Source: a phage. From it: a DNA stretch of 64,000 bases. The DNA lies in the sequence record PZ495249.1. The stretch is one strand, 5' to 3'. Below are positions 1 through 64,000 of the stretch, in pieces. The translations under genes were made by a program, and so were the position numbers. The notes beneath the pieces are model-generated. The model was not told the DNA's origin, made no database searches, and was given only the letters and a program-made list of their open reading frames with translations. Positions within the stretch are counted from its first letter, which is position 1. Every line of letters starts with the position of its first letter.

Positions 1-910
1 CGTAGGAGTCAGCAACGTAAGAGCAGAAACCTTTAGGAACCACTTTGGTAATAAAGTGCAGCAGGAATTCTTTCTCTGCAAGATAACGGAGGCCATCAAC
101 ATCACCTGCGAGGTGAGGGAAATGCTCTTCGAGATCTTTTACGATACGACTGATGTTTGTAGTTGCCACAGAGTGCTCAGACGCAGGGATACTACCAGCA
201 ACGAAATCATCTTCATCAATACCGTAGTATTCGTAAACCGCGTCGATTGCCAGAATGTTATCTGTACCAGTGAACGCTGCCAGGTGAGCGATACCGCTCT
301 TATAGCCGTCTTCAATACAAGATAAACCGCGCAAACTGAAATCGTGACACTGGAAATTAACGTGATCCACATTGTCACAAGTTGCCAGTGCATATGACAT
401 TGCCACACGCTTGTACTGGAACGCAGCAGTTGCGTTGGTGATCGCTTTCCAGCTTTCGGTTGACATTACGGTTTCAACGTAGTTAGTCACCCAGAAGAAT
501 TTCTCAATCGTATTGTGAATGGTATAAACCGGAACACCAATCGGAGACAGAATACCTTCTGGCAGAGCACGAATTTCCAGAGGCAGGTAGCCTAAATCGT
601 GCAGTTCACCCCAACATTCAGCGCTTGGCGCAGATTCACCGAGTGATTTTTTAGCCATGCGATCAAAACGCTTAACGGCTGCTTCTCGCTTCATCTTGAA
701 GAATTTCTTCCACATGCCTACCATTGAGTCCATCACCATACGGCGGAAGCCGATGACGATAACACCGCGAGCATTTTTATCTGCGTAATGCGCAAAGTTC
801 TTGTCATTACGTGGAGTCAGGTTAGAGAAGATCAGTTTAGTGTTTGGATTGTACATTGGCTTGTGACCAGGTTTGTACCAATCGGCAGCAGACGGTGCAT
901 AAATTTCCAT
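1..910 (-). CDS. nadV: nicotinamide phosphoribosyltransferase (NAMPT/NadV), N-terminal ~303 aa; 3' end lies beyond window start
   Basis: Manual minus-strand translation from ATG at 910-908 gives MEIYAPSAADWYKPGHKPMYNPN... and LPLEIRALPEGILSPIG, HDFSLRGLS, GSIPASEHS, matching NAMPT signature regions; not in ORF track because truncated. Confidence 0.85.
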   Translation of the reverse strand, partial: MEIYAPSAADWYKPGHKPMYNPNTKLIFSNLTPRNDKNFAHYADKNARGVIVIGFRRMVMDSMVGMWKKFFKMKREAAVKRFDRMAKKSLGESAPSAECWGELHDLGYLPLEIRALPEGILSPIGVPVYTIHNTIEKFFWVTNYVETVMSTESWKAITNATAAFQYKRVAMSYALATCDNVDHVNFQCHDFSLRGLSCIEDGYKSGIAHLAAFTGTDNILAIDAVYEYYGIDEDDFVAGSIPASEHSVATTNISRIVKDLEEHFPHLAGDVDGLRYLAEKEFLLHFITKVVPKGFCSYVADSY

Positions 911-979
911 TTGTTTCTCCTTTCTCTTGTTTGTTTCGATGAGGAGAAGATTAAGTTATCCTCTCCACAAAGTCAACAC

Positions 980-1879
980 TTATTTGTAATTTTTACGAAG
1001 ATTGCCGTTCAGAATGAAATTCTGGAGCGCTTGTTGGTTTAACACCAGTTTACCTGTCTCGTCAACATTATTCTCCCACACATTGAAAGAATGGATGCAA
1101 TCAAAGTGCTCATTTAGTTCTTTCATACCCTTAGAGAAGATACCGTGGGTAACGAACAGTTCAATCTTACCAGCGTTACGTTCACGCAATACTTTGGCAA
1201 GCTCAATGAAAGTACGACCACCATCGCAGATATCATCCACGATCATCAAATTCTTACCGCAGAAGTCCTCGACGTTGATGTTGGTCTTGACAATATCTCC
1301 GGTCTTCGTATCACGGATTTTCTCTGCACAGTGTACAATGAGTTGCATTGGTTTAGCCAGTTTGAAGATTTTCTTCAAGGCTCCACCGTCTGGACTAACC
1401 AGATCAAACTCTTCCATACGGAGTTTCCAGTTAATCGCGAACATTGCAATCTCTTCTTGTGGGATAACAAACAAGTTATGGATTACAGCCGGAGTTACAT
1501 CACTGTGCGGATCAGCAACAGTCACACGGTCAAAGTTAAGGTTGTTAAGTGCTTCTGCAAACGCACCGATACCATTGGCTTCACCTGGTTCACACACTCG
1601 GTCTTGTCGAGCATATGGCACATAGAGCATAACAAGCTCTGTTGTGTGAGGGATGAATTTAAGAATGTTATCAATTGCATTCTTAGTCATCAGCAACACC
1701 ATGAAGTCATTACCTGATCTTACTTCGTGATGGATAATCACACGAGAACCTGGTTCAGTTAATGCAATCATCGTGTCTGCATCAACACGTACATGTTCTT
1801 CTCCGCCAGAGAAGGTGAATGTTTTGATTGGTACAGGATAAACTTCACTGTTGTGTGGGTGCATGATATCAATCTTCAT
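980..1879 (-). CDS. prs: ribose-phosphate pyrophosphokinase (PRPP synthetase)
   Basis: Track ORF 980..1915; start moved to ATG at 1879 (MKIDIM...) just after upstream stop; VSPDGGA and MIVDDICDGGRT PRPP-binding motifs. Confidence 0.8.
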   Translation of the reverse strand: MKIDIMHPHNSEVYPVPIKTFTFSGGEEHVRVDADTMIALTEPGSRVIIHHEVRSGNDFMVLLMTKNAIDNILKFIPHTTELVMLYVPYARQDRVCEPGEANGIGAFAEALNNLNFDRVTVADPHSDVTPAVIHNLFVIPQEEIAMFAINWKLRMEEFDLVSPDGGALKKIFKLAKPMQLIVHCAEKIRDTKTGDIVKTNINVEDFCGKNLMIVDDICDGGRTFIELAKVLRERNAGKIELFVTHGIFSKGMKELNEHFDCIHSFNVWENNVDETGKLVLNQQALQNFILNGNLRKNYK

Positions 1880-2081
1880 TGTCTTCCTCCTCTTCTTCAA
1901 TTTCTTCAATTTCACTTAAACGATCAAGAATTGTCTGAGCCTGGTCCCAGAGAGCATCATAGGCTCTACGCTCACGAGGAGATAGCTGTGAAGGTCTGAA
2001 ATCATCTTGGTACATCTTATCAATAATATCTTGCATATCGTTCGATGTATTCTCGAACATACAATAACTCATGTTTGACAT
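1869..2081 (-). CDS. hypothetical acidic protein (C-terminal EIEEIEEEEEDNED)
   Basis: Track ORF; RBS AAGGAGAAAGAT upstream of ATG; first gene of minus-strand unit. Confidence 0.5.
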   Translation of the reverse strand: MSNMSYCMFENTSNDMQDIIDKMYQDDFRPSQLSPRERRAYDALWDQAQTILDRLSEIEEIEEEEEDNED

Positions 2082-2111
2082 ATCTTTCTCCTTGGTTAGT
2101 TGATGGACAGG

Positions 2112-2140
2112 AGTATAGATATGTAAGATCAGTAAGTCAA
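2112..2140 (-). promoter_or_regulatory. sigma70-like promoter for the acidic-protein/prs/nadV unit
   Basis: Minus strand reads TTGACT-17nt-TATACT about 30 nt upstream of the 2081 start. Confidence 0.45.
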
Positions 2141-2355
2141 CTACTTTCTTAGTATGAATTAATTAAGGAATAGATTGACTCAGGTATGTTAGATCTGATA
2201 CATTGACAGACATGAAAGATATCTATACAGACAACTCTACTGTCTAAGAGATCTAAGTGAAACAGAATGAGAGAATCTCCCCTCGCTTCGCTCGGCAAAC
2301 TTCGTGTTTAGGGTAGCATGTTTCAAAACAAAAGTCAATACCTCAAAGGAGAAAA

Positions 2356-2496
2356 ATGAAAATTAATTTAGAACAAGTAAAAGACCTCACACCTAAGTAT
2401 AAGAGAGGCGGTGCATCACGCCGTAGAACGCTGCGTGAGGGCATTGACAAGCCACGGTTAGTGGTTTATCATCCAGAGAAAGAAAACGGCTCATAA
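2356..2496 (+). CDS. small basic hypothetical protein (46 aa)
   Basis: Not in track (<60 aa); AAGGAGAAAA RBS then ATG; MKINLEQVKDLTPKYKRGGASRRRTLREG... Confidence 0.35.
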   Translation: MKINLEQVKDLTPKYKRGGASRRRTLREGIDKPRLVVYHPEKENGS

Positions 2497-2514
2497 CGCG
2501 ATACAGGAGGTCTG

Positions 2515-2817
2515 ATGGACTTTACGCACACAACTTTGATGGGAGAGCTTCACGGATTCTACAATGGTGAAGTTTTCTGTGCTGCTTACCACGACGATGA
2601 TATGTCAGTGGAATGGGAGCAACTTGAATTTATCTCGGAGAAAGCCAGTGTGATGGTTGACTTCGACCACATCGAGTGGTACATTGGCAACTCTGTTAAG
2701 GTGGTAGGTTTGGATCGTAACCAGATCATTGATCTTGATTGCAAATTAATCAACTTCCAATTTGGGAATAAGATTCCCTTGGAGCGACAATTACAACTCG
2801 TTTGTGAGGAGGAGTGA
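2515..2817 (+). CDS. hypothetical protein
   Basis: Track ORF, start/stop-coupled with downstream gene. Confidence 0.5.
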   Translation: MDFTHTTLMGELHGFYNGEVFCAAYHDDDMSVEWEQLEFISEKASVMVDFDHIEWYIGNSVKVVGLDRNQIIDLDCKLINFQFGNKIPLERQLQLVCEEE

Positions 2818-3041
2818 TGAGTAAATATCAAAAAGGTATCTGGTATCCTTGGGGAGAAAGCGGGGATAAGCGTAATGGTTTCCCGCCTGTCCCGCTTGGT
2901 ACAAAAGTAACTGTTCGTCATCGTGACGGTGACGTGATTCCTGATCAGTTTGTAGGGTATGGTGCTGCCGAAACATGGGTAGTAATCAATGACCGTTACT
3001 GGGACGGTGATATCATGGCTTTTATGGTTGAGGAGGAATGA
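2814..3041 (+). CDS. hypothetical protein
   Basis: Track ORF, ATGA overlap with neighbours. Confidence 0.5.
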   Translation: MMSKYQKGIWYPWGESGDKRNGFPPVPLGTKVTVRHRDGDVIPDQFVGYGAAETWVVINDRYWDGDIMAFMVEEE

Positions 3042-3253
3042 TGGAGACTATCTACCGTGTAACCCTGGGTGGTATTCATGATGTTAAATCGACGTACAAC
3101 TACGCAGAGGCGAAGGAACACTTCCTTATGTGGGTTCAAGAGGAGATTATGGATGAAAAGGTGGCTTATAAAAGTGTGACGCTAACTGCCGATCATGAGC
3201 CAATCCTGGAGTATATTCGTCAACCCTACCCAGAGGAGTTTGACAATGAGTAA
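3038..3253 (+). CDS. hypothetical protein
   Basis: Track ORF, ATGA coupling. Confidence 0.5.
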   Translation: MMETIYRVTLGGIHDVKSTYNYAEAKEHFLMWVQEEIMDEKVAYKSVTLTADHEPILEYIRQPYPEEFDNE

Positions 3254-3485
3254 ACATCCGATCACAGGTGTTACCTACTCTTGCGTTGGTAAGGGTGGAC
3301 TGTATTCAGTGCTAAGTTTCCCTACCCCTGCTGGTGTATCGAAGGTATTTGATCCTATTGTGATCTACGAAGACCTTCGTACTGGTGCGCAATATTGGCG
3401 TTTTCAGGGCGATTTCTTAGATCGTATGGAGGTGGTGAGTGGCGAAAACACCGAAGAAGCAATCCGCTCGAAAACCCGCTACTAA
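3246..3485 (+). CDS. hypothetical protein
   Basis: Track ORF 3195..3485 trimmed to ATG at 3246 overlapping upstream stop. Confidence 0.45.
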   Translation: MSKHPITGVTYSCVGKGGLYSVLSFPTPAGVSKVFDPIVIYEDLRTGAQYWRFQGDFLDRMEVVSGENTEEAIRSKTRY

Positions 3486-3777
3486 GCGTACAACGCCAGC
3501 TAAATCGCAAACTGCACCGAAACCTAAGTTTGACACGGAGGCATTTGTCTTTGACACACCGATTGAGAAGATTGAAGAGGCGCTCCAACGCCTTGAAGAG
3601 CAGGAGGCAGATCCTATGGCTGAACCTCTCACGCAGGATCAACTCTACTGGTGGGGATGGTGGACATTGCACATGCCTGATGCAAAAAGACGTGGCATGA
3701 CTACGGTTCCGATTTGTGCGAAAGAGTCTGCGGTGTTGGGGCTTTACGAGAAACCGAAAGGGAGGAAGAAGAAATGA
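3439..3777 (+). CDS. hypothetical lysine-rich basic protein, possible nucleic-acid binding
   Basis: Track ORF; GTG start 6 nt after GGAGG; N-terminal KTPKKQSARKPATKRTTPAK. Confidence 0.4.
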   Translation: MAKTPKKQSARKPATKRTTPAKSQTAPKPKFDTEAFVFDTPIEKIEEALQRLEEQEADPMAEPLTQDQLYWWGWWTLHMPDAKRRGMTTVPICAKESAVLGLYEKPKGRKKK

Positions 3778-3929
3778 AACTACGTATCACTGATATCCGA
3801 GCGTTTGACAACTATCACATAGCCTTGTCAATTCTTGGCGCACATAATGTAGGTGATGTGTTGGAGTATAACGAACATATGCCTATCTTCGATATCTTGA
3901 TCGAAAAAGGTTGGGTGCAAAAGGTATGA
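3774..3929 (+). CDS. hypothetical protein (51 aa)
   Basis: Track ORF 3714..3929 trimmed to ATG at 3774 after GGAGGAAG. Confidence 0.4.
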   Translation: MKLRITDIRAFDNYHIALSILGAHNVGDVLEYNEHMPIFDILIEKGWVQKV

Positions 3930-4270
3930 GAATCTGGCTTGATGATTTACGTGATCCAAGAGATTACGGATACCCTGATGCCATCTGGGTTAAAAACTCC
4001 ATTGATTTCAAGCTGCAACTTATTGATTGTCTGCTTATGGAAGATGATGGTGATAGCCTGGTAGCGATCCACTTTGACAACGATATTGGAGAAAAGACCG
4101 AAGGTTATCACCTCTTCTTAAAAGTGGAGGAGATCATTCATGCTGGAAAATTCAAGGGCTTGAAAGAAATCTTTGTCCATACGTCGAATTCAGGGGCGGC
4201 TCAGAAATTTATGCTTGCAAAAGACGGGTTAGCTCGTTATGATGTGAACATAATTCGTAAATACTATTGA
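3926..4270 (+). CDS. hypothetical protein
   Basis: Track ORF 3911..4270 trimmed to ATG at 3926 (ATGA coupling). Confidence 0.5.
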   Translation: MRIWLDDLRDPRDYGYPDAIWVKNSIDFKLQLIDCLLMEDDGDSLVAIHFDNDIGEKTEGYHLFLKVEEIIHAGKFKGLKEIFVHTSNSGAAQKFMLAKDGLARYDVNIIRKYY

Positions 4271-4281
4271 GGAGAGATAAC

Positions 4282-4449
4282 ATGTGGAGCACACCATCAA
4301 GAGGCCAACTGCCTAACCAAAACGAAGTTGTTGTGGCTGTCAGTCCAGAGGGTAAGGAATTGGAGATGTACCGAATTGGCAATCTGTGGTTCCCTGTCGG
4401 TGACACATGTTATGTCTACTGGACACCTGTAATGTGGAGGAATAAGTAA
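4282..4449 (+). CDS. hypothetical protein (55 aa)
   Basis: Track ORF 4267..4449 trimmed to ATG at 4282 after GAGGAGAG. Confidence 0.4.
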   Translation: MWSTPSRGQLPNQNEVVVAVSPEGKELEMYRIGNLWFPVGDTCYVYWTPVMWRNK

Positions 4450-5012
4450 TGTTTGTGACGAGTGATCGCCACTTCTGGCATGATAAAGTGCTGGATTTTC
4501 AGGCGCATACCCGCCCATTCTCTGATTTAGAAGAGATGCATGAGGCATATATTAAAGAGTGGAACGCCTGTGCAACCAAACCTGGGGTGAAAATGTTCCA
4601 CTTGGGAGATTTCAGTTTTGGTCTTCAAGACCAGACAGAAGAAATCTGCAAGCGTTTGCAGGGTGATATCACCTTCATCGTTGGCAACCATGACCGCAGC
4701 TATACCCGTTCCGTAATGGAAAAGTATGGGCGTGTCGTCTGGTATGATGAAGTGAAATATCAGAAACACTTCTTTGTATTGAGCCACTACCCTATGCTCA
4801 CCTGGAACAAATCCCACAAGGGGAGTATCATGTTACATGGTCACGAGCATGGCAACTTGGTGCATCTCGAAGAGGAGCGTGGTAAAACTATGGATGTGGG
4901 CGTAGACGTTCACGGTCGCTTCTTACATTTCGATGAAATCATTGAGATTATGAAAGACCGTCCTATGCGCATGGATCATCGTAAATTTAGAGGGGAGGAT
5001 ATTATCCGATGA
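4449..5012 (+). CDS. calcineurin-like metallophosphoesterase
   Basis: Track ORF; GDFSFG, GNHDRSY, GHEHG metal-binding motifs. Confidence 0.65.
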   Translation: MFVTSDRHFWHDKVLDFQAHTRPFSDLEEMHEAYIKEWNACATKPGVKMFHLGDFSFGLQDQTEEICKRLQGDITFIVGNHDRSYTRSVMEKYGRVVWYDEVKYQKHFFVLSHYPMLTWNKSHKGSIMLHGHEHGNLVHLEEERGKTMDVGVDVHGRFLHFDEIIEIMKDRPMRMDHRKFRGEDIIR

Positions 5013-5169
5013 GTACAATTTATATACTGTTTGCTCTGTTCACCTACGGTGAGAGTAACAGTTCTTTTGATAAGGAATTCAACTCACAAGGTGCTTGTAT
5101 CATGGCTATGAATGAAGGTGTCAGTAAGCGGATATTTACCCGCGCAATGTGCGTACCGAAGGGCTGATT

Positions 5170-5412
5170 ATGCGTATACCTGATGATTTTTATACCCACG
5201 AAGATACGTGGAGAAAGGCTCTTGAGCGTCTGATCGAACTGGAGCCAGTAACGGGTGAACCTGATGAAGATAACAGAGGGTTCTGGCAACATGAATTGAA
5301 TGCGTTCAACCGCGCCTATGCAGAACTTCATGAAGGTTGTCCTCATGATGGCGCTACCTACTATGATATGAGTGGGCGTGAACGCTGCGGAATGTGTGGA
5401 GGTGACATGTGA
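5170..5412 (+). CDS. hypothetical Cys-containing protein
   Basis: Track ORF 5149..5412 trimmed to ATG at 5170. Confidence 0.45.
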   Translation: MRIPDDFYTHEDTWRKALERLIELEPVTGEPDEDNRGFWQHELNAFNRAYAELHEGCPHDGATYYDMSGRERCGMCGGDM

Positions 5413-5600
5413 GTACACTGAAACGTGGAGACACTGTTATGTTGAAATTCCCATTAGGTGGTACTTGGAGAAAACTTCTTCTGGTAGAACAAACACCGTA
5501 CTTGGATAATAAAGTCGATGTAATCTACTTTGATACGCAAGAACGTATTTGTCGTGATCGCCTCCACATTGATCTTGTAGAGAAAGTAGGAGAAGATTAA
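5409..5600 (+). CDS. hypothetical protein
   Basis: Track ORF. Confidence 0.45.
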   Translation: MSTLKRGDTVMLKFPLGGTWRKLLLVEQTPYLDNKVDVIYFDTQERICRDRLHIDLVEKVGED

Positions 5601-5785
5601 TGAAAAGTTTTGTAGTTCCTTGGTTAGATTGTCCTTGCACATCTCATAATATTGAGGTAAGCTCGGAGAAAGGTGATGAACTCTATCTTTACTTTGGCGA
5701 TGAAGTGAAGTGTCTCGATTGTGGTCGAGAGGGTGTCATTGAAACAGATGATTGCTGCGCATACGCAGTGTGGGAGGATGATTGA
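5600..5785 (+). CDS. hypothetical Cys-rich (Zn-binding-like) protein
   Basis: Track ORF; CPC...CLDCG...CC. Confidence 0.45.
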   Translation: MKSFVVPWLDCPCTSHNIEVSSEKGDELYLYFGDEVKCLDCGREGVIETDDCCAYAVWEDD

Positions 5786-5961
5786 TGGCTGATTTCAGCT
5801 CGACAAAACGGAATGCTTCTCTTGAGGATTGGGGAGAAGCTCTTGAGTGTATGGTTGAACTTAACGGTAAATCGTTCGACATTACAGAAATGGAGATCGA
5901 GGCAGCTTATGAAGCATATAAGCGTGTAGACGATTTCTATTATGAAGAATGGGAGGACTGA
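5785..5961 (+). CDS. hypothetical protein (58 aa)
   Basis: Not in track; ATG overlaps upstream stop; fills gap before 5961. Confidence 0.35.
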   Translation: MADFSSTKRNASLEDWGEALECMVELNGKSFDITEMEIEAAYEAYKRVDDFYYEEWED

Positions 5962-6185
5962 TGAGTACAGCGATTTATGTGAAAGGTAACGATTTAAATC
6001 AAGAAATGCTATTCTCTTTCGGAGATGGTACAGACATTGATGTAATCTACGACGATGTGGTAGCGGGGCTGTTAAATCAAGGCTTCATCACTGTTACAGA
6101 CTTCATGGTAACTTCTTCTGAGTATCTCGATGTAGATCTATTAGAGATGATGGAAGCTGTGCAGAAAGAAGTGTACAACTGGTAA
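5961..6185 (+). CDS. hypothetical protein
   Basis: Track ORF 5949..6185 trimmed to ATG at 5961. Confidence 0.45.
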   Translation: MSTAIYVKGNDLNQEMLFSFGDGTDIDVIYDDVVAGLLNQGFITVTDFMVTSSEYLDVDLLEMMEAVQKEVYNW

Positions 6186-6194
6186 GGAGAAAGA

Positions 6195-7313
6195 ATGCAG
6201 CAAACAAATCCTACCCTATACGGGAAAGACTCGAAAGGTAATATCAAAGAGTGGTCTGTTTACACTGACGGCGCAACTGTGACGGTAGCTCACGGTCGTC
6301 TTGGTGGTAAGATCACCACTAAGTCCTATGAAGCGGAAGCTAAGAACGTTGGACGTTCCAATGAAACAACTCCGGCTGAACAAGCCGAATCAGAAGCCTT
6401 AGCCAAATGGACTAAGCAACTCAAACGTGGGTACTACCACACCATTGAAGAAGCGAAAGAGCATGAACCTTTCACGCCCATGAAATGCCAGGACTATAAA
6501 GACTTCTCACACAAAGTGAAGTTCCCTGGTTATGCACAATACAAGTTGAATGGCTTACGCTCCATGATCAACGATGATGGTGAATGCCTGTCCAAAGCTG
6601 GTGAAGTTTATAAGCTCCCTAACCACTGGTCGCCTATCCCTCAGTTTATTCAAGAAGATTTCGGATATCCGTTAGATGGTGAAGTGTTTGCTGGTCTTGG
6701 TGTTATGAGCCTACAGGTCATCAATGGTGCATGGAAGAAGTACAAACCAGGTATCACTGAGCAATTAAGTTACTACGTCTACGACATTCCAGTGCCAGAT
6801 TTGCCTTTCAAGAAACGTGTTGAATTCCTGAAAGACTTGGCAGAGATGATTGTGGATGCTGGTCTGGAAAACCTGATCCATGTTGTCCATTCCGAATACA
6901 TCGAAAACCAAGAGCAGTTAGACGCTTTCTATGAGAAAGCCCTGGCAGATGAGGCCGAAGGTATTGTATGGCGTAACGAAGACGGTACTTATGAGTTTGG
7001 TAAACGTTCCTATGATGTGATCAAACGTAAACCTCGTGCAACTATGGAAGTCAAGGTAACAGGTATGGTTATTGATAAAAATGGTGATGGGGTATTGACA
7101 GGGATTACAAAAGATGGTAAGATTGTCGAATTCCTGATGAGGAAAGATTCACATCCTACCATCAACTACCGCAAAGCAGAAAACGCCGTCAAACTTATCG
7201 ATCACTTTGTTGAAATTGAATACGAAGAGTTATCTGACGCTGGCGTACCTACAAAACCAGTTGGCATTCGTCTGAGACAAATGATCGAAGGTACATGGGA
7301 ACCTGCCGAATAA
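6195..7313 (+). CDS. ATP-dependent nucleic-acid ligase-like protein (putative DNA ligase)
   Basis: Track ORF; nucleotidyltransferase motifs KLNGLR (I, variant of KxDGxR), LDGEVF (III), EGIVWRNEDG (IV), VIKRKPR (V). Confidence 0.6.
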   Translation: MQQTNPTLYGKDSKGNIKEWSVYTDGATVTVAHGRLGGKITTKSYEAEAKNVGRSNETTPAEQAESEALAKWTKQLKRGYYHTIEEAKEHEPFTPMKCQDYKDFSHKVKFPGYAQYKLNGLRSMINDDGECLSKAGEVYKLPNHWSPIPQFIQEDFGYPLDGEVFAGLGVMSLQVINGAWKKYKPGITEQLSYYVYDIPVPDLPFKKRVEFLKDLAEMIVDAGLENLIHVVHSEYIENQEQLDAFYEKALADEAEGIVWRNEDGTYEFGKRSYDVIKRKPRATMEVKVTGMVIDKNGDGVLTGITKDGKIVEFLMRKDSHPTINYRKAENAVKLIDHFVEIEYEELSDAGVPTKPVGIRLRQMIEGTWEPAE

Positions 7314-7322
7314 GGAGAAAAC

Positions 7323-7505
7323 ATGTTTTACGCAATTTTATTTGTGTTGTTCCTGATTGTGTGCGCAATCTTCATTCTCGCTGAAAGCGAGAATAGAAGC
7401 CTCGTTACCGCAGTGGCACGAATCCTCGACTCCCTGTTTGCAGGGATCGGCGCGGCTGTCAGCACTTGGGCGCTGGCACAATACTTAACCAGTTTATTCA
7501 ACTAA
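7323..7505 (+). CDS. small hydrophobic membrane protein
   Basis: Track ORF; two hydrophobic segments. Confidence 0.5.
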   Translation: MFYAILFVLFLIVCAIFILAESENRSLVTAVARILDSLFAGIGAAVSTWALAQYLTSLFN

Positions 7506-7514
7506 GGAGAAAAA

Positions 7515-8243
7515 ATGATCGAAGGATTTTTCAAGGACATTAAAGTAGACAAGCAGTTTTTCATCGACGCAGCAAAGCATATCGTTGAGTGGAATGCGAA
7601 AGCTCGTGGTGGAGAAACTCCAGAGTTTACCCAAGAGATGTTCATTTCTCAGATCGGATTTGTCCGTGAAGAACTGAAAGAGTTCCAAGATGCAGCACAA
7701 CTTAACGATCATGTCGAAATGCTTGACGCAGCGGCTGATGTGTTTGTTGTGGCATCCTATCTGGCATTTATGTTCTGGGGAGAAGAGCGAGTTAATCTCA
7801 TGCTGTCTCAGAATGTAGGCGATGTTTTCCCGTCAAACATCTATGATGAGTTCAATCAGATCGATGCAACGTTCACTGAGGCTGCTCAGATGGCTATCAT
7901 GACTCTCGGTATTACCCGTATGGCTCGCGACACTCTGGTGAGATCTGTGTATAACGAGAAGAAAGTGGTGAAAGAAGTGCTGAAAAGCAATGACTCTAAG
8001 TATCCAACACGTAGACAAATTCTTGCAGTGTGGGAAACAAAGGACATTGATTTCGCACTGGAGCAAGAATGTGCAGCAATTGAAGATCGTAACAAAGACC
8101 GTCCAGAAGGTGCATATACCGGAGTTCATGCTGTCTATAATGAAAAGCAGAAGGTGTATGTATTCTTTGATGACAAAGGTAAAATTATGAAACCTTCCAC
8201 CTTCGTTAAACCTGATATTGGGGCTATCGTTGGAAAATCCTAA
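7515..8243 (+). CDS. hypothetical protein, possible MazG-like nucleotide pyrophosphohydrolase domain
   Basis: Track ORF; REELKEFQDA...EMLDAAADVF resembles MazG helices; weak. Confidence 0.4.
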   Translation: MIEGFFKDIKVDKQFFIDAAKHIVEWNAKARGGETPEFTQEMFISQIGFVREELKEFQDAAQLNDHVEMLDAAADVFVVASYLAFMFWGEERVNLMLSQNVGDVFPSNIYDEFNQIDATFTEAAQMAIMTLGITRMARDTLVRSVYNEKKVVKEVLKSNDSKYPTRRQILAVWETKDIDFALEQECAAIEDRNKDRPEGAYTGVHAVYNEKQKVYVFFDDKGKIMKPSTFVKPDIGAIVGKS

Positions 8244-8340
8244 TTCATTAGGGCTGGCTTGCCCCAACGCTGTGGGCGAGCCTGGAACTCTTGGAGGAAA
8301 GGGTGATACTGGGAGGTTGATTTTGACTAAGGAGGAAATC

Positions 8341-8625
8341 ATGTTTGAACAAAATCAAATCTTCCAACAAGGACTCGTTCAGATTATTCGCAATCTCAAG
8401 AATGCGGGTATTGAAGATATCACAACCGAGATCGTAGGATTACACAATGGTAACAAAGGTATGAAGTTCCGCTTCTATACCGAAGACCAATGGGTATCCA
8501 ATCCAGCTAATCGAGCAAACGAGGCGGTGAAGCTATTCGGTAAAACTTACAAGGGTGAGTTTAAGATGCCAGATCATATCGTTGCATATGATAAGGTGAA
8601 GTATTTTGTTGTTGAAGTAAAATAA
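8341..8625 (+). CDS. hypothetical protein
   Basis: Track ORF 8218..8625 trimmed to ATG at 8341 after GGAGGAAATC. Confidence 0.45.
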   Translation: MFEQNQIFQQGLVQIIRNLKNAGIEDITTEIVGLHNGNKGMKFRFYTEDQWVSNPANRANEAVKLFGKTYKGEFKMPDHIVAYDKVKYFVVEVK

Positions 8626-8634
8626 GGAGAAACT

Positions 8635-9519
8635 ATGTTTGCTAAAAATTTCAAATCTGTTCTGCCTCTGGCTGCTGGTGAAGGTTTATCTCTCTCTGCG
8701 CTGAATAGCATTACAGATCGTCCACTGGATTTCGTTATCGCAGAAGGACAGCAAGCCCACACCATTGGGCTGGTAAAGTTTGAGGACGACAACTCCTACG
8801 TGAAAGAGTTCTCTGGCCTCCAGATGATCAACGTTGGTCAGTCTGTGAAGAAAGTGAACAAGAAGAAAGTTAAACGTCTTCTGGCAGCAAAAATCAAAAC
8901 TATGGAAGAAGCTTTCCTGCTGGAAAATCCAGGTAAAGAGTTCTTCTTGGATAAAGAAAGTAAGAAAGCTGTAGAAGCGGATATCATTTTCTCCCTGCTC
9001 CCTGAGACAGAGGCAGATGATTTCTACAACTACGTAGTGGTTGATACGACTACCGATATTGTGTATGTTATCAATGGTAGCAAGAAAATCAGCGAAGAAA
9101 TCTCTATCTTCCTGCGTGATGTTCTGGGTAGCTTCCCTGTAATGGGCTTTGGTGTTCATGAAGAAGTAATCGTGAAAGGCTTCGGTGACATTCTGGAAAC
9201 TCACGAACATGAACGCCTGACTCTGGGTAACTACATCAAACTGGAAGATGATGAAGGTGTTGTAGTGTGGAGCAAAGAATCCCTGTACGAGTCTAAGGCT
9301 CTTGAACTGAAAGAAGATGGTAAGTCTGTTGTTGCTATCGGTTTGGAGTTTGACGGTGTAGTGAACTTTGTTGTTGATAAGGAGTTCCGCCTTAGTGGAG
9401 TGAAGTTCCCGAAATACTTCAACGATGAGGAAGGAAGTATCGAAGCGGCAGCACTGCTGTGCTTCAACGAGATTCGTGGTGTGCTTGCTGATCTGAAAAG
9501 CGCAACTTTCGATAAATAA
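8635..9519 (+). CDS. RdgC-like recombination-associated protein
   Basis: Track ORF; IIFSLLPETEADDFYNYVVVDTTTDIVYVINGS and VLGSFPV align with E. coli RdgC regions (recalled from memory). Confidence 0.5.
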   Translation: MFAKNFKSVLPLAAGEGLSLSALNSITDRPLDFVIAEGQQAHTIGLVKFEDDNSYVKEFSGLQMINVGQSVKKVNKKKVKRLLAAKIKTMEEAFLLENPGKEFFLDKESKKAVEADIIFSLLPETEADDFYNYVVVDTTTDIVYVINGSKKISEEISIFLRDVLGSFPVMGFGVHEEVIVKGFGDILETHEHERLTLGNYIKLEDDEGVVVWSKESLYESKALELKEDGKSVVAIGLEFDGVVNFVVDKEFRLSGVKFPKYFNDEEGSIEAAALLCFNEIRGVLADLKSATFDK

Positions 9520-9522
9520 ATC

Positions 9523-9552
9523 TTGACTTAGGTACTTCGTTTGTGTTAGTAT
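9523..9552 (+). promoter_or_regulatory. sigma70-like promoter
   Basis: TTGACT-18nt-TAGTAT upstream of 9594 gene. Confidence 0.5.
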
Positions 9553-9593
9553 GCCCTCCTACTTAGTTAGGTGGGCTTTTAAAGGAGAACATT

Positions 9594-9803
9594 ATGAATA
9601 AGATTCTGATGGCTTTACTGTTAGTGGCAAGTGCTCCTGCAACCGCAGGGCAGATTACTATTCCAAACTCTGGTGAGGCTGTGAATGGTGACACAAAAGT
9701 TTGCTTCTATTCCAACTCCAATTATGACTTCACCTACGAAGTATCCGCAAATCGTCAGTGTCCTGGGACACGCACGTTTAGTACAGACGAGGATGATGAA
9801 TAG
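9594..9803 (+). CDS. small secreted protein (signal peptide)
   Basis: Track ORF; MNKILMALLLVASAPATAG. Confidence 0.5.
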   Translation: MNKILMALLLVASAPATAGQITIPNSGEAVNGDTKVCFYSNSNYDFTYEVSANRQCPGTRTFSTDEDDE

Positions 9804-9812
9804 GAGGAGTAA

Positions 9813-10949
9813 ATCGGTTACATATTAATTGAGCCGGAAGACCTACACAAATACGTTGATGAAGATACGATTGCAGCAATTGACTACGATCAGATAGCAT
9901 TCCAAGCAGCATCTGCATTGGAAAAGCGCAGTATCCACGCCGTACACAAGGCTTCCGGTAACGTAAAAGAGTTTGCGAATAGAACAGAGTTTTGGGGAAA
10001 TAAGAAGCACGAAATTGAGGGCTGGCTCGGAGCACTAAATGCATCACGAGAACAAGAAGGTAAACGCCCATTCACCAAAGAAGATTTTGATATCTTAGAC
10101 GTGCAAGAAGTACCTGAGAAAATAGCTTTCACATTCCAAGCTGCAAAGACAAAAATCGCTGGTATCATGGAACATCTCAAACTGAGAAAATACTGTGGTG
10201 TTATCGGCGTAGGCAAGACCTTCCGGCATTCCTTCGCGATGCCAACAGAATACAAATCTGAACGATCTGAAATAAAACCTCTTCAACTATCTGACACGAA
10301 AGATTACCTTGTGGAACAACACAATGGTAACGTTGTTACGGGACTTGAAGCAGATGACGCTCTGGAAATCTTCGGTTACTCCGGCTGGAAAGCCTATAAA
10401 GAAACTGGAAAGTTCTCACACATCGTAGTGTCAATTGATAAAGATAGTCTCTCGACTCCAAGTTTGCTCTTCAACTTCTACAAAGAAGACGGCGTTTTCA
10501 AACAACCTTACATCATTCTTATCGACGATTCGATTGGTGAGATTTGGGTTGTCGAAAAGGGCAAGAAGAAAGAGATTAAGGGTTGGGGTAGTATGTGGTT
10601 GGCTTATCAGATGCTTATGGGCGACAAGACAGACAGTATTCGTCCTTACCAGGACTTCGGTATCAAGTTCGGAGATATGGCTTGCTTCAATCTGATCTCG
10701 GAGTGTAAGACACAAGCTGAATTATTCAACACAGTTAAAGCCCAATATCACAAGTGGTTCCCCGATGGTGTAAGTTTTACATCGTGGGATGGAACAGATA
10801 CTTGGATGGAAACTGATGCATGGATAGAAACAATCTTCCAACTGGTCTACATGAAGCGTTGGGAAAATGATGAAACAACATTTGAGAGTATGTTAAAAGC
10901 ATACGAAGCAGAACAGGACGAAGCACTGTCCATTCAGGAGGAAAATTGA
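9813..10949 (+). CDS. 5'-3' exonuclease / flap endonuclease (RNase H-like); start codon unresolved
   Basis: Frame open from 9813; IAAIDYDQIAF (T4 RNase H-like N-terminus), GLEADDALEIFGY, H3TH-like MGDKTDSIRPYQDFGIKFG; track start at 9918 (TTG) would remove conserved N-terminus. Confidence 0.75.
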   Translation: MGYILIEPEDLHKYVDEDTIAAIDYDQIAFQAASALEKRSIHAVHKASGNVKEFANRTEFWGNKKHEIEGWLGALNASREQEGKRPFTKEDFDILDVQEVPEKIAFTFQAAKTKIAGIMEHLKLRKYCGVIGVGKTFRHSFAMPTEYKSERSEIKPLQLSDTKDYLVEQHNGNVVTGLEADDALEIFGYSGWKAYKETGKFSHIVVSIDKDSLSTPSLLFNFYKEDGVFKQPYIILIDDSIGEIWVVEKGKKKEIKGWGSMWLAYQMLMGDKTDSIRPYQDFGIKFGDMACFNLISECKTQAELFNTVKAQYHKWFPDGVSFTSWDGTDTWMETDAWIETIFQLVYMKRWENDETTFESMLKAYEAEQDEALSIQEEN

Positions 10950-11911
10950 GTAAATTAACAAACGAGCAGAAAGTTGCAATCACGTCAATGAAAGCTGCTG
11001 GTTATTCTTCACGTCACATCGCCGCTACCGTACTTGGTAGCGCAACTCGTAAAAGTACAGTCAACGACTTCCTTGCACGAGAGAATTTTGACGAAGTGTT
11101 CGAAGTTGAAGATGCAGTTAAAAAGCCTGTAATAAAGATTATTGACGTTGAGACAGCGCCAGAAATCGTTTACAGCTTCCGCAGATTCAAGGCTTTCATT
11201 TCGCCAGATCAGGTGATCAAACGTGGCTACCTGCTTTCCTACTCCATCTCTGATCTGTACACCGGAGAAGTAGAAGGTAAGAACCTTAGCGATTATCCGC
11301 TGTTCGACATTGATCATACAGATGATTGGGAATTATGTCAAGACCTGTGGCGTATTCTGGACGAAGCCGATGTTGTTGTAGCACATAACGGTTATAAGTT
11401 TGACCGAGCTTACATCAACCAACGTTTCGCATTCCACGGTATGCAACCACCATCTACCTACGTAGTTGTGGACACATTGAAAGCTGCCAAGAAACAATTT
11501 GCATTACCATCCAACTCCCTGAAAGAGATGGGCGCATACTTCGAAACCGAAAGTGAAAAACTGGATAACGAAGGATTCCCACTCTGGAAAGCATGTTGCG
11601 AAGGTGATCGAGATGCGTTCGGACGTATGCAGACTTACAACGATGGTGATGTTGTGTCACTGCGTGATCTGTATATCAAAATCCTTGCGTGGATTCCTCA
11701 GCACCCTAACCTGGCAGCATACTACGAAGACGAGCTGCGTCGTTGCCCTCGTTGTGGTAAAGACCATCTCGTACCAGTGGCTGGTAAGTTCTATAACACC
11801 GCTGTCAGTACGTTCCAAGTGTTACGTTGTACTTCATGTCAGAGCCTGTCTCGTGGACGTGTTAACCTGCGCAGCAAAGAGAAACGTGCCTCAACCGTTA
11901 TCGGTATTTAA
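10946..11911 (+). CDS. DnaQ-like 3'-5' exonuclease with N-terminal HTH
   Basis: Track ORF; IIDVETAP (exo I), HNGYKFD (exo II), YNDGDV (exo III). Confidence 0.65.
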   Translation: MSKLTNEQKVAITSMKAAGYSSRHIAATVLGSATRKSTVNDFLARENFDEVFEVEDAVKKPVIKIIDVETAPEIVYSFRRFKAFISPDQVIKRGYLLSYSISDLYTGEVEGKNLSDYPLFDIDHTDDWELCQDLWRILDEADVVVAHNGYKFDRAYINQRFAFHGMQPPSTYVVVDTLKAAKKQFALPSNSLKEMGAYFETESEKLDNEGFPLWKACCEGDRDAFGRMQTYNDGDVVSLRDLYIKILAWIPQHPNLAAYYEDELRRCPRCGKDHLVPVAGKFYNTAVSTFQVLRCTSCQSLSRGRVNLRSKEKRASTVIGI

Positions 11912-11915
11912 TATA

Positions 11916-11940
11916 AACCCGCTTCGGCGGGTTTTTTATT
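11916..11940 (+). terminator. rho-independent terminator
   Basis: AAACCCGCTTCGGCGGGTTTTTTATT. Confidence 0.7.
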
Positions 11941-11949
11941 GTTAAAGGC

Positions 11950-11979
11950 TTGACACAGAACCACCGATTGTAGTAGAAT
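11950..11979 (+). promoter_or_regulatory. sigma70-like promoter
   Basis: TTGACA-18nt-TAGAAT just after terminator. Confidence 0.55.
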
Positions 11980-12013
11980 TCAATCACTGAGTGGACTATC
12001 CAAAGGAGGAAAC

Positions 12014-12442
12014 ATGAACCCAGTTGAATTTACAGATTACGAGTCATTTCGTGAATACTCTGCCGACTCCGGCAAGAACAACGCTGCGCGAGCACTGTAC
12101 CGTCAGTTTATTGACCTTAACGGACTTGAACGAAACACACATATCATTGATGACGATGGTGTGATTATCGGACGAGATAACCGCCAGCAGGTGATGATAA
12201 ACGGTAGTATGTACGCCGTATCTGTGGGCGACAATAAAGAATGTCGTCAATATGATGTAGAAGACTACAACGGTATTCTTCACATTGATCCTCGCAATGG
12301 TTTGGTTAGCATCAGTTACAAGGATGATCTCCAAATCAACACCAAGTCTCCTAACCTAATCAGGAGCAAAACCAAGACTCCAGCTTGCAATGCGAAGATG
12401 AAAAACCACCGCAAGGTGTTTGGTCTTAAAATCTGGCGTTAA
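12014..12442 (+). CDS. hypothetical protein
   Basis: Track ORF with AAGGAGGAAAC RBS. Confidence 0.5.
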   Translation: MNPVEFTDYESFREYSADSGKNNAARALYRQFIDLNGLERNTHIIDDDGVIIGRDNRQQVMINGSMYAVSVGDNKECRQYDVEDYNGILHIDPRNGLVSISYKDDLQINTKSPNLIRSKTKTPACNAKMKNHRKVFGLKIWR

Positions 12443-12464
12443 GCTGAAACACAACTTATCATTC

Positions 12465-12485
12465 AAGGGGCTTCTGCCCCTTTCT
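12465..12485 (+). terminator. GC hairpin, weak terminator/attenuator
   Basis: AAGGGGCTTCTGCCCCTT then T-rich. Confidence 0.4.
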
Positions 12486-12499
12486 GCATTGGAGAAAAT

Positions 12500-12901
12500 A
12501 TGTCTGACGCTCTAAAAACTCAGGTCGATGGCGACCATTACAAGAAACAAAAAATCCAACCTATTGAATTAGCTTACCTTATCGGTGCAACACCATGCTT
12601 CACTAAGCTGGCGAAGTACATGACACGAGACAAGGGTGATCGTAATATTAACCTTGACAAGGCTATTCACTGTGTTAATATCGAGAAAGAAATTCATGAA
12701 ACCGCTATGTACCACATTCTTGATAGCTACCCTTTACTGGCTAACCCTGCAAGGTTAGGTCAGGCTGAAATGCTCATCAACATCTTCTCAGAAGATCCGT
12801 TTGTGCAAGCCGCGCTGAAAGCAATGATCAGACAGGACTACGACGAGGCAATTGCCGAAGTTGAAGCCCTGAAAAGGTTATTAAATGTCAAGCACGAGTA
12901 A
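12500..12901 (+). CDS. DUF3310-like phage protein
   Basis: Track ORF; VDGDHYK...IQPIEL...KY..R...D..KA pattern. Confidence 0.5.
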   Translation: MSDALKTQVDGDHYKKQKIQPIELAYLIGATPCFTKLAKYMTRDKGDRNINLDKAIHCVNIEKEIHETAMYHILDSYPLLANPARLGQAEMLINIFSEDPFVQAALKAMIRQDYDEAIAEVEALKRLLNVKHE

Positions 12902-13088
12902 GCAATATGGAGAAGGTGAGGTTTATAAGATCTACAATCGCAAAGGCGACAAGCTCTTACAAACTATCACCATGCCGGAGAGTATGTGCAAAGCAGGTCT
13001 GGATAGAATGTTGTTCTTCAAGTACAACATTGCCCCAGGCGATTATGTAGCTAAGAAGGTGAGTAACATTGGCGAACAAGGAACCTAA
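12885..13088 (+). CDS. hypothetical protein
   Basis: Track ORF. Confidence 0.4.
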   Translation: MSSTSKQYGEGEVYKIYNRKGDKLLQTITMPESMCKAGLDRMLFFKYNIAPGDYVAKKVSNIGEQGT

Positions 13089-13647
13089 GATTGTATGGGG
13101 TGAGGGAACCCCCTGGAGAACCCAAGCAGAATTCTACACGTATTTGCGAGGTTGTCTAAGGAGAGCATGGATTCGACACCCCAACAAGATTAAACGTATT
13201 AACGCACTACGCTACCAAGTTGATCGACTTGACAAAGACGGTAACGTAATGCGAGATAAGAAAACAGGTAAACCAAAGAAAATCTGGAACTGCAAGTGTG
13301 AACTCTGTGGACACACAGGCGGAATGAAAGATTTCCAAGTAGACCACATCCACGCCGCAGGTGCGCTAACCTGCTATGAAGACCTTCCAGGTTTTGCTCT
13401 AAGACTCCTCTACGTAAACGAAGAAGACCTACGAGTAGTTTGCAAGAAATGCAACTCAATCCTCGCATATGCTGATAAGCACAACTTATCGTTCGTAGAA
13501 GCGTCGGCGGAGAAAGAAGCCATTGAAATCTGTCGTACTAAGAAGGACAAACAGTGGCTTGAGAAACGTGGAGTGAAGCCTGAAAGTACAATAATTAAGC
13601 GAAGAAAACAGATAGTGAAAATACTTCTTGATCTTGCGCAACAATAA
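13069..13647 (+). CDS. HNH-family endonuclease-like protein
   Basis: Track ORF (TTG start); CELCG...DFQVDHIH...CKKCN. Confidence 0.5.
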   Translation: MANKEPKIVWGEGTPWRTQAEFYTYLRGCLRRAWIRHPNKIKRINALRYQVDRLDKDGNVMRDKKTGKPKKIWNCKCELCGHTGGMKDFQVDHIHAAGALTCYEDLPGFALRLLYVNEEDLRVVCKKCNSILAYADKHNLSFVEASAEKEAIEICRTKKDKQWLEKRGVKPESTIIKRRKQIVKILLDLAQQ

Positions 13648-13656
13648 CGTAATATA

Positions 13657-13680
13657 AGCCCCATCAGACGGGGCTTTGAG
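13657..13680 (+). terminator. GC hairpin, weak terminator/attenuator
   Basis: AAGCCCCATCAGACGGGGCTT. Confidence 0.4.
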
Positions 13681-13687
13681 GAGAACC

Positions 13688-14287
13688 ATGAGAATCGTCT
13701 GTGACTGTGATTTAGTAATAGCTCCGGCTGATGTTCCCTGGCTTGCCTGGTTGAATGCTGTGAGTGGTGACAATGTTGTATTGCCAGCAACTGGCAAAGA
13801 TGCACATTACGACCTATCTGCATACTTCCCAGACTTCGAGAAGAGGTTTGGTATCGACCCGCATTCCTTCTGGGATAATCAGCATCTGTACGACACAATG
13901 GGTACAGTGCCAGGCAGCGTGAATACTCTTAACTATCTTGGTAAGGCTGGAGATACCCTTCTCATCGCAAGCCACACCAAAGGTGGACATTTTAGCTCCA
14001 AGTACCGCTATATAAAACGCAACCTCCCTGAATTTGATTTCGGACGAGGAACAGGTAATGGCTTCTTTGCGACGAAGGAGAAATACCTACTCCCCTGCGA
14101 TATAGCAATTGATGATCGGGCAGAGAATCTCGTCTTATTCCCAGATCATGTAGTGAAGGTGTACTTCAACACCATATATCAAGATCCATTCTTGGAAGAA
14201 TTAAAAACCATGCCGAACGTACTGATAACTTCCATCGAAGATCCTTGGAAGGATGTATTCAATGCGGTTGACATTTATCATAAATAG
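13688..14287 (+). CDS. HAD-superfamily 5'(3')-deoxyribonucleotidase-like
   Basis: Track ORF 13676..14287 trimmed to ATG at 13688; N-terminal DxD (CDCDLV). Confidence 0.55.
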   Translation: MRIVCDCDLVIAPADVPWLAWLNAVSGDNVVLPATGKDAHYDLSAYFPDFEKRFGIDPHSFWDNQHLYDTMGTVPGSVNTLNYLGKAGDTLLIASHTKGGHFSSKYRYIKRNLPEFDFGRGTGNGFFATKEKYLLPCDIAIDDRAENLVLFPDHVVKVYFNTIYQDPFLEELKTMPNVLITSIEDPWKDVFNAVDIYHK

Positions 14288-14295
14288 GAGGAGAC

Positions 14296-14601
14296 ATGGG
14301 TAAAGTAGTTATAAATACTTGTTACGGCGGTTTCGGCTTATCTGCTTTCGCCGTAGATAAGATGGAAGAAAGAGGTTATAAAGTTGATCGATACGAGTTC
14401 GGTAGTTTCCTGGATGACAATATTCCTCGACATAATCCAGATTTAATAGCAGTCGTAGAAGAATTAGGTGAAGATGCGAATGGATTCTGCGCTGAATTAA
14501 CTATCGTAGAATTTGATGGTAATGTTTATCGCATTGATGAATATGATGGTTATGAAAGTGTAGTTACACCAGAAGACCAGAAGTGGATTGTAATTGAGTA
14601 A
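14296..14601 (+). CDS. hypothetical protein
   Basis: Track ORF. Confidence 0.5.
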   Translation: MGKVVINTCYGGFGLSAFAVDKMEERGYKVDRYEFGSFLDDNIPRHNPDLIAVVEELGEDANGFCAELTIVEFDGNVYRIDEYDGYESVVTPEDQKWIVIE

Positions 14602-14607
14602 GGAGAA

Positions 14608-15579
14608 ATGATGGTAGATATTAGCGCAAAAGTAATTGCACACTCTCACAACGGATGTGGGAATGAAATTGTAACCTTCGAGTTGGAATATCCTCGAATT
14701 ATTCATAGTGAATTGATGACTCACCGTTTATTCAGTCGCAATGCTGCATCGAGTCGAGCTATTCCGGTGAAGACACTGATCGAAATGGTTCGTCAAGAGC
14801 CAGCAATGCCCTATCGCTTTGGTGCAAATCAACCAGGGATGCAAGATAAGGGTGTAGAACACGATGGGATCGTAGGTGCAGGATATACTGGTCGTGAGTG
14901 GTGGAATCTTGCTGCGCTTAGTGCTGCTCGCTTTGCAGAAGAACTGGCAGAGGCTGGTTATCATAAACAAGTTGTTAACCGTCTTCTGGAGCCGTTCCAA
15001 CGCATGAAGACCGTTCTGACTGCCACAGAGTATGAAAACTTCTGGTGGCTGCGTGTAGACGCTGACGCTGATCCAACTATCGAAGCCCTTGCGAAAGCGA
15101 TGCATAAAGAATATGAAGCATCTGAACCAGAACTCCTACAACCTGGTCAATGGCACACGCCATATGTTGATCACATCTATGTGCTTGCAGCAGGTAGTGG
15201 AGATTTAGATCCTCCTGTATTTGATGGTTATTGTGTCTATGATGAAGACAATCATCCGGTACGTTTAACTACCGAAGAGGCGAAATCTATTTCATCCTCG
15301 TGTTGTGCTCAGGTGAGTTATCGCCGTCTTAACTCGACTAAAGATAAAGCCCTTGATATTTATGGACGTTTACTTACAGGGCGTAAGGTACATGCTTCTC
15401 CATTCGAACATCAGGCAACACCAATGCAAGAAACGGATGGATATAAGAATATGGAACCGTATAAGTGTAATTGGGAAGAAGGTGTCACACACATGGATCG
15501 AGATGGTGATCTGTGGTCAGGCAACTTCAAAGGCTTCATTCAACATCGTCAGCTTTTGGACAATCACACCAAGTGGTGA
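14608..15579 (+). CDS. thyX: flavin-dependent thymidylate synthase ThyX-like
   Basis: Track ORF; EIVTFELEYPRIIHSELMTHRLFSRNAASSRAIP matches ThyX region (first Arg of RHR is Thr); long C-terminal extension. Confidence 0.6.
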   Translation: MMVDISAKVIAHSHNGCGNEIVTFELEYPRIIHSELMTHRLFSRNAASSRAIPVKTLIEMVRQEPAMPYRFGANQPGMQDKGVEHDGIVGAGYTGREWWNLAALSAARFAEELAEAGYHKQVVNRLLEPFQRMKTVLTATEYENFWWLRVDADADPTIEALAKAMHKEYEASEPELLQPGQWHTPYVDHIYVLAAGSGDLDPPVFDGYCVYDEDNHPVRLTTEEAKSISSSCCAQVSYRRLNSTKDKALDIYGRLLTGRKVHASPFEHQATPMQETDGYKNMEPYKCNWEEGVTHMDRDGDLWSGNFKGFIQHRQLLDNHTKW

Positions 15580-15596
15580 TTTAGTTCAAAATCCTA

Positions 15597-15625
15597 TTGA
15601 CTTTTAGTTGAGATTCATGTAAGAT
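15597..15625 (+). promoter_or_regulatory. sigma70-like promoter
   Basis: TTGACT-17nt-TAAGAT; 5' UTR hairpin GGGAGAGCTATGTCTCTCCC follows. Confidence 0.5.
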
Positions 15626-15677
15626 AGCATAACGTTGGGAGAGCTATGTCTCTCCCTTGAGAAGAGAAGGAGAATTT

Positions 15678-16088
15678 ATGTCATTAATCAATACAACCGT
15701 TTGGGCGACCGTAAGCATGTCTACCATTGAAGCAACCCCTATCTGGCAAGAAAAATTAGCACAACACAACGGCTATATCCCTAAACAAGAGTACGGTACT
15801 GTTCTTAAACAAGCACTCGTAACATTAGGCATGGCTAACGATGGTTCATACACCGTCGAACGAAACGTCAATATTCGAAGTAATAATGACCTTCGTACTG
15901 TATATGCAAATACCACCTTGTACACTTTCCCTGTACGATCTAATTATCCATACAAACGTGTATATCAGAATCGTGATATTCTACATTTCGGAGAAGAAGG
16001 TTTTACTGGTTGGGGCGTATCTCACATCAAAATGGAAGACTTCGGAAATGAACATGATCCATCAAGAGAAGATGGTTCAGATTTCTAA
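15678..16088 (+). CDS. hypothetical protein
   Basis: Track ORF 15657..16088 trimmed to ATG at 15678 after AAGGAGAA. Confidence 0.5.
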   Translation: MSLINTTVWATVSMSTIEATPIWQEKLAQHNGYIPKQEYGTVLKQALVTLGMANDGSYTVERNVNIRSNNDLRTVYANTTLYTFPVRSNYPYKRVYQNRDILHFGEEGFTGWGVSHIKMEDFGNEHDPSREDGSDF

Positions 16089-16100
16089 TTGAGAGGCCAA

Positions 16101-16349
16101 ATGACCGATAGCAATAAATATCAAGGCTGTGAAATTGAAGTCTATTACGATGAAACGGTAGGTTGCAATGTTACAGTTATTAAAGACACATCAAAACGAT
16201 TATCCCCGAAAAGACAAGAAGCAGACAGGAAAGCAAAAGAGAAAGGGTTTGAAGATATAAACCATTTCGAAGGATTCTTATATGCCAACGGCTTATTTAA
16301 TGAAATGCGCGGTGGATATGATGTTGATGTATTAAACATGCACAATTAA
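16101..16349 (+). CDS. hypothetical protein
   Basis: Track ORF 16089..16349 trimmed to ATG at 16101. Confidence 0.45.
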   Translation: MTDSNKYQGCEIEVYYDETVGCNVTVIKDTSKRLSPKRQEADRKAKEKGFEDINHFEGFLYANGLFNEMRGGYDVDVLNMHN

Positions 16350-16364
16350 GGTTAGGGAGTAGAA

Positions 16365-18614
16365 GTGATTCGATATGTAACTAAATCCAACGGCAAGAAA
16401 GAAGAGTTTAATCCAGAGAAACTTCGTAAATGGTCGGAGTTTGCTGCGGGTAAACTTAACTGGTCGGAAATTGAGTTAGAAGCTGTTAAACGTTGTTACG
16501 ATGGTGTGTCCACTCGTGATCTGCATAAAGCAATGATCTCTGCGTGTATTGACAAGAAAACCCAAGCGTACAGCGATATGGCTGGTCGATTACTTCTCGG
16601 TATGATTTACAAACAGGCGCATGGGGGATACCACAGTATCCCTTCCCTGAATGAGTTCTATAAAGATATGGTGAGCCGAGGCCACTGGATCAAGATGGAC
16701 TATACCGACGAAGAAATCAAAGAGATCGGCAAGATCGTTAAACACGATAAGAACCTTGGGTACGGTTATTCTGTACTTCGTCAAATGTCAGATAAATACC
16801 TGGTGAAAGATGCCGTGAACGATATTGTTCACGAATCTCCTCAGTTCCTGTTTATTGGTGTTGCGATGAAGGTAATGGAGATTCAGCCGAAGGAACGACG
16901 CATTGAAGATATTAAGCGACTGTATACCTATGTCAGTGATCTTAAAATCAACCTGCCGTCACCTTATCTGACGACACTGCGTACTCCGATCCCTGGTAGT
17001 GCTTCCTGCTGTCTGTTCCGCGCAGACGACACAGCAGAATCACTGGCAATTGCAAACTACTTGGCACACGAGTATACTCTGAATAACGCTGGTATTGGTG
17101 TTAACCTCCAGACTCGTGCAACGGGGCAGGGCGTTAAGAACAACCGTATTATCCACGGTGGACTACTTCCTTACCTGAAATGGATGGAAGATAGCGTAGG
17201 TGCATCGAAACAGGCAAGTCGTGGTGGTAGTGCTACCGTCACATACACAATCTTGGAACCAGACTTCGAAGACTTGATCCGAATCAAGAACCCGACAACT
17301 CCGGTTGACAAGCGTGTAGATAAATTAGATTATTCAGTCGTGGTTAACCGTTCCTTCTTACGCCGAGCAGCAAAAGGTGAAGAATGGATGCTGGTAAGCT
17401 GTGATGATGCTCCAGAACTCTACGAAGCACTCTACAAAAGTGAAGAAGAGTTTGATGAGGTTTATGATCGTGTTAGTCGTAAGCGTATCAAGAAAAAATT
17501 CGTTAAGGCGCGTGACCTGCTGACCGAGATTATTGTTCAACGTGCAGAGACAGGACGTATTTATATGTTCTTCGCTGATAACGTAAACAATCACACACCG
17601 TTTACTGATACTGTATATCAGTCAAATCTGTGTCAGGAAATCTTCCTGCCGACGAAAGCATTCCATAAGATGACGGATCTTTTCACTGGGGAAAATACCG
17701 AGGATCAGGAATTAGCTCTGTGCTTCCTATCTTCTATCGTGGCTGGTCGAGTTAAACCAGAAGAATACGAAGATGTAGCCTACTACACCGTATTGACAAT
17801 CGACAACGTTATTGAGACAATGGTTTACCCATTCAAACACAATGAGATCACAGCGAAAGCTCGTCGCTCCATCGGTGTTGGGATTACAAACCTCGCTCAT
17901 TACCTCGCAAGTAACTTCGCGACATACTCTGATCCTTATGGTAAGAAACTGATTCACGAGTTAGCTGAACGCCACTATTTCTGGTTGGCAAGTGCATCTC
18001 TTCGCCTGGCGAAAGAGAAAGGTAATGCTGAGTGGATTGACAAAACCAAATGGCCTCAAGGTTGGCTACCAATTGATACCTATTCAAAAGCGGTAGATGA
18101 TATTGGCAACTTCGAGTTGAAAAACGATTGGGAAGGATTACGCCAAGAGATTATCGCTCAGGGTGGTATCCGCAACAGCGTATTAACCGCTATTGCACCA
18201 AATGAATCAAGTAGCCTGGTGAGTAACACTACCAACTCTGTATATCCAGTACGTGACACAATCATGTACAAGCAGAGCCAGAAAGGTAACGTGTTGTTTA
18301 TTGTGCCGGATTACGAAAAGCTGAAAACCGTTTATCAGAGCGCATGGGATACCCCTGCGAAAGATATTGCTGAAATGTACGGATTGTTAACCAAATTCAT
18401 GGATCAGGGTATTTCCTGTGACGAATGGGCTGACTATTCTAAAATGGAGGGTGGTCGTCTGTCTATTAAAGCTCAGATGCAATTCATCTTCACGTTTGCC
18501 AAATTAGGCGGTAAGTCTCTGTACTACTTGAATAGTAGAACCAAATCAGCCGAATCTCTCGCCCAAGAGGATTCCGGTTTTGGTGAAGATGGTTGCGAAG
18601 CGTGTAAGATGTAA
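16365..18614 (+). CDS. nrdA: ribonucleoside-diphosphate reductase class Ia alpha subunit
   Basis: Track ORF 749 aa, GTG start; ATP-cone N-terminus and conserved RNR large-subunit regions. Confidence 0.9.
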   Translation: MIRYVTKSNGKKEEFNPEKLRKWSEFAAGKLNWSEIELEAVKRCYDGVSTRDLHKAMISACIDKKTQAYSDMAGRLLLGMIYKQAHGGYHSIPSLNEFYKDMVSRGHWIKMDYTDEEIKEIGKIVKHDKNLGYGYSVLRQMSDKYLVKDAVNDIVHESPQFLFIGVAMKVMEIQPKERRIEDIKRLYTYVSDLKINLPSPYLTTLRTPIPGSASCCLFRADDTAESLAIANYLAHEYTLNNAGIGVNLQTRATGQGVKNNRIIHGGLLPYLKWMEDSVGASKQASRGGSATVTYTILEPDFEDLIRIKNPTTPVDKRVDKLDYSVVVNRSFLRRAAKGEEWMLVSCDDAPELYEALYKSEEEFDEVYDRVSRKRIKKKFVKARDLLTEIIVQRAETGRIYMFFADNVNNHTPFTDTVYQSNLCQEIFLPTKAFHKMTDLFTGENTEDQELALCFLSSIVAGRVKPEEYEDVAYYTVLTIDNVIETMVYPFKHNEITAKARRSIGVGITNLAHYLASNFATYSDPYGKKLIHELAERHYFWLASASLRLAKEKGNAEWIDKTKWPQGWLPIDTYSKAVDDIGNFELKNDWEGLRQEIIAQGGIRNSVLTAIAPNESSSLVSNTTNSVYPVRDTIMYKQSQKGNVLFIVPDYEKLKTVYQSAWDTPAKDIAEMYGLLTKFMDQGISCDEWADYSKMEGGRLSIKAQMQFIFTFAKLGGKSLYYLNSRTKSAESLAQEDSGFGEDGCEACKM

Positions 18615-18618
18615 TATC

Positions 18619-18644
18619 AAGGGGCGAAAGCCCCTTTATTTTTC
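18619..18644 (+). terminator. rho-independent terminator
   Basis: AAGGGGCGAAAGCCCCTTTATTTTT. Confidence 0.6.
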
Positions 18645-18655
18645 TAAGGAGGATT

Positions 18656-18994
18656 ATGAATTCTATAATCGTATTGTCTGGAGTAACAAAGCTATTACCA
18701 CTCAAGAATTATGTCCTGGTTGATCCAAAAGATTTCACATTAGATTGGTGTTGTCAGTTTATCGGGGGAATGAATTTTACGAATGCGGAGATCTGGGAGT
18801 CTTCTGACTCTAAGGCAACTGCATATACACTCTCCAGAGTAAGAACTTATGGTTCAGAATTTAGTGTGCTACTGACACAAAGCGTGTGGAATGGTCTGGA
18901 AGAATACTATCGAGAACATGGTGTGGAAGAGAGTGAGATAGAAGTGTTAAAATCATGGTGTGATATTGTGGAGGATTTAAATGGCAGCAATTAA
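18656..18994 (+). CDS. hypothetical protein between nrdA and nrdB
   Basis: Track ORF with AAGGAGGATT RBS. Confidence 0.5.
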   Translation: MNSIIVLSGVTKLLPLKNYVLVDPKDFTLDWCCQFIGGMNFTNAEIWESSDSKATAYTLSRVRTYGSEFSVLLTQSVWNGLEEYYREHGVEESEIEVLKSWCDIVEDLNGSN

Positions 18995-20066
18995 TTTACA
19001 TAACGAAACTTACAAAGAGGGTAAATACCCTGTCTTCTTAGGTGAACAACTGGGGATCTTTGATTCTATTAACGTCACCTATCCTGAAATGCATCGTCTT
19101 TATAAGCTCCAGAAAGCCCAAGATTGGGATGAAAACGAGGTGAATCTGGATCAGACACGTAAAGACTTCGTAGCATGTTCTGCAAATAACTACGATGTGA
19201 TGATCAAAAACCTTTCGTTCCAGTGGGAGAATGATTCCCTGGCGAAATCTATTATCACGTTGTTCGCTCCTTTCCTGAGTAACAATGAAGCCTGTGCAAT
19301 GATGATGAAGCAGTCTGAAATTGAAGTGCTTCACGCTCTAACTTACTCTGAAATTATCCGTCAGTGTATTCCAAATCCGAACGAAGTGATCGAACAGATT
19401 ATGGAAAATGACCGTATCTTCCAGCGAATGGGTATTGTGGAAGAAGTCATGTCCGAACTGTACGAAGCTGGTCACAAGTATGCACTTGGTGAACTGGAAG
19501 CAAATGACGATCTGCGTCTACTGATCCTGAAAGGTATGATCGCTCTGATTGGTCTGGAAGGTATTCAGTTTATCTCTTCCTTCTCTGCAACATTCGCCCT
19601 GGCAGAACAGCAACTGTTCGTCGGTGCATGTAAGCTGATTCAGAAAATTATGTTGGATGAGATCTTGCATGTTAAGATGGATTATGCTATTATTGACGCA
19701 CTGATGAAGGAACCAGAGTGGAAGAAAGTTTACGATGAGAACATTGATGAACTGACTGCTATTCTGGATACCATTATCGCCCAAGAAGAAGATTGGTGCG
19801 ACTACCTGTTCAGTGAAGGTCGTGTAATTGTCGGTCTGAATGCTGAACTGTCCAAACAGTGGGTTTACTTCAACGCCGCCCCTATCTATCGTCGTCTGAA
19901 AATGAAACACAAATTCCGTTCTCCGAAACAAACGCCTCTGGCGTGGATGGATGTGTGGCTCAACCCAGACCAGATTCAAGCGGCTGCTCAGGAAATCCAA
20001 CGTACTGACTACAAACTCAACTCTGCCAATAAAGATGTGGCAGACGATGAAGAATTTGAGTGGTAA
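18981..20066 (+). CDS. nrdB: ribonucleoside-diphosphate reductase beta subunit
   Basis: Track ORF 361 aa; diiron/tyrosyl radical protein signature regions. Confidence 0.9.
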   Translation: MAAINLHNETYKEGKYPVFLGEQLGIFDSINVTYPEMHRLYKLQKAQDWDENEVNLDQTRKDFVACSANNYDVMIKNLSFQWENDSLAKSIITLFAPFLSNNEACAMMMKQSEIEVLHALTYSEIIRQCIPNPNEVIEQIMENDRIFQRMGIVEEVMSELYEAGHKYALGELEANDDLRLLILKGMIALIGLEGIQFISSFSATFALAEQQLFVGACKLIQKIMLDEILHVKMDYAIIDALMKEPEWKKVYDENIDELTAILDTIIAQEEDWCDYLFSEGRVIVGLNAELSKQWVYFNAAPIYRRLKMKHKFRSPKQTPLAWMDVWLNPDQIQAAAQEIQRTDYKLNSANKDVADDEEFEW

Positions 20067-20075
20067 GGAGCAATA

Positions 20076-20213
20076 ATGTTAGATGGTGATGTGTGCCAGG
20101 TTTGTGGTGGCACTGGTCAAGTTTATGTCGGCGGGGGCTTTAGCCCTTGCTGGACTTGTAACGGCTTCGGAGTAATTCCGAAACAAGAGGAGGAAGAAAA
20201 GGATGGGGATTGA
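20076..20213 (+). CDS. small Zn-ribbon-like protein (45 aa)
   Basis: Not in track; CQVCGG...CWTCNG. Confidence 0.35.
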   Translation: MLDGDVCQVCGGTGQVYVGGGFSPCWTCNGFGVIPKQEEEEKDGD

Positions 20214-20529
20214 TATTGGCTGGAGAATGGTACAGGGTGCTACACTGGATGTGTGGGAAGAGGCTTTCGGAGAAGATGAAACATTTCTGGAAGATTATGA
20301 CGGAGACATGGCAGGTTTCTTGGAAGATCACTTGAATGTTGTAAGGGTATCGCCGTGGTTTGATGCAGATAGCTCAGATTGTATCTTCGGTGTTAAACTT
20401 GCAGGTGGTGATTACTCCAAGGATATAGATCTTGCTGAACTTGCTGTTAAGGCAAAAGAAATAGCACACGATCTCAAGAGTAAGTATGGTATTGATACCA
20501 CTACCATTTGTAGTCAGAACGTCTACTAA
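20203..20529 (+). CDS. hypothetical acidic protein
   Basis: Track ORF. Confidence 0.5.
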   Translation: MGIDIGWRMVQGATLDVWEEAFGEDETFLEDYDGDMAGFLEDHLNVVRVSPWFDADSSDCIFGVKLAGGDYSKDIDLAELAVKAKEIAHDLKSKYGIDTTTICSQNVY

Positions 20530-20538
20530 GGAGAAAGA

Positions 20539-21534
20539 ATGCGATACCTGGTGACAGGTGGGCTTGGATTTATTGGGAGCGCGGTAGTGCGCTCTCTGCA
20601 TAAAAACCCACTTAACGAAATCTATGTTGTTGACAAATGGGGCTATGCCTCCGATCCACGTAATCTTACACTCACCCCAGATGTAAGATTCTGTAAGTTA
20701 GACTTGACAGACCTCGTGTTAACTGTTAAGATGCTGGCTGACATTAATCCAGATTACATTATCCACTTGGCGGCTGAAAGCCATGTTGACAATTCAATCT
20801 CTGCTCCAAAAGCATTCATTGAGTCAAATGTAATCGGTACGTTCAATCTGCTTGAAGCAGTGCGGTACATGGGTAACAGATCAAAGCTCAAGAAGTTCCT
20901 ACATGTCTCCACAGACGAAGTGTACGGCGATTTGAGCGTAGAAGATGTTCCGTTTACCGAAGACACACCTTATGCCCCAAGTAGCCCGTACAGCGCGTCT
21001 AAGGCAGCGAGTGACCATCTGGTACAAGCTTGGCATCGTACCTACGGAATTCCAACCGTAATTACCAATTGCTCGAACAACTTTGGTGCATATCAGCATC
21101 CAGAAAAGTTGATTCCCCGTGTAATTACGAGTATCATGATCGGTAAACAGATTCCTGTCTATGGGAACGGTTTACAAGTAAGGGATTGGTTGTTTGTCGA
21201 TGACCATGTAGATGCCTTGCTTCTGGCACTCACCGAAGGTAAGGTGGGAGAAACATATAATATCGGTAGTCGCAACCCTCGTACCAATATGGAAGTAATT
21301 TATATGATCTGTGATTATATGGATGCTGTCCATGCAGACAAGGGTTTCTATCCTGCATCAAATCTTATTAAATTCGTTAGTGATCGCCCTGGTCATGACA
21401 CTCGTTATGAGATTGATCCTACGAAGTTGGAGACAGAGTTAGGATGGGCTACTGAGGGTACATTCGAAGAGAAACTTTATCAAACCATTGAGTGGTATAT
21501 TGCTCACGACTTATGGTGGCAGAATAAAGTTTAA
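20539..21534 (+). CDS. rmlB: dTDP-glucose 4,6-dehydratase
   Basis: Track ORF; [33 protein letters not shown]; close to enterobacterial RmlB. Confidence 0.9.
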
Positions 21535-21542
21535 GGAGGAGC

Positions 21543-22469
21543 ATGAAAGGTATTATCCTTGCGGGTGGCAGTGGCACTCGTTTGTATCCGGTGACTAAAG
21601 GGGTAAGCAAGCAATTGCTCCCCATTTACGATAAACCGATGATCTACTATCCACTATCTGTATTAATGCTGGCAGGGATAAACGATATCTTAATTATCAC
21701 AACACCCGAAGATCAGCGTAATTTCCAACAGCTTCTTGATGACGGAGAAGACTTAGGAATCAGCATCACCTATGCAACTCAGGATCAACCAAGAGGGTTG
21801 GCAGAAGCCTTTATTATCGGTGAAGATTTCATTGGTGATGATTCTGTAGCCCTTGTCCTCGGAGATAATTTATTCTTTGGACAAAGTTTCGGTACTCTCT
21901 TACATTGTGCAAAAGAGCATGTGGAATTCTATGGCGGAGCCGGAGTATTTGGTTATCGAGTGAACGATCCTGAACGATTCGGTGTTGTAGAGTTCGATGA
22001 CTCAGGTAAGGTTGTGAGTATTGAAGAGAAACCTGTTAATCCTCGCAGCAATTATGCAGTTACTGGACTTTATTTCTACGACAATTCTGTGATTCAGAAA
22101 GCCAAAGAAGTGCAACCTTCTGCTCGTGGTGAATTGGAGATTACAGACATTAACGAAATGTACCTTAAAGAACGTGCGCTCCAAGTGTGGAAACTGGGAA
22201 GAGGTTTCACTTGGCTTGACACAGGTACACATGCAAGTTTAATGGAGGCATCTCAGTTTGTGCATACAATTGAGAAACAGCAAGGAATGAAACTCGCTTG
22301 CCTTGAAGAAATTGCATTTATGAATGGGTGGATTACAGCAGAGCAACTTATTCTGACAGGAACTGCCCTGGCTAAAACAGAATATGGACAATATCTGCTT
22401 TCATTAGGAGGGGTTAGATGGAAAGCACAATTAACGTCAGAGAAACCAGCATTGAAGGTCTTGTCGTAA
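21543..22469 (+). CDS. rmlA: glucose-1-phosphate thymidylyltransferase
   Basis: Track ORF; [16 protein letters not shown]...[17 protein letters not shown]. Confidence 0.9.
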
Positions 22470-22987
22470 TAACACCGAGGGTGTTCGGTGATGACCGAGG
22501 ATTTTTCCTTGAGTCTTTCAACCAAGCCCGATATGATAACCTTATTGGTGAACACACGTTTGTTCAAGATAACCACTCCCGTTCTACGAAAGGAGTCCTC
22601 CGTGGACTCCACTACCAAGAAACAAATCCCCAGGGGAAATTAGTGAGATGCACAAGCGGCATGGTATTTGATGTGGCTGTGGACTTACGTGAAGGTAGTC
22701 CGACCTTCGGAGAATGGGAAGGTGTTGTACTTAGTGAACAAAACAAAACGCAATTCTGGATTCCACCAGGATTCGCTCATGGCTTTGTCGTTATCTCAGA
22801 CGTAGCCGATTTCGAATACAAATGCACTGAATATTACGATCCAACCTCGGAACGCAGTTTACTCTGGAATGATCCTGATGTAGCTGTCGATTGGGGATTT
22901 GACTTAATCTTTGGTGATGAAAATTATCAGCCTATTCTATCTCAGAAAGATCGAGAGGCCAAAACCCTACGGGAGATTTTTGGATGA
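22418..22987 (+). CDS. rmlC: dTDP-4-dehydrorhamnose 3,5-epimerase
   Basis: Track ORF; cupin RmlC-like sequence; overlaps rmlA 3' end by 52 nt. Confidence 0.85.
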
Positions 22988-23820
22988 AACGATATTTAGT
23001 ATTGGGTGGTAATGGTCAATTAGGCCAAGCACTCAATAAAGTGAAGCCGGAAGATGTAGATTTAATTTATCCTGAACGTTGTGATATTACCGATTTCAAA
23101 CAGGTGAAGGATCTAATCGTACAAACTATGCCGGAAGCAGTTATCAACTGCGCAGCATATACAGCCGTCGATAAAGCCGAAGAGGATATGCAGACTGCAA
23201 TTAGTGTTAATGCATACGGTGCTGCAAATATTGCGAAAATCTGTGGTGAACTTTACATTGACTTAATTCACATTTCGACGGATTATGTCTTTGATGGTTC
23301 ATTCCCTGGTATTGAGGGTGCTGAAACAAATCCGTTAAATGTCTACGGTTACTCCAAGCGTTTCGGTGAAGAATTAGTTCACGCGGTTCATCCTGGGGCA
23401 TTAATTATCCGTACAGCTTCTGTGTATAGCGAATTCGGTAACAACTTCCTGAAAACTATGTTAAGCCGCTACAACGGCGGTCAACGTGAGTTTGATGTTG
23501 TCTGCGATCATTACTCCTGTCCAACATATGCTCCAGATCTTGCTGAAATGATTTTCACAATGTTGGAATATGGTGTTGGTGGTCGTATTCTTCATTACGC
23601 AGGTAAAGAATATTTAAGCTGGTATGACTTTGCGACACGTATCTTCTGGGAAATAGATATGACGGTTAAAGTAAACCCAGTATCTGCTGCTCAGTATAAC
23701 TCCAAGGCAGTACGACCTGCCAAATCCTATCTTGAAACCAAAGGGTTCCTGACTCCAAAACCAGTAGCCCACGGTATTAACGAATCACTGAAAGTTCTAT
23801 TAAATAAGGAGAGAGAATGA
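22984..23820 (+). CDS. rmlD: dTDP-4-dehydrorhamnose reductase
   Basis: Track ORF; GGNGQLG, STDYVFDG, YGYSK. Confidence 0.85.
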   Translation: MKRYLVLGGNGQLGQALNKVKPEDVDLIYPERCDITDFKQVKDLIVQTMPEAVINCAAYTAVDKAEEDMQTAISVNAYGAANIAKICGELYIDLIHISTDYVFDGSFPGIEGAETNPLNVYGYSKRFGEELVHAVHPGALIIRTASVYSEFGNNFLKTMLSRYNGGQREFDVVCDHYSCPTYAPDLAEMIFTMLEYGVGGRILHYAGKEYLSWYDFATRIFWEIDMTVKVNPVSAAQYNSKAVRPAKSYLETKGFLTPKPVAHGINESLKVLLNKERE

Positions 23821-24083
23821 ATTTTGTAATCTATGGTAAACCTGACTGTCAATTCTGCACTATGGCTAAGCAGCTATTAGAGATGCGAGGTCAGGAGTTT
23901 AATTACCTCACCCTGGATGTAGATTACACTCTTGATCACATGCAAGCAGTGGTCGTAGAGAAAACAGGAATTCCACCACGTACATTCCCACAAATTTTAG
24001 TGCAGGAATCGGACGTTGCGGAGTACAAGCACGTAGGAGGTTTCACCGAACTACGTGATTTCATGGCTCAGATTGCGGAGTAA
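23817..24083 (+). CDS. glutaredoxin/NrdH-like redoxin
   Basis: Track ORF; CQFC active site in thioredoxin-fold-sized protein. Confidence 0.65.
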   Translation: MNFVIYGKPDCQFCTMAKQLLEMRGQEFNYLTLDVDYTLDHMQAVVVEKTGIPPRTFPQILVQESDVAEYKHVGGFTELRDFMAQIAE

Positions 24084-24087
24084 CAAT

Positions 24088-24234
24088 ATGAAAGGTAAAC
24101 AGAAACGTAAGATCTTTTCTCGTGCTTTGGCAGCGGAGCTAAAGTCCAACATCAAGAAAACGAAACCAAAACGTGAACCATCTCCAGAACACGCAATGTT
24201 CGACGAACTGGATCACGGCGAGGTTGACGCATAA
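24088..24234 (+). CDS. small basic hypothetical protein (48 aa)
   Basis: Not in track. Confidence 0.3.
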   Translation: MKGKQKRKIFSRALAAELKSNIKKTKPKREPSPEHAMFDELDHGEVDA

Positions 24235-24241
24235 GGAAAAC

Positions 24242-24742
24242 ATGGCTAAAGTAGTAGATGAGTTTGATATGCTACGCCTTGACGAGGGACTAAAGCTCAC
24301 CGTCTATACAGATACCGAAGGGTATTGGACAGTGGGTATTGGTCATCTCTTAACGAAAGTCAAAGATAAAGCGGTTGCTATCGCTGAACTGGATAAGCTG
24401 GTAGGTCGTAAGACCAATGGTGTTATCACAGAAGACGAAGCACGTACAATCTTCAAGAAAGACGTTGAAAAGGCTATCAAGCAGGTTAAACAGAGTAAGA
24501 TTCTATCTCCGATTTACGATAAGGTGAGTCCTACTCGTAAAATGGCAATTGTCAATATGGTATTCCAAATGGGGATTGCCGGAGCAGAATCTTTCCAAAA
24601 TAGCTTGACATTAGTGAGCAATTCGTACTATACTCAGGCTGGTATCAATTTACGTAAAAGTAAGTGGTACAAACAAACGCCTAATCGTGCAGAGCGAGTT
24701 ATCAAGGTTCTTACATCTGGAACACTTGATGCTTATAACTAA
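24242..24742 (+). CDS. endolysin, T4-type lysozyme (GH24 muramidase)
   Basis: Track ORF 24173..24742 trimmed to ATG at 24242; MLRLDEGLKLTVYTDTEGYWTVGIGHLL and WYKQTPNRAERVI nearly colinear with T4 lysozyme (recalled). Confidence 0.85.
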   Translation: MAKVVDEFDMLRLDEGLKLTVYTDTEGYWTVGIGHLLTKVKDKAVAIAELDKLVGRKTNGVITEDEARTIFKKDVEKAIKQVKQSKILSPIYDKVSPTRKMAIVNMVFQMGIAGAESFQNSLTLVSNSYYTQAGINLRKSKWYKQTPNRAERVIKVLTSGTLDAYN

Positions 24743-24745
24743 CAG

Positions 24746-24765
24746 AGGGGCGTAAGCCCCTTATT
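24746..24765 (+). terminator. GC hairpin, weak terminator
   Basis: AGGGGCGTAAGCCCCT; identical core at 38425. Confidence 0.45.
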
Positions 24766-24779
24766 CAAGGAGTGCTACT

Positions 24780-25532
24780 ATGGGAAATAAACCAGCAAAG
24801 TCTCCACGTCAGAAGCTGGCTGCTAATGACCAGAGACAAAGCCGTTATGCGGCGAAAGCTGTGGGGAACGATGACTACCGTCTTGACGAATTCTATCCAA
24901 CCGAGGCTCAGGAAGAGATTGTGCATAGCATGGTCTGGAATGACCTTACGATTGTGAATGGACGTGCAGGTACTGGTAAGACAACAACCGCTCTGTGGAA
25001 AGCGTTACAAATGCTGAAAGCAGGTGATGTACGAAAACTGCTCTTCCTGAAAAACCCAACTGAGGTGGGTGACGATCAGATTGGTTTCTTATCTGGTGAC
25101 AAGTCAGAAAAACTGACTGCGCACTACGAGTCTACCAAACGAATTTTCCAGCAATTCATGACCGCAAACAAACTGGAAACAGATATTGCTAACGGTAAAA
25201 TCGAACTAAACATTCCTAACTACGCACTGGGCGCTACCTGGGATAACACAATCATCCTGATTGACGAATCTCAGTTAATGTCTCCCGATACCATCAAGCT
25301 CCTTCTGGAACGTACTGGTATCAACTCTCGTGTTGTCGTTATCGGTGACGTGAAACAAACTTATGCTATCAAACATCGTAAAAACGGACTCGCAGATCTT
25401 GTAGATCGTGTAGCTCCGGCTGATGAAGACGGCTATCACACACCTGTAACCGACTTTATCGGATACGTTGAACTGTCAAGCGATGAGAACCAGCGTTCAC
25501 GTCTGTCTCAGTTCATCACGGAAATTTATTAA
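24780..25532 (+). CDS. phoH: PhoH-like ATPase
   Basis: Track ORF; Walker A GRAGTGKTTTAL. Confidence 0.85.
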   Translation: MGNKPAKSPRQKLAANDQRQSRYAAKAVGNDDYRLDEFYPTEAQEEIVHSMVWNDLTIVNGRAGTGKTTTALWKALQMLKAGDVRKLLFLKNPTEVGDDQIGFLSGDKSEKLTAHYESTKRIFQQFMTANKLETDIANGKIELNIPNYALGATWDNTIILIDESQLMSPDTIKLLLERTGINSRVVVIGDVKQTYAIKHRKNGLADLVDRVAPADEDGYHTPVTDFIGYVELSSDENQRSRLSQFITEIY

Positions 25533-25569
25533 TTTAACAAGGCAGGGAAGCCACTTTTATGGAGGATAA

Positions 25570-26061
25570 ATGGCATTTGTTGAAATAGGTAGAAGCGGTA
25601 TTGACGAGTGTTACCAAGCGGGTTTAGTAAAGCCGAACGAGTTCCGGCAGATTTATGTAAACAAGATTGAACAAGAGATCGCTCTCTTACTTGAAAACCT
25701 AACACTTAAACAAAAGTGGGGAATGTTCAAATCTTGGTTAAAGAATGAGGATTGGATTTTATCCCATTACCAGGAACTTTCTGATAGTAAAGACGGACTG
25801 TTTGAGTGTATAATAGAGATAGCCGCCTCAAATCCACAACTTCTTCATATTGATGAAGAAGATTCCAAACTACTTTTCCTAAGCAGTATTTTCCACAAGA
25901 AATCCTTACTCGTTCGAGAGTGCAGTGATTTATTTAATCACCCGCTCACCCGTACCGAGAAGATTCTGGTGGACAAAGAAACGTTACGCGCAATTGACTA
26001 TCTACGAAAATACGTGAACGGTGGAAAAGCAGTTCTTAAAACATTGCAGGAGGAAGAATAA
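25570..26061 (+). CDS. hypothetical protein
   Basis: Track ORF. Confidence 0.5.
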   Translation: MAFVEIGRSGIDECYQAGLVKPNEFRQIYVNKIEQEIALLLENLTLKQKWGMFKSWLKNEDWILSHYQELSDSKDGLFECIIEIAASNPQLLHIDEEDSKLLFLSSIFHKKSLLVRECSDLFNHPLTRTEKILVDKETLRAIDYLRKYVNGGKAVLKTLQEEE

Positions 26062-26750
26062 TGACAACGATTATTGCAACAAAGACTAAGATTCTAAGCG
26101 ACGGTAAAACTACCGTAGGCAATCGTGTAGACGATTACGACTTTAAGAAAGTACGTAAGATTGGGGATTATCTGGTCGGTGGCGCTGGTCGTCTAACCTC
26201 CATCCTCACATTCTTCGCCTGGTTTGAGCAGAATCTGCAATGTCAAGCGGCACAAGAATCTATCCCAGGGTTGATGATTCAATCAGATCCTGACAAGGAC
26301 GACGAAGACTTCATTGCGTTAGTTGTCCATCCTGACGGTAAAATTTTCATCCACGAAGGTGCTGATCCTCGTCGAGCATTCCCAATCGAGCGTGAATACT
26401 ACGCTGTTGGTAGTGGTGCAGACTTCGCATTAGCGGCGCTTGATGCCGGAGCCACTCCAGAACAAGCAATGGAAGTTGCAAAACTCCGTGATGCTTTCTC
26501 GGGTGGTGAAACTTTCGTAGAAGAACGCGAAGAAATTGTTGACATTACTGATGAAGATCTGAGAAACTTCTCAAGAGAGCAGCTTCTGAATCTGCTTCTT
26601 ACTGGTTCTCCAGAAGGTGATGCAGCACAACAGTTGCTGGCTACGCCGGAAGAAGAACATCCTAAAGGTGATACTGGTGAAATGGGAGTTTCTTGTGGTA
26701 TTCCTGGTGTTGCAGGTGCTACTTTTACAACTCCTTCACTGGGCGCTTAA
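26061..26750 (+). CDS. HslV/ClpQ-like Ntn-hydrolase peptidase with C-terminal extension
   Basis: Track ORF; MTTIIATK...DG.TTVGN...KKVRKIG...GGAG and AVGSGADFALAA match HslV (recalled). Confidence 0.7.
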   Translation: MTTIIATKTKILSDGKTTVGNRVDDYDFKKVRKIGDYLVGGAGRLTSILTFFAWFEQNLQCQAAQESIPGLMIQSDPDKDDEDFIALVVHPDGKIFIHEGADPRRAFPIEREYYAVGSGADFALAALDAGATPEQAMEVAKLRDAFSGGETFVEEREEIVDITDEDLRNFSREQLLNLLLTGSPEGDAAQQLLATPEEEHPKGDTGEMGVSCGIPGVAGATFTTPSLGA

Positions 26751-26756
26751 TACTAT

Positions 26757-26775
26757 GCCCCTTCGGGGGCTTTTA
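26757..26775 (+). terminator. GC hairpin, weak terminator
   Basis: GCCCCTTCGGGGGCTTTT. Confidence 0.45.
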
Positions 26776-26785
26776 AGGAGGAGAT

Positions 26786-27226
26786 ATGTTAGAAATTCCA
26801 GCTTCATTCATGGATAAGAACGTCCATGCATACCAGCAAATCTGTAAGCGAGCAAAGAATACACTGGATGCTATTGTCAGCAAACGTTATGTCATTTCTG
26901 AAAAGAAATGGTTCCGTACTATTCACTACGAAGTGAACGTTTTCGGTGAATGCAAACACAGAACAGGATCTACCGAGAGAATTCTGGAATGGATGCTTGA
27001 AAACGACCATATTTCCTCTCAAGACTATCAACTGCTCAAGTTCTACGACATGTCCAACATGGTAGATATTGTCATCGACAATCTCCAGGAACGCCGTAAC
27101 GAGAGCGATAAGGTGTCTGTGAATATGGATGAAATGCAACTCCTGTATTACATTGGAACGTTCACAGAAGACCCCACTTTAACGAAAGAGGAACTTCTTT
27201 TTGGCGAACAAGTACGACCGACCTGA
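26786..27226 (+). CDS. hypothetical protein
   Basis: Track ORF with AAGGAGGAG RBS. Confidence 0.5.
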   Translation: MLEIPASFMDKNVHAYQQICKRAKNTLDAIVSKRYVISEKKWFRTIHYEVNVFGECKHRTGSTERILEWMLENDHISSQDYQLLKFYDMSNMVDIVIDNLQERRNESDKVSVNMDEMQLLYYIGTFTEDPTLTKEELLFGEQVRPT

Positions 27227-27710
27227 GTCGGATTATTACCCAACACCACAAAAGTGTATTGAAGCACTGTTCAGTGTTATTGATTTTAAAAATTTGAGAG
27301 AAGAGGGTTGGCACTTTGCCGAGCCATGCCGAGGGGAAGCATCTGCGATTTATCAGCACTTCCCCGAAGGTTCAGAATATTGCGAGTTAGAAGAGGGTAA
27401 AGATTACTTTGCCAGTGTATGGGAAACCAAACCGGACATTATAATCACAAACCCTCCATTCAAACTGGCATTAGAGTTCTTGCAAAAGAGCTTACAAGAA
27501 GCAGACGTATCTATCTACCTGTTACGTTTGGGATTTCTGGAATCTAAGAAACGTCGAGATTTCCATAAAGCCAACCCTCCAACCAACTTGATTATTCTCT
27601 CTGAGCGACCATCGTTTGTTGCGGGTGGCACAGACAAGACAGCGTATGCCTGGTACGTCTATGATCCAAAACAAAGGCTTGGGCTTACCCAACCTTTCTA
27701 TTTTGTATAA
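27201..27710 (+). CDS. phage-type DNA N6-adenine methyltransferase-like
   Basis: Track ORF (TTG start); SDYYPTP and NPPF motifs. Confidence 0.55.
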   Translation: MANKYDRPESDYYPTPQKCIEALFSVIDFKNLREEGWHFAEPCRGEASAIYQHFPEGSEYCELEEGKDYFASVWETKPDIIITNPPFKLALEFLQKSLQEADVSIYLLRLGFLESKKRRDFHKANPPTNLIILSERPSFVAGGTDKTAYAWYVYDPKQRLGLTQPFYFV

Positions 27711-27719
27711 GGATGATTA

Positions 27720-27923
27720 ATGGCCTACAACTACTATCTTGTGTATGTTCACGAGAACACGAAAGAAGACACTGGAACGAACGTCTACGCTGAGTCGGAA
27801 GACCATGCAAAGGCTATCGGGGCAGTTCTTCTTACACGCATGACAGGGGAAGAATTTACATCGGCTGATGTTTACGCAGAAGTAGATCCTGATATGCAAG
27901 AAGATGATATCACAACCACTTGA
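27720..27923 (+). CDS. hypothetical acidic protein
   Basis: Track ORF. Confidence 0.45.
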   Translation: MAYNYYLVYVHENTKEDTGTNVYAESEDHAKAIGAVLLTRMTGEEFTSADVYAEVDPDMQEDDITTT

Positions 27924-27948
27924 CAATAGTTTTGTGTTAGTGCATACT
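27920..27948 (+). promoter_or_regulatory. sigma70-like promoter
   Basis: TTGACA-17nt-CATACT upstream of recombinase gene. Confidence 0.5.
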
Positions 27949-27973
27949 CATTGAAACAGCATAGGAGGGTGTC

Positions 27974-28636
27974 ATGAAATTCGTACTTTACCATCGTCTT
28001 TCCAAAAAGAAACAGCAAGGCAACCAATACGGTATTGAATCACAGGAAGTTGATATTCAACGTTTCCTGGACTCGCAAGAGAACTATACCGTGATCGGGA
28101 CTTTCGCTGAATACTACTCTGGTAAAGGTGACTGGAAGCAACGTAGAGAACTGGTGAAAGCCGTGGAACTCTGCAAAGCAACTGGTGCAACACTTGTGGT
28201 TGCAAAGGTTGACCGTTTAGGTCGTAACACTGCCTCAGTTGCAACGCTTCTCGAAATGGTGAATGTTCGTATTGCTACGATGCCCTCCGCTGAGAATATG
28301 GTGATTAATATCCTCGCCGTTCTCGCAGAAGAAGAAGCACGAGCGATCTCTGATCGTGTGAGAAAAAGTTTGAAAGTTGCCAAAGAGAAAGGTATACTCC
28401 TTGGTGCTGCAAATGAAAAATACAATCGTACAGATTACTCTAAGAGAGAGGAATCAAAGCGCTCTATGGAATTTGCCATGAGCATGAAAGATTCCCTTGT
28501 TGCTTTCCGTTCAATGAACACACCGTTCATGACAATTGCAAAGCATCTTAACGAAAGCGGTAAAACTACTATCCGAGGCAGCAAGTTTGATGCGAAAGCT
28601 GTCCAGCGCTTATGTTCTAAGTTAGAAATCAACTGA
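27974..28636 (+). CDS. serine recombinase (resolvase/invertase family)
   Basis: Track ORF; YHRLSKKKQ...GIESQ catalytic-Ser region, VAKVDRLGRN, C-terminal HTH-like segment. Confidence 0.7.
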   Translation: MKFVLYHRLSKKKQQGNQYGIESQEVDIQRFLDSQENYTVIGTFAEYYSGKGDWKQRRELVKAVELCKATGATLVVAKVDRLGRNTASVATLLEMVNVRIATMPSAENMVINILAVLAEEEARAISDRVRKSLKVAKEKGILLGAANEKYNRTDYSKREESKRSMEFAMSMKDSLVAFRSMNTPFMTIAKHLNESGKTTIRGSKFDAKAVQRLCSKLEIN

Positions 28637-28647
28637 GGAGGTTTGGT

Positions 28648-28842
28648 GTGATTACCCATGAGGAGACAATCGTCAAGAATTTTCCGTCAAAACGTCAGAT
28701 GGTGGAGTTTGTCCATTTTCTGGAGGCTGACGAAATACTTATCCAACGTCAAGGGGAAACCTGGAACGTTTTATACAATGCCAACAAAACCACTGTAACT
28801 CTGTCCGAAGATGATTTCTCCGAGGTAGACGTTATGAGTTGA
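28648..28842 (+). CDS. hypothetical protein
   Basis: Track ORF. Confidence 0.4.
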   Translation: MITHEETIVKNFPSKRQMVEFVHFLEADEILIQRQGETWNVLYNANKTTVTLSEDDFSEVDVMS

Positions 28843-28860
28843 GTTTTAAGGAGTACAACT

Positions 28861-29433
28861 ATGCGTTTAGCTTCAACAGGTAAAATCAACACGACCAATG
28901 TCCTAACGGCTGTTGGTCTATTAAGCAAACATTTTGTACCCGCAAATTTACCAGTTTGCGTAGACTTCGATCATGTCTTTGATATTGCAAGTCCTTCACG
29001 CTGCTTTGCCCGTAGTAACATCGAGAATCCCAGTGAGAATCTATTTTACATCGTTAAACCATCTCAGGCGATCCTGAATCAAGTGGAAGCGGGTATTATT
29101 CTCCCAGGTAAATACTTCTCACTACTTCCGTGTAAATCAATTGCTATCGAAGATAGCGTAAATTATGCCAACAACTTAGTTGTTGCTGCCTACATTGTGT
29201 CAGAACAAGAATCTACCGCAGAATTAGCGAACGTAGTCAAAAGTGTTTACGATGCAATGGGTGTTGCTTACACAACCTTTATCTGTGAGGATAAACCTCA
29301 TTGCGTAGAGTTTGTGGTTAACGGTGTAACAGTGTGTAGAGTAGAAACATTCTTAGTATATGATTATTATGTTTCAGTAGCCAGTGTAGTATCTGAACCT
29401 GTGTTCAGTATTGCATGTTCACTAACTTATTGA
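28861..29433 (+). CDS. hypothetical protein
   Basis: Track ORF. Confidence 0.5.
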   Translation: MRLASTGKINTTNVLTAVGLLSKHFVPANLPVCVDFDHVFDIASPSRCFARSNIENPSENLFYIVKPSQAILNQVEAGIILPGKYFSLLPCKSIAIEDSVNYANNLVVAAYIVSEQESTAELANVVKSVYDAMGVAYTTFICEDKPHCVEFVVNGVTVCRVETFLVYDYYVSVASVVSEPVFSIACSLTY

Positions 29434-29443
29434 GGAGGAGGGA

Positions 29444-29755
29444 ATGAGAATCACAACAGAAGGTGCTTTAGTCAACAAAGGTAGGGAGATCTTGGAAAGC
29501 CATTTCCCAGACATTGAGAAAACTCCTGGTTATCTTGGCTGGCGTATGCAAGAAACTGTGGATTTTCTCCCTCATCAAACTTCAATATTTCTTCTCGTCA
29601 AAGTAGAAGGTGACACGCCATACAAAGATGTAGCGGAGCACATCGAAAGAGTAGAAGACGTGGCTTACGCCGAATTTGCCTACCTGGATATCGCACCAGA
29701 ATTAGAAGGGAAGGTGAATATATTTATTCTAATGGATTTTGAGGAGGAGACATGA
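29444..29755 (+). CDS. hypothetical protein
   Basis: Track ORF. Confidence 0.5.
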   Translation: MRITTEGALVNKGREILESHFPDIEKTPGYLGWRMQETVDFLPHQTSIFLLVKVEGDTPYKDVAEHIERVEDVAYAEFAYLDIAPELEGKVNIFILMDFEEET

Positions 29756-30489
29756 TCTTATATAAACACATCGATCTGAATGATGATCAAGAGTTGTTCA
29801 TTGTTGGTGATTTGCATGGTTCATATGACCTGTACACCAAGGGTGCTCACATACTTGGTATTCGTGAAGAAGATGTGGTGATTTCCCTTGGTGATTTAAC
29901 AGATCGTGGGGAACAGAACTTGCGTTGTGTACTGGAGTTCACCAGAAAGAAAAACCACTATGCTATTCGTGGTAATCACGAGGACATGATGATCCGTGGT
30001 ATGCTGGAAGGTAGCAGAGACTACTACCAGTGCTGGTATCAAAATGGTGGCTGGACTGTCTGGAACGAAATGGGTGAAGAAGGTGTAACTCTTCTTGCCA
30101 CAATGGTAGAAGAACTGCCTGTGGTGTTGACAGCCTCACATCGTGGGAAAACATATGGCTTCATTCATGGTGGATATCCTTCTGTTTTTGAACACTTACC
30201 ACTTACCGATATTCCAAAACTTAATCTTGAAGGTGAGCGCCTCCAGGCTTTTGCTGAAAGTTTAATGTGGGATCGCGATATGGTAACTTGTGCTCAGGAA
30301 GGTCTAAGTCTGCCGAAAGTTCTTGGTGTGGATTATGTCTTTCATGGACATTCTTACGTACCGGAGCCGTTGATCAACGCCAACCGTGTTTATATGGACA
30401 CTGGCGGTGTATTTAACAACAATCTCACCTTTGCATACTTTGATGTGGATGGTGAACTTAAATTTTATTCAACTCTTGAGGAGGATTGA
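29752..30489 (+). CDS. PPP-family Ser/Thr protein phosphatase (lambda-phosphatase-like)
   Basis: Track ORF; GDLHG, GDLTDRG, GNHE. Confidence 0.75.
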   Translation: MILYKHIDLNDDQELFIVGDLHGSYDLYTKGAHILGIREEDVVISLGDLTDRGEQNLRCVLEFTRKKNHYAIRGNHEDMMIRGMLEGSRDYYQCWYQNGGWTVWNEMGEEGVTLLATMVEELPVVLTASHRGKTYGFIHGGYPSVFEHLPLTDIPKLNLEGERLQAFAESLMWDRDMVTCAQEGLSLPKVLGVDYVFHGHSYVPEPLINANRVYMDTGGVFNNNLTFAYFDVDGELKFYSTLEED

Positions 30490-30755
30490 TGTATAAAATT
30501 ACAATCAAGCGAACTGTTGGAGATATCGTTACAGAAACGACTATTGAGACAGATGACCTTGAATTAGCCAAAGAAATTTTGGTGTCAGAAGAGATTATCA
30601 AAGTTGAAACTGATGTTCCGAATGAGAGTATTGATCCTGGTATGGAATCTCTGAAAGAACTATGGAGAAAACATCTGGACGATATATGGAAAAACCCGCG
30701 CACAGGCGTTCCATATGAAACAGGAACTCCCTGGCCTTTCACAGTAACTTGTTAA
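30486..30755 (+). CDS. hypothetical protein
   Basis: Track ORF. Confidence 0.45.
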   Translation: MMYKITIKRTVGDIVTETTIETDDLELAKEILVSEEIIKVETDVPNESIDPGMESLKELWRKHLDDIWKNPRTGVPYETGTPWPFTVTC

Positions 30756-30764
30756 GGTGACGAT

Positions 30765-31337
30765 ATGAGCGACTTATTTTATACGGGCGTTGGAAGTCGT
30801 GATATCACAGATGAAGAATGGGATGTAATGGTAGCTGTTGCCAAATGGTTGGCACAGTGGTGTAAACTTCGATCAGGTAAAGCCGGAGGTTCGGACTCTG
30901 CATTTGAATATGGGGTGTCCTTATCGGACTTCCCTGACAACAAGGAGATCTATATTCCTTGGCCTAAATTTGAAGGGAATGAAATTCCAGGTGAAAAGAT
31001 TTCTCTTGATCGTCCAGACAGCGTAAACTATGCTCTGACTTTGCAGTATGCGAAAGAGATTCATCCGGCTTGGGATAAACTTTCTCAGGGTGCTAAGAAA
31101 TTACATCAGAGAAACATACACCAAGTGTTGGGACGAGATCTGGAAAACCCTGCACCATCCATATTCTTGCTGGCGTGTTCAGACGAGGATAAGAACGGAG
31201 ATGTGAAAGGCGGTACTCGAACTGCTTGGCTGCTGGCTAAGAAGTTTAATGTTCCGTGTTTCAATATTCGAGGAAAAACGAAAAGAGAGATCTTCGAATT
31301 TATTCAACCTATCTTGAAGGAGAAACTTAATGCTTGA
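30765..31337 (+). CDS. hypothetical protein, possible SLOG/DprA-like Rossmann domain
   Basis: Track ORF; GVGSRDIT and RSGKAGGSD motifs; tentative. Confidence 0.4.
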   Translation: MSDLFYTGVGSRDITDEEWDVMVAVAKWLAQWCKLRSGKAGGSDSAFEYGVSLSDFPDNKEIYIPWPKFEGNEIPGEKISLDRPDSVNYALTLQYAKEIHPAWDKLSQGAKKLHQRNIHQVLGRDLENPAPSIFLLACSDEDKNGDVKGGTRTAWLLAKKFNVPCFNIRGKTKREIFEFIQPILKEKLNA

Positions 31338-31866
31338 TGCATATCAAAGGGGCGGTGCTCGCCCCAATATCAGTGAGATGTATAGTCCGGTTGTCGATTT
31401 AACACCAATGATCACTAAACGTGTTATGGATACTATCGAGAAAGGTACATGGGTGGTGAGTGATAAGATTGAGTTTCGTTATCACAAGACGATTGTTGCT
31501 GTTAGTGACAATGGCGCGGCAATGAATGTTCCATTCTATCCCTTGGATAAGACTCTCACTCAAGAAGAGATTGAGGAAATTAACCTCCACGTCCTGGGTT
31601 ATGTCCCATTTGAGAATACGGTCATCCAGACCTACACCACTCTAATGGTAAATGAGATCCTACGCGCAATTACCCGTGTCTTGGATGAGGGTGTAAGAAA
31701 AATCATCGTACATTTCTGTCCCGCTGATACACCGGAATATGCTAACACTGTGGCTTATCCGCTGTATGGTTTTATTGCTAATGGTGTTCTTCAAATGGAA
31801 ACTTCTTTCCTGATTGAAGAAATAAAAAATGACTTTTCTGTTGACATAGATCAAGGTGGTTGGTAA
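31330..31866 (+). CDS. hypothetical protein
   Basis: Track ORF. Confidence 0.5.
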   Translation: MLDAYQRGGARPNISEMYSPVVDLTPMITKRVMDTIEKGTWVVSDKIEFRYHKTIVAVSDNGAAMNVPFYPLDKTLTQEEIEEINLHVLGYVPFENTVIQTYTTLMVNEILRAITRVLDEGVRKIIVHFCPADTPEYANTVAYPLYGFIANGVLQMETSFLIEEIKNDFSVDIDQGGW

Positions 31867-32052
31867 ACTCTTCGGAAATTGTCAATAACAACTGGAGGTA
31901 AGAGATGAAAACGACAGAACAACTGATCGCGCAGAAACTGGAAGAAGCAATTGTGATGGCTCGTGCTGAGGGCTTAGGTCAAAACTATTTCAACATCACC
32001 CTCGAAGATGGTGAAAATGTTGAAGTGAACGTTCAATGGCGATCTTCTTCCT

Positions 32053-32346
32053 ATGACTGCTAATGTGGGATTAGAACACTCCTTCCTTGCCTCTTGGCAA
32101 GGATGGGATGAAGTGGGAAGTGCAGGTGATCTTTGCTTCTATGGTTGCACTTTAGCGAACCACCTGAAAGGGATGGAGCCAGAGGGAACCAAGGAGATTA
32201 TTACAATCTTCCTGATGAGTGAGTCAACTGTGCAATTTGACTTCTACGGTGAGAGCGCGTTTTCTGACCCTCGTGATGCTTACTTGGGAAGCAAAGCATT
32301 TAAAATTAAAGCAGTATTAGAAGAGGAGATTCCTTGCGATGAGTAA
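32053..32346 (+). CDS. hypothetical protein
   Basis: Track ORF. Confidence 0.45.
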   Translation: MTANVGLEHSFLASWQGWDEVGSAGDLCFYGCTLANHLKGMEPEGTKEIITIFLMSESTVQFDFYGESAFSDPRDAYLGSKAFKIKAVLEEEIPCDE

Positions 32347-32758
32347 ATATGTAACTGGTCAAATTTTTGAAGACAACTGGGATGACGAAGTGGGGCGTAT
32401 TGTATACGCTAACGGCATCTGGTCTAACGATGAAGACCGCGCTGCCTTTGAAGATTCGTATGGCGGAATGCCGGACGATATGCCAGAGGTGATCCTGTAC
32501 GAATTCATGTACCATGATGAATTTGTCGAGGGCGAAGCAGCGATCAAAGATTTTGTTCGTGAGCATGGCCTTATCGACGTTGCAGAGCGTGAGTGTAAAG
32601 ATCGAGAACGCCAAGTGATTGTTGATACCCTGAATGCAATGGGCGTAGATACCGCCGATCTGATTGTTTCAGAAGGTCGTGTTTACATGGGGAGCGACGA
32701 GTGTGAAGCCTATATTCAAGGCAGTCATGCTTGGTGTTCAAGTAGCATGATTTGCTAA
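32339..32758 (+). CDS. hypothetical acidic protein, paralog family with C-terminal W-x-SSS-x-C motif
   Basis: Track ORF; ends HAWCSSSMIC. Confidence 0.5.
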   Translation: MSKYVTGQIFEDNWDDEVGRIVYANGIWSNDEDRAAFEDSYGGMPDDMPEVILYEFMYHDEFVEGEAAIKDFVREHGLIDVAERECKDRERQVIVDTLNAMGVDTADLIVSEGRVYMGSDECEAYIQGSHAWCSSSMIC

Positions 32759-32767
32759 GGAGAGTGG

Positions 32768-33202
32768 ATGTATAATAACACTGATAATCTCGAAGTCGGA
32801 AAAGACTTCTACGATCTGAATACTGGTGAGTATGTCTTTACCGTTATTTATGATGGTGACGACGACACCCGCATCCTGGTAGAAGGTATCCCAACAAAGG
32901 TGCAGAGTCAGTATAGTGATTACATGTATGATATCGTGGCATACAATAAGGACACTATGCACCCTTTAGACGAAGATGATGTGAACGATATTTGTTACAA
33001 CAATTTGATTGTCACAAAGGAATATCTGGACGCCATCAATGCCACGAAACAAGTATTGATTAATATCTGGGAACAATCTGGTATTCAAGAACCATTCGTG
33101 TATGAAGATGGGAATTTCTATGTTGGTAAAGAACAAGTTCTTTCAGCCCACATTAATTCCGGCTACGAACACGGTTGGATTTCGAGTAGTATCTGCTGGT
33201 GA
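32768..33202 (+). CDS. hypothetical acidic protein, same paralog family
   Basis: Track ORF; ends HGWISSSICW. Confidence 0.5.
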   Translation: MYNNTDNLEVGKDFYDLNTGEYVFTVIYDGDDDTRILVEGIPTKVQSQYSDYMYDIVAYNKDTMHPLDEDDVNDICYNNLIVTKEYLDAINATKQVLINIWEQSGIQEPFVYEDGNFYVGKEQVLSAHINSGYEHGWISSSICW

Positions 33203-33426
33203 GTGTTGGAACTGTAGCGGTATGGATAAAGTCTGAATCTGGTGATGATTATCTGTACTGCTTTGAGAACCAATCCTTAGAGCAAATTTCCAACAATCTG
33301 ACAGAGAACCTGGAAATGTTTTGCCCTATTTGTGATTGGAAAACTACCGGAGACAATAAAGACTTCGTTAGTGATGTTAAGATGTTTATGTCGGATTTAT
33401 ATGATAAATCATGGGAGAGAGAATGA
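33199..33426 (+). CDS. hypothetical protein
   Basis: Track ORF. Confidence 0.45.
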   Translation: MSVGTVAVWIKSESGDDYLYCFENQSLEQISNNLTENLEMFCPICDWKTTGDNKDFVSDVKMFMSDLYDKSWERE

Positions 33427-33617
33427 GTGAATTTAAAACAGTAAGTGAAGCAGTGGCAGCGGCAAATGCTGCCCTCGCTGAGGCAGAACGCCTATCTCTG
33501 GAAACAGGTGAAGGGTTTGGTTTCCATCCGTGTTATGGTATGGGCGGTTACTTCGATCCAGAAGAAGAAAACGAGTACACTGGGGATCACTGGTTCCCAT
33601 CTTCACTGGGTTGCTAA
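33411..33617 (+). CDS. hypothetical protein, same paralog family (short)
   Basis: Track ORF; ends HWFPSSLGC. Confidence 0.45.
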   Translation: MGERMSEFKTVSEAVAAANAALAEAERLSLETGEGFGFHPCYGMGGYFDPEEENEYTGDHWFPSSLGC

Positions 33618-33973
33618 TGCAGCCATTTGAGTGTAAAGTGTTTATTGCAGGGCATGAAGTTATGCCCTTTGATGAAAACGTGAGTATTGAGATAAGGAGA
33701 ACACCTGTGGACAAGAAAGAAATTGAAAACCTGATCCGTGAAAAAACTGCTGCTGCCGAAGCCTACATGCAGTCTGTGAAAGACGAAGTGGCTGAACTGG
33801 CAGATAAAGCTGGCGTTCAGGCTTATTGGGGCGAATATGGTAGCGGTGAAACCTACTACCCTGTTGGTACAGATGTAAATGCCGAATACATCGGTTGGGA
33901 AGCGAGTGAGTATGCAGATGAGAACGGTATCCTGACTCAAGGTATGTGGATCTCTTCAAGCTCTATGTGCTAA
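33617..33973 (+). CDS. hypothetical acidic protein, same paralog family
   Basis: Track ORF 33530..33973 trimmed to ATG at 33617; ends GMWISSSSMC. Confidence 0.5.
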   Translation: MQPFECKVFIAGHEVMPFDENVSIEIRRTPVDKKEIENLIREKTAAAEAYMQSVKDEVAELADKAGVQAYWGEYGSGETYYPVGTDVNAEYIGWEASEYADENGILTQGMWISSSSMC

Positions 33974-33986
33974 GAGTGTAACTATT

Positions 33987-34010
33987 AACCCGCTTCGGCG
34001 GGTTTTTTAT
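33987..34010 (+). terminator. rho-independent terminator (same hairpin as 11916)
   Basis: AACCCGCTTCGGCGGGTTTTTTATTG. Confidence 0.7.
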
Positions 34011-34020
34011 TGCCTGAGTA

Positions 34021-34049
34021 TTGACACGTTAATCAAAACCTGGTAAACT
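34021..34049 (+). promoter_or_regulatory. sigma70-like promoter
   Basis: TTGACA-17nt-TAAACT. Confidence 0.55.
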
Positions 34050-34079
34050 CTGGGAATCATTTAAGAGAGGAGAAACATT

Positions 34080-35009
34080 ATGATTATGGTTGGTAGCCGT
34101 GGTTTAGAGATTCAATTAGAACGGGAGGCTAAGAAATTTTATCGCCCTTGTCTTGATCTTGACTTTCTTTGCACAGAGAAGGAGTGGAGTATAGCATTCA
34201 TCCGTTACACCCACGAAGAAGGCGTTGAGCTTGTGGAACGTACTGGCAACAAAGGTCATGTCAAACTGACAGATGGGACACATATCGAGTTTGATATTGC
34301 TCAACCTGGCGATAGCACAGATATTCTGATCCAATATTGCAAGGCAAACCCACAGAGTATGTTCCTTAACAACGGTGATTTCGTGGCTCCGGTGGATGTT
34401 CTGTATCTGCTGAAAATGAGTCATCGTTATAAGAAGAATAGCCCTCATTTCTTCAAGACCATGAATGATATCCATTTCATGCGTTCTCTTGGGGCTAAGA
34501 TCCCAGTGGAATTAGAAGAAGTGTTTAAGCTGCGTGAGAAAGAGACTTACGATTACTCACACCCAAATCTGGATGTGAAGAGCAAAGACTTCTTCAAAGG
34601 TGATGAAGTGCCGTATGTTTACGATCACGACACGATTCATGAAGCAGTGGCGGTGTTGGGTGTACCTGCATACAAATCTTACATGAAAGATGACAGCGAA
34701 GTGATGACTTCCAAAGAGAAGTTCTTTGAACAGGAAAATCATATCCGTCTTCTCGGTGTGTACGAAGAGAGCTGCGTACTGGCACTGGAACGTTCGCAGA
34801 TTCCGTTCAATTTCGAGGTTCCGGCTCGTCAGAGTTTTGTTATGGCACTTAGTAAAGTTTGCACATCGATCACTTCCGGCTGGTTCCGTGAGTACGCCTG
34901 GGAGAACTTCGGGGTTGTCATGAAGTTCTATGAAAGCATGGGTGAAACTGATTACATTGAGCGATTCAAAGCTAATCAACACCTGGTTAAACCATTCGAG
35001 GGGGAATAA
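34080..35009 (+). CDS. hypothetical protein (309 aa)
   Basis: Track ORF with GAGAGGAGAAAC RBS; no confident domain. Confidence 0.5.
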   Translation: MIMVGSRGLEIQLEREAKKFYRPCLDLDFLCTEKEWSIAFIRYTHEEGVELVERTGNKGHVKLTDGTHIEFDIAQPGDSTDILIQYCKANPQSMFLNNGDFVAPVDVLYLLKMSHRYKKNSPHFFKTMNDIHFMRSLGAKIPVELEEVFKLREKETYDYSHPNLDVKSKDFFKGDEVPYVYDHDTIHEAVAVLGVPAYKSYMKDDSEVMTSKEKFFEQENHIRLLGVYEESCVLALERSQIPFNFEVPARQSFVMALSKVCTSITSGWFREYAWENFGVVMKFYESMGETDYIERFKANQHLVKPFEGE

Positions 35010-35399
35010 ATGGGTTATTTAAATGATACATACATCACACCTACTAAGGATCAATTAAGTATGGCTCTTATTAAGGTGAAACGTGTGCGCGAACTCTACA
35101 AACCAATTAATGAGCGTTTGGAGAAGGAGACAGTAGAGGTTAAAAGTTGGTGGGGTTTACGCCGTAAGGTGATGACTAAAGATCAGCACATCCGTAAAGC
35201 TAACGAAAATTCTTTCATGCCGTTTTATGGTCGTGCATTTCTGCTCGGATACATAACAGCAGAAGAATACCAAATCTGCCGTTTCCTGATGGAGGCTCCA
35301 GGAGTGAAGACACTCCAAAAATGGGAAACAGCGGAGAGAGTATATCTTTGTGAAGATGACCACAGACAGTTGATGTTTGCTTTAACTGAGGAGATTTAA
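35010..35399 (+). CDS. hypothetical protein
   Basis: Track ORF. Confidence 0.5.
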   Translation: MGYLNDTYITPTKDQLSMALIKVKRVRELYKPINERLEKETVEVKSWWGLRRKVMTKDQHIRKANENSFMPFYGRAFLLGYITAEEYQICRFLMEAPGVKTLQKWETAERVYLCEDDHRQLMFALTEEI

Positions 35400-36076
35400 T
35401 GTCGAAAGTAGTATGGTGTTTATTTGATGGTAGTGGTATTATGGGATTACCCTGGGCTGAGGCTGGATACCAAGTTTATTGCTTTAATGCCAGTAGCGGA
35501 GATCACGGAGAGTATGAAATTAAAGTGGATCACCCTTTGATCACTTACGTCGATACTTGGATTGACTCTACCTTTGATCCAACAGGTATGGGTGACAACG
35601 GCGGTGATGCTCCTACGTTTATTATCGGCTTCCCGCCTTGTACAATGCTCGCTGGTAGTGGAGAGCAACACGAGCGTACTGCGGAAGAGATCGAAGAGGC
35701 GCTTCAAAACGTCCGTATCGTCGAAACTTTGGGTAATAAGTATGGTGTGCCGTGGATGATTGAGAATCCAGTGGGTAAATTGTCCACACTCTGGCGTAAG
35801 CCGGACTACTACTTCGATCCGTATGAGTTTGGTGGTTATCTCCGAAAAGAGGAAGGTAGTTATCACCCTAAAATGCCAGTACAGGATGCCTATACGAAGA
35901 AAACCTGCCTATGGGTAGGCAATGGTTTCGTATTCCCTGATAAAAAACCCGTAGAACATATTGGTTTCTTCTGGGGATGGCGTTATCTCGGTGGTAAGAG
36001 TAATCGAACAAAACAGTTGCGATCTCTCACCCCTCGTGGGTTTGCTCGCGCAGTGTTTAAGGCTAATAGGAGGTAG
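35399..36076 (+). CDS. compact C5-cytosine methyltransferase-like protein
   Basis: Track ORF; LFDGSGIMG (motif I-like), GFPPC (Pro-Cys motif IV), ENPVG (motif VI); only 225 aa. Confidence 0.5.
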   Translation: MSKVVWCLFDGSGIMGLPWAEAGYQVYCFNASSGDHGEYEIKVDHPLITYVDTWIDSTFDPTGMGDNGGDAPTFIIGFPPCTMLAGSGEQHERTAEEIEEALQNVRIVETLGNKYGVPWMIENPVGKLSTLWRKPDYYFDPYEFGGYLRKEEGSYHPKMPVQDAYTKKTCLWVGNGFVFPDKKPVEHIGFFWGWRYLGGKSNRTKQLRSLTPRGFARAVFKANRR

Positions 36077-36077
36077 T

Positions 36078-36191
36078 ATGTGGAGAGGGTGGCAGGGCGC
36101 ACTGATTCTTGTGTGCATACCAATTAGTTTTCTTGGTTGGGCTTTTTGGGAATTTGTATTCTGGTTGTTCCACAACTTACATTGGGGGTGA
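36078..36191 (+). CDS. small hydrophobic membrane protein (37 aa)
   Basis: Track ORF 35961..36191 trimmed to ATG at 36078 after AGGAGG. Confidence 0.35.
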   Translation: MWRGWQGALILVCIPISFLGWAFWEFVFWLFHNLHWG

Positions 36192-36193
36192 AA

Positions 36194-36835
36194 ATGACAA
36201 AGAAACTGGTGGCGTATCAAGTTGATCGGGACGATTACGAAGGTAGTGTAATTGTTTTTGACTCTCACGGCTTGGCTGCTCGCCGCCGTGGGGCTTCGAT
36301 GTTAGACCTTGGCGGAGAAGATGAGTATTGCCAGGTAAGACGTGTAAAAGATTTCGATCAATATGCGGAAAAGGGCTACGTTCCTTATAAGGCTTTGCTG
36401 GAACATGGTTGGTGGTTACACTCGGCTCATGATGGTCGAAAAATCACAGAGGACTACTGCTACGATGAATACGAGGACGAGGAGGTAGAAACACCTGAAC
36501 TTGTCTTCTTCCAGAACGAGCAGGGTGTGTGGTTTGATTGGGATGAAATGGAACGCCATGCCTATTCTATTAACGAAGCAAAAGATCGCTTTGATTGGTG
36601 GATTGAAACGGTTATGCGTTGCTACCCACATCTTACCTTCACTAAGTTTGAAGGTGGACCTGGACGTATTACTCACACAGCCAACTTCACCTTCCCTGGT
36701 GCTCAGTATGGCGGTGGTCACATCCGTTGGGATTGGGAGGAAGGTGTAACACCAGATCCTAAAGAACATTTCTCCAGTTGGGTTGCCACAGGAGATAAAG
36801 AAGCATTTGACAAGTACCTCGAAAGTGTGGTATAG
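36194..36835 (+). CDS. hypothetical protein
   Basis: Track ORF 36137..36835 trimmed to ATG at 36194. Confidence 0.5.
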   Translation: MTKKLVAYQVDRDDYEGSVIVFDSHGLAARRRGASMLDLGGEDEYCQVRRVKDFDQYAEKGYVPYKALLEHGWWLHSAHDGRKITEDYCYDEYEDEEVETPELVFFQNEQGVWFDWDEMERHAYSINEAKDRFDWWIETVMRCYPHLTFTKFEGGPGRITHTANFTFPGAQYGGGHIRWDWEEGVTPDPKEHFSSWVATGDKEAFDKYLESVV

Positions 36836-36851
36836 TGCTTGAAATTAATCT

Positions 36852-36875
36852 AAGCCCCTTGATTGGGGCTTTATT
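36852..36875 (+). terminator. GC hairpin, weak terminator
   Basis: AAGCCCCTTGATTGGGGCTTTATT. Confidence 0.45.
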
Positions 36876-36889
36876 CGTATGGAGGATTT

Positions 36890-37450
36890 ATGGGATTTGA
36901 TGACATGTTGGACTATGAGGGAAACTGCGTTAAAGAAGCTCTGGCCTTACCAGAACTGGAGATCACCATCACAGTGTATGACACTTATTCCGATTGTGAA
37001 ACTTGCGGTGCATACTGGAGCAGAGTTCTTGAAGTAGATGGAGACTTAGGGGAATTCCAGAGTGGTGATCGTGCAAGTTGTTTGGGTAGTAATGATGACG
37101 GTACTTATCACGAAGTTGCTCAATGGATTAACGCGCGACTTGAAGAGCATGGTCGTCCTGTTCCTGTACTATTGACACCGGATGCAATGCTGCAAGCTGA
37201 TAACGAGTATTACGCTCAAGCGGCTTTGGTGAACTATGATTATAATCATCCTTCGCTTGAGGCATTAGGACATAAAGCAGGTTGTCTGTCAGATGCTTTT
37301 GATGCATACTATACGTTAGACAGTCTGAAACGATTGTATTCTGCATTCGGTGTGACCATTTATGATGATCACAAGGCAGATGAGGTTTACGATGCCAGCG
37401 ATTGGGGCGATTATGAAGATAATGAGGAAGAAGAATGCCAAGACGACTGA
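36890..37450 (+). CDS. hypothetical acidic protein
   Basis: Track ORF 36863..37450 trimmed to ATG at 36890 after GGAGGA. Confidence 0.5.
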   Translation: MGFDDMLDYEGNCVKEALALPELEITITVYDTYSDCETCGAYWSRVLEVDGDLGEFQSGDRASCLGSNDDGTYHEVAQWINARLEEHGRPVPVLLTPDAMLQADNEYYAQAALVNYDYNHPSLEALGHKAGCLSDAFDAYYTLDSLKRLYSAFGVTIYDDHKADEVYDASDWGDYEDNEEEECQDD

Positions 37451-38250
37451 TTGTAATTTCTGGTGCAGGACTTAGCGCCGATAGTGGTGTACGTACATTC
37501 CGTACCGACACCGAAAGTGGAAAAGCACTTTGGGACGAATACGATCTTGCAGAGGTTTGTGATATTGGAGCATTCCAAGCTGGCTATCGTCGCCGTACAT
37601 CACCAGATGTTCCGGTTGTTGGTGGTATCGACGATGAAGGGATGGATCTGTACGAGAAGACAAACAACTTCTACAACAAACGCCGTGTGGAACTTGCAAC
37701 TGTAGAGCCTAACGCTGCACACCTTCAAATCGCTAAGTGGTTTGCAATGGCTCCTGAGCGTGTCTACAACATCACGACTAACGTTGATGACCTGTTGGAA
37801 CGTGCTGGCGTTGCTCGTGAATCTGTACTTCACGTCCACGGCTACTTACCAGAAATCCGTTATCGCTTAGAACCTGGTTCACAGGAACAACTTGTGGATG
37901 TAGGGTACGCTCATGTCGATATTGACGCATTCCATTGGACAAAACCTAACGTTGTGTTCTTTGGTGAGGCTGCACCACTCTATAATGACATGTACGCACT
38001 GTTCGACACGCTAACATCTCAGGATATGGTGATTGTGGTTGGCTGCTCTAACCAAGTGATCAACTTCAACTGGGAACTCTTCCCGATGCTTAACATCGGA
38101 ACTAAGATGGTTGTGGTGAACCCTGGGGTTAACTACCTGGAGACAGAAATGTATCAAGAACGGGGCGTGTTTGTTTATCGCGCCGGAGCCGCAGAAGCGT
38201 TCAGCAATGAGCACTTCATTAAGATGGTAGAGGATCACCTGAATGGTTAG
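37435..38250 (+). CDS. SIR2-family (sirtuin/CobB-like) NAD+-dependent protein lacking the Zn-ribbon cysteines
   Basis: Track ORF; GAGLSADSGVRTFR, PNAAHLQIAKW, TTNVDDLLERAG, HVHGY, VVFFGE align with CobB (recalled); no CxxC pairs. Confidence 0.75.
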   Translation: MPRRLIVISGAGLSADSGVRTFRTDTESGKALWDEYDLAEVCDIGAFQAGYRRRTSPDVPVVGGIDDEGMDLYEKTNNFYNKRRVELATVEPNAAHLQIAKWFAMAPERVYNITTNVDDLLERAGVARESVLHVHGYLPEIRYRLEPGSQEQLVDVGYAHVDIDAFHWTKPNVVFFGEAAPLYNDMYALFDTLTSQDMVIVVGCSNQVINFNWELFPMLNIGTKMVVVNPGVNYLETEMYQERGVFVYRAGAAEAFSNEHFIKMVEDHLNG

Positions 38251-38424
38251 TTGCTGTGAAGACAGTGATTTACATCCTTCGGATTGTTTCGACGATCCAA
38301 ACGAAGGATACGCCCACAACGTATCAATGTGCTATAATTGTGGGGCTATTGTAATAGATAGAGTTTGGTTGAACAGTGGGAGAACTATTGTGAAGTCAAA
38401 CGGGGAAGTTTTACAATCTTAAAC

Positions 38425-38446
38425 AAGGGGCGTAAGCCCCTTTCTT
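38425..38446 (+). terminator. GC hairpin, weak terminator
   Basis: AAGGGGCGTAAGCCCCTTTCTT. Confidence 0.45.
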
Positions 38447-38460
38447 ATTGGAGAAATAAT

Positions 38461-38718
38461 ATGACTGACAAATTAGTGAAAGACTTTTATATGATGCACT
38501 ACGTGTACTACTGGAATGATGGTACTAATCGTGGAGAAGGAAACCTCTACCTGGAAACACAAACGGGTACAGGTGTTAGAAAAGAACATATTGATGGGGC
38601 AATTGATCACGTCACCGTGGGATTGGTTAACAACTTGGGCGCTAACAGCGTTGTTGTCGTTCCTACCGGAATATTCTATCTCACCTCTTGCACACCAGAA
38701 GAATTTAACCACTCCTAA
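38461..38718 (+). CDS. hypothetical protein (85 aa)
   Basis: Track ORF 38365..38718 trimmed to ATG at 38461. Confidence 0.45.
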   Translation: MTDKLVKDFYMMHYVYYWNDGTNRGEGNLYLETQTGTGVRKEHIDGAIDHVTVGLVNNLGANSVVVVPTGIFYLTSCTPEEFNHS

Positions 38719-38786
38719 AACTCTCTAAAACGCTCTGTGGGCGTTTTTAATCGTAACTGGTACATCGGTTCATCTTATATATAGAA

Positions 38787-38820
38787 AAGCCCTCAGAAAC
38801 GCTCTGAGGGCTTTATTTTT
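38787..38820 (+). terminator. bidirectional terminator at convergent junction
   Basis: AAGCCCTCAGAAACGCTCTGAGGGCTTTATTTTT; weaker hairpin at 38728-38750; T/A runs on both sides. Confidence 0.65.
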
Positions 38821-38892
38821 ACTCATCTATGAACACACCTATGATTAACATGACCAAGATGATCATTGTAATCACTCCATCCCAGTACCCCA

Positions 38893-39123
38893 TCAATCTA
38901 AACCTTTCGCATAGAGTTCTACAACCAGTTCATCTTCATGCGTGATCCTGGCTATCTGTCGATCACGAAGGAACACTGTCTGGTAATGATGAATTTCGCT
39001 ACACAGGATACATTCCCACAATCCATCTTTCATTTGCTGGTTTACATGTACCTTTACCGGAAACGGGTGAGGGTTGTCCACCAGAAACGCCATACACCCT
39101 TCTTTAATCTCTGACATAATCAC
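38893..39123 (-). CDS. hypothetical protein
   Basis: Track ORF. Confidence 0.45.
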   Translation of the reverse strand: MIMSEIKEGCMAFLVDNPHPFPVKVHVNQQMKDGLWECILCSEIHHYQTVFLRDRQIARITHEDELVVELYAKGLD

Positions 39124-39328
39124 TCCTCAGTTTATCCAACACATCTTCGAACTCATCCGGCTCGTAGTTATATAGACGAGATGATAGCTCTTGGATTAGT
39201 TCCTCCGTAGAAACATCTTCCATATCACTCTTCTCCTCCTTGAGGTAACGATTTCGCCAACCGCAGCCACAATCACCTCCACCAACATAGTTATCACACA
39301 CTTGGCAGTATAAGTAAAGTCCATCCAT
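39104..39328 (-). CDS. hypothetical Cys-rich protein
   Basis: Track ORF. Confidence 0.45.
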   Translation of the reverse strand: MDGLYLYCQVCDNYVGGGDCGCGWRNRYLKEEKSDMEDVSTEELIQELSSRLYNYEPDEFEDVLDKLRSDYVRD

Positions 39329-39342
39329 ATTTTCCTCCTACG

Positions 39343-39365
39343 AAAAAAACCCGCCGAAGCGGGTT
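39343..39365 (-). terminator. rho-independent terminator (same hairpin as 11916/33987, minus strand)
   Basis: Plus strand AAAAAAACCCGCCGAAGCGGGTT. Confidence 0.65.
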
Positions 39366-39382
39366 ACATTTGATATTGACCC

Positions 39383-40375
39383 TTAGTGAGTCTGCGTTTT
39401 GAACGGAAGACGCTCATTGAATTCACGAGCACTACCTGTCAACTTGCCATCAGTGAAATAATAGCAGAATTCACCGTCTGGTGTGGACACACGTACAGCA
39501 TCAATCAGGTTGAACGGAACAGAAATGTTGTTACGAATCTCAATTCCACCAATATTTCTGCTGGTATCCACATGAAGTGCCTGATGTTCTGCACTCACTA
39601 CAACGTACTCAGCACGACGAATCTGATAGTCTTTACCATCTTTGTACAAGATGTACACGATGGTTTGCTTACGCTTTTCAGGCGCTTTACGCTGACGGCG
39701 CGGTGCATTCTTACTTGGTTTAACTGCAATCAGATCTTCGGCATCGTAGTGGTTAATCATGCCATTCTTCCAACGCACAGAGTACACATACATGTTATCT
39801 GGTGTTAATCCAGCCTTTTCGACAATCCCTTTCATGTTAATCGGATTCCAGCCGTACTCACCTAAGCCCACAAATTTTGATTTAGGATTGAGTACCACCA
39901 CATTTCCGTAGTTGAATACAGGCAGTGGCTTATTATCAGATAAAGGTGTGCTTGCATCCACCTCTTTCACCATACGAGGAACAAACATCCATGCACGAGG
40001 TACGAACTGATCGCCACCTTCGCCGTGAGGGAAGTGGATAAATACATTGTACCCTGCCAGATCACCTGAACGATACACACGTTCAGCATCGAACACTTTG
40101 CCTACAAGCTGATCTTTAAATGAATAACTACCATCTAAAATCTGTACTTTAACTTTGTTCATATCTGACATAGGTTTCTCCTCAATAATTTCAATGTTGT
40201 GTAAGTCGAAAATCCACGTAGTTCCTGGTGGGTATTTAAGGATACTATCATGTTCATGATCGATAATCAACCATGCACAACCAAGTTCCTCGTTTATTTC
40301 CGCCACTGAATAAGTGTTACCTACGACTTCTTCTTTGAAGCTGTAGCTTCTTGAGCGCAACACCTTAGCTCTCAT
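39383..40375 (-). CDS. hypothetical protein with internal duplicated segment
   Basis: Track ORF 330 aa; SYSFKEEVVGNTYSV and SYSFKDQLVGKVF repeats. Confidence 0.55.
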   Translation of the reverse strand: MRAKVLRSRSYSFKEEVVGNTYSVAEINEELGCAWLIIDHEHDSILKYPPGTTWIFDLHNIEIIEEKPMSDMNKVKVQILDGSYSFKDQLVGKVFDAERVYRSGDLAGYNVFIHFPHGEGGDQFVPRAWMFVPRMVKEVDASTPLSDNKPLPVFNYGNVVVLNPKSKFVGLGEYGWNPINMKGIVEKAGLTPDNMYVYSVRWKNGMINHYDAEDLIAVKPSKNAPRRQRKAPEKRKQTIVYILYKDGKDYQIRRAEYVVVSAEHQALHVDTSRNIGGIEIRNNISVPFNLIDAVRVSTPDGEFCYYFTDGKLTGSAREFNERLPFKTQTH

Positions 40376-40670
40376 TGCCCTTCTCCACTAAGCCAAGAGA
40401 CTGTGAATACTCTCTGTAAAACTTCACCTTCTCTTTCTTGAAAGCTATCTTATCAGGATCTGGCACAAAGTCAAACCCTTCTTCCTCATTTAGAAGTTGA
40501 ATAATAGCCAGAAGATCATTAATCTCCTGGTGGAGGCGTTCGCGATTAGTTTCGTCACGCCCTGTTTGCATTTCTTCTGTCCCGAAGTGCATGTTTTTTG
40601 AGGCCATTTGACCGACCTCATTACATTCCTCGGATAGTTTGAGAAGAAGATACTGCCAATTCTTCATCAT
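40365..40670 (-). CDS. hypothetical protein, possible MazG-like pyrophosphohydrolase
   Basis: Track ORF; LLKLSEECNEVGQ resembles MazG helix; tentative. Confidence 0.4.
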   Translation of the reverse strand: MMKNWQYLLLKLSEECNEVGQMASKNMHFGTEEMQTGRDETNRERLHQEINDLLAIIQLLNEEEGFDFVPDPDKIAFKKEKVKFYREYSQSLGLVEKGNES

Positions 40671-40954
40671 ACACTTTCCCTCGTAAAGTAGTAAGATTCG
40701 TACTCTGAACGAGTGACGATCTCAGGGTGTTCAGGTTCACCCAAGCCAATGCGGATATCTTTAACAATGTTATTGTTAAACATGCAGTGTTCTCCACGCA
40801 TGTAGATACCGTTTACTGTTGGAGCGATATCATATTTACCGATGCTGCTGAATTTAATTTCGCCATCAAAATCTTTGACGACTACAACTGCGTACTCAGG
40901 CCACACCATATCCCGTTCTTTCAGTTTTTCGTACACTTCTTGCACCAGTTCCAT
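40667..40954 (-). CDS. hypothetical protein
   Basis: Track ORF. Confidence 0.45.
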   Translation of the reverse strand: MELVQEVYEKLKERDMVWPEYAVVVVKDFDGEIKFSSIGKYDIAPTVNGIYMRGEHCMFNNNIVKDIRIGLGEPEHPEIVTRSEYESYYFTRESV

Positions 40955-40955
40955 A

Positions 40956-41339
40956 CTACCTCCTCAGTTTATACTTTTCTAACTTGACCACTTCAACAAG
41001 CTCTGCTTTCTTCCGGTGGAAACACACCTGCTTACGTCCCTTCTTTACATGACGTTCGTCTACTTCCCATATCTCAAGTAGTGCGCCTTGCTTGCAACTT
41101 GCGATAAACATATCCCTGTCAAACCAAGCATGTAATTGTTCAAGGGAAGAAAACGCAAAGTGGTCGGTTTTACGCACATTTAATATCCCATCATCATCAG
41201 GTCGAGGATGTTGATCGGTCATAGAAGAAATATCTCGACCAATCATCTCACTAACAGCCGAACTCATTACAGTTCCTGGTTTTACCTCTGTGAAATAGAA
41301 ACCTTTACCGTCCTTCCCTGCTACACGCCATACTCTCAT
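40956..41339 (-). CDS. hypothetical protein
   Basis: Track ORF. Confidence 0.45.
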   Translation of the reverse strand: MRVWRVAGKDGKGFYFTEVKPGTVMSSAVSEMIGRDISSMTDQHPRPDDDGILNVRKTDHFAFSSLEQLHAWFDRDMFIASCKQGALLEIWEVDERHVKKGRKQVCFHRKKAELVEVVKLEKYKLRR

Positions 41340-41467
41340 TTCATCAGCCTCGGTAAGATTAGACCGAGAACCATTCCTGCAATAAGAGCAGCGATCAGAC
41401 TGTACTTAGCAGCCCCAAAGATGATCAGCACTGCAATGATAATCACAACTGTTGACATACAACCTCC

Positions 41468-41677
41468 TTAGATGGTGAATTTTTCCTCTTCCGGCTTATC
41501 ACGGTTAGGTGAGTATACATGCGATGGGTTGAAACCTTTAAAATTACCGCGACCTTTACGAGGACAGTTAAAAGTCTTCGCCTGGTGATCGCCAAATGAC
41601 TTACCACAATGAATACATTTGAAATTGGTTTCGTTGAACATGCAATTCTCCTTATTATGATAGGCTGTACCTATCAA
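41468..41677 (-). CDS. hypothetical Zn-ribbon protein
   Basis: Track ORF; CIHCG...CPRKG. Confidence 0.45.
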   Translation of the reverse strand: MIGTAYHNKENCMFNETNFKCIHCGKSFGDHQAKTFNCPRKGRGNFKGFNPSHVYSPNRDKPEEEKFTI

Positions 41678-41829
41678 AGTACAGCCTTTAATAGATATTA
41701 ACGTTTAGAGTCGAGGAAAGCCTGAATCTTAGCAGTAGCCTTGTTCAGTTCTACAACAATAACGTCTTTATACTTATGGGTAAGATAACCCAGTACAAAC
41801 ATTACGATTCCAGTTAACATTTTATCTCC

Positions 41830-42429
41830 TTAATAGGTTGCTTCATGTGGGTAGAAAAAGTACAGATCCGATTCTCGGAAGCCGAATGGTTTATTTACAC
41901 CAGGGATCATGTTCAAAATACTCCCTTTGATGTTAATTCCATTGTCTTCTTTCTGGTACTCGCCTGGGTATAAACGGAGTGTGACAGGAAAATTTACATC
42001 TCCCAGTTCCGCGAAATCCCCATCGTTGAGCAAAGTTACTTCTAAGGCTTCAACGGTTAATGGCTTAACTGCATCTTCACGTTTTCCGAGGAGAAAGTCA
42101 ATCGCTTTTTCAAGAGCGCGATTGTTGAGAACCTCTCCTGTCTCTTCAAAATATGCATCAGCCACACGTAGTGTGCGCGGATCAAGTGGTTCCTCTGCAC
42201 GTTTGAACGTCGCAGGGAGGAGAGGGCAAAGATTGATCCGCTTCTCTTCATCATACCAATGACAGATCCACACTTTGTTATACTCCATCTGGTAATCTTC
42301 CGCGATCAGAGTTACCAGTGTCCCAGTGGCTGGAACACGGTAGTAGTCACTGATAGGTGCGCCTGTAAACTTAACCACCAGACCTGGGCGGAGCGGTGAT
42401 AAACCGTCCCAGTAATCATCTCTTGTCAT
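41830..42429 (-). CDS. hypothetical protein
   Basis: Track ORF. Confidence 0.5.
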   Translation of the reverse strand: MTRDDYWDGLSPLRPGLVVKFTGAPISDYYRVPATGTLVTLIAEDYQMEYNKVWICHWYDEEKRINLCPLLPATFKRAEEPLDPRTLRVADAYFEETGEVLNNRALEKAIDFLLGKREDAVKPLTVEALEVTLLNDGDFAELGDVNFPVTLRLYPGEYQKEDNGINIKGSILNMIPGVNKPFGFRESDLYFFYPHEATY

Positions 42430-42872
42430 AGATACCCCTTATCCTCAACACCATCCATTGAAGATTCCCAACCATGAGAATAATAGCCATTATGGGAATT
42501 GTAGAGATGCAGGTAGGCAACACCTCCTGTTGCACTATACATACGAAACACAACAGTTTCATCAAAGTCGTAGTTATCAACAAAAGTGGTATCAAAACGA
42601 TAACCTACCAGTTCTGCTTCTTGAACTTCCGGCACATTTTCGTGATCTTCATAGCCTACAGCTTCACGAGTAATGTACCAACCGAACTGCTCACAGCACT
42701 GACCATCCATATCATAACCTACAAAGTTATCAAGATCATCAATGAAGTTAATGCTGCTGGTGTAATTTTTGTAATTCTCTTTGATTAGCATATCAAAGCC
42801 CCATTTCTTCGATATATGCTTCCAGTTCAGGGTGTTCAGCCAAGAACTGTTCCCAAGCTGCATTTGCTTCAA
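42426..42872 (-). CDS. hypothetical protein
   Basis: Track ORF. Confidence 0.5.
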   Translation of the reverse strand: MKQMQLGNSSWLNTLNWKHISKKWGFDMLIKENYKNYTSSINFIDDLDNFVGYDMDGQCCEQFGWYITREAVGYEDHENVPEVQEAELVGYRFDTTFVDNYDFDETVVFRMYSATGGVAYLHLYNSHNGYYSHGWESSMDGVEDKGYL

Positions 42873-42995
42873 AAGCGGTCTGAATTTCTTCTACCGTGGG
42901 GCTTGGATTGAACACAACAGCCATATCTGCCTGACAGGAGGTGGCGAGCAGGACAACAGCACGTTCGAGGATATCTTGATTTGGAATATTCATTG
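42793..42995 (-). CDS. hypothetical protein (67 aa)
   Basis: Track ORF 42793..43128 trimmed to ATG at 42995 after AAGGAGAAACC. Confidence 0.4.
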
Positions 42996-43003
42996 GTTTC
43001 TCC

Positions 43004-43636
43004 TTATTTGTATGGATAAAACAGATTGTTACCTTCAATCTCTTTGTGGTAGATCGGTTTATTCTTGGCAATATATGCCAGCTTTTCAGCAGTTTGGATG
43101 TTTGGTGCAGGGTTTTCACCGAACACATCCTCAGAGTGGATGTAGCTCAACCCACGGATAGGGAATCCCCAACCAGCATCAGACCCAGTAAGACCTGCCT
43201 TTATTGCACGATGTGATCGTGCGGCATCTTCGTAACCGTAACGGTTATATTCAAGATTATACCCGCCAATCGTTTCCATTGCAAGTTTATCTTGATAAAC
43301 GAAACAACCAAGAGCACTGAACCAGTAAGTGATATCACTCTCAGCATACAAGAACTCACCACCGAAGATATCTGGCAGAACCATGTAGTGAATACCATTT
43401 GCTTGCGCTTCCTGGATGAAATAATCTTCCCAACCCAGACGAGTTGGATAACAGTCGTCATCAAAGATGAATACGTGATCGTAGCCATCAAAGTGAGCAA
43501 GCACCTGATTACGTGCATGACCAGGACCAAGCCGCTCTATATCTGTGTAGATAAAGGTTTCGTGCGTAGTTTTCTCAAAGAACTTCGGATTAATCTCACG
43601 AAGTCCCATAGTGATTACGCCAACGCCAATTTTCAT
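43004..43636 (-). CDS. GT-A fold (family-2-like) glycosyltransferase
   Basis: Track ORF; DDD (DxD) motif and GGYNLEYNRYGYEDAARSHR. Confidence 0.6.
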   Translation of the reverse strand: MKIGVGVITMGLREINPKFFEKTTHETFIYTDIERLGPGHARNQVLAHFDGYDHVFIFDDDCYPTRLGWEDYFIQEAQANGIHYMVLPDIFGGEFLYAESDITYWFSALGCFVYQDKLAMETIGGYNLEYNRYGYEDAARSHRAIKAGLTGSDAGWGFPIRGLSYIHSEDVFGENPAPNIQTAEKLAYIAKNKPIYHKEIEGNNLFYPYK

Positions 43637-43649
43637 ACTACCTCCATTC

Positions 43650-43919
43650 TCAATTAGTGAAATGGTATTTCACATCAATATTCATATATTCCAGTTCGCG
43701 ACCTTCTTCAAACTCCGTGTAGGTGAAGGTGATGTAGGCAATACCATACCGATCAAAGTTGAAGGTTGGTACTTTTTCACGAATCTGCTGCACAGCGAGA
43801 AGAATATCTTCCTCCTTCTCCCAGTAAGAATAAGTGCCATCTTCTTCCATGACAAGCTGCTTCTCCTGAATATCAACGAAGACATAACAATTTTGCGGCT
43901 TATCTCGTTTAGTGGACAA
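43650..43919 (-). CDS. hypothetical protein
   Basis: Track ORF (non-ATG start as reported). Confidence 0.4.
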   Translation of the reverse strand: MSTKRDKPQNCYVFVDIQEKQLVMEEDGTYSYWEKEEDILLAVQQIREKVPTFNFDRYGIAYITFTYTEFEEGRELEYMNIDVKYHFTN

Positions 43920-44298
43920 AATCCTCTCCTTCGCTTTCGCTTATAAGTTGGCCTTTCCAGTATAATTTAGTGCGAACACAAATGTACTGGGTATCACTAC
44001 CAGGATCGTTAGTGTACCTGGTTTCCACTATCGTTTCAACAGATAAGTCCTGGAGGAAGTCCATTGGATCAATATTAGTCATCTTAAACCTCCTTCCGAA
44101 TTATCCAAGCGTTGATTAGCTCTCTTCATCAGTTATTCGCCGCAATAAGTGCAGTTACAACAGCAACGGCAAAACTACCTACAAACACAGCCACACCATC
44201 AATACCGTAATGAAACAGGAGGCTACCACCGCAGATTGTGAGGAAAGATACTACAAAACTCAGAATAAATACGATTGCAACTTGCATCGCTCACCTCC

Positions 44299-44496
44299 TC
44301 AGTATTCAGGTGTATCTCGCCAATCGTCTTCTTGTCCTTCATAGTCAAGAAAACGATCAGTGTCATTCATCAGATAGCCAAACTCAGATGCCATCATGAG
44401 TTCAACTTCACGGTCTAAATTTACAGGAGGATCACCCGCCCGAACTTTTCTTATCTCCATTAGCGCTCCCCTATGCTTTCTGGTGTACCATCCCAC
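44299..44496 (-). CDS. hypothetical protein
   Basis: Track ORF. Confidence 0.4.
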   Translation of the reverse strand: MGWYTRKHRGALMEIRKVRAGDPPVNLDREVELMMASEFGYLMNDTDRFLDYEGQEDDWRDTPEY

Positions 44497-44648
44497 GCGC
44501 CAAGTATCTCTTTCAAGTGCTCGCGTGGCTCTTTAAACATCTCTTCCATCTTATCTAAGATATCGTCAGTGCTTGGGCTATACCCTGGAACACCACGGAG
44601 GGTGTTTTTCTCCTGGATGGCTAACCATCTGTGATAACTTCGTACCAT
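44460..44648 (-). CDS. hypothetical protein
   Basis: Track ORF. Confidence 0.4.
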   Translation of the reverse strand: MVRSYHRWLAIQEKNTLRGVPGYSPSTDDILDKMEEMFKEPREHLKEILGAWDGTPESIGER

Positions 44649-44740
44649 AATCCCTCCGCTTAGGATTTATCCGAGCGCCGAAGGCGCGATCTAATATCTA
44701 TCGCGATTTACTTCTGTCCGGTAGCCGGACATTGTAAACG

Positions 44741-44962
44741 CTATTCTACTATTTCCGTTTCAACAACCGCTGTTGTAAATATCCCGCAGAGTAAGACAAG
44801 CAACAGGAAACCGAACCGCTGCATATTACTCCACTCTGTAATGTCCAAAGTAGGCAGGTAGAGGAAAATGAAAGCAATTAGGGCGTAACCTACGCTAAAA
44901 ATGCTAATCAACATTATCCAGAAAACGGTAATCCAGATCATAGATTTACGCATATTACTCAT
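44741..44962 (-). CDS. hypothetical membrane protein
   Basis: Track ORF 44741..45007 trimmed to internal ATG with GAGGAAGAG upstream. Confidence 0.4.
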   Translation of the reverse strand: MSNMRKSMIWITVFWIMLISIFSVGYALIAFIFLYLPTLDITEWSNMQRFGFLLLVLLCGIFTTAVVETEIVE

Positions 44963-45488
44963 TCCACTCTTCCTCAATTTTCTGGAGTGCTTCCCACACC
45001 CCTTCAATTACACGTTGGCTAACAGCGTCAGGATGTTCTTCTGACATGTCCACACCCTCCACGATTTCAGGATACCATGTATACTGCCACAGATTGAAGC
45101 TGTTACGGATATCTTGTCCAAGCGTGTGGTGATATTCGATCAGGTCTTCACGTTTGCATTCACGCAAACCCGATTGCTTGCGAACCTCTTCTGGTAGTTC
45201 ATTCCACCAGGTGAGCACTCGTGCAACCATCAGCTTAATACCTGGGCGTGATCGGTAGAGTTTCCAGCCGTCAGACCAGAACACTTGTTCGATGGCTTCG
45301 AGAAAATCTCGATCAACGTCATCAGATTGCACCTCGACAGAACCTTCTCGCAGATATGTACCTACGCCAACATCGATCCGGTAGCCTTTCAGTTGCAGGG
45401 CATTACGCAGGGTTTCTGGGATGATATTATCCTCCACTTCTTTCACTGCTTCCACGGATGGAACCCAAATACTGATAAGTTTGAACAT
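44955..45488 (-). CDS. hypothetical protein
   Basis: Track ORF. Confidence 0.5.
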   Translation of the reverse strand: MFKLISIWVPSVEAVKEVEDNIIPETLRNALQLKGYRIDVGVGTYLREGSVEVQSDDVDRDFLEAIEQVFWSDGWKLYRSRPGIKLMVARVLTWWNELPEEVRKQSGLRECKREDLIEYHHTLGQDIRNSFNLWQYTWYPEIVEGVDMSEEHPDAVSQRVIEGVWEALQKIEEEWNE

Positions 45489-45518
45489 GATTTTCTCCTT
45501 TTGGTTAGTATGTGCGTA

Positions 45519-45830
45519 TTATTGCACAAATCCAGTTTGATTGCAAGGCATACATTCAAATATTTGCCCTACATCTGCTTCTCGCCAGCCTAAACCTCCG
45601 CAATAAGGGCAAACAACCTTACCCTTAGATGCAGCCAACTCTTTATATCTTAATTCCAGATCGGCTACATGGCAACGGGCATCAATTTCGTTGTTTTCTG
45701 CTGCGGATAACTTAGCTTCAAGTGCTGCGTAATCTGCATACAGGACATAACCTCCGTTCTCGGAGAGTTCCATATCACACTGACCAGCAGCACCTTCACT
45801 GTAAATCTGTAGATCGTATCTGTCAACCAT
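45519..45830 (-). CDS. hypothetical Zn-ribbon protein
   Basis: Track ORF; CPYCGG...CMPCN. Confidence 0.45.
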   Translation of the reverse strand: MVDRYDLQIYSEGAAGQCDMELSENGGYVLYADYAALEAKLSAAENNEIDARCHVADLELRYKELAASKGKVVCPYCGGLGWREADVGQIFECMPCNQTGFVQ

Positions 45831-46053
45831 CTATCCACTCTCCTTCATGATATTTCACTGCATAGTGATAGTAATCAACCATGTTCCACGTTGTAACACC
45901 AGCCATACTATCACAGAAGCCGTAATCAGGGTAGTTGTAATAATCTGCTACCCTCTTACCAGCGGCGTGTGCCGCCTCTTCACTATCACAGGCACACACC
46001 ACTCTTGACCATGCACAATCGAAACCTTTATATTGTAGCTGAACGAGCCACAT
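45823..46053 (-). CDS. hypothetical protein
   Basis: Track ORF. Confidence 0.45.
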   Translation of the reverse strand: MWLVQLQYKGFDCAWSRVVCACDSEEAAHAAGKRVADYYNYPDYGFCDSMAGVTTWNMVDYYHYAVKYHEGEWIDG

Positions 46054-46054
46054 A

Positions 46055-46285
46055 TTACCATTCCGAAATTTTCAGAGGTTTAGTGGCACGAGCATGATAC
46101 TGGGTGATATCCTCATAGGACAGCCCTTTCTCGCTTTCAGCACGAGCCTTTACCACCTGAGCAAAGGTTGCGTCGGATAGGTTGCTATCCCACTCACCCA
46201 CTGCAACACCGTCAGGTGTCACCAAGAAGAATTTCAGGGATTCGTCCAGTTTGTCTACTGCTTTATACAGAGTATTTGTTTTCAT
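46055..46285 (-). CDS. hypothetical protein, tandem paralog A
   Basis: Track ORF; LYKAVD...GVAVGEW...SEW shared with next gene. Confidence 0.5.
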   Translation of the reverse strand: MKTNTLYKAVDKLDESLKFFLVTPDGVAVGEWDSNLSDATFAQVVKARAESEKGLSYEDITQYHARATKPLKISEW

Positions 46286-46294
46286 CTGTTCTCC

Positions 46295-46507
46295 TTACCA
46301 CTCTGCGATCAGAGTTGGGTTGATTGCATCATCAAAGGCACTCTTACCTGCGTAGGCATAAGTGGCTTCGTTATCCTGCGTCGTGCGGATCTGTTCACCT
46401 TCATCCATATCATAGAACCAGGCTCCACGAGCCACCCCTTTATCGCTCACGATCCAACGCTTCAATACACCATCACGGCGGTCTACCGCTTTGTAAAGTT
46501 GAGTCAT
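46295..46507 (-). CDS. hypothetical protein, tandem paralog A
   Basis: Track ORF; LYKAVD...GVARGAW...AEW; AGGAGGA RBS. Confidence 0.5.
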   Translation of the reverse strand: MTQLYKAVDRRDGVLKRWIVSDKGVARGAWFYDMDEGEQIRTTQDNEATYAYAGKSAFDDAINPTLIAEW

Positions 46508-46690
46508 TTATCCTCCTAATAGGAAAAATCTATCAATCATTTCTGATTAATCGGGATTATCCATTTTACTTTTGCCGAAAAACATGCTACCCTAATCTTA
46601 GATGCCGAGCGATAGCGAGGTAGCTAAAAGATAGTTTTCATGAGTATCATGAAAGAAGTATACCGTAGGTACTCCTGGTATGTTACTCAC

Positions 46691-47092
46691 TTATCTCTCA
46701 CTTATCTCCATAGTCTCAGATAGTTTCTTCATCTCTAAGGTAGAAAGTAAGTTATCAGAAGCTAAGAGCATAGCATCTACCTCAGAGTAAGATAATGCCT
46801 TTCTCTTTAATACATCTCTTTCATGTTCAGAGATAAAGCCTAAAGCTAATGCTGTATCCCAGGCTGCTGACACATGTCCTCTTATCCGGTTAACAACTAT
46901 CTCCATCTGGGAAGTCTTCCACTTGAAGATCCACCAACCACTCTCCACTTTCGTAGAAAGCAGACGTTGATTAACCTCCTTCACTAATCGATCACGATAA
47001 CCAGCTTTCCTGCGAGCAGTGATTAACAAATCACGAGGCACACGGTGTACACCACCTTCTGGTTCAACATAGTTTGTGTAGAACATAATCAC
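46691..47092 (-). CDS. hypothetical protein
   Basis: Track ORF. Confidence 0.45.
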   Translation of the reverse strand: MIMFYTNYVEPEGGVHRVPRDLLITARRKAGYRDRLVKEVNQRLLSTKVESGWWIFKWKTSQMEIVVNRIRGHVSAAWDTALALGFISEHERDVLKRKALSYSEVDAMLLASDNLLSTLEMKKLSETMEISER

Positions 47093-47379
47093 CTCATAAG
47101 TGTAAGATGGATTTCATGGTTTTGTGATAATTCACGAGTTCGCGTGTAAGCGTACCAACGACTACCAGATCCTTTATTACTAAAGTTTTGACCATTGAGA
47201 GGTATACGATTAAAGAATGTCACCTCACCATGCTCAAAGAGTCGCTCCGATTCTACCATGATTTTCAACTGCTGGTAGTAATATTCGAAAGCTTTCCCTC
47301 TTTCACAAATCTCTTTGGCAAGGACGTTGTGTTTCACTCGATCAGCTAAAGTCATAAGCCCTCCTCTGGGTGTTCGCAA
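47089..47379 (-). CDS. hypothetical protein
   Basis: Track ORF. Confidence 0.45.
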   Translation of the reverse strand: MRTPRGGLMTLADRVKHNVLAKEICERGKAFEYYYQQLKIMVESERLFEHGEVTFFNRIPLNGQNFSNKGSGSRWYAYTRTRELSQNHEIHLTLMR

Positions 47380-47412
47380 AATTTTAGGGAGGGAGGTTCA
47401 CCTTCCCATCCC

Positions 47413-47667
47413 TCAATATTCTGTCACTATACCCTTTACCAACGTTTGACGCAACATATTTGTATCGTGATCCAGGCAAATAATCACTAAGTCTCGATCC
47501 CAACCTCCCATCAATTCGATGTTAGCTGCGATTTCCTGTGCAATCCACTCTTCATCGTGATAAAGGGCTTCCATCTCTTTGAGTTCAGCGTAGATTGCTG
47601 CTCGCTCTTCGTCGGTGATTGGTGTCCCATACCGAGAAGGAGTAAACACACTCCATCCGTCCATCAC
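47413..47667 (-). CDS. hypothetical protein
   Basis: Track ORF. Confidence 0.45.
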   Translation of the reverse strand: MMDGWSVFTPSRYGTPITDEERAAIYAELKEMEALYHDEEWIAQEIAANIELMGGWDRDLVIICLDHDTNMLRQTLVKGIVTEY

Positions 47668-47906
47668 TTATCCTCCACGTCACGCTGCTTGATCGTGCAG
47701 CTTATGGCTGGTGAGTAGTCTATCAAAGTACCATCTTTCAAATACACTCGTGTGCCACTCTCCAAAGTCATTGCTGAAATAACCTGATCCTCTGACCAAG
47801 TTACAACTTTGTTTTCGGTGGGATCATCACATTTGACAGCATACACTGTTGATGCATCACAACCTGCGGTGAGAAGGACACACACTGCCAGCAGAATCTT
47901 TTTCAT
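47664..47906 (-). CDS. small lipoprotein
   Basis: Track ORF; MKKILLAVCVLLTAGC lipobox. Confidence 0.55.
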   Translation of the reverse strand: MKKILLAVCVLLTAGCDASTVYAVKCDDPTENKVVTWSEDQVISAMTLESGTRVYLKDGTLIDYSPAISCTIKQRDVEDK

Positions 47907-48019
47907 TTATTTCCCCTTATTGCCTAACCAATACACCAGAGCAATATCCTGGAAAGCTGTGAGCCACAGCATCCAGTGATACATCCCATCCCCGAAGAAA
48001 TGCCAGATAATTGCGCTAA

Positions 48020-48274
48020 TCATTTCTTCTTATACTCATCAAAGCAACCGAGAGGCTCTACTTCATAGCCATCGTATTTAAGCACCATATACTGGCAACC
48101 TGACTTGCGATCAGTGATAATCGCATCAATGAATCCAGACATCCCAACTACTTCGAAACGATCACGCACCACTGCGTCAGATGTGGTGAGTGGTTGAGAA
48201 ATCTGTGCTCCGGCTTGTGCTTGATCACAACCAGCGAGGAGCAGCAGTGCTGCCCCAATAAGAATCTTACGCAT
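48020..48274 (-). CDS. small lipoprotein
   Basis: Track ORF; MRKILIGAALLLLAGC lipobox. Confidence 0.55.
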   Translation of the reverse strand: MRKILIGAALLLLAGCDQAQAGAQISQPLTTSDAVVRDRFEVVGMSGFIDAIITDRKSGCQYMVLKYDGYEVEPLGCFDEYKKK

Positions 48275-48761
48275 CTTGTTCTCCTGTTACAAAGAAGGTG
48301 GCTCCTACTTTCTCGAAGAAAGCTGGAGTGTAGCCGTGATCACATTCAGGGACAAACTCATCCAGACAATGATCGTAGGTGTAATACTGGTCTTCTTCCT
48401 CATTGTAATGGAAAGAAGCCGTGAAGAGCGCCTGGCCTGGTCTACCCCACCAGGTGGCAACAAAGTTTTGCTTGTGTGGGAATCCTTCATGGATTGCCAA
48501 CTTAGGTGCGATTAGCGTACTACCGAGTTGTGTCACCTCATAATCATCAGTCCACGTATAGTGGAAGCCGCCGCTGTCAGCGACATACACTCGTTCACTA
48601 TCTTTGGTGATCATCACCTTGTAAGCCTTGAGATCTTCGTTATCCTCATACCCTTCAAGGATTAAATACTGATCGCCCATCTTGCGCATCACAATCGTGC
48701 CAGTGTGCTCATAGCCAGCGTCATGAATGCGCTGACCAAGAGCCATAGTGTGTTTACCCAT
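48267..48761 (-). CDS. hypothetical protein, tandem paralog B
   Basis: Track ORF; LILEGYEDNEDLK and YTWTDD shared with next gene. Confidence 0.5.
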   Translation of the reverse strand: MGKHTMALGQRIHDAGYEHTGTIVMRKMGDQYLILEGYEDNEDLKAYKVMITKDSERVYVADSGGFHYTWTDDYEVTQLGSTLIAPKLAIHEGFPHKQNFVATWWGRPGQALFTASFHYNEEEDQYYTYDHCLDEFVPECDHGYTPAFFEKVGATFFVTGEQDA

Positions 48762-49036
48762 TATTTCAGCTCCTCTGTCAGACTTGGATCTTCGGTCCAG
48801 GTATAATATCCATCACCAACCTCCTGTAAGAATGCCTTGGGACCGTTCTCAAGGATGATCACTACACGACCTTCCGGCTCTTCAATTAGCGGAAACACAC
48901 GTTTAACCTCTGAGTTGTTTTCATAACCCTCCAGGATTAGCGGTTCACCATTATCACTGGCTTTAGCCACTACGATAACAGTGTGATCAAATGCCTCGTC
49001 ACGGACGATATCGCCCAAGTTTAATTTTAAACTCAT
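48761..49036 (-). CDS. hypothetical protein, tandem paralog B
   Basis: Track ORF; LILEGYENNSEVK, YYTWTEDP. Confidence 0.5.
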   Translation of the reverse strand: MSLKLNLGDIVRDEAFDHTVIVVAKASDNGEPLILEGYENNSEVKRVFPLIEEPEGRVVIILENGPKAFLQEVGDGYYTWTEDPSLTEELK

Positions 49037-49045
49037 AAACCCTCC

Positions 49046-49309
49046 TCAATAAAGATGAAACATAATTTTATAGTGGTGAATAGTGCTTGTCAACAAGGTT
49101 TGAGAAAGTGGCGGCAATTCTCCCAATGCTTTAATCATGTTTTTACAGTTGATATATCTTTCCTGATCAAACCCGCGACGGATCATATGGGTTGTAGCCA
49201 AGTAGTGGGCTGCACTCATAATGTCGTTTGCCAACTCTTGGGCTTTTTGAACATCAGCAGCCTCTTTTCGTGCTCTCAACAAGGCTCTTGTTTTCCAGAC
49301 CGTGATCAT
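49046..49309 (-). CDS. hypothetical protein
   Basis: Track ORF. Confidence 0.45.
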   Translation of the reverse strand: MITVWKTRALLRARKEAADVQKAQELANDIMSAAHYLATTHMIRRGFDQERYINCKNMIKALGELPPLSQTLLTSTIHHYKIMFHLY

Positions 49310-49803
49310 CTCACTGCTCTACTATTCTGGTGGTCTTCGACTCGCGCCTCTACTTTAGCCAGCGTAACACCGCAGTCGATAGCTGATTCCATCAGTTCTT
49401 TCATGGCAATAGGATTGACACCATCACGGATCGCCTGGCGAATCACTTCATTAGCCATTTTACGGATGTTGTCCCAGTGAGGTTGGCTGTACTTACGGAA
49501 TTCATCCGTCATCTCGCCGTATTGATCATGACAAATCATCGGCTCGGCTTCAACAAGCCGCGCAAATATCTTTGCCCGATTAATCCAGGTGGTGGAGAAG
49601 AAGTCTTTATTGATCACAGACCAGTGATCGTTAAAGCCGGAGTAGCCACGGAGATATTTATACTTTGTGTTATCTTCGTCTACCCACGCCCGTACAAGAA
49701 CATCTCCGTCAATGCTCTTACAAATACGCCACGCAACTTTCGTCGCCCATTCTGGGGCATCCTCATTAAGAATAAAACCTTCATCCACTTGCCAAACTTT
49801 CAT
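49306..49803 (-). CDS. hypothetical protein
   Basis: Track ORF. Confidence 0.5.
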   Translation of the reverse strand: MKVWQVDEGFILNEDAPEWATKVAWRICKSIDGDVLVRAWVDEDNTKYKYLRGYSGFNDHWSVINKDFFSTTWINRAKIFARLVEAEPMICHDQYGEMTDEFRKYSQPHWDNIRKMANEVIRQAIRDGVNPIAMKELMESAIDCGVTLAKVEARVEDHQNSRAVR

Positions 49804-50129
49804 TATTGTCCCTCCACATCAGAAATACGTTCTTTAACCCAAGCCAAACGCATTGGATTGAAAATTGCTACGCCAGCGACTGCGTCCGTGACGTAGCGGT
49901 CTTCACCACCGAACGGATAATCTGAATCAAAACCAGCCTGGAAAAACTGTTGATTCATCTCCTGCCGAATGATAAGACACATGTCATGTTCCTCTTCCCA
50001 CCACAATGCATTCGCACACAACCCGCAACTTACTTCGAAGATATCGTGATCGTATGGGTTTTCGCTCTGCGCGAAAGCGAGCCATTCTTTGTAAAACTGT
50101 AACAGTGCTGATGATGACTTGGCAATCAT
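49803..50129 (-). CDS. hypothetical protein
   Basis: Track ORF. Confidence 0.45.
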   Translation of the reverse strand: MIAKSSSALLQFYKEWLAFAQSENPYDHDIFEVSCGLCANALWWEEEHDMCLIIRQEMNQQFFQAGFDSDYPFGGEDRYVTDAVAGVAIFNPMRLAWVKERISDVEGQ

Positions 50130-50329
50130 TGCATATCCTCCTTAGTGATAGTTTCGCCGCAACGCTGGCAGTAGAGCGCTTCTAAACTTTCGTCACGGAG
50201 GGTTTCCATAAACTCCACCGCACCTTCGCCACTAATGTTACGAAGTCCCGCTGGCATGTTTGCCGCGCTGCGCGTTACCACAGGTTTGAATTTATGACCA
50301 AACAACATTCCTGCTACACCTTTACACAT
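50126..50329 (-). CDS. hypothetical Zn-ribbon-like protein
   Basis: Track ORF. Confidence 0.45.
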   Translation of the reverse strand: MCKGVAGMLFGHKFKPVVTRSAANMPAGLRNISGEGAVEFMETLRDESLEALYCQRCGETITKEDMQ

Positions 50330-50514
50330 GATCTGTCTCCTCAGTGGAATTTACAGTAAGCTACAACAATGACTGCGAGAATGAAAGGATACATCGCCAT
50401 GAAACGACCATAGGCCGTGTCCTTCTCTTTGACATTACCCATGCAGATAGCAAGTACAGCCGCCAGTGTCAGTAGTGCGATAATCGTATCACTTGTGCTC
50501 ATTCTCGTTTCTCC

Positions 50515-50733
50515 TCATTTGTTGTCTTGCTTGTATCTTACATACCTCTGGCAGTCCATGTCAAGAAATTTTTCTGCTTCTTTTTGATGTTTTAGCACGA
50601 TGCACAATTCTTTCTCTTGCTCCCCTTTTCGATCAGCTTCATCGAGGATAGCACCAAGCTCTACAACACCCCAAATTAGAGCAGCAATGAAGACTGCGTA
50701 AACAACAACGACACCCAAATCAAGATATTTCAT
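50515..50733 (-). CDS. small membrane protein
   Basis: Track ORF; hydrophobic N-terminus. Confidence 0.45.
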   Translation of the reverse strand: MKYLDLGVVVVYAVFIAALIWGVVELGAILDEADRKGEQEKELCIVLKHQKEAEKFLDMDCQRYVRYKQDNK

Positions 50734-50933
50734 ACTTCCTCCACATCAAGAAGATTAATTGTCACACGTAAACGCACGTCTGACTTAGGGAAGAACCTCA
50801 ACACATGGTTGAAGATATATTCTCGTGCGAGGTTGTAGTTTGGAAGCTTCACCTTCACCAGATCGTAAGTTTCTGAACCACTCAACCAGAATGACTTCAC
50901 TGTCCAGATGTACGTAGGGTATTTATTCTCCAT
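50730..50933 (-). CDS. hypothetical protein
   Basis: Track ORF. Confidence 0.45.
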   Translation of the reverse strand: MENKYPTYIWTVKSFWLSGSETYDLVKVKLPNYNLAREYIFNHVLRFFPKSDVRLRVTINLLDVEEV

Positions 50934-51162
50934 AAGGCCACCCTGATACGTTTTCCAGTGGTTTGTAGAAGTCTCTGAGCCTACGCTTCACTGTTTCATA
51001 GCTCTCACTCACTTCAATCTCTTCATAACCACCGTCACCATTCTTCCAGTTCATCTGGATCATGGCGTTGTCTCCCCATTTAGAGACACGGCGAATATCG
51101 TTTGGGTTTACAATAAAGGGATCATCGCTATGTTCGTAGTGAAACTCAATCTGGTCTTTCAT
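50923..51162 (-). CDS. hypothetical protein
   Basis: Track ORF 50923..51189 trimmed to ATG with GAGGTG RBS. Confidence 0.45.
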   Translation of the reverse strand: MKDQIEFHYEHSDDPFIVNPNDIRRVSKWGDNAMIQMNWKNGDGGYEEIEVSESYETVKRRLRDFYKPLENVSGWPYGE

Positions 51163-51368
51163 GTTTTCACCTCGAAAGTTATACCCCAAAGCCTTTCAAT
51201 ATCATAATCGGGAATAGCATCGCCATCTCCATCAATTATTACCAACCCGTAAGAAGATAGCCTATTGCTGTCCGGCTCGCACTTGAACAGTTCAAACGCC
51301 TGGTAAGTTTCCCCATCTTTGAAACACGCACAATTCGTGTTGGGCTTACATTTTGCAATCACTTTCAT
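51159..51368 (-). CDS. hypothetical Cys-containing protein
   Basis: Track ORF 51159..51419 trimmed to ATG with AGAGGAGG RBS. Confidence 0.45.
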   Translation of the reverse strand: MKVIAKCKPNTNCACFKDGETYQAFELFKCEPDSNRLSSYGLVIIDGDGDAIPDYDIERLWGITFEVKT

Positions 51369-52329
51369 TTGAAACCTCCTCTGTAAGGGTGTCCACACGT
51401 ACACCACCAAATCTTTCATAGATACTAACCACTTTATCGTAGTCTGTCAAGGCTACCGTTTCTGTCCATCCATCAGGCATGTCAAATTTGGATACAACAC
51501 AACACTGCAAAGTATCTTTACATGTTTTTTCTGCTGCTTTGCACAGTTTAGTGGTTTCAAACCTGTACAATCCAATACGTTCCATCTTAACTTTGTTGTT
51601 ATAATTTTGTTCTCTTATACGAAGATCACTATTTGTTGCTACCCCAAACTTAATAGCCATAACCACACCATTATCGCGTATGATATTGATATAACATTCA
51701 AATTGATTATGTCCTGCACACTCAGGGCAACCTGATCCGCGTAAAAGAGAACCCGTGGTTTTCACCTGTTCACCATGTACTGGACATATGTACTTAAACT
51801 TAGTAGTGTTCCCAATACGTTCAGGACTAATTTCTAACCACCCGTTAAAAATTAATCCTGTTTTTTCAAGTTCTTTTTCTATCCTGTACTGCCATTGCTC
51901 ATTGTTAAATCTGAAATTATGTGCGCACCTACACGGAACGGAACCTCTTGTCAAAGATTGTGTTGTGGATAAAAATACCCCAGAACAGTTACCGCTGCTC
52001 ACGTAGCCATCTACCGAACACTTAGGACAGAACACTTGCCATTGCGAGGCATGACCATCCAAATCATTATCATTAACTGGCGTGAAAACCGTCCCCTCTG
52101 TAAACTTACCTGTTTTGTAAAAATTTTCAATGTGCTCAGTAACGGTTAATGGCTTGGGTAATAAAGCTGATAGAGCCTCACTTGGACTATCTCCTCGGTG
52201 TAATCTTGCACGATATGATCCATTCTTGATACCCAACCAATCGCAAATTTGCGTCATGTTAAGTAAATTAACATCTGAACTCTCAAATACTTTACCATCC
52301 AGTGTTAGTTTTATCTCTAATTCCACCAC
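51346..52329 (-). CDS. hypothetical Cys-rich protein, possibly nuclease/Zn-finger-like
   Basis: Track ORF 327 aa; several CxxC/CPxC pairs. Confidence 0.5.
   Translation of the reverse strand: MVELEIKLTLDGKVFESSDVNLLNMTQICDWLGIKNGSYRARLHRGDSPSEALSALLPKPLTVTEHIENFYKTGKFTEGTVFTPVNDNDLDGHASQWQVFCPKCSVDGYVSSGNCSGVFLSTTQSLTRGSVPCRCAHNFRFNNEQWQYRIEKELEKTGLIFNGWLEISPERIGNTTKFKYICPVHGEQVKTTGSLLRGSGCPECAGHNQFECYINIIRDNGVVMAIKFGVATNSDLRIREQNYNNKVKMERIGLYRFETTKLCKAAEKTCKDTLQCCVVSKFDMPDGWTETVALTDYDKVVSIYERFGGVRVDTLTEEVSNESDCKM
51422..51450 (-). promoter_or_regulatory. sigma70-like promoter inside 3' end of upstream CDS
   Basis: Minus strand TTGACA-17nt-TAGTAT about 54 nt upstream of 51368 start. Confidence 0.45.
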
Positions 52330-52440
52330 TTCGCTCCGAAATATTTACAAACCCGATTGGCAAGCCACAAGGTGACGCTTGTCACTGCCCCGAAGATAAG
52401 TAGCAGGGACACTCCTAAGAGTAGCCCCGCAGCGGTAGTG

Positions 52441-52884
52441 CTATCCATTCGAATCACCATCTTTTAAAAATTCGTCAAGGATGTGACGAACAGGATCTAT
52501 TTTAGCATTTACATCGTCAATCTCAACTTGTAATGCCCTCTGAATGTAAGCGCAGCGTTTTGCACCAGAATAAGTGGAGAAATCGAACGCTTGTGCTACG
52601 ACAGGAGCAATGAAGTTGATTGCCATGATCTCTGCGGCATCGTTGAAACTCCGCTTACTGGCAGGAACGGTTAATGCTCTTTCTCTCACATCACGTTCAT
52701 GTTCGCGTAGAGAATTACGTATCTCGAAAGCCTGACCCACTTTTGTACGTTGTTCATCAAACACCATGCCGATATATGTTTTCCAGATTCCCAACACCTC
52801 TTGATAGCGGTCTTGAGCACCAAGTTGCATAATCATTTGTACAAGTTCTGCTGTTTCTTCTTCGGTGATATGTTCTTCTTGCAT
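52441..52884 (-). CDS. hypothetical protein
   Basis: Track ORF. Confidence 0.5.
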   Translation of the reverse strand: MQEEHITEEETAELVQMIMQLGAQDRYQEVLGIWKTYIGMVFDEQRTKVGQAFEIRNSLREHERDVRERALTVPASKRSFNDAAEIMAINFIAPVVAQAFDFSTYSGAKRCAYIQRALQVEIDDVNAKIDPVRHILDEFLKDGDSNG

Positions 52885-53009
52885 TGTCCCTCCTTAATCG
52901 AATACGTCACAGAGTCCATCAATAATCTCTGCGAAAACTTTGTATAGCTTAAACCGAATCATCAGCCAAAGCAAGAGAATAATTCCTGCACCAATCAAAA
53001 GAATAGTGG

Positions 53010-53294
53010 TTAGTGACATTCAATATACCCCCTTTCCTTAGCCACCTGGATGTAGCTGTTAATCAGCAAAATAATGTTTGCAAATTGGTCTTGCATATCA
53101 TCCGGCAAGGTGAAGAAAATCGCTGCACCGAAATGACCGTTATACTCGATAAGCTGTGCGCCAGCAGCCGAAAGAAGATCGCAGAGCGTTGCTGCATTCT
53201 TTTCTTCATTCACTTCATCAAGCGCCTCAATAGCAACGAATTGCTCCACTGTTATTTCTGCACAGTAACTTCTGGCAACGACTGTAACTTCCAT
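53010..53294 (-). CDS. hypothetical acidic protein
   Basis: Track ORF. Confidence 0.45.
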   Translation of the reverse strand: MEVTVVARSYCAEITVEQFVAIEALDEVNEEKNAATLCDLLSAAGAQLIEYNGHFGAAIFFTLPDDMQDQFANIILLINSYIQVAKERGYIECH

Positions 53295-53494
53295 TATTCC
53301 CCCTTACTGAATTTGGCTCTCACCCAATCAAGCGCTGCATCGACAGCATTCATGATCGCAAAGCTTACGAAGAAGTAGGCAAACGCTTTCCAGCCATCAA
53401 AATAGTAGGTGGCAATGCCGATAGAGATAGCCACATTCAGAATCTGGTTAACCACCAACACTGCTTTATCACTCAGTCCTTCAACTTTCATTGG
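53294..53494 (-). CDS. small membrane protein
   Basis: Track ORF 53294..53554 trimmed to ATG with AAAGGAGA RBS. Confidence 0.4.
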   Translation of the reverse strand, partial: PMKVEGLSDKAVLVVNQILNVAISIGIATYYFDGWKAFAYFFVSFAIMNAVDAALDWVRAKFSKGE

Positions 53495-53513
53495 ATCTCC
53501 TTTCGTTTTGATT

Positions 53514-53810
53514 TTATGCAAGCATAAGATAGGTTTGACGTTTACCCGTTCCACCTATCTTCTTCATTACGACTTTCCCTTTCTTAATCAATCGTTTAAG
53601 ATCAGGATCGTAATGTGTATTGGCTTGCCATTTATTGTTAACAGGAATACTACCGTGTTCTTCCAAATAACGCAAGATCATTTTACGACGTTCTGCACCC
53701 TGTGTCATGTAGCGCCAGTTATTTGGTTTTACAAAGCTGCTCTCAGGGTGCATCACCTTGTACAGATTGAATAAGGCTTGCCGCTCTCTACGGGTTTTCA
53801 TCTTAGCCAT
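53514..53810 (-). CDS. hypothetical basic protein, possible DNA-binding
   Basis: Track ORF; Lys/Arg-rich. Confidence 0.45.
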   Translation of the reverse strand: MAKMKTRRERQALFNLYKVMHPESSFVKPNNWRYMTQGAERRKMILRYLEEHGSIPVNNKWQANTHYDPDLKRLIKKGKVVMKKIGGTGKRQTYLMLA

Positions 53811-54079
53811 CAGTCATCCTCCAACGGAGCATCGAGATCAACCTCAACGCCCTTAGTTAATTCTTTGACAGCATCCCAGATCGGTACGCCTGTTTGCACA
53901 AGCTCAAGCTCACTCTCTCCGATGAAGAGCCACCCGAAGCGGTCAACAGAGTACGCCCACTCCGCTTTGTTATGCTCGTTTCCCTCACTCCAGAAGATAG
54001 CTGTGACATGACCTTCTTTGCCGTGATAAGTGTCACGGACGAGATCACCAATCTTAAATTTCTGTTCAGGATTCACCAC
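53810..54079 (-). CDS. hypothetical protein
   Basis: Track ORF. Confidence 0.45.
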   Translation of the reverse strand: MVNPEQKFKIGDLVRDTYHGKEGHVTAIFWSEGNEHNKAEWAYSVDRFGWLFIGESELELVQTGVPIWDAVKELTKGVEVDLDAPLEDD

Positions 54080-54146
54080 AGTTCACCTCCAGTTAATATC
54101 ACCCAAAGTAGTAAGACGAGGAACCAGCATATCAATATATCATCCA

Positions 54147-54344
54147 TCATTTACCACCTGGTTCACACAGTTGAACATCTTGCTCACGCTCAAAGAGCCA
54201 AGCCATTTCGTTTAGGGGACCGAAAGTGGCTCTACCTTTACGCATAACACGCTTCGTGATCCTACCACCCTGACTCAAGTAGCGTTCCATCCAGACATAG
54301 CATGGATAATCGTCGAAGGGAATATGTTTCTTATTACCTTTCAT
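54147..54344 (-). CDS. hypothetical protein
   Basis: Track ORF. Confidence 0.4.
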   Translation of the reverse strand: MKGNKKHIPFDDYPCYVWMERYLSQGGRITKRVMRKGRATFGPLNEMAWLFEREQDVQLCEPGGK

Positions 54345-54538
54345 TGTACATGTTCCTCCACCATTTTCAAGATTTCTTTCATGAGCAACTCCCTACGGTA
54401 GACGCCTGTGAAAGGGTTGCCATAGTCTTCAATCAGGGAGAGTAGCTTCTCCTGTACCACCTTACGTTGTTCAAATTCTTCCTCCAGCATTTTTGGTTTG
54501 TGTTGAAGGTTTTCACACATGGCATCTACAAGATTCAT
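54341..54538 (-). CDS. hypothetical protein, paralog family C (short)
   Basis: Track ORF; LLSLIEDYGNPFTGVYRRELL. Confidence 0.45.
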   Translation of the reverse strand: MNLVDAMCENLQHKPKMLEEEFEQRKVVQEKLLSLIEDYGNPFTGVYRRELLMKEILKMVEEHVQ

Positions 54539-55056
54539 TACACACCCTCCTCAATCATCTTAATGATCTCTTTGAGCAGACGCTTCTCTTCTTCGTGATA
54601 AGCAAGCATAGCCTGAACAGAGCCACATTCACTTTCATAATACACCCCGCTAATAGCTTCGCCGTACTCTTGCACGAGGGAGATCAGCTTATCTTTACGC
54701 CCTGCGTCTGCGACATTTTGCACGAAAGTGCCAGAGACAGTGATCATATCCTGCATGGAAAGGTCAGCAGCCCTTTGGTTAGCAGCTAAGGCTTCTTCCG
54801 CAGGATTGGGATTGAAGCAATCGTACAGAGTACGAGGAGCTTCTTCTTCCATAACCTGCACTTCATAGCTATAGAAAGCGTATTCACATCCTTCGTAAAC
54901 GTCATCTGGGCTGTAGAACCATCCTGGCAAAGCAGAAATTACATCATATGAGATGTAATAGAGAGAATAACCCTTACGCTCAACTTCCACTTCGACAGGG
55001 AATTGCACCTCAGCCAACCCGTCATAACCACCGCTATGTAACAATTTCACTCTCAT
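54538..55056 (-). CDS. hypothetical protein, paralog family C
   Basis: Track ORF 54538..55107 trimmed to ATG with GGGAGG RBS; MRVKLLHSGGYDGLAEVQFPVEVEV. Confidence 0.5.
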   Translation of the reverse strand: MRVKLLHSGGYDGLAEVQFPVEVEVERKGYSLYYISYDVISALPGWFYSPDDVYEGCEYAFYSYEVQVMEEEAPRTLYDCFNPNPAEEALAANQRAADLSMQDMITVSGTFVQNVADAGRKDKLISLVQEYGEAISGVYYESECGSVQAMLAYHEEEKRLLKEIIKMIEEGV

Positions 55057-55295
55057 GATTCTACCTCCCAAGGTGTATTTGTTATGAATATACCCATATT
55101 CAAACATGTTTGCAACTGTTGTTTCTTCGCTTCAAGACAGCGCTGCATATGGAAGAGTACATGTTGATCAACAGGCTCTACACGTTCCAGGGCTTCTTGC
55201 ACATTACCTAAGTGGGTTTGCAAATCCTCAATACGATCCAGAATATCTCTACGATCATATACACTAATCACTCTGCCTAAGTATAGCTCGCTCAT
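55053..55295 (-). CDS. hypothetical protein
   Basis: Track ORF. Confidence 0.45.
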   Translation of the reverse strand: MSELYLGRVISVYDRRDILDRIEDLQTHLGNVQEALERVEPVDQHVLFHMQRCLEAKKQQLQTCLNMGIFITNTPWEVES

Positions 55296-55708
55296 ATCAG
55301 TTGCTCCTTAACGATTTTCTCAATCGTCTTGTACAGACGTTCCGCACGATCTACTCCTGTCTGAGGATTACCATAATCACGGATCAGAGAGAGCAATCGT
55401 TCCTGACGTTCGTTGGAAGCTTCCACCATCTCTGCATAGAGAGCATCCAGATCAATCTCTTGTGACTTACACACATAAGGTGTCTCTTGAGGAGCGTGAG
55501 CGACGATTTCAAACTCACCATTCCAGAACAGGTAGTAACCCTCGTTGAGACATTCCGAGGTGATCCACTCATACCCTGGAACACGCTTAAATTCTTCGCG
55601 TGGAACAAAGACACGATTCTCATTACAATCTTCTGCCTCCACCTCCACAGGGAAATCAATTGCACTCAGACCAACAAACCCACCATCATTTAACAGTCTT
55701 ACTTTCAT
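55292..55708 (-). CDS. hypothetical protein, paralog family C
   Basis: Track ORF 55292..55717 trimmed to ATG; MKVRLLNDGGFVGLSAIDFPVEVEA and LLSLIRDYGNPQTGV. Confidence 0.5.
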   Translation of the reverse strand: MKVRLLNDGGFVGLSAIDFPVEVEAEDCNENRVFVPREEFKRVPGYEWITSECLNEGYYLFWNGEFEIVAHAPQETPYVCKSQEIDLDALYAEMVEASNERQERLLSLIRDYGNPQTGVDRAERLYKTIEKIVKEQLI

Positions 55709-55871
55709 GATATCCACCCCTTATCCGCAGCAACAAACACAAGGAACAACATAGCCCAACACACCAAGAAGGTTGCTACAAGTTCCCACATTAAACGTTT
55801 CATACTCACCTCTCATTGGCTTTCTTTCATGACAATCAGCCTACACCCTTCCCCGAAAGAAAGCAAGCAGT

Positions 55872-56057
55872 TTAAGATAGATACCACTTAAAGCCACAAG
55901 ATGGACAACAAGGCTCTTTGATACGGAGTTGTTCAGGAGCTTTCACCGGAGCATCTTTCAGGTTGTATGAAGTGAAGCATCTTGCACAAGTCACATCCTT
56001 ATCTGGAATCTCCATCTCAAACCAAGGAAGACCATTACCCCTCTTTGTCACTTTCAT
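55872..56057 (-). CDS. hypothetical Zn-ribbon protein
   Basis: Track ORF 55872..56069 trimmed to ATG with GGGAGGG RBS; CARC...CCPSCG. Confidence 0.45.
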   Translation of the reverse strand: MKVTKRGNGLPWFEMEIPDKDVTCARCFTSYNLKDAPVKAPEQLRIKEPCCPSCGFKWYLS

Positions 56058-56375
56058 ATACCCTCCCAATGGAAATCTTTCACGACCTTCATAGTAGACT
56101 TAATTACCCAACATTTCTAATAGCTTTTCCCTATCAATTATCCCCGAATAATCGTCTATTTTCCCCGAAAGATTAGACTAAAATTTCATCAGAGAAATCC
56201 GAATTCTATCCCCGTATACCCAGTTTATTTTGACACCCCCTGTTTTGCTATGAGCAGACCGAAAATATCCTTATAGGTCAGATGGTTAGGCCAAAACACT
56301 GCGCCATTGCGTGAGGTGCTTAACGCGATTTTTCGTGCCACCCCATTTCTCGACCGCACAATCCCCAAATATCAA

Positions 56376-56390
56376 TGAGAATCATTCTCA
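56376..56390. promoter_or_regulatory. perfect 7-1-7 palindrome TGAGAATCATTCTCA, operator-like
   Basis: Identical copy at 58172-58186; related AAATGAGA-N5-TCTCATTT at 56568-56590. Confidence 0.5.
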
Positions 56391-56567
56391 ATATCATTAG
56401 CATTCAATAACTTAGCTCACATTGTATATAGTTTCATGAGTGAACAATTACTTTTCTATCTAACAAGCAATAACTCTTTATGAATCAATGAGTTGGCAAG
56501 TCTAAACATCTGTTTGAGTGTTGCCAAATGGCTCGACCGTGGGCGCTCCCTCCTCGCTCATGCAAAT

Positions 56568-56590
56568 CAAATGAGAATGACTCTCATTTG
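56568..56590. promoter_or_regulatory. inverted repeat CAAATGAGA-N5-TCTCATTTG
   Basis: Shares TGAGA/TCTCA arms with the 15-bp palindromes. Confidence 0.4.
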
Positions 56591-56710
56591 TATATATTCT
56601 GTACCACAAAAGCCCGAATAAATCAAGAAAAGTCTCAAAGTTTCTCTTTTACGAGAAGTGGCTCAACATCTCACGATGTTTCTGCCCCCAAATTATATGC
56701 TTTTGAATGA

Positions 56711-57145
56711 TTAGGGTGCTAACAGTTGCCCTACTCGGTCGCCTGTCATTGCCCCCAAAATGATTAGCAATCGAATAGTTTCACAATGAAACAATCGCTG
56801 ATGATCATACCTGCATTTGTTAGTGTGCTAACAATGCCACCCTGTTATCGTTAGTGTGCTAACGATGATACATGCTAATAATAACGCACGTAATGGTTGA
56901 CAGCGTAAGCTATTACGCTTGCAAACATTGCAAGCTACATAATAACATGAGTGACTATTAGGAATAGTCATGAAATGGTGTGGTGTAGTTGCGTTATTAT
57001 TAGCTGCCTACGTTTCCGGCGTAGGCGCTAATGATACGCTTGCTAATAATTTTCCCCGAAATAATGTACTACGTGATAGTACCCCTCCGTGATGAATAGC
57101 TTTTTGAATAGATTATTCATAAGTTAATAGTTAGAATGCTAACAA
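56711..57145. repeat. four copies of TTAG-N3-GCTAAC inverted-repeat motif (iteron/operator-like)
   Basis: TTGTTAGTGTGCTAACAA at 56817, TCGTTAGTGTGCTAACGA at 56848, TTAGGGTGCTAAC at 56711, TTAGAATGCTAAC at 57131. Confidence 0.5.
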
Positions 57146-57639
57146 TAACAGACAGGAAAAGATAGGGTTTTAAGGGTTAGGGTTAATATAGATAGGCTGA
57201 TAACGGTTTCAGATAGTTATTGTTTCCGGTGTCAGATATGGCGGGGCTTATGGTTAGGATGATAATCATTAAAGGTGAGATAATAACAGTGATTTACTGT
57301 TAGTTGAGTAAGTAAAAGGGAGGTTTCAGGGTGTTAAATACGAATAGTTCCTATTCTCACATTATGCAATGAAAGTGAATAAATAAGCATAGAAAAGTAG
57401 TCAAATGAGAGGCATTATCAATAATGCCGATATTTCCCCGAAAAGGTGGCTTTGTGCTATGCGCGTGATGCTTCGCATCCATTTTAAGCGGTCTAAAACG
57501 CTCTCTGTGAGGCGCAAGACTCACCCCTGGCACTTGATCAAAGGTGCTTAGAAAACGCCATAACGCGATTTATGCACTTTTCGGCTGTGAGTGATTTCGA
57601 TAGGCAGAATCTATGATTCCAGCTATCACGGATCAGGAG

Positions 57640-57670
57640 GCAAAAAGAAAGGGCGCTTTGTGCGCCCTGG
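57640..57670 (-). terminator. rho-independent terminator for right-hand minus-strand block
   Basis: Hairpin GGGCGC-TTTGT-GCGCCC followed on minus strand by TTTCTTTTT. Confidence 0.55.
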
Positions 57671-57689
57671 TGTGATTAGATGGTTTCTG

Positions 57690-58049
57690 TTAGATTGTGC
57701 CTGTAACGTCGATCCAATAGGATAAATCAATTGTTCCTTTCTCTTTGATTTTTTCCATCAGGCGCTCGGCGCGGTTGGTGCTGTTGATATAATAATCAAA
57801 CATTTCTCCGGTTTCTTCGTCCTCTAATGTTTCGATTCGACCGATGATCACATGGTCCAGGGCGTAAACCTTGCCAGTGTACCAGTTAGTGAGATGAATC
57901 TCGCACTTATAATCATCTGATCCGCTGTCAATGGTTACAACGTCGATTAAATCACCTTTAAACACTGACAGGCTCCACATTGGATCGTTATCCACTACAC
58001 CGCCAAAATCTTTGCCTTTGATAGTAGTTGCCAGGTTAATGATAGTCAT
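57690..58049 (-). CDS. hypothetical protein
   Basis: Track ORF. Confidence 0.5.
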   Translation of the reverse strand: MTIINLATTIKGKDFGGVVDNDPMWSLSVFKGDLIDVVTIDSGSDDYKCEIHLTNWYTGKVYALDHVIIGRIETLEDEETGEMFDYYINSTNRAERLMEKIKEKGTIDLSYWIDVTGTI

Positions 58050-58171
58050 GGTGATTTCCTCGTTTACCGTTTTTCGTTTGGGCTGTTCTGCCCCTCTGAA
58101 AGTAATATTAAGCTATCTTGATTCATCCGTCAATAGTTAATTGTGTAAAGATGCAAAATAAATTTTGTGAA

Positions 58172-58186
58172 TGAGAATCATTCTCA
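58172..58186. promoter_or_regulatory. second copy of TGAGAATCATTCTCA palindrome
   Basis: Identical to 56376-56390; upstream (minus sense) of 57690..58049. Confidence 0.5.
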
Positions 58187-58443
58187 AATTATATTTCACG
58201 TAGCTCCCGTGTGTTTCCTTCGGTTTCATCGTTGCCGCCTCTATAAACATCATAACAAAACCAGGACAAAAAGCAAGCCCTGGAATTGTAAAGATTTAGT
58301 TAATCCACAAATTGATAATGGATATTGCTTCCTTTTCATCCTGTGCGTTCAAGTACAGATCTCGCACTATGATCAGCCTGTTACGGTCATCAAGATCTTT
58401 AACCTTCTCCCATTGCAGGGCATAAACCAGGGCTTCACGCATA

Positions 58444-58776
58444 TCATTGAACATAGTTACCTCTTTTTATTTCGCCTTCTTTCGGTAAAAGTAGCAGGTC
58501 TTTTGCGTTGTGTCCAGTGTAGCGGATCTGCTCCAGGGCCTCATCTATAGCGAAAATCTTCGCTTGTAGTTCACGCTGTCTTTCAATCAAGGCAAGTTGT
58601 AAGTTGTTTACGGCTTCGCCTGGTGTGGCTCCTGTGCTTTCGATCTCACCGTTGCCAGCGCCTGGCATAGCTCCCGCCTTGCTGCTGGCTGTATAATGTC
58701 CACGTTTAGACCAATACACCCTAAACCCTGGCATGTTGAAAACATACTTTTTCAGGATATTGCAAAAGATAATCAT
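58444..58776 (-). CDS. hypothetical protein
   Basis: Track ORF 58444..58797 trimmed to ATG with GAGGAA RBS. Confidence 0.45.
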   Translation of the reverse strand: MIIFCNILKKYVFNMPGFRVYWSKRGHYTASSKAGAMPGAGNGEIESTGATPGEAVNNLQLALIERQRELQAKIFAIDEALEQIRYTGHNAKDLLLLPKEGEIKRGNYVQ

Positions 58777-58781
58777 TCTCG

Positions 58782-59045
58782 TTATTCCTCGATCCAATCT
58801 AACGTTTCACAATATAACTTCGCTGTCAAGTGCTGCACGTAAAATTCATCTTTCGCCCACTCCCTAACAGCCTGATCGAAAGTAGGGTAATCGTAGGCGC
58901 TTGCCTCTTCGGTATTGTGCCACGGGTAAAGCGCGTTATATACCGTTTCAAGCGCTGCGCGTTGCTGCTCAAAGGTCATTGACTCAGGATCATAACATAC
59001 GGGCAAATTGTGCATTGTAAAGCCCTCAAAAATAGTAAATGTCAT
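58782..59045 (-). CDS. hypothetical protein
   Basis: Track ORF. Confidence 0.45.
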   Translation of the reverse strand: MTFTIFEGFTMHNLPVCYDPESMTFEQQRAALETVYNALYPWHNTEEASAYDYPTFDQAVREWAKDEFYVQHLTAKLYCETLDWIEE

Positions 59046-59211
59046 CAGTTACGTGGATCACAATCTGATTAGATTTAAAGTCCACAGAAAATTCACTGGT
59101 GTAATAGTTTGCTGTTTTCGTTGATATAGTTTGCGCCCCTATTGGATTGATCGGGGATGTGATTTCCTCTAACGTGTTACCCGTTGCACTTACTATCAGA
59201 ATGTTGAACAT
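59026..59211 (-). CDS. hypothetical protein
   Basis: Track ORF. Confidence 0.4.
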   Translation of the reverse strand: MFNILIVSATGNTLEEITSPINPIGAQTISTKTANYYTSEFSVDFKSNQIVIHVTDDIYYF

Positions 59212-59256
59212 GTTATCACCTCAAAGGCGGGGAACCGTAGCGGCTCCCCTTATTGG

Positions 59257-59613
59257 TTAGATGGCTGTTTCCAGGAGTTTAGCCAAATCGTTAATTAAAA
59301 AGTAAGGCTTGACAATTTCGAATTTACCGGATTTAAGGATCTCCGCTTTCATTTCGTCATGTTCTGCCTTTGTCAACGTGAAACGCCCCGCGCTATGGTG
59401 CGCCCAATATTTACCGCTTACGCGCTCAAAAGATACGCTTTCAATGGTAATGATAGTCATCATTTCAGCCGCTCCGCTCTCTACGCGAACCATCAGATCA
59501 GCCAGGGAAGATACGCACACCGCGCCGCTTTCGTATGTGCCATTGTTGGCATCAGTGAAAGTGATCAGGGATTTACCTTCTTTGATGGTTACTGGAAAAG
59601 TTACGTTTTTCAT
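59257..59613 (-). CDS. hypothetical protein
   Basis: Track ORF. Confidence 0.5.
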   Translation of the reverse strand: MKNVTFPVTIKEGKSLITFTDANNGTYESGAVCVSSLADLMVRVESGAAEMMTIITIESVSFERVSGKYWAHHSAGRFTLTKAEHDEMKAEILKSGKFEIVKPYFLINDLAKLLETAI

Positions 59614-59698
59614 GATGTTATCCTTTGAGGATGGACGGGGAACCGCTCCCCGCCCTACGCATTAACTATAACAAACGGTGATCAGCGTTGCAAGCGAT

Positions 59699-60082
59699 TT
59701 ATAAATAAATTTTGCCATCGTCGCCAACATAGGGATCGGCTTCGCCGTATGTCTGCGCTAACGTGGTGAGGCGCTCCCCTAAATCACCCAATCCACGATC
59801 CCAGAATCCCGCGCCGTGATGGTTGCGAGTTAACCAGAAGTCATGCCCCGCATACGCGTATGCGCCGCCGTCGCCTTTCCCGTACCATTCAGGCAGATCA
59901 GCCAGGAGGTTAGCCCCTGCAAATAAGAATGATTCGCAATCCTCTTTAACTTTGCGCATCGCTTCGGTGGAAAGTTCGAACCCTTCCAGGCTCTCCAGAT
60001 CTTCGCCGTCCTGGTCTGTCCCGCTGCTACTCCATAACATGCAAACGATATAAGCATTGATGAAAATTTCTTTGTTGGTCAT
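59699..60082 (-). CDS. hypothetical protein
   Basis: Track ORF 59699..60100 trimmed to ATG (MTNKEIF...). Confidence 0.5.
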   Translation of the reverse strand: MTNKEIFINAYIVCMLWSSSGTDQDGEDLESLEGFELSTEAMRKVKEDCESFLFAGANLLADLPEWYGKGDGGAYAYAGHDFWLTRNHHGAGFWDRGLGDLGERLTTLAQTYGEADPYVGDDGKIYL

Positions 60083-60083
60083 G

Positions 60084-60311
60084 TTACACCCCAAAATCAA
60101 AACTATTGAATAAACTTTCAGCTTTTGTCAATGCCAGATCATCCCACTCAGTAAAAAACGCTTTACAGGTGGCTTTACCGTTAACGAAACTTGAAACCTC
60201 ATACACAATGAAACCATTTTCAAGTATAGATGATAATGTAACTTTATTACCGTTTTTCTCGTTTACCTTGATTGTGCTTTCCATCTTATCACCTGTTTTA
60301 TTCTGTATCAT
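60084..60311 (-). CDS. hypothetical protein
   Basis: Track ORF. Confidence 0.45.
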   Translation of the reverse strand: MIQNKTGDKMESTIKVNEKNGNKVTLSSILENGFIVYEVSSFVNGKATCKAFFTEWDDLALTKAESLFNSFDFGV

Positions 60312-60366
60312 GTTTCGATGAATTTATAATACTTGCACCCCACTCGAAACGCAAGCATTATTTTAA

Positions 60367-60651
60367 CTAATTTGAAGATCCGCAACGGTCGCAATAATGA
60401 TCATCATCCTCATCATCTGCCACCTGTCCAACAAAATGATCTACTTTCGCTTTGAGGCTGTTATAATTGTTTTGCACTTCCTGGAACCGCTCCTGGTAGT
60501 ATTCCAGGGCCTCAAAGAGCGCCGCTTCGCTGCTCTTCGCTCTCATTGACAGATTCATCCCGCGCGTTTCGTCATACAGCCAGAACCCGTCTGTGCATTC
60601 AGCAATTGAGATTGTAGCAGACAATTTTTTACTATTCAATACTTTACTCAT
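60367..60651 (-). CDS. hypothetical protein with C-terminal Cys motif
   Basis: Track ORF. Confidence 0.45.
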   Translation of the reverse strand: MSKVLNSKKLSATISIAECTDGFWLYDETRGMNLSMRAKSSEAALFEALEYYQERFQEVQNNYNSLKAKVDHFVGQVADDEDDDHYCDRCGSSN

Positions 60652-60652
60652 C

Positions 60653-60946
60653 TTATTTTGCCTCGGTTGGTAAATGTTTTCTTTCTGGTTCTAATAGTAC
60701 ACGGGTATTATAAGAGAGTAAATAGGTGATCGCGCTTTTCTTCGTGTTGTACTTCTCCGCGATCTGCGCTGGTTTCATCCCGCCGAACTTATGCAGGGCG
60801 CGAATCTCTAATACCTGCTGATCTGTCCAGGTGATTTTACGCCCTCGCATATCTTGCTTAGGCTCCTTTCTTTTGTACGGCTCAACACTGATCGCCATAT
60901 TAACGAGGGATTGACGCAATTTTAAATTTTTGTTAGATGTTAACAT
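60653..60946 (-). CDS. hypothetical protein, possible HTH DNA-binding
   Basis: Track ORF; basic, helix-turn-helix-like segment. Confidence 0.45.
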   Translation of the reverse strand: MLTSNKNLKLRQSLVNMAISVEPYKRKEPKQDMRGRKITWTDQQVLEIRALHKFGGMKPAQIAEKYNTKKSAITYLLSYNTRVLLEPERKHLPTEAK

Positions 60947-60991
60947 GTTTCACCCTTTCAATGTTGGCGGCATTGCTGCCGCCTTTGCTGC

Positions 60992-61291
60992 TTATCGTTT
61001 CATAAAATCAATGGCGCTGGTCAGTTGGCTTACGCCGCCTTTCACCTGCTCAGTGATAAGATAGTAGCTCTTTTCCTTCATTGGTGCAAGCGTTATTTTC
61101 CTGATCTCCGCTTTATATTTCGCGGTCACTTTTGCCCCTAACTGATACCCCTTGATCGCGCCCTCAATTGTTGCTAACTGCTGGTTATGAGTTTTATAGA
61201 TAAACTCCGGTTTAAACTCCTGGCGCTGGCAAGCGATCAGAGTGTTGTTAGCAATAGCGCGTAAAGTTGAAAGGAGTTGTAAAGGTTGCAT
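60992..61291 (-). CDS. hypothetical protein
   Basis: Track ORF 60992..61348 trimmed to ATG with GAGGAA RBS. Confidence 0.45.
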   Translation of the reverse strand: MQPLQLLSTLRAIANNTLIACQRQEFKPEFIYKTHNQQLATIEGAIKGYQLGAKVTAKYKAEIRKITLAPMKEKSYYLITEQVKGGVSQLTSAIDFMKR

Positions 61292-61390
61292 ATTGTTTTC
61301 CTCGTTAGTGGTCGGCATCATTGCCGCCCCACAAAATAAGGATAGCAAAACGCCCCAGGGAGATCAAGCCCCAGGGCGAAATAATTCGAT

Positions 61391-61627
61391 TTATTTTTGT
61401 TGCTGGTGTACCAGCTTTAAACCGCGTAAGGCTTGCGCCTTTGTTGGGTGATAACTGGCGCTCTCACGGTTCAAGCCTGAATGAGTCCAGATAAAACCGC
61501 TTTTTGTTTCGCGAATATATCCGATCAGGCGGTTGTATTCCTCTACCGTTCCAGCGTGGATCACTTCGCTGATCTCCCACATACGATCAGGGAATTTTTT
61601 CTTAATGAGAATGCTTTTCGTTTTCAT
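61391..61627 (-). CDS. hypothetical protein
   Basis: Track ORF. Confidence 0.45.
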   Translation of the reverse strand: MKTKSILIKKKFPDRMWEISEVIHAGTVEEYNRLIGYIRETKSGFIWTHSGLNRESASYHPTKAQALRGLKLVHQQQK

Positions 61628-61866
61628 TTGTGGCCTCGTTTCATCACTTTAATAGCTTTAATGCCTTTACTTTCGAACCATTCCGGCGTGCGCATTTGCG
61701 CGGCGCTGCTACGGCTTTTCACCTTGTTAGACAATACACCGTAATAAGTGCCATCAGGATATTGACCGATGAAATAGTGATCTTTAACGCCATATTTCGC
61801 ATCACCTGCTTTCTCAATCGCTGCTGCCAGTTGGTCTAAGTTAAACATGATGATAATCTCTCTCAT
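61624..61866 (-). CDS. hypothetical protein
   Basis: Track ORF. Confidence 0.45.
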   Translation of the reverse strand: MREIIIMFNLDQLAAAIEKAGDAKYGVKDHYFIGQYPDGTYYGVLSNKVKSRSSAAQMRTPEWFESKGIKAIKVMKRGHK

Positions 61867-61940
61867 TTAGGCGGGAACCATTCCCGCCGCCCTATGTGAT
61901 GAATTATGCGCCCTTTCCCTCGGCGCGTCAACTATTATTT

Positions 61941-62396
61941 TTAGTAGTCTGTCAGATTTTCAGGGTTAAGGAATGGGAAGTGATGATCAAGCGTCAACCG
62001 ATCCCATTGCGCTAAATTGTGCTCTGCTGTACGCTTCACCGCTAACCCGCGCTCAATTTTCGCGGCGGCTTCGTCGATCCAGGTTTGGCACATGGTACGC
62101 GCTCGCATCATGAAAACGGATTCACCAGGATAAGTCTGTAAGTGATCCATTTCCTCAAGCGCAGCCATATAATCCCGAAAGGCTTCACGCGCTACGTGTT
62201 GACCTTCACCGAATTTTGAATGATGGTAAAAATAGTTGGTCTTATCCATAAATTCAGGTTCAATCTGGTAGGCGCTTTCCACGTCCTCAATTTTGCCATC
62301 CAGGACGATCACGCCCTCGCCACGTAAGGCGGTTACAACGTGGATCTTACGCTCGTTTAAACTGATAACCTTTTGACCTACGCAGAATTTATTCAT
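61941..62396 (-). CDS. hypothetical protein
   Basis: Track ORF 61941..62492 trimmed to ATG with GAAGGA RBS. Confidence 0.5.
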   Translation of the reverse strand: MNKFCVGQKVISLNERKIHVVTALRGEGVIVLDGKIEDVESAYQIEPEFMDKTNYFYHHSKFGEGQHVAREAFRDYMAALEEMDHLQTYPGESVFMMRARTMCQTWIDEAAAKIERGLAVKRTAEHNLAQWDRLTLDHHFPFLNPENLTDY

Positions 62397-62751
62397 GGTG
62401 CAATCCTTCGGATTTTCTGGCGTTGCACTATTGCCCCGCCCTATGTGATAAATAATAGCACGTAGCCGAAAGGATGCAACCCTTTTCTGCAATCTTTACA
62501 ATATTCACTTTATTGCATAGAAATGCACCCGTATGCAAATAATCACACGGTGAAACTAAATTTAAGACGCTTTGAGCGTTTTGGGAAAAGTCAATACCCC
62601 GTAAAACGCTCTAAAACGCCCCCTAAGAGGCTCTAACCGTTTCCCGTACCCTTGATCATTCTCTCCCTGATCTCGCTAAATTCACTTTTTTGCATAACGC
62701 AAAAATGAAAAATAATTGCGGGAACTCTTGACAAGCTCCCGCTCTTGTGAA

Positions 62752-62985
62752 TCAATCGAGGCGTGAAACGATGTAGTATAGATCTTGCTCTTTGTCGAAC
62801 AATTGAGAATCTTTCTCATCTATCAAATTACGGATCGCCATCAAGTGATCATTGGCTGGAATTTGTGCTGTACCTAATTGAGAAGCAATCTCATTAAGTA
62901 AACGCTGCGCGGTGTCGATAGCGTGGCGCTGCTGTCTTACGGTCGCATAGTCAAGTGCTGATTTTTTGATTGACACGTTAGCCAT
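62752..62985 (-). CDS. hypothetical protein
   Basis: Track ORF. Confidence 0.45.
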   Translation of the reverse strand: MANVSIKKSALDYATVRQQRHAIDTAQRLLNEIASQLGTAQIPANDHLMAIRNLIDEKDSQLFDKEQDLYYIVSRLD

Positions 62986-63219
62986 TTTCTGATCTCCAGG
63001 TTAAACGATGTTTCAGGATAGTAAAGAAAATAATACAATGAGCGCTAAAAAGTAAGATGCAATTTTGCACATTTTCGCCCCTTCCTCATAGGCAGGGTTT
63101 ACTGTGCTGTATTCCACTTGATAACGTTTCATTGGTTTACCCTCTCATGATAACCACCGCAAAAACCATTATCCATAACACGGCGGCAAAAGCAAGTTTT
63201 ATTTTAGTGTCACGTTCCA

Positions 63220-63510
63220 TCATGCCACCACCTGGAAAACATCATTGACAATTGCAGCCACGAAAGACGGCGCACAATTTGCCGGAAAAGGCAAGGAAAA
63301 ATCCTGGCTTGTTTCGTTATCAGTAGTTATCAAATGATAAGCTAATGAATAATAACCTTTCTTCACTTCTTTCAGACTGAGGATCAAAAGCGCCCCGTTG
63401 TTACCATCGCGTAACATTGCGATCAGCGTGTCGCCGTCCTGGTGTCTCTCCACCGTCACCGCATCACTGCTTACACCGCTAAACATAAGTAAAGATTTTG
63501 CCTGTTCCAT
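63220..63510 (-). CDS. hypothetical protein
   Basis: Track ORF. Confidence 0.45.
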   Translation of the reverse strand: MEQAKSLLMFSGVSSDAVTVERHQDGDTLIAMLRDGNNGALLILSLKEVKKGYYSLAYHLITTDNETSQDFSLPFPANCAPSFVAAIVNDVFQVVA

Positions 63511-63563
63511 TTTCTGCCCCTGTTGTTACTGTCATTACAGCTTAACCGTGATCGGCTCGTTTG

Positions 63564-63950
63564 TCAACTCTTTAAGTAATAACATTGCGCCATCGTGTAA
63601 ACGGTCATTTTGCCGATCATATCTTCAATCGCTCTTGTCATCAGGGGATTAACCTGATAAGGGGCATAATTGCCCCGCGCATTCTGTGCCACCCGCGCCG
63701 CTATAAGCTCGCATGATGCATCAGGATTATTATTGAGAACGGGTATCATTTGAGAATTTAATGCATTCTCAAAAGTTTTAGATAGATTGTAAGATCGTAA
63801 CGTTGCGTTAGTGTCGCCCGAAACTATCAGCATCTTTTCAATGCTGGCTCTGAGATCACGGCTTGCGCTCATTGCGTCGATCTCGGTGTCTGCTGCTGTT
63901 GCATTTAGGCTTACTGCCGCCAGGATAGCGGCGATGATAATCTTTTTCAT
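63564..63950 (-). CDS. secreted/periplasmic hypothetical protein (signal peptide)
   Basis: Track ORF; MKKIIIAAILAAVSLNATAADT; GGAGGAGGG RBS. Confidence 0.5.
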   Translation of the reverse strand: MKKIIIAAILAAVSLNATAADTEIDAMSASRDLRASIEKMLIVSGDTNATLRSYNLSKTFENALNSQMIPVLNNNPDASCELIAARVAQNARGNYAPYQVNPLMTRAIEDMIGKMTVYTMAQCYYLKS

Positions 63951-64000
63951 TTATCCCTCCTCCGGCGGTTATCGCCTCATGTGATCACTATGCGCCAACC

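Follow-up and report, generated by a model that had tools for sequence, protein, structure and literature searches.

What two small lipoproteins could do for a virulent phage, and at which membrane of its host they would do it, is the question raised by two short open reading frames (ORFs), here called LpA and LpB, in a stretch of 64,000 nucleotides of phage DNA (sequence record PZ495249.1; hereafter the window). The source of the window is a virulent phAPEC8-like myovirus (Stephanstirmvirinae) of about 150 kb. Among the superinfection-exclusion factors that Gram-negative phages encode, small lipoproteins such as Llp, Cor and Rtp45 are understood best, and each of these works at the outer membrane. 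LpA and LpB had been viewed in this light in an earlier note on the same DNA, as candidate factors of superinfection exclusion or receptor masking comparable to the small lipoprotein of T5.

Genomic context, operon and lipoprotein signals

The plus-strand half of the window is occupied by genes of nucleotide and DNA metabolism (ligase, exonucleases, ThyA, NrdAB). Around position 38300 this metabolic module gives way to small genes arrayed along the minus strand, and at this point the GC skew also changes sign. Beyond ~38.3 kb, the genes are mostly small, minus-stranded and without assigned function, accompanied by a glycosyltransferase and an HNH endonuclease (Table 1). A megablast comparison of positions 47000-49000 with phage genomes yielded no match, and no structural, tail, fibre, receptor-binding or lysis family was matched by the scanned neighbours of LpA and LpB. 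The gene position of LpA is common to the window phage and its Phapecoctavirus relatives.

Table 1. Coordinates of features in and around the LpA/LpB operon, numbered from the first nucleotide of the window.
Feature	Position	Strand	Remarks
Glycosyltransferase	43004..43636	-	phrog_2456, 5e-52
88-aa ORF	44741..45007	-	two apparent hydrophobic segments
LpB prolipoprotein	47664..47906	-	80 aa; starts MKKILLAVCVLLTAGC, followed by DASTVY
LpB signal peptide and lipobox Cys16 (T-A-G-C), then Asp-Ala	47859..47906	-	direct sequence reading
LpB Cys16 codon	47859-47861	-	tgt, read from sequence
LpB +2 Asp codon	47856-47858	-	gat, read from sequence
sm38 ORF	47907..48023	-	38 aa, aromatic and hydrophobic; MISAIIWHFFGDGMYHWMLWLTAFQDIALVYWLGNKGK
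LpA prolipoprotein	48020..48274	-	84 aa; starts MRKILIGAALLLLAGC, followed by DQAQAG
LpA Cys16 to AQA/G motif (residues 16-22)	48209..48229	-	motif typical of an SPase I site
LpA +2 Asp codon	48224-48226	-	gat, read from sequence
LpA Cys16 codon	48227-48229	-	tgt, read from sequence
LpA signal peptide and lipobox Cys16 (L-A-G-C), then Asp-Gln	48227..48274	-	direct sequence reading
164-aa ORF	48267..48761	-	
91-aa ORF	48761..49036	-	
Sigma70-type promoter	49065..49093	-	TTGACA-17 nt-TAAAAT; upstream of LpA/LpB operon
HNH/homing-type endonuclease	51346..52329	-	phrog_681

Both genes belong to an operon with the order 91-aa ORF, 164-aa ORF, LpA, sm38, LpB and 84-aa ORF. The promoter upstream of it agrees with the sigma70 consensus at 11 of 12 positions and is the sole match to TTGACA-N16-18-TA[ATC]A[AT]T on either strand of the 64-kb window. 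Its sequence recurs with 100% identity in L003 and L005, two related contigs, though coding constraint may be a further reason for this conservation, because the promoter falls within the 3'-terminal part of the 87-aa gene upstream. As a consensus match only, it suggests that the operon may be transcribed early by the RNA polymerase of the host.

Two genes at the head of the operon vary among relatives. In the 164-aa ORF two genes seem to be fused that occur separately in relatives: its counterparts are L017:401-646 and L017:639-863, and only the 81-aa N-terminal part exists in phi1_175008. By eye, its N-terminal half resembles the upstream 91-aa ORF as a paralogue (motif LILEGYE.N...YTWT.D in both); the 91-aa ORF itself is present in some close relatives and absent from others.

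Direct reading of the minus strand confirms the description in the earlier note, according to which two ORFs begin with signal peptides that end in LAGC and TAGC and are followed by Asp. In each the n-region consists of K/R residues (MRK in LpA, MKK in LpB) and precedes a hydrophobic core of 12 residues, with a Kyte-Doolittle hydropathy of the h-region of 3.0 over 11 residues; Shine-Dalgarno sequences (AGGAGAA and AAGGGG) are present for both genes. LpA (LAGC) and LpB (TAGC), each with Cys16, were both classed as lipoprotein precursors by criteria comprising a positive n-region, an uncharged hydrophobic core, the motif [LVI][ASTVI][GAS]C and a Cys at position 15-35. Under a rule modelled on PROSITE PS51257, they are the only two to pass among the 470 ORFs of at least 40 aa in the window. 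The lipobox pattern by itself is not beyond chance, because about 1.5 such ORFs per 64 kb are expected from shuffled sequence.

It is their conservation that marks LpA and LpB as genuine genes. Together with sm38, the small gene between them, they are under purifying selection: compared with contig L003, at a protein identity of ~78%, dN/dS is 0.15 for LpA and 0.10 for LpB. In the closest LpA relatives the lipobox Cys persists and position -2 takes only A, V, S or M, residues that a lipobox tolerates. All close relatives of LpB keep the Cys too, Cys-Asp is found in every lipidated LpB homologue (P0014, P0015, P0090 and P0094), and relatives at a greater distance have SPase I-type signals in place of the lipobox.

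The third conserved gene, sm38, had been missed in the earlier note. The LpA stop and the sm38 start share the overlap ATGA, the sm38 stop directly adjoins the LpB start, and sm38 appears to be translationally coupled to both genes. Relative to L003 it carries five conservative substitutions (dN/dS 0.085). Gene callers called it on L003 and missed it on L004 and L005; it is absent from phi1_175008 and L017, and no significant homologue was found in the phage database. Its membrane insertion is uncertain, because the hydropathy reaches only 0.89 (Kyte-Doolittle, over 19 residues).

The LpA and LpB domain families

In the AlphaFold2 model, mature LpA consists of a flexible linker of ~20 residues and a subsequent antiparallel beta domain of five strands (pLDDT 84 overall and >90 in the mature domain), in which two Cys are located on adjacent strands (60-66 and 70-77). 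Both are among the invariant residues of the mature domain (T54, D55, G59, C60, Q61, G76 and C77) in an alignment of 78 sequences (alignment A2). LpA matches phrog_8801 (1.8e-6), and its residues 39-67 score 17.4 bits against Pfam DUF6440 (PF20037), below the gathering cut-off of 26.5. A distant relationship to DUF6440 is likely, since several LpA homologues have precomputed PF20037 hits; membership in DUF6440 or phrog_8801 would explain nothing, because neither has a known function.

Profile searches recovered 87 relatives of LpA, nearly all of 75-96 aa, and further ones were located in annotated phages by tblastn. They occur in Klebsiella- and E. coli-type Stephanstirmvirinae and in jumbo phages (Pseudomonas OBP, Edwardsiella pEt-SU, Serratia Yubaba, Klebsiella aerogenes N1M2, and phages of Pantoea and Shewanella), and the LpA motif is present in large virulent phages that infect six host genera. 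A search of 185,579 representative bacterial genomes showed it to be essentially absent there.

The way in which these proteins are anchored varies. A lipobox is present in ~20 of the 78 aligned sequences, and an ordinary SPase I signal peptide in ~58 (P0016 by eye); in the lipidated relatives position +2 is D, N, T or S. Soluble-type relatives occur in phages of Pseudomonas, Edwardsiella, Serratia, Shewanella and E. coli, with SPase I sites such as VMA/DT in phiWec179 and AMSA/EH in OBP (here and below a slash marks the cleavage position). Since most members carry SPase I signals, it is periplasmic export that defines the LpA family, with a lipid anchor only in some of its members, and because the anchor varies within the family, tethering and the choice of membrane may not matter. 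A single Ser/Cys change seems to toggle the family between soluble and lipidated forms.

Several observations concern individual members of the family. In Escherichia phage ESCO13 the homologue (ESCO13_00047, L016:1414-1752) shows a tandem duplication of the mature core, with TGALDYIITDTKTGCQFAIVYNGGVIPLGCFSE occurring twice. A homologue from a JGI metagenome (P0029) bears the label 'PBP1b-binding outer membrane lipoprotein LpoB'; LpA has no LpoB match in NCBIfam, and the label was rejected as a probable annotation error caused by the signal peptide. The LpA homologue of Petsuvirus jumbo phages begins at, or 1-3 nt past, the end of a gene of ~330 aa (L010:446-1426 and L011:438-1442, i.e. pEt-SU_207 and OBP_289), which has neither a Pfam or PHROG match nor an obvious signal peptide. 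The search for a conserved partner beside the jumbo-phage homologues returned neighbours without Pfam or PHROG match that look cytoplasmic.

Mature LpB comprises 65 aa and is predicted with confidence to fold into a small SH3-like barrel of six strands that begins directly after the lipid Cys, with conserved Cys26 and Cys70 (mature positions 11 and 55). The family is rare: a search of 1.8 billion representative proteins returned 13 matches, six of which are proteins of 76-83 aa. The remaining ones, giant proteins with Big_2, cadherin or RTX repeats, were rejected as spurious, being summed weak matches to repeated strands. A further relative occurs in the E. coli jumbo phage JNE01. Lipidated relatives have Cys-Asp, and several others possess SPase I-type signals. 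LpB differs in position in the related phage L017, and the gene is absent from phi1_175008. An alignment-based search for further LpB loci was unsuccessful, as no stretch of the alignment is conserved enough.

LpA and LpB were also considered as paralogues, and this was rejected: their profile alignment spans the signal peptide only, and no relationship links their mature domains. In both families each homologue carries either a lipobox or an SPase I-type signal peptide, two Cys are invariant, and the periplasm is therefore their conserved site of action. No significant family was found for either protein in Pfam, NCBIfam or PADLOC. Sub-threshold matches to DUF6440 and Invasin_D4, and matches to FlgH, LptM and HslJ that involve the signal peptide only, were not accepted as family assignments, and a profile search of the PDB with LpA returned no match. 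Among the closest known systems we count the small enterobacterial lipoproteins of the YgdI/YgdR type (PDB 3bdu) and other small SH3-like beta-barrels. In its organisation the LpA family is also analogous to the MliC/PliC lysozyme inhibitors, whose single periplasmic domain likewise occurs in lipid-anchored and soluble forms; this is an analogy of organisation only, and neither a sequence nor a fold match to MliC/PliC was found.

Membrane sorting and the comparison with Llp

The NrdA protein of the window phage is 98% identical to that of Klebsiella phages (phi1_175008) and ~91% identical to that of E. coli Phapecoctavirus. Judged by NrdA identity alone, the host is probably a member of the Enterobacteriaceae, as the Asp+2 rule of lipoprotein sorting presupposes. 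In enterobacteria, Asp at position +2 is a signal for retention at the inner membrane, usually combined with Asp, Glu or Gln at +3 (PMC9595528, PMC6469965). LpA has Asp-Gln at these positions, a strong form of the signal, and LpB has Ala at +3, which is outside the usual strong partners of Asp+2. As far as sequence signals indicate, both proteins are probably lipid-modified on Cys16 after export via Sec and probably retained on the inner membrane. The two invariant Cys of each probably form a single disulfide.

The same N-terminal regions also hold potential sites for SPase I. In LpA an AQA/G motif lies 6 residues past Cys16, and lipidated forms of the family in general carry AxA 5-6 residues past the Cys, aligned with the SPase I sites of non-lipidated homologues; LpB has an SPase I-like site, GCDA/S, just past the lipobox Cys. 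Because such a site is kept after the Cys, LpA and LpB may be partly or wholly released as soluble protein. In the extreme case neither would be lipidated, SPase I cutting LpA at CDQAQA/G and LpB at GCDA/S to yield soluble periplasmic proteins, which would agree with the alignment of the AxA motifs and with the soluble nature of most LpA members and several LpB relatives. However, the lipobox is canonical and correctly placed, its Cys is invariant among the nearest LpA relatives, whose adjacent positions change only to permitted residues, and Lgt modifies such precursors prior to cleavage, so that we regard complete loss of the anchor as unlikely.

The prediction of inner-membrane retention bears directly on the comparison with T5. 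In exclusion of the Llp/Cor type, LpA and LpB would be carried on to the outer membrane, into its inner leaflet, and would obstruct the receptor used by their own phage from its periplasmic side. T5 Llp is a protein of 77 aa (signal MKKLFLAMAVVLLSAC, followed by ST), whose gene abuts that of the receptor-binding protein pb5. Its mature form has a disulfide between Cys11 and Cys58, linking the N-terminal to the C-terminal part, and resides at the inner leaflet of the outer membrane (bioRxiv 10.64898/2026.03.26.714494). There are resemblances to this system: LpA and LpB, like Llp and Cor (~60-65 mature residues), are small lipoproteins, encoded by a lytic phage and probably expressed early. For LpB they extend to the positions of the mature Cys (1, 11 and 55, compared with 1, 11 and 58 in Llp) and to the mature length (65 and 62 residues), and the best PDB hit of the LpB profile is an Llp chain (8a60_B), at a non-significant E of 0.41.

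This alignment, however, reflects the signal peptide: in hhalign it spans no more than 27 columns, BLASTP likewise covers the signal peptide and 11 residues, and the match between LpA and LpB, which is confined to the signal peptide, scores about as well. Against phrog_1119 (Cor/Llp), which recognises T5 Llp over its full length at 1.1e-19 as a positive control, LpB has no match at E <=10 and LpA matches with residues 1-20 only, again the signal peptide (E 0.18). Nor is Llp among the structural neighbours listed for the LpA and LpB models. Furthermore, LpA and LpB have Asp at +2 where the outer-membrane protein Llp has Ser, no receptor-binding-protein gene was recognised among the neighbours scanned, and most relatives of LpA are not lipidated. 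A 65-residue domain tethered to the inner membrane could not plug an outer-membrane transporter. An Llp-type mode of action is, on this evidence, quite improbable. Of the idea of superinfection exclusion or receptor masking, the part that survives is that LpA and LpB are phage factors directed to the envelope; the T5 model itself is not supported, given Asp+2 and the lack of a Cor/Llp family match.

The sorting signal bears equally on a role in lysis, in which LpA or LpB would be an o-spanin or a unimolecular spanin. Both are small lipoproteins, and there are weak PHROG matches to an 'Rz-like spanin' (E 0.04 and 0.21), which are limited to the signal peptide. Yet an outer-membrane spanin could not carry Asp+2, an i-spanin gene neither adjoins nor encloses either gene, a C-terminal transmembrane helix is lacking, and an endolysin or holin match is absent among the scanned neighbours; the domains, moreover, are predicted to be folded and disulfide-containing and are not Pro-rich. 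In a related Phapecoctavirus the spanins are reported as two separate genes, described under the lysis proteins (PMC12210895). We consider a spanin function barely conceivable.

Candidate roles at the inner membrane and in the periplasm

Small lipoproteins are a familiar theme in phages, and LpA and LpB vary it by their inner-membrane signal. Both families are uncharacterised: no characterised member of either was found, and the literature on DUF6440 and on lipoproteins of Phapecoctavirus gave a genome report and a mention of spanins only. Our preferred reading, with a probability of about 0.35, is that they may act in exclusion or protection after adsorption, at the inner membrane or in the periplasm. 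LpA and LpB, as two unrelated small beta-domain proteins exported via Sec, would be co-transcribed, probably early, by the host RNA polymerase from the accessory-gene arm of the genome. They would bind envelope components stoichiometrically at the level of the inner membrane and periplasm, and such binding would protect the infected cell against secondary genome injection or envelope damage. The step blocked would be the one at which T4 Imm and Spackle, P22 SieA and TP-J34 Ltp operate.

Those four proteins likewise act early and after adsorption, in the periplasm or at the cytoplasmic membrane. TP-J34 Ltp, from a Streptococcus phage, is anchored as a lipoprotein on the outer face of the cytoplasmic membrane and has helical repeat domains, and Spackle is alpha-helical. 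LpA and LpB, in contrast, are predicted to be all-beta, and they have no sequence similarity to Imm, Spackle, SieA or Ltp. Spackle does resemble them in being small, periplasmic and made with a signal peptide (PMC7677548). Within the pair, LpB is the better candidate for exclusion and is slightly preferred, because it is rare and changes position between related phages.

The distribution of LpA is of a different kind. Its motif is invariant in phages of Klebsiella, E. coli, Pseudomonas, Edwardsiella, Serratia and Shewanella that have unrelated tails and receptors. Given that its family is confined to phages, spread widely among them and strongly conserved, LpA probably binds a target common to gamma-proteobacteria. 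It is possible, if tentative, that the two proteins, and LpA especially, are not exclusion factors at all and instead are periplasmic effectors of host takeover, which would modulate a conserved machine of the host envelope (a peptidoglycan hydrolase or synthase, Tol-Pal, a protease or a stress sensor are candidate targets) and thereby stabilise the infected cell or tune the timing of lysis. The restriction of the family to phages, the dispensability of lipidation in most of its members and the gene position shared with the Phapecoctavirus relatives are consistent with such a role, and because LpA is conserved across phages with unrelated tails, takeover fits this protein at least as well as exclusion.

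A broader reading, rather doubtful as a whole, would combine these elements. LpA would represent a phage-only family of periplasmic mini-domains in large virulent phages of gamma-proteobacteria, among them phAPEC8-like phages, OBP, pEt-SU, Yubaba and N1M2, which binds one conserved envelope component and alternates in evolution between a soluble form and forms tethered to the inner or the outer membrane. Jointly with LpB, the mobile partner, it would constitute a class of lipoproteins of Gram-negative phages, anchored in the inner membrane and active after adsorption, whose mechanism differs from that of Llp/Cor.

For the annotation of phage genomes, the locus illustrates that a lipobox in a phage ORF does not amount to an Llp-like protein, since the residue at +2, the gene context and the distribution of the family alter the reading. 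A pair of proteins tethered to the inner membrane, from a group of Klebsiella/E. coli myoviruses of the type used in therapy, would widen the known repertoire of exclusion, and LpA could point to a conserved envelope target that is exploited by many large lytic phages.

Follow-up and report, generated by a model that had tools for sequence, protein, structure and literature searches.

According to our analysis, the 1.6-kb gene-free stretch of the window (the whole stretch of phage DNA that was analysed, 64,000 nucleotides) probably represents the genome-end, or concatemer-junction, region of a phi92-like myophage (Stephanstirmvirinae), with the terminal repeat collapsed to one copy. Beside the repeat lies an element that folds as a single strand and whose fold is kept by compensatory changes. 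Our confidence, somewhat better than even, refers to the best explanation as a whole, comprising both the genome-end identity and the structured element. The initial annotation had described a repeat-packed hub, suggestive of a replication origin with iterons, a cluster of protein-binding sites or small RNA genes; it did not recognize the region as a genome terminus with a direct terminal repeat (DTR), as which it is annotated or reported in relatives.

Table 1. Features of the probable genome-end region and its flanks (window positions; a slash marks a repeat boundary)
Feature	Position	Strand	Remarks
TTCCCCGAA copy outside the range first noted	55849–55857	+	between the first two minus-strand genes; gene-sense reads TTTCGGGGAA
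First gene, small phage zinc-binding protein	55872–56069	-	flank
Leader/control region between terminal repeat and first gene	56070–56320	-	holds ATCCCCGAA (56140), TTCCCCGAA (56161), ATCCCCGTA (56208)
Terminus motif GGTGCT/TAACGCGATTT	56315–56331	.	repeat of phi92, UAB_1 and BME3 begins at the T matching 56321 (alignment)
DTR homolog	56321–56664	.	344 bp, single collapsed copy; right boundary GTGGCT/CAACA
Palindrome TGAGAAT-C-ATTCTCA	56376–56390	.	operator-like, resembles Fur box
Sigma-70-like promoter TTGGCA-17-TAGACT	56499–56527	-	inside repeat, toward first genes; hexamers conserved, spacer varies
Promoter-like ATGAGA-16-TATATT	56571–56598	+	overlaps palindrome TGAGAATGACTCTCA (56572–56586); toward structured element
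Two hairpin-forming inverted repeats	56817–56865	+	TTGTTAG-TGTG-CTAACAA (56817–56834), TCGTTAG-TGTG-CTAACGA (56848–56865); right arms are GCTAAYRAT
Conserved structured element, ~153 nt	56874–57026	+	covariation, folding
Tail	57027–57060	+	GCTAATGAT and GCTAATAAT (repeats part of the element's 5' half), then TTCCCCGAA (57052)
C-depleted AT-rich tract	57080–57400	+	GC 0.27–0.39, GC skew about +0.4 to +0.67
Sequence-conserved block	57480–57640	.	TTTTAAGCGGTCTAAAAC, ATAACGCGATTTAT, AGCTATCA; across subfamily; includes split terminus-like copy 57543–57571
Intrinsic terminator of last gene	57640–57668	-	stem 57650–57668, T tail to 57640
Last gene, Gp30.8-like (phi92 gp248 homolog)	57690–58049	-	flank

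Homology to the genome ends of phi92-like phages

Distant blastn searches matched the region in 135 phage records. On the conventional map it sits between the last gene and the first genes, and the flanking genes are homologous to the phi92 last gene gp248 and the phi92 first genes. In the records of phi92 (FR775895.2) and Salmonella phage UAB_1 (OL656106), the annotated 343-bp DTRs (342–343 bp among relatives) align to 56321–56664, and the record of Escherichia phage BME3 (PP239276), for which a 342-bp DTR was reported (PMC12210895), begins at the equivalent of 56322. The 317-bp repeat determined for FKP3 by PhageTerm (PMC11663894) maps within the homolog of the same segment. Ten relatives, belonging to three clades, share the boundary 17-mer at the terminus motif exactly. 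In the window and six relatives (seven sequences), GGCTCAACA follows 345–346 nt 3' of this 17-mer, and in the metagenome contig ERZ808232 it follows at 403 nt. Homology shows that 56321–56664 corresponds to the terminal repeat of relatives, and that GGTGCT/TAACGCGATTT and GTGGCT/CAACA are the places where their virion DNA ends map. The DTRs of phi92, UAB_1 and BME3 resemble the window in length (342–344 bp), boundary motifs and neighbours (last gene gp248, first small genes). They differ in sequence, being ~70% identical to it, and in arrangement: the repeat is present once in the 64-kb window, inside a contiguous stretch, and its ends are placed here by homology. The FKP3 and BME3 records are apparently mis-arranged. 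In at least 10 Phapecoctavirus records, the structured element is found 200–600 bp from the record end.

The gene content of the region agrees with the earlier statement that it holds no credible open reading frame: 56070–57689 contains only ORFs of up to 60 aa, none of them conserved. A 40-aa ORF at 56970–57092 with a signal-peptide-like start was considered as a gene and rejected, its frame being broken by 1-nt indels in relatives and, in FKP3, by a TAG after five codons. The description as AT-rich applies moderately, as the GC content ranges from 0.33 to 0.47 compared to ~0.44 in the flanks, with the lowest value (0.327) at 57100–57399. A tRNA/tmRNA scan gave no hit. On the side of the first genes, the leader takes the position of UAB_1 344–650, from the left DTR to gp001, and its blocks 56127–56205 and 56232–56275 are nearly identical in ERZ808232. 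On the other side, the last gene is followed by a GC-rich stem-loop and a T run, as expected of an intrinsic terminator; it is annotated in Paula, phAPEC8 and FBKp34 and is 97% identical in Justusliebigvirus records. A search for more distant homologs of the Gp30.8 neighbour, aimed at rV5-like phages, found them in T4-like phages instead.

The terminase would cut the concatemer at or near the boundaries 56321 and 56664, and the repeat would be duplicated, as in other short-DTR phages. The minus-strand promoter TTGGCA-17-TAGACT, which reads TTGACA in phi92 and TTGGCA-17-TATTAC in FKP3 at the same site, would serve the first small genes, with transcription crossing the 250-bp leader.

A structured element beside the repeat

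The element is composed of a long closing helix P1 (56874–88/56990–57004), an inner domain with helices H1 (56889–96/56910–17) and H2 (56918–24/56928–34), the helices P3 (56935–40/56983–88) and H3 (56951–59/56963–71), and a hairpin H4 (57006–13/57019–26). Two hairpins that had been listed as isolated features, CTTGCAA-N3-TTGCAAG (56918–56934) and GCCTACG-N7-CGTAGGC (57006–57026), are indeed present and constitute H2 and H4. The predicted inner-domain fold is tentative, as H1 and H2 can alternatively form one bipartite hairpin that is thermodynamically better.

When 15 sequences were aligned with MAFFT, 99.0% of cells were paired and both sides had changed in 15 pairs, as compared to 1–5 double-change pairs in slid controls, and none of 500 shuffles reached the score of the element. 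Among 23 distinct sequences, pairing holds in 98.9% of cells, with 15 double-change pairs and 92 double-change cells; over the two sets, slid controls give 1–6 such pairs. The plus strand should be the functional one, because G·U cells far outnumber A·C cells (62 vs 4 in the 23 sequences) and because this strand folds better than the minus strand by 12–31 kcal/mol in 23 of 23 cases; for the window element, the folding z-score is -6.3. All neighbouring genes are encoded on the opposite strand. In its outer 10 bp, P1 shows no variation and coincides with a repeated 9-mer; these pairs may therefore be constrained as DNA.

These data also bear on the view that nothing beyond the repeat is functional and that the DNA is a decaying, repeat-rich spacer with chance hairpins or duplication remnants. 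Much of 56665–56870 and of the AT-rich tract is unalignable between clades, and TTCCCCGAA is absent from most relatives, as such a spacer would predict. However, conservation of the element (79–86%) exceeds that of the terminal repeat (~70%), the layout with ~1 kb of gene-free DNA beyond the repeat is kept in Justusliebigvirus, Phapecoctavirus and the Klebsiella and Citrobacter phages, and the covariation counts, with 15 double-change pairs, already contradict a spacer, making this view scarcely credible.

The element is conserved in more than 130 related phages. Its covariance model detected one copy in the window and nine more in metagenome contigs. In FBKp34, a member of the subfamily, the element is absent at the homologous place and in the first 50 kb. 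Searching the whole window against Rfam 15 at the gathering threshold gave no match, and relaxing the cutoff to E≤10 for 55800–57800 returned only three sub-threshold matches (E≥0.45); the covariance model of phi29-type pRNA had no match, even at E≤10. No counterpart was found in E. coli chromosomes or plasmids. Five bacterial-genome contigs retrieved by DNA-pattern matching represent chance matches, as the model scored none of them, and the IMG/VR matches obtained with a P1-based pattern were likewise mostly due to chance, with the matches L020–L027 scoring nothing. A literature search for RNA or transcriptome work on phi92-like phages, or for the element sequence, found nothing relevant, and the element is not annotated or described in the databases and literature searched. 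Two further ideas were discarded: a pseudoknot between the H1 loop and the tail, or kissing H2 and H3 loops, are by eye not kept in Phapecoctavirus, and a CsrA sponge (AGGA in the H3 loop, GGA motifs in the tract) is not conserved in E. coli relatives.

Probable expression of the element

The element is probably an RNA. Of the three functions initially proposed for the region, small RNA genes are the best supported, with both listed hairpins being helices of a covariation-supported, one-strand element. We consider it somewhat more likely than not that the RNA would be made from a sigma-70-like promoter at most ~65 nt upstream or from a promoter in the repeat, and be transcribed inward, divergent from the first genes. 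In 17 of 18 relatives, a plus-strand promoter-like site is located 0–65 nt upstream of P1, and the E. coli relatives carry TTGATA-16-TA(C/T)TTT together with TGATAATGATTATCA at the equivalent of the promoter-like site 56571–56598. A firm promoter assignment was attempted and was not possible; promoter-like matches in the region number 9 vs 7.2 expected, a weak signal in AT-rich DNA. No canonical plus-strand terminator was found 3' of H4.

The same fold could be used as single-stranded DNA, either to signal priming or primosome assembly on the displaced plus strand, like G4 oric or plasmid ssi, or as a hairpin intermediate in repeat duplication. Any single strand would account for the strand asymmetry and the compensatory changes, the element is not bracketed by a clear promoter or terminator, and strand displacement is to be expected at the nearby terminus. 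Against this, DNA hairpins tolerate G·T less well than RNA tolerates G·U, and 62 such cells are kept; moreover, promoter-like sites recur upstream of the element, and its highly conserved unpaired junction bases resemble an RNA-protein interface. We regard a DNA-level function of the fold as quite improbable.

Short repeats and operator-like sites

The claim of at least six TTCCCCGAA copies in 56100–57690 was overstated, as there are three exact copies (56161, 57052 and 57434) plus one ATCCCCGAA and one ATCCCCGTA. Their clustering is real, with four of the five exact copies of the 64-kb window falling within 1.6 kb, all on the plus strand. A copy homologous to that at 55849 is present in ERZ808232 (L035). 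Comparison with related phage genomes, proposed initially as a check, placed the two noted hairpins within the conserved element, whereas TTCCCCGAA is missing from most relatives and is a lineage-specific motif.

The four TTAG-N3-GCTAAC sites (56711, 56820, 56851 and 57131) were listed correctly and represent all exact matches in the window. Two of them had been extended to perfect 18-bp palindromes 30 bp apart; they are perfect 7-bp inverted repeats with a non-palindromic 4-nt TGTG spacer, spaced by 31 bp. ERZ808232 retains the first of them (56817–56834), its loop being different. The TTAG..GCTAAC sites form small hairpins that carry a clustered 9-mer, GCTAAYRAT, which occurs nine times in the window vs two expected. 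Eight of these copies, in both orientations and at irregular spacing, are found within ~750 bp (56393–57146) around the structured element. The duplicated GGTGCTTA...AACGCGATTT segment is present as described, contiguous at 56315–56331, where it spans the terminus (GGTGCT/TAACGCGATTT), and with an 11-nt split at 57543–57571.

Palindromes of the form TGAGAAT-N-ATTCTCA at 56376 and 56572 belong to a motif type with 11 occurrences in the last 7.6 kb. They resemble the Fur box (7-1-7 TGATAATNATTATCA): TGATAATGATTATCA in the repeat of E. coli relatives agrees with the 19-mer consensus at 17 of 19 positions, and the window has TGAGAATCATTCTCA, but the half-sites of the window read GAGAAT, not GATAAT. 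The 11 recurrences are as compatible with a phage regulon as with host Fur. Like GCTAAYRAT, YTTTCGGGGAAA is a candidate protein-binding sequence. With respect to the suggested protein-binding cluster, the conserved promoter-like sites, the palindromic operator-like sites, the clustered GCTAAYRAT and the conserved terminus motifs are plausible candidates.

Replication and packaging as alternative functions

As an alternative, the region could be a replication origin, in which a plus-strand transcript runs from the element into 57080–57400, the G-rich RNA forms a persistent R-loop on its C-rich template and primes the leading strand, as in ColE1 RNA II and T4 oriF/oriG, and GCTAAYRAT binds the initiator. 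The structured element lies directly upstream on the same strand, eight GCTAAYRAT copies are packed into 750 bp, and the tract is AT-rich, has a GC skew of +0.4 to +0.67 and carries the G clusters GGGTTTTAAGGGTTAGGG, GGCGGGG and AAGGGAGG. Its composition is the same in inny, phi92, phAPEC8, phiWec186 and ERZ808232, while the sequences are unalignable between clades. The known systems share with the window a structured transcript followed by a tract in which G exceeds C on the RNA strand, and by AT-rich DNA that unwinds readily; they have no sequence similarity to the region. On the other hand, DnaA boxes (TTWTNCACA) are absent from the region, the neighbouring genes encode small proteins and include no initiator, the cumulative GC skew has merely a local excursion at the region, and the opposite strand of the tract, C-rich and G-poor, resembles a Rho-utilisation site following the last-gene terminator. 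Regarding the iterons invoked in the initial annotation, short repeats do adjoin an AT-rich, strand-asymmetric tract, as iteron origins have next to them for unwinding, but the repeats are 9-mers of irregular spacing and mixed orientation, and several direct repeats of ~17–22 bp at regular spacing were not found in the region. Overall, we consider an origin unlikely.

By analogy to the T7 concatemer junction, the 1 kb beside the repeat might instead recruit the terminase, or a paused RNA polymerase, to initiate packaging, with the element, the 9-mers and the conserved block with its second AACGCGATTT copy serving as pac signals. The region always adjoins the repeat, and the first genes lie across the repeat from it. 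For the block 57480–57640, no consensus fold was found on either strand and we therefore treat it as a DNA-level element; being sequence-conserved without a fold, as would suit a protein-binding site, it also repeats the core of the terminus motif. However, a duplex recognition site would need no compensatory changes and show no G·U strand bias, and the repeat-to-element distance varies between 209 and 465 nt. Such a packaging-initiation region is, in our estimate, no more probable than an origin.

Discussion

Returning to a genome end with an adjoining RNA element, what the RNA would do can be stated with less assurance than its presence. We tentatively suggest that it may function on its own as a protein-binding small RNA, produced along with the genes across the repeat. 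More doubtful is a role at the genome end of this terminase-using myovirus, where the RNA might recruit or license packaging at the concatemer junction, functionally analogous to phi29 pRNA or the T7 polymerase pause, or might serve as the 5' folded domain of a primer for an R-loop origin; the two inner folds could then act as a switch, possibly under iron- or Fur-like control via the repeat operator.

In T7, dispersed short repeats (SRL/SRR) are present beside the terminal repeat. The T7/T3 concatemer junction resembles the window in having a short terminal repeat with early promoters on one side and a non-coding region beside the last gene on the other, and in T7, transcription-linked events at the junction start packaging (PMC3276506). 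The systems differ in that they lack sequence similarity, that the present phage is a myovirus without known phage RNA polymerase, and that T7 has no counterpart of the 153-nt multi-helix element. The phi29 pRNA is a structured RNA of ~120–170 nt with a multi-helix junction; its gene lies a few hundred bases from a genome end and is read inward. It thus resembles the element in size, multi-helix form, place near the genome end and inward direction; in contrast, the element has no Rfam match, and a complementary loop pair for ring formation was not found by eye. Moreover, phi29 packages protein-primed DNA and has no terminase that cuts terminal repeats.

Phages of the phi92 type (Justusliebigvirus, Phapecoctavirus and their kin) are widely isolated for therapeutic use against E. 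coli, Klebsiella and Salmonella, and the records of relatives leave this 1.5-kb region blank or filled with tiny spurious ORFs. For annotators, GGTGCT/TAACGCGATTT and GGCT/CAACA would provide a sequence landmark of the physical ends. The element is a well-supported candidate for a new class of phage RNA, for which a covariance model is ready. Placed beside the repeat, with its plus strand pointing away from it, the element may offer a handle on where replication starts and how packaging begins in this subfamily.

The gene-free region contains a homolog of the phi92-type terminal repeat

Megablast and blastn searches placed the window among the Stephanstirmvirinae (phi92-like) myophages, with the Klebsiella phages KP2025, phi1_175008, FBKp34, KP13-26 and FKP3 as nearest relatives at the gene level (~80-85%). 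Two blocks of small minus-strand genes enclose the gene-free region; except for the two genes adjoining it, their functions are not known. In line with the initial annotation, which saw no credible ORF here, 56070-57689 is devoid of ORFs longer than 60 aa, while its AT-richness proved moderate only (GC 0.33-0.47).

Distant blastn matched the region to 135 phage records. The phi92 reference and the record of Salmonella phage UAB_1 both carry a 343-bp direct terminal repeat as an annotated feature of the homologous stretch, and the record of phage BME3, whose 342-bp repeat was found by PhageTerm (PMC12210895), starts at the position equivalent to window 56322. For relatives, the identity of the region as a terminal-repeat junction is already known. 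By alignment, the repeat is bounded at positions 56321 (GGTGCT/TAACGCGATTT) and 56664 (GTGGCT/CAACA) of the window. Ten relatives, drawn from the E. coli, Klebsiella and Citrobacter clades, match exactly the 17-mer spanning the first boundary; in six of them and in the window, GGCTCAACA lies 345-346 nt beyond this 17-mer, the spacing being 403 nt in the metagenome contig ERZ808232. At the sequence level, the stretch is homologous to terminal repeats with conserved boundaries. The duplicated segment GGTGCTTA...AACGCGATTT is present as initially described and, because of this boundary homology, its first copy would represent the terminus itself, at or near whose boundaries terminase would cleave.

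For FKP3, the terminal repeat was reported as 317 bp (PMC11663894). Its record (PP895363.1) carries this repeat three times: at 1-317, at 501-817 and again at the right end. Of these copies, the internal one is nested in a phi92-type homolog at 487-830, supporting the same repeat location in the window's own clade. Positions 318-480 hold sequence that normally flanks the repeat on its opposite side; given this and the three copies, the deposited record looks mis-arranged. Likewise, the last 2.5 kb of the BME3 record (PP239276.1) show a right end in which the repeat region occurs twice; the second occurrence contains N's and runs straight into half of the structured element described below. The 'DTR-L' feature is located at 146957-147298 and not at the record end; this right end has the appearance of an assembly overlap. 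The region's closest relative, ERZ808232 NODE_18 (151,860 bp), is mosaic (~50-98% identity). At ~3480-3560 of its reverse complement, ~70 nt are inserted at the right boundary of the repeat, giving a second copy of the boundary motif (GTGGCTCAGCAT ... GTGGCTCAACAT).

Features of the gene-free region and its borders
Feature	Position	Strand	Remarks
Left neighbour gene	55872-56069	-	small zinc-binding protein
Palindromes TGAGAAT-N-ATTCTCA	56376 and 56572		flank the minus-strand promoter-like site on both sides
Promoter-like TTGGCA-17-TAGACT	56527-56499	-	inside repeat; hexamers conserved, spacer varies
Promoter-like site	56571-56598	+	overlaps 56572 palindrome; direction opposite to minus-strand site
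Structured element	56874-57026	+	helices P1, H1, H2, P3, H3, H4
C-depleted tract	300-400-bp tract following the 9-mer cluster	+	GC skew up to +0.65; GC 0.27-0.39
Sequence-conserved block	57480-57640		across subfamily; carries second, split terminus-like copy
Intrinsic terminator of last gene			final feature of right flank
Right neighbour gene	57690-58049	-	Gp30.8-like protein, homolog of last phi92 gene gp248
TGAKAAT-N-ATTMTCA sites	56376, 56572, 57406, 58172, 58767, 59924, 60398, 61851, 62804, 62879, 63935		

Candidate regulatory sites and short repeats

The minus-strand promoter-like site within the repeat is directed via a 250-bp leader to the first genes, which would be driven from it. Just downstream, AATCAATGAGTTG (56486-56498; kept as ATCAATGGCTTG in E. 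coli relatives) fits the IHF consensus WATCAANNNNTTR. In the E. coli relatives, the palindrome in the terminal repeat reads TGATAATGATTATCA, a near-perfect putative Fur box matching the consensus at 17 of 19 positions. We counted 12 sites of the degenerate form TGAKAAT-N-ATTMTCA across the window vs 1.8 expected, and all but one of these sites fall in the last 7.6 kb, among small minus-strand genes (56376-63949). These sites could be controlled by the host's Fur or make up the regulon of a phage repressor.

The initial annotation had stressed at least six copies of the short repeat TTCCCCGAA (YTTTCGGGGAAA on the gene-sense strand). Clustering was borne out, the number was not: 56100-57690 holds three exact and two degenerate copies, and four of the five exact copies in the 64 kb lie in 55849-57442, all on the plus strand. 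Homologous positions carry the motif in the window, in ERZ808232 and in Citrobacter phage Tr1 alone; the E. coli phages, FKP3 and KP2025 all lack it. It is a real, lineage-specific repeated motif outside the conserved core; one might guess at a regulator or promoter element. At 55819-55864, a 10-bp inverted repeat (GCTTTCTTTC/GAAAGAAAGC, 26-nt loop) encloses a copy upstream of the second gene; its 3' arm is not retained in ERZ808232.

The four exact TTAG-N3-GCTAAC matches of the window all lie within 56711-57143, and both named hairpins were recovered, whereas the "perfect 18-bp palindromes" are in both cases 7-bp inverted repeats flanking TGTG. Overall, the initial observation is real but somewhat overstated. 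Its proposal of a classical iteron origin, prompted by this repeat density, is argued against because DnaA boxes, regular iterons and an adjacent initiator gene are all lacking in the region.

A conserved fold is maintained on the plus strand

Conservation within the gene-free region peaks at ~56870-57050 (79-86%), exceeding that of the repeat itself, which shares ~70% identity with E. coli and Salmonella phages. The first alignment with relatives already revealed compensatory changes here. Phage records, IMG/VR and metagenomes together yielded 25 copies of the element (23 distinct), and we tested a structure of 53 pairs comprising all six helices. In a MAFFT alignment (n=15), 99.0% of cells were paired and 15 pairs had changed on both sides, as compared to 1-5 in control structures slid by 1-3 columns; none of 500 shuffles reached the covariation score. 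A model-based alignment of the 23 distinct sequences gave 98.9% paired and 15 double-changed pairs (92 cells). In P1, AACGCA/TGCGTT is replaced by ACCGCA/TGCGGT, AACACA/TGTGTT or AAGCCA/TGGCTT, and in H4, GCCTACG/CGTAGGC by GCCTATG/CATAGGC or CGCTACG/CGTAGCG; H3 shows five pair types at one position, and even the closely related ERZ808232 differs from the window by one compensated H3 pair. The outer 10 bp of P1 are invariant.

P1, P3, H3 and H4 are robust. The inner domain is ambiguous: H1+H2 has three covarying pairs, while an alternative single bipartite hairpin, predicted to be more stable by 2-15 kcal/mol, has one pair, specific to this fold, that covaries perfectly. The two could form a switch, or one fold may simply be wrong.

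G·U cells, permitted on the plus strand only, outnumber A·C cells 62 to 4, and in 23 of 23 sequences the plus-strand fold is favoured over that of the minus strand by 12-31 kcal/mol. Judged by this bias and these energies, the functional form is a single strand, the plus strand, antisense to all neighbouring genes, with a strand-specific fold maintained by compensation. Its use as single-stranded DNA seems improbable. In 17 of 18 relatives, a promoter-like site precedes P1 by 0-65 nt, such matches being common in AT-rich DNA; transcription of the element would run on the plus strand, from the genome end inward. The most likely single reading, if a tentative one, is a stand-alone protein-binding small RNA. 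By analogy with the T7 concatemer junction (PMC3276506; PMC13236587), the element might instead be a cis-acting packaging-initiation signal, which we consider rather unlikely.

The right flank and the distribution of the element

Of the nine GCTAAYRAT 9-mers in the window, eight lie in 56393-57146, a strong clustering; among them are the two arms of P1, the right arms of the TTAG..CTAAC hairpins and two copies in the tail past H4. The composition of the ensuing C-depleted tract recurs in inny, phi92, phAPEC8, phiWec186 and ERZ808232, where the sequences are no longer alignable. A cis-acting R-loop or primer origin using this tract is, like the packaging signal, a rather unlikely reading. The tract also contains a telomere-like run, GGGTTTTAAGGGTTAGGGTT (57165-57185), and four AGATAG(G) between 57161 and 57240. 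At its right edge (57357-57400 in the window), a conserved TTATGCAAT / ATTGCATAA palindromic segment is followed, in all clades, by a Fur-box-like palindrome; this may be another promoter-operator unit. For 57480-57640, no consensus fold was found on either strand.

The element occurs once in the window. A 40-aa ORF over it was rejected as not conserved. In FBKp34 (MW394390.1), neither the element nor the terminal-repeat homolog is present at the homologous locus or within the first 50 kb; a different gene-poor region of 1.6 kb (12713-14293), lying between convergent blocks of genes, retains only the block adjoining the terminator. No Rfam family matches the element, no annotated record marks an RNA at this place, E. 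coli genomes and plasmids contain no copy, and its sequence is absent from the searchable literature. The element appears to represent an RNA-like motif not described before and confined to this phage subfamily.

Follow-up and report, generated by a model that had tools for sequence, protein, structure and literature searches.

What reads the palindromes located near the early-gene end of this phage genome? The window, the whole stretch of 64,000 nucleotides that was analyzed (PZ495249.1), is from a virulent phi92-like myophage (Stephanstirmvirinae) with an enterobacterial host. A sequence-only reading had drawn attention to two identical 15-bp palindromes and proposed that they are either Fur boxes, which may tie phage gene expression to host iron status, or operators of a phage-encoded dimeric regulator. 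Fur, the ferric uptake regulator, is an iron-sensing repressor that works as a winged-helix dimer with Fe2+ bound. The comparisons presented below suggest that the palindromes are probably binding sites for host Fur.

Copies of the Palindrome in the Window

The palindrome copies are real. Exact matches to TGAGAATCATTCTCA were found at 56376-56390 and 58172-58186, as had been claimed, by reading the sequence and by a pattern search of the window. The related inverted repeat reported near 56568-56590 was located as AAATGAGAATGACTCTCATTT at 56569-56589, and it contains a close relative of TGAGAATCATTCTCA with its core at 56572-56586. Both perfect copies are surrounded by DNA that is non-coding in the ORF list, in agreement with the intergenic placement given earlier. 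The first is within a 1.6-kb ORF-poor gap, and the second is between a gp30.8-like gene and the next upstream ORF. The TGAGA and TCTCA half-sites are 5 bases apart in all copies. The sites are listed below with their scores on a Fur matrix that was built from 22 sites of Acinetobacter baumannii; the training sites score 14.8-27.5 bits.

56070..57690, no strand: conserved ORF-poor gap (ORF list), which holds sites A, B, and D
56374..56392, no strand: site A, AATGAGAATCATTCTCAAT, perfect 7-1-7 core at 56376-56390; 25.6 bits
56368 (start), no strand: second register of site A, 6 nt upstream; shadow site of 9.1 bits
56570..56588, no strand: site B, AATGAGAATGACTCTCATT, core at 56572-56586; 20.4 bits
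57404..57422, no strand: weaker site D, AATGAGAGGCATTATCAAT, at the right-hand edge of the gap; 14.1 bits
57690..58049, minus strand: gene of the Phage_30_8 family (gp30.8-like), function unknown; PF06019, E = 7e-30; PHROG 1507; downstream of site C
58170..58188, no strand: site C, AATGAGAATCATTCTCAAA, perfect core at 58172-58186; 22.8 bits
58164 (start), no strand: second register of site C, 6 nt upstream; 12.3 bits
58765..58783, no strand: weaker site, AAAGATAATCATTCTCGTT, where two minus-strand ORFs meet; 17.6 bits
58759 (start), no strand: second register of the 58765 site, 6 nt upstream; 9.7 bits
59922..59940, no strand: weaker site, AATAAGAATGATTCGCAAT, within ORF 59699-60100 (minus strand); 17.3 bits
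61604..61622, no strand: weaker site, AATGAGAATGCTTTTCGTT, overlapping the start codon of the minus-strand ORF 61391-61627; 16.5 bits
62802..62895, no strand: pair of near-copies offset by 75 bp, TGAGAATCTTTCTCA and TGAGAAGCAATCTCA; 13.2 and 13.0 bits

The weaker copies at 57404, 58765, 59922, 61604, 62802, and 62877 were absent from the sequence-only reading. The site at 58765 is kept in phages phi1_175008 and 05F01 as AAAGATAATCATTCTCATT (20.8 bits). The site at 59922 is kept in KP13-26 at 18.2 bits; it lies within ORF 59699-60100, so coding constraint is inseparable here from conservation of the site. The site at 61604 is identical in phi1_175008 and KP13-26 and may simply reflect the coding sequence MKTKSILIK. 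The status of the near-copies at 62802 and 62877 is uncertain; both are inside a 77-residue ORF for which no homologue was found in the relatives that were fetched.

Every good copy of the palindrome is located between 56 and 64 kb, the last 8 kb of the window, and no site above 10.2 bits was found from position 1 to 56000 using the Fur matrix. Allowing up to 3 mismatches, 19 strand-matches to the palindrome were obtained, compared with 3.86 ± 2.07 in shuffled sequences, and a count of 19 was reached in none of the 100 shuffles. The pattern ATGAGA-N5-TCTCAT, with at most one mismatch, gave 6 matches (0.37 expected), and 3 sites scored at least 18.9 bits on the Fur matrix (0.04 in shuffles). 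Several of the weaker copies are codon-explicable (61604, 61849, and 63933, all at gene starts), as might be argued for neutral repeats in AT-rich DNA that have no function. That the set as a whole arose by chance is, however, scarcely credible, since no shuffle reached the observed count and no block of the gap is as well conserved as site A across 7 phages from three host groups. Equivalent CDS-free gaps are present in the relatives. The sign of the GC skew changes inside the gap at 56070-57690, and no Rfam family or tRNA was found in or near it.

Relationship to Fur Boxes

The identification of these palindromes as predicted Fur boxes is well supported by computation. The earlier arithmetic was right: the palindrome differs from the classical core, TGATAAT-N-ATTATCA, at one symmetric position per arm. 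The extended form, AATGAGAATnATTCTCATT, is the same as the published Fur-box consensus of Xanthomonas, given as AATGAgAATcATTctCATT for the Fur-regulated TonB-receptor genes of Xanthomonas campestris (PMC1790865), and the Fur boxes of A. baumannii include AAATGAGAATCATTTTCATTT (PMC3055841). Sites A, B, and C all have the form of the 19-bp Fur-box inverted repeat, aaTGAtAATnATTaTCAtt. The Fur operator of the aerobactin gene iucA, GATAATGAGAATCATTATTGACA, was found with 100% identity immediately upstream of iucA in 791 plasmids of enterobacteria. The segment AATGAGAATCATT is common to this operator and the phage sites, with 13 bases shared with AATGAGAATnATTCTCATT. The iucA site is among those footprinted for the E. 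coli Fur model (PMC2189734). In place of an E. coli-specific Fur matrix, the iucA and fepA-fes regions were used as positive controls; on the A. baumannii-derived matrix these gave 19.0 and 14.8 bits (iucA) and 13.3 bits (fepA-fes), and a deoC control region gave -2.6 bits. On this independent matrix, AATGAGAATnATTCTCATT scores above the iucA and fepA-fes regions.

Registers of Fur sites that are 6 nt apart are the usual layout for two Fur dimers bound to opposite faces of the DNA. Registers offset by 6 nt were found at 56368, at 58164, and in the pair 58759/58765, and likewise in the iucA control, as expected from the hexamer-array rule that overlapping Fur sites are offset by 6 (or 3) bp (PMC2189734). 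The phage sites share with the iucA operator and the Xanthomonas consensus the same sequence, the AA...TT flanks, and the overlapping 6-nt registers, and their scores match or exceed those of the iucA and fepA-fes regions. They differ in being off-promoter, in a probable terminal repeat and in inter-operon spacers, with no iron-uptake gene adjoining. Conservation is stronger in the right arm, ATTCTCAtt, than in the left, an asymmetry that a purely symmetric dimer site would not be expected to show. At arm position 4, G/C is preferred in the Klebsiella-phage copies and T/A in the enterobacterial consensus, which could mean that some other protein reads them. No Fur homologue was found by tblastn in the window or in the related phage FBKp34, using a query that was checked to be a full FUR domain.

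The sequence-only reading had taken absence from related phages as evidence against its proposal; loss of the palindrome in close relatives was not seen. Matching sites were found in Klebsiella and E. coli phages with their positions and flanks kept. Changes between G and T in the relatives occur exactly at the arm position that separates the palindrome from the canonical box, and in the E. coli-infecting relatives the matching sites are the canonical TGATAATgATTATCA. The counterpart of site B in the E. coli phages, 195-196 bp from site A, is the canonical TGATAATGATTATCA. The position of site C is occupied by a pair of boxes in related Klebsiella phages, and that of site D by TGAGATTGATTATCA in Klebsiella phages and by TAAGAATGATTATCA, twice, in E. 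coli phages. In the complete genome of FBKp34, 7 of the 9 sites of at least 14 bits are in three non-coding clusters of the early region.

The changes in the relatives also bear on whether the palindromes function as RNA or DNA hairpins, for example as weak terminators or cruciforms. In a terminator scan, 56568-56590 was picked up on the plus strand, with a stem of -9.5 kcal/mol (z = -2.8). The perfect copies, however, fold at just -4.3 to -7.3 kcal/mol (z of -1.6 to -2.2), with AT-rich stems and 3-nt loops, and the arm changes in the relatives are one-sided and not compensatory, such that complementarity is broken (TGATAACGATTCTCA, TGAGATTGATTATCA). We consider hairpins to be very improbable.

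Whether the palindromes might instead serve an early dimeric regulator of the phage itself, one with Fur-like recognition, was weighed in the same way. The copies in the Klebsiella phages are consistently TGAGAAT/ATTCTCA rather than the enterobacterial optimum, and all of the sites belong to the early region. Two small ORFs show weak helix-turn-helix or winged-helix hints (60653-60946, with MarR at E = 1e-3 and a D5-like regulator PHROG at E = 9e-4, and 53514-53810), and a "putative transcription factor" is annotated near the gap in a related E. coli phage. Against such a regulator, none of the ORFs from 53 to 64 kb reaches the curated threshold for any DNA-binding family. Searches of 27 early ORFs against Pfam and PHROGs gave no regulator above threshold, and most of the early ORFs are without a family. 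The drift of the sites to the canonical host Fur box in the E. coli-infecting relatives also counts against it.

The distribution of the palindrome outside of this phage group is of greater breadth. The exact palindrome was found at 120 or more loci in bacterial genomes and in at least 120 viral contigs, compared with 0 and 1 viral contigs for two palindromes of the same composition, an enrichment of at least 100-fold; these viral and bacterial counts are lower bounds and include related contigs. Of 150 ORFs that read away from the palindrome in the bacterial matches listed, about one-third are metal-uptake or fur genes. The Pfam counts among these ORFs were 11 for Plug (TonB receptor), 9 for FbpA-type binding proteins, 7 for FUR, 6 for ZnuA, 5 for ECF sigma (FecI-like factors), 4 for FeoB, 3 for FeoA, and 3 for FTR1. 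In cellular genomes the exact palindrome therefore marks Fur regulons among the matches listed. The GC content of the palindrome-bearing viral contigs ranges from 27% to 65%, and no gene family beside the palindrome is shared among them, in both cases among the matches listed. The exact palindrome is also present in the unrelated phage T5, whose pre-early proteins have no homologue here. The motif is consequently not limited to phages that carry a particular regulator, and its spread across unrelated phages argues against a family-specific one. A phage-encoded reader is unlikely in our judgment. The Fur-box identity proposed earlier has thus gained from the literature consensus, from the matrix with its positive controls, from the neighboring genes in bacteria, and from the arm changes in relatives, which keep to the Fur consensus, and the phage-regulator alternative has been weakened.

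Other host factors were also considered. The RcsB/RcsAB box is TNRGA-N4-TCYNA, with half-sites that are 4 bases apart, and it was rejected because the spacing here is 5. Operators for ArgR, Fis, and IHF did not fit the sequence. DeoR-like palindromes, considered as support for a general host-factor hub, are not conserved in the relatives.

Terminal Repeats, Promoters, and Phage T5

Two further features are needed for the location of the sites.

56322..56665, no strand: inferred direct terminal repeat (physical genome end), from homology only, which holds sites A and B
58105..58133, minus strand: sigma-70-type promoter, TTGACG-17-TAATAT, from a promoter scan, which serves the gp30.8-like gene

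Terminal repeats have been determined by PhageTerm for the related phages FKP3 (317 bp; PMC11663894) and BME3 (342 bp; PMC12210895). The records of both phages have identical sequence at their two ends, and their first bases map to positions of approximately 56335 and 56322 in the window, respectively. Site A is 40-52 nt inside the start of these repeats, and the position of site B is included in them. By homology, sites A and B are probably located in a short repeat at the ends of the DNA. The FKP3 record opens with an exact tandem duplication of 500 bp, which was left out, as it looks like an artefact of assembly or deposition.

This location raises the possibility that A and B are end elements for the terminase small subunit or for a replication or end-processing protein, and that the likeness to Fur boxes is incidental. 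Both sites are inside the PhageTerm-defined repeats of FKP3 and BME3, and the boxes of T5 are within its terminal repeat. The palindrome is within 300 nt of a contig end in 12 of 42 complete viral contigs among the matches listed, compared with 3.6 expected (P ~2e-4). The boundaries of the repeats, however, are at other conserved blocks, GCTTAACGCG|ATTTTC and TTTCTCTTTTAAGAGAAGnGGCT, and not at the palindromes, and copies of equal strength occur beyond the repeat, namely site C and, in FBKp34, the clusters at 15.4 and 25.2 kb. Such elements would also leave the identity to Fur boxes and the G/T toggling unexplained. We regard an incidental likeness as improbable. IHF assists packaging at lambda cos; since a host factor can assist in this way, a role as Fur sites and a role as end elements are not mutually exclusive.

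A parallel to the putative host Fur sites at a phage terminus was found in T5. The annotated injection stop signal of T5, in Repeat Region 3 (palE, palG, palH, and DRC repeats), is likewise non-coding and repeat-rich and holds 4-5 Fur-like boxes within the terminal repeat, and site A together with its flank agrees with the T5 sequence over 29 of 33 nt. Homology to FKP3 and BME3 places the non-coding repeat region of the window in a terminal repeat as well. The two systems differ in several respects. T5 has paired DnaA boxes, IRD'/IRC' inverted repeats, and DRD repeats, whereas no match to the DnaA box TTWTNCACA was found in 56000-58300. The terminal repeat is 10 kb in T5 and about 0.3 kb here, and two-step injection is known for T5 but not for phi92-like phages. 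No link of the palE/palG/palH palindromes to Fur was found in the T5 papers that were read, and no report was found that places Fur boxes in virulent phages, whether in their terminal repeats or in early non-coding DNA.

The relationship of the sites to promoters is not that of most Fur operators, 83% of the predicted Fur clusters of E. coli overlapping -35/-10 elements (PMC2189734). No convincing -35/-10 overlap with A, B, or C was found on either strand, the candidates being weak 9/12 matches or having wrong spacers. The promoter scan gave no promoter adjacent to site A, and sites A and C overlap no -35/-10 elements. Only site B overlaps a candidate, the weak ATGAGA-16-TATATT (9/12 match). 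The center of site C lies upstream of the promoter at 58133-58105, approximately 81 nt from its inferred start, and the homologous position in FBKp34 is annotated as a promoter. Because A and B are, by homology, inside the terminal repeat and C is upstream of the promoter start, simple promoter occlusion is unlikely.

Possible Roles of Host Fur

Three sites of consensus strength, together with several weaker ones, are limited to the early-gene end of the genome. We infer that the predicted sites would be occupied by host Fe2+-Fur in iron-replete cells and vacated under iron starvation. Three downstream effects are likelier than promoter occlusion, all of them speculative. Fur could modulate the adjacent early transcription from upstream, its target could be the terminal DNA as such, during entry or at the ends, or it could be soaked up by the replicating phage DNA. 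The boxes of T5 are in the left and right terminal repeats and bracket the calculated shear point of first-step transfer at 9618. Bound Fur could arrest or ratchet the entry of DNA, or the ends could be marked or protected by it. Titration of Fur by multi-copy phage DNA is a further possibility, and host iron uptake would then be derepressed for the iron-dependent ribonucleotide reductases of the phage. The broader proposal is that unrelated virulent phages have conserved in their terminal repeats, as a cis-acting component, arrays of consensus-strength operators for host Fur, and that Fur acts there on entering or replicating DNA and not as a classical repressor of promoters; this is doubtful at present.

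The stx1 promoter is Fur-regulated and is carried by a temperate phage. The sitABCD operon of lambdoid phages is likewise Fur-regulated and phage-carried (PMC6969025), so Fur boxes on the cargo genes of temperate phages are already known. In these examples, as here, a host box is found on phage DNA; there the box is on the promoter of a cargo gene that is expressed from the prophage for the benefit of the host, whereas here the phage is virulent and the boxes are in non-coding terminal or early DNA. In cyanophages, pho boxes for host PhoB are located upstream of auxiliary metabolic genes, among them pstS and phoA. The idea is shared, namely operators for a nutrient-sensing host regulator on the DNA of a virulent phage, but no metabolic gene is adjacent to the sites described here.

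If host Fur binds to these sites, then large virulent enterobacterial phages would read or manipulate the iron status of the host from the first DNA to enter the cell. Sites of infection are iron-limited, and this would be relevant to phage therapy. For T5, whose injection pause still lacks a mechanistic explanation, the boxes in the stop signal would offer a concrete host candidate that can be put to the test.

The palindromes and their resemblance to Fur boxes

The two identical 15-bp palindromes and the related palindrome described in the sequence-only reading are real, and their positions were confirmed by reading the sequence together with a pattern search.

Palindromes and the promoter next to site C
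56376-56390, site A, exact 15-mer TGAGAATCATTCTCA
56569-56589, site B, related palindrome AAATGAGAATGACTCTCATTT
58172-58186, site C, exact 15-mer TGAGAATCATTCTCA
58133-58105, minus strand, promoter TTGACG-17-TAATAT serving a gp30.8-family gene

Within the window, 19 strand-matches to the 15-mer were found at ≤3 mismatches, compared with 3.9 ± 2.1 in shuffled sequences, and none of the 100 shuffles reached 19. ATGAGA-N5-TCTCAT was matched 6 times at ≤1 mismatch (0.37 expected), and the good copies of the palindrome all lie within 56-64 kb.

The same reading had likened the palindrome to a Fur box, the operator of the host ferric uptake regulator, and proposed that it may tie phage gene expression to host iron status. 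Every letter of the Xanthomonas campestris Fur-box consensus, obtained from Fur-regulated TonB-receptor genes, is the same as the extended phage sequence AATGAGAATnATTCTCATT (PMC1790865), and the same arms are found in Acinetobacter baumannii Fur boxes (PMC3055841). The aerobactin operator GATAATGAGAATCATTATTGACA, directly upstream of iucA, is 100% identical in 791 plasmids of E. coli, Klebsiella, and Salmonella. iucA is among the footprinted sites behind the E. coli Fur model (PMC2189734), so the "G" arm AATGAGAATCATT is present in an enterobacterial Fur operator. Scores were determined with a matrix made from 22 A. baumannii Fur sites.

Scores with the A. baumannii Fur matrix (bits)
Window sites A, B, and C: 25.6, 20.4, and 22.8, respectively
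Matrix training sites: range 14.8-27.5, median 22.3
Window 1-56000, top match: 10.2
iucA operator, in two registers offset by 6 nt: 19.0 and 14.8
E. coli fepA-fes region: 13.3
deoC control region: -2.6

At both site A and site C a further register begins 6 nt upstream, an offset equal to the spacing reported for clusters of Fur sites. The exact palindrome was found at ≥120 loci in bacterial genomes. Among the matches listed, the 150 ORFs pointing away from it included Plug (11), FbpA-type binding proteins (9), FUR (7), ZnuA (6), ECF sigma (5), FeoB (4), FeoA (3), and FTR1 (3) by Pfam, and about one-third were metal-uptake or fur genes.

Conservation and genomic surroundings

The window is ~82-87% identical to the Klebsiella Stephanstirmvirinae phages (phi92-like myophages) FBKp34, phi1_175008, FKP3, and KP13-26. 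The genes around the sites are all small minus-strand ORFs of early type. Sites A and B lie inside a 1.6-kb ORF-poor gap (56070-57690), the equivalent of which is present in every relative, and site C lies between a terminator-like hairpin and the gp30.8-family promoter, whose inferred start of transcription is ~81 nt downstream of the center of the site.

The sites are kept at matching positions in the relatives, where the flank aatatcaa is retained at site A, site B follows 170-196 bp further on, a third site is found at about +1.0-1.2 kb, and a pair of sites lies upstream of the next promoter. In the E. coli-infecting genera the matching sites are TGAGAATTATTATCA and TGATAATGATTATCA, the latter a perfect canonical Fur core. 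The variation is thus concentrated at the single arm position separating the palindrome from the classical box, a G/T toggle that a Fur-type reader would be predicted to tolerate. The Xanthomonas consensus, the matrix scores, the bacterial neighbor genes, and this variation together give the Fur-box reading the strongest support of those considered, and we regard it as rather probable. A folded hairpin is disfavored; the arm changes in the relatives are one-sided, without compensation, and the hairpins are weak, which argues for protein half-sites.

The complete FBKp34 genome (141 kb) has 9 sites of ≥14 bits, 7 of which are grouped into three clusters in non-coding parts of the early region, one being a triplet with 29-bp spacing. 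The triplet (boxes at 25197, 25226, and 25255) occupies a second non-coding gap at 24444-25705 and is followed by CAGGTTCGGTGTTTGTCTC, which also occurs inverted beside boxes at 15.4 kb. The plus strand has an ORF at ~24645-24935 that is apparently unannotated. The counterpart of this gap falls past the window end.

Several other features were observed in or near the ORF-poor gap. Four GTTAG-N4-CTAAC palindromes (TGTTAGTGTGCTAACA, CGTTAGTGTGCTAACG, AGTTAGAATGCTAACA, and GATTAGGGTGCTAACA) within 56709-57144 have the same half-sites and spacing as the E. coli DeoR operators TGTTAGAATTCTAACA and TGTTAGAATACTAACA, verified upstream of deoC, 599 bp apart. The motif was not found in the rest of the window and is not conserved in the relatives; similar arms, GTTAGCCTGCTAA / GTTAGCAGGCTAAC, adjoin the Fur-like box of a T5-like phage. 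In a scan of 56000-57750, GC skew changes from ~-0.33 to +0.24 near 56.7-56.9 kb, which could come from motif content alone or mark a point where replication or transcription switches. The short motif (T)TTCCCCGAA(A) occurs at least five times in or around the gap (55849, 56141, 56161, 57052, and 57433). An 8-3-8 palindrome, GCTTGCAAACATTGCAAGC (56917-56935), and a perfect 15-nt inverted repeat, GCTAATAATAACGCA / TGCGTTATTATTAGC (56874-56888 / 56990-57004, arms 101 nt apart), may be a further operator or structured RNA. Beyond the terminator of the gp30.8 gene, the segment 57440-57690 shows nucleotide-level conservation with FBKp34, has no convincing ORF, and matched no Rfam family; it is a candidate non-coding RNA.

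Terminal repeats of the relatives and of phage T5

Independent PhageTerm analyses gave direct terminal repeats of 317 bp for FKP3 (PMC11663894) and 342 bp for BME3 (PMC12210895). Both records have identical sequence at the two ends, and each repeat includes sites A and B. By homology, the direct terminal repeat of the window probably extends from about 56322/56335 to 56650/56665. The boundaries sit not at the palindromes but in other conserved blocks, GGTGCTTAACGCGATTTTC and TTTCTCTTTTAAGAGAAGnGGCTCAACA, which may be terminase cutting signals. Consistent with this placement, the palindrome is ≤300 nt from a contig end in 12 of 42 complete viral contigs among the matches listed (3.6 expected, P about 2e-4). 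The FKP3 GenBank record also contains an exact tandem duplication at 1-817 with a 500-bp period (1-317 = 501-817), probably an assembly or deposition artifact.

Phage T5 (NC_005859), which is unrelated to the window phage, has four to five Fur-like boxes (9552, 9656, 9691, and 9697, plus half-sites, in the region 9552-9715), the strongest being AATGAGAATCATTATCATT at 9656 (27.2 bits). Site A and its flank are identical to T5 at 29 of 33 nt. The T5 boxes all fall within the annotated injection stop signal of the left terminal repeat, on either side of position 9618, the shear point calculated for first-step transfer. In the T5 literature examined they are called only palindromes and DRC repeats, with no mention of Fur or iron regulation, and a search for phage T5, Fur, and terminal repeat together found no paper. 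The terminal-repeat placement common to both phages is the unexpected part.

Host or phage factor and possible modes of action

The alternative first proposed, an operator of a phage-encoded dimeric regulator, fits less well than a host Fur box. Among the ORFs of 53-64 kb, two gave weak helix-turn-helix hints and none matched a DNA-binding family at threshold; neither the window nor FBKp34 gave a Fur homologue. At least 120 viral contigs carry the exact palindrome (GC 27-65% among the matches listed), compared with 0 and 1 for two control palindromes of equal composition. Its viral neighbors, among the matches listed, are small unknown ORFs with no common family and no iron genes. Such diversity is better explained by a trans-acting factor that many hosts share than by a family-specific phage regulator. 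Two IMG/VR contigs carry arrays: L098 (59% GC) has about seven Fur-type boxes in 250 bp with GC-rich spacers (1470-1680), and in L082, a related contig, a 30-bp unit containing the exact palindrome is repeated three times in tandem without change, immediately ahead of a consensus TTGACA-17-TATAAT promoter (1810-1890).

The match of the sites to Fur boxes, their conservation, their enrichment, and where they lie were established directly; we infer that Fe2+-Fur dimers would occupy all three sites, A, B, and C, when the cell is replete with iron. With the sites not placed on promoters, classical promoter occlusion is unlikely. The triple box of L082 points to upstream modulation of transcription by Fur. 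Alternatively, Fur might act on the terminal DNA, or replicating phage DNA might titrate Fur by the same principle as the Fur titration assay. The relatives encode class I and class III ribonucleotide reductases and a Bfd-like ferredoxin, iron-demanding functions that offer a motive, rather than a proof, for a link to iron.
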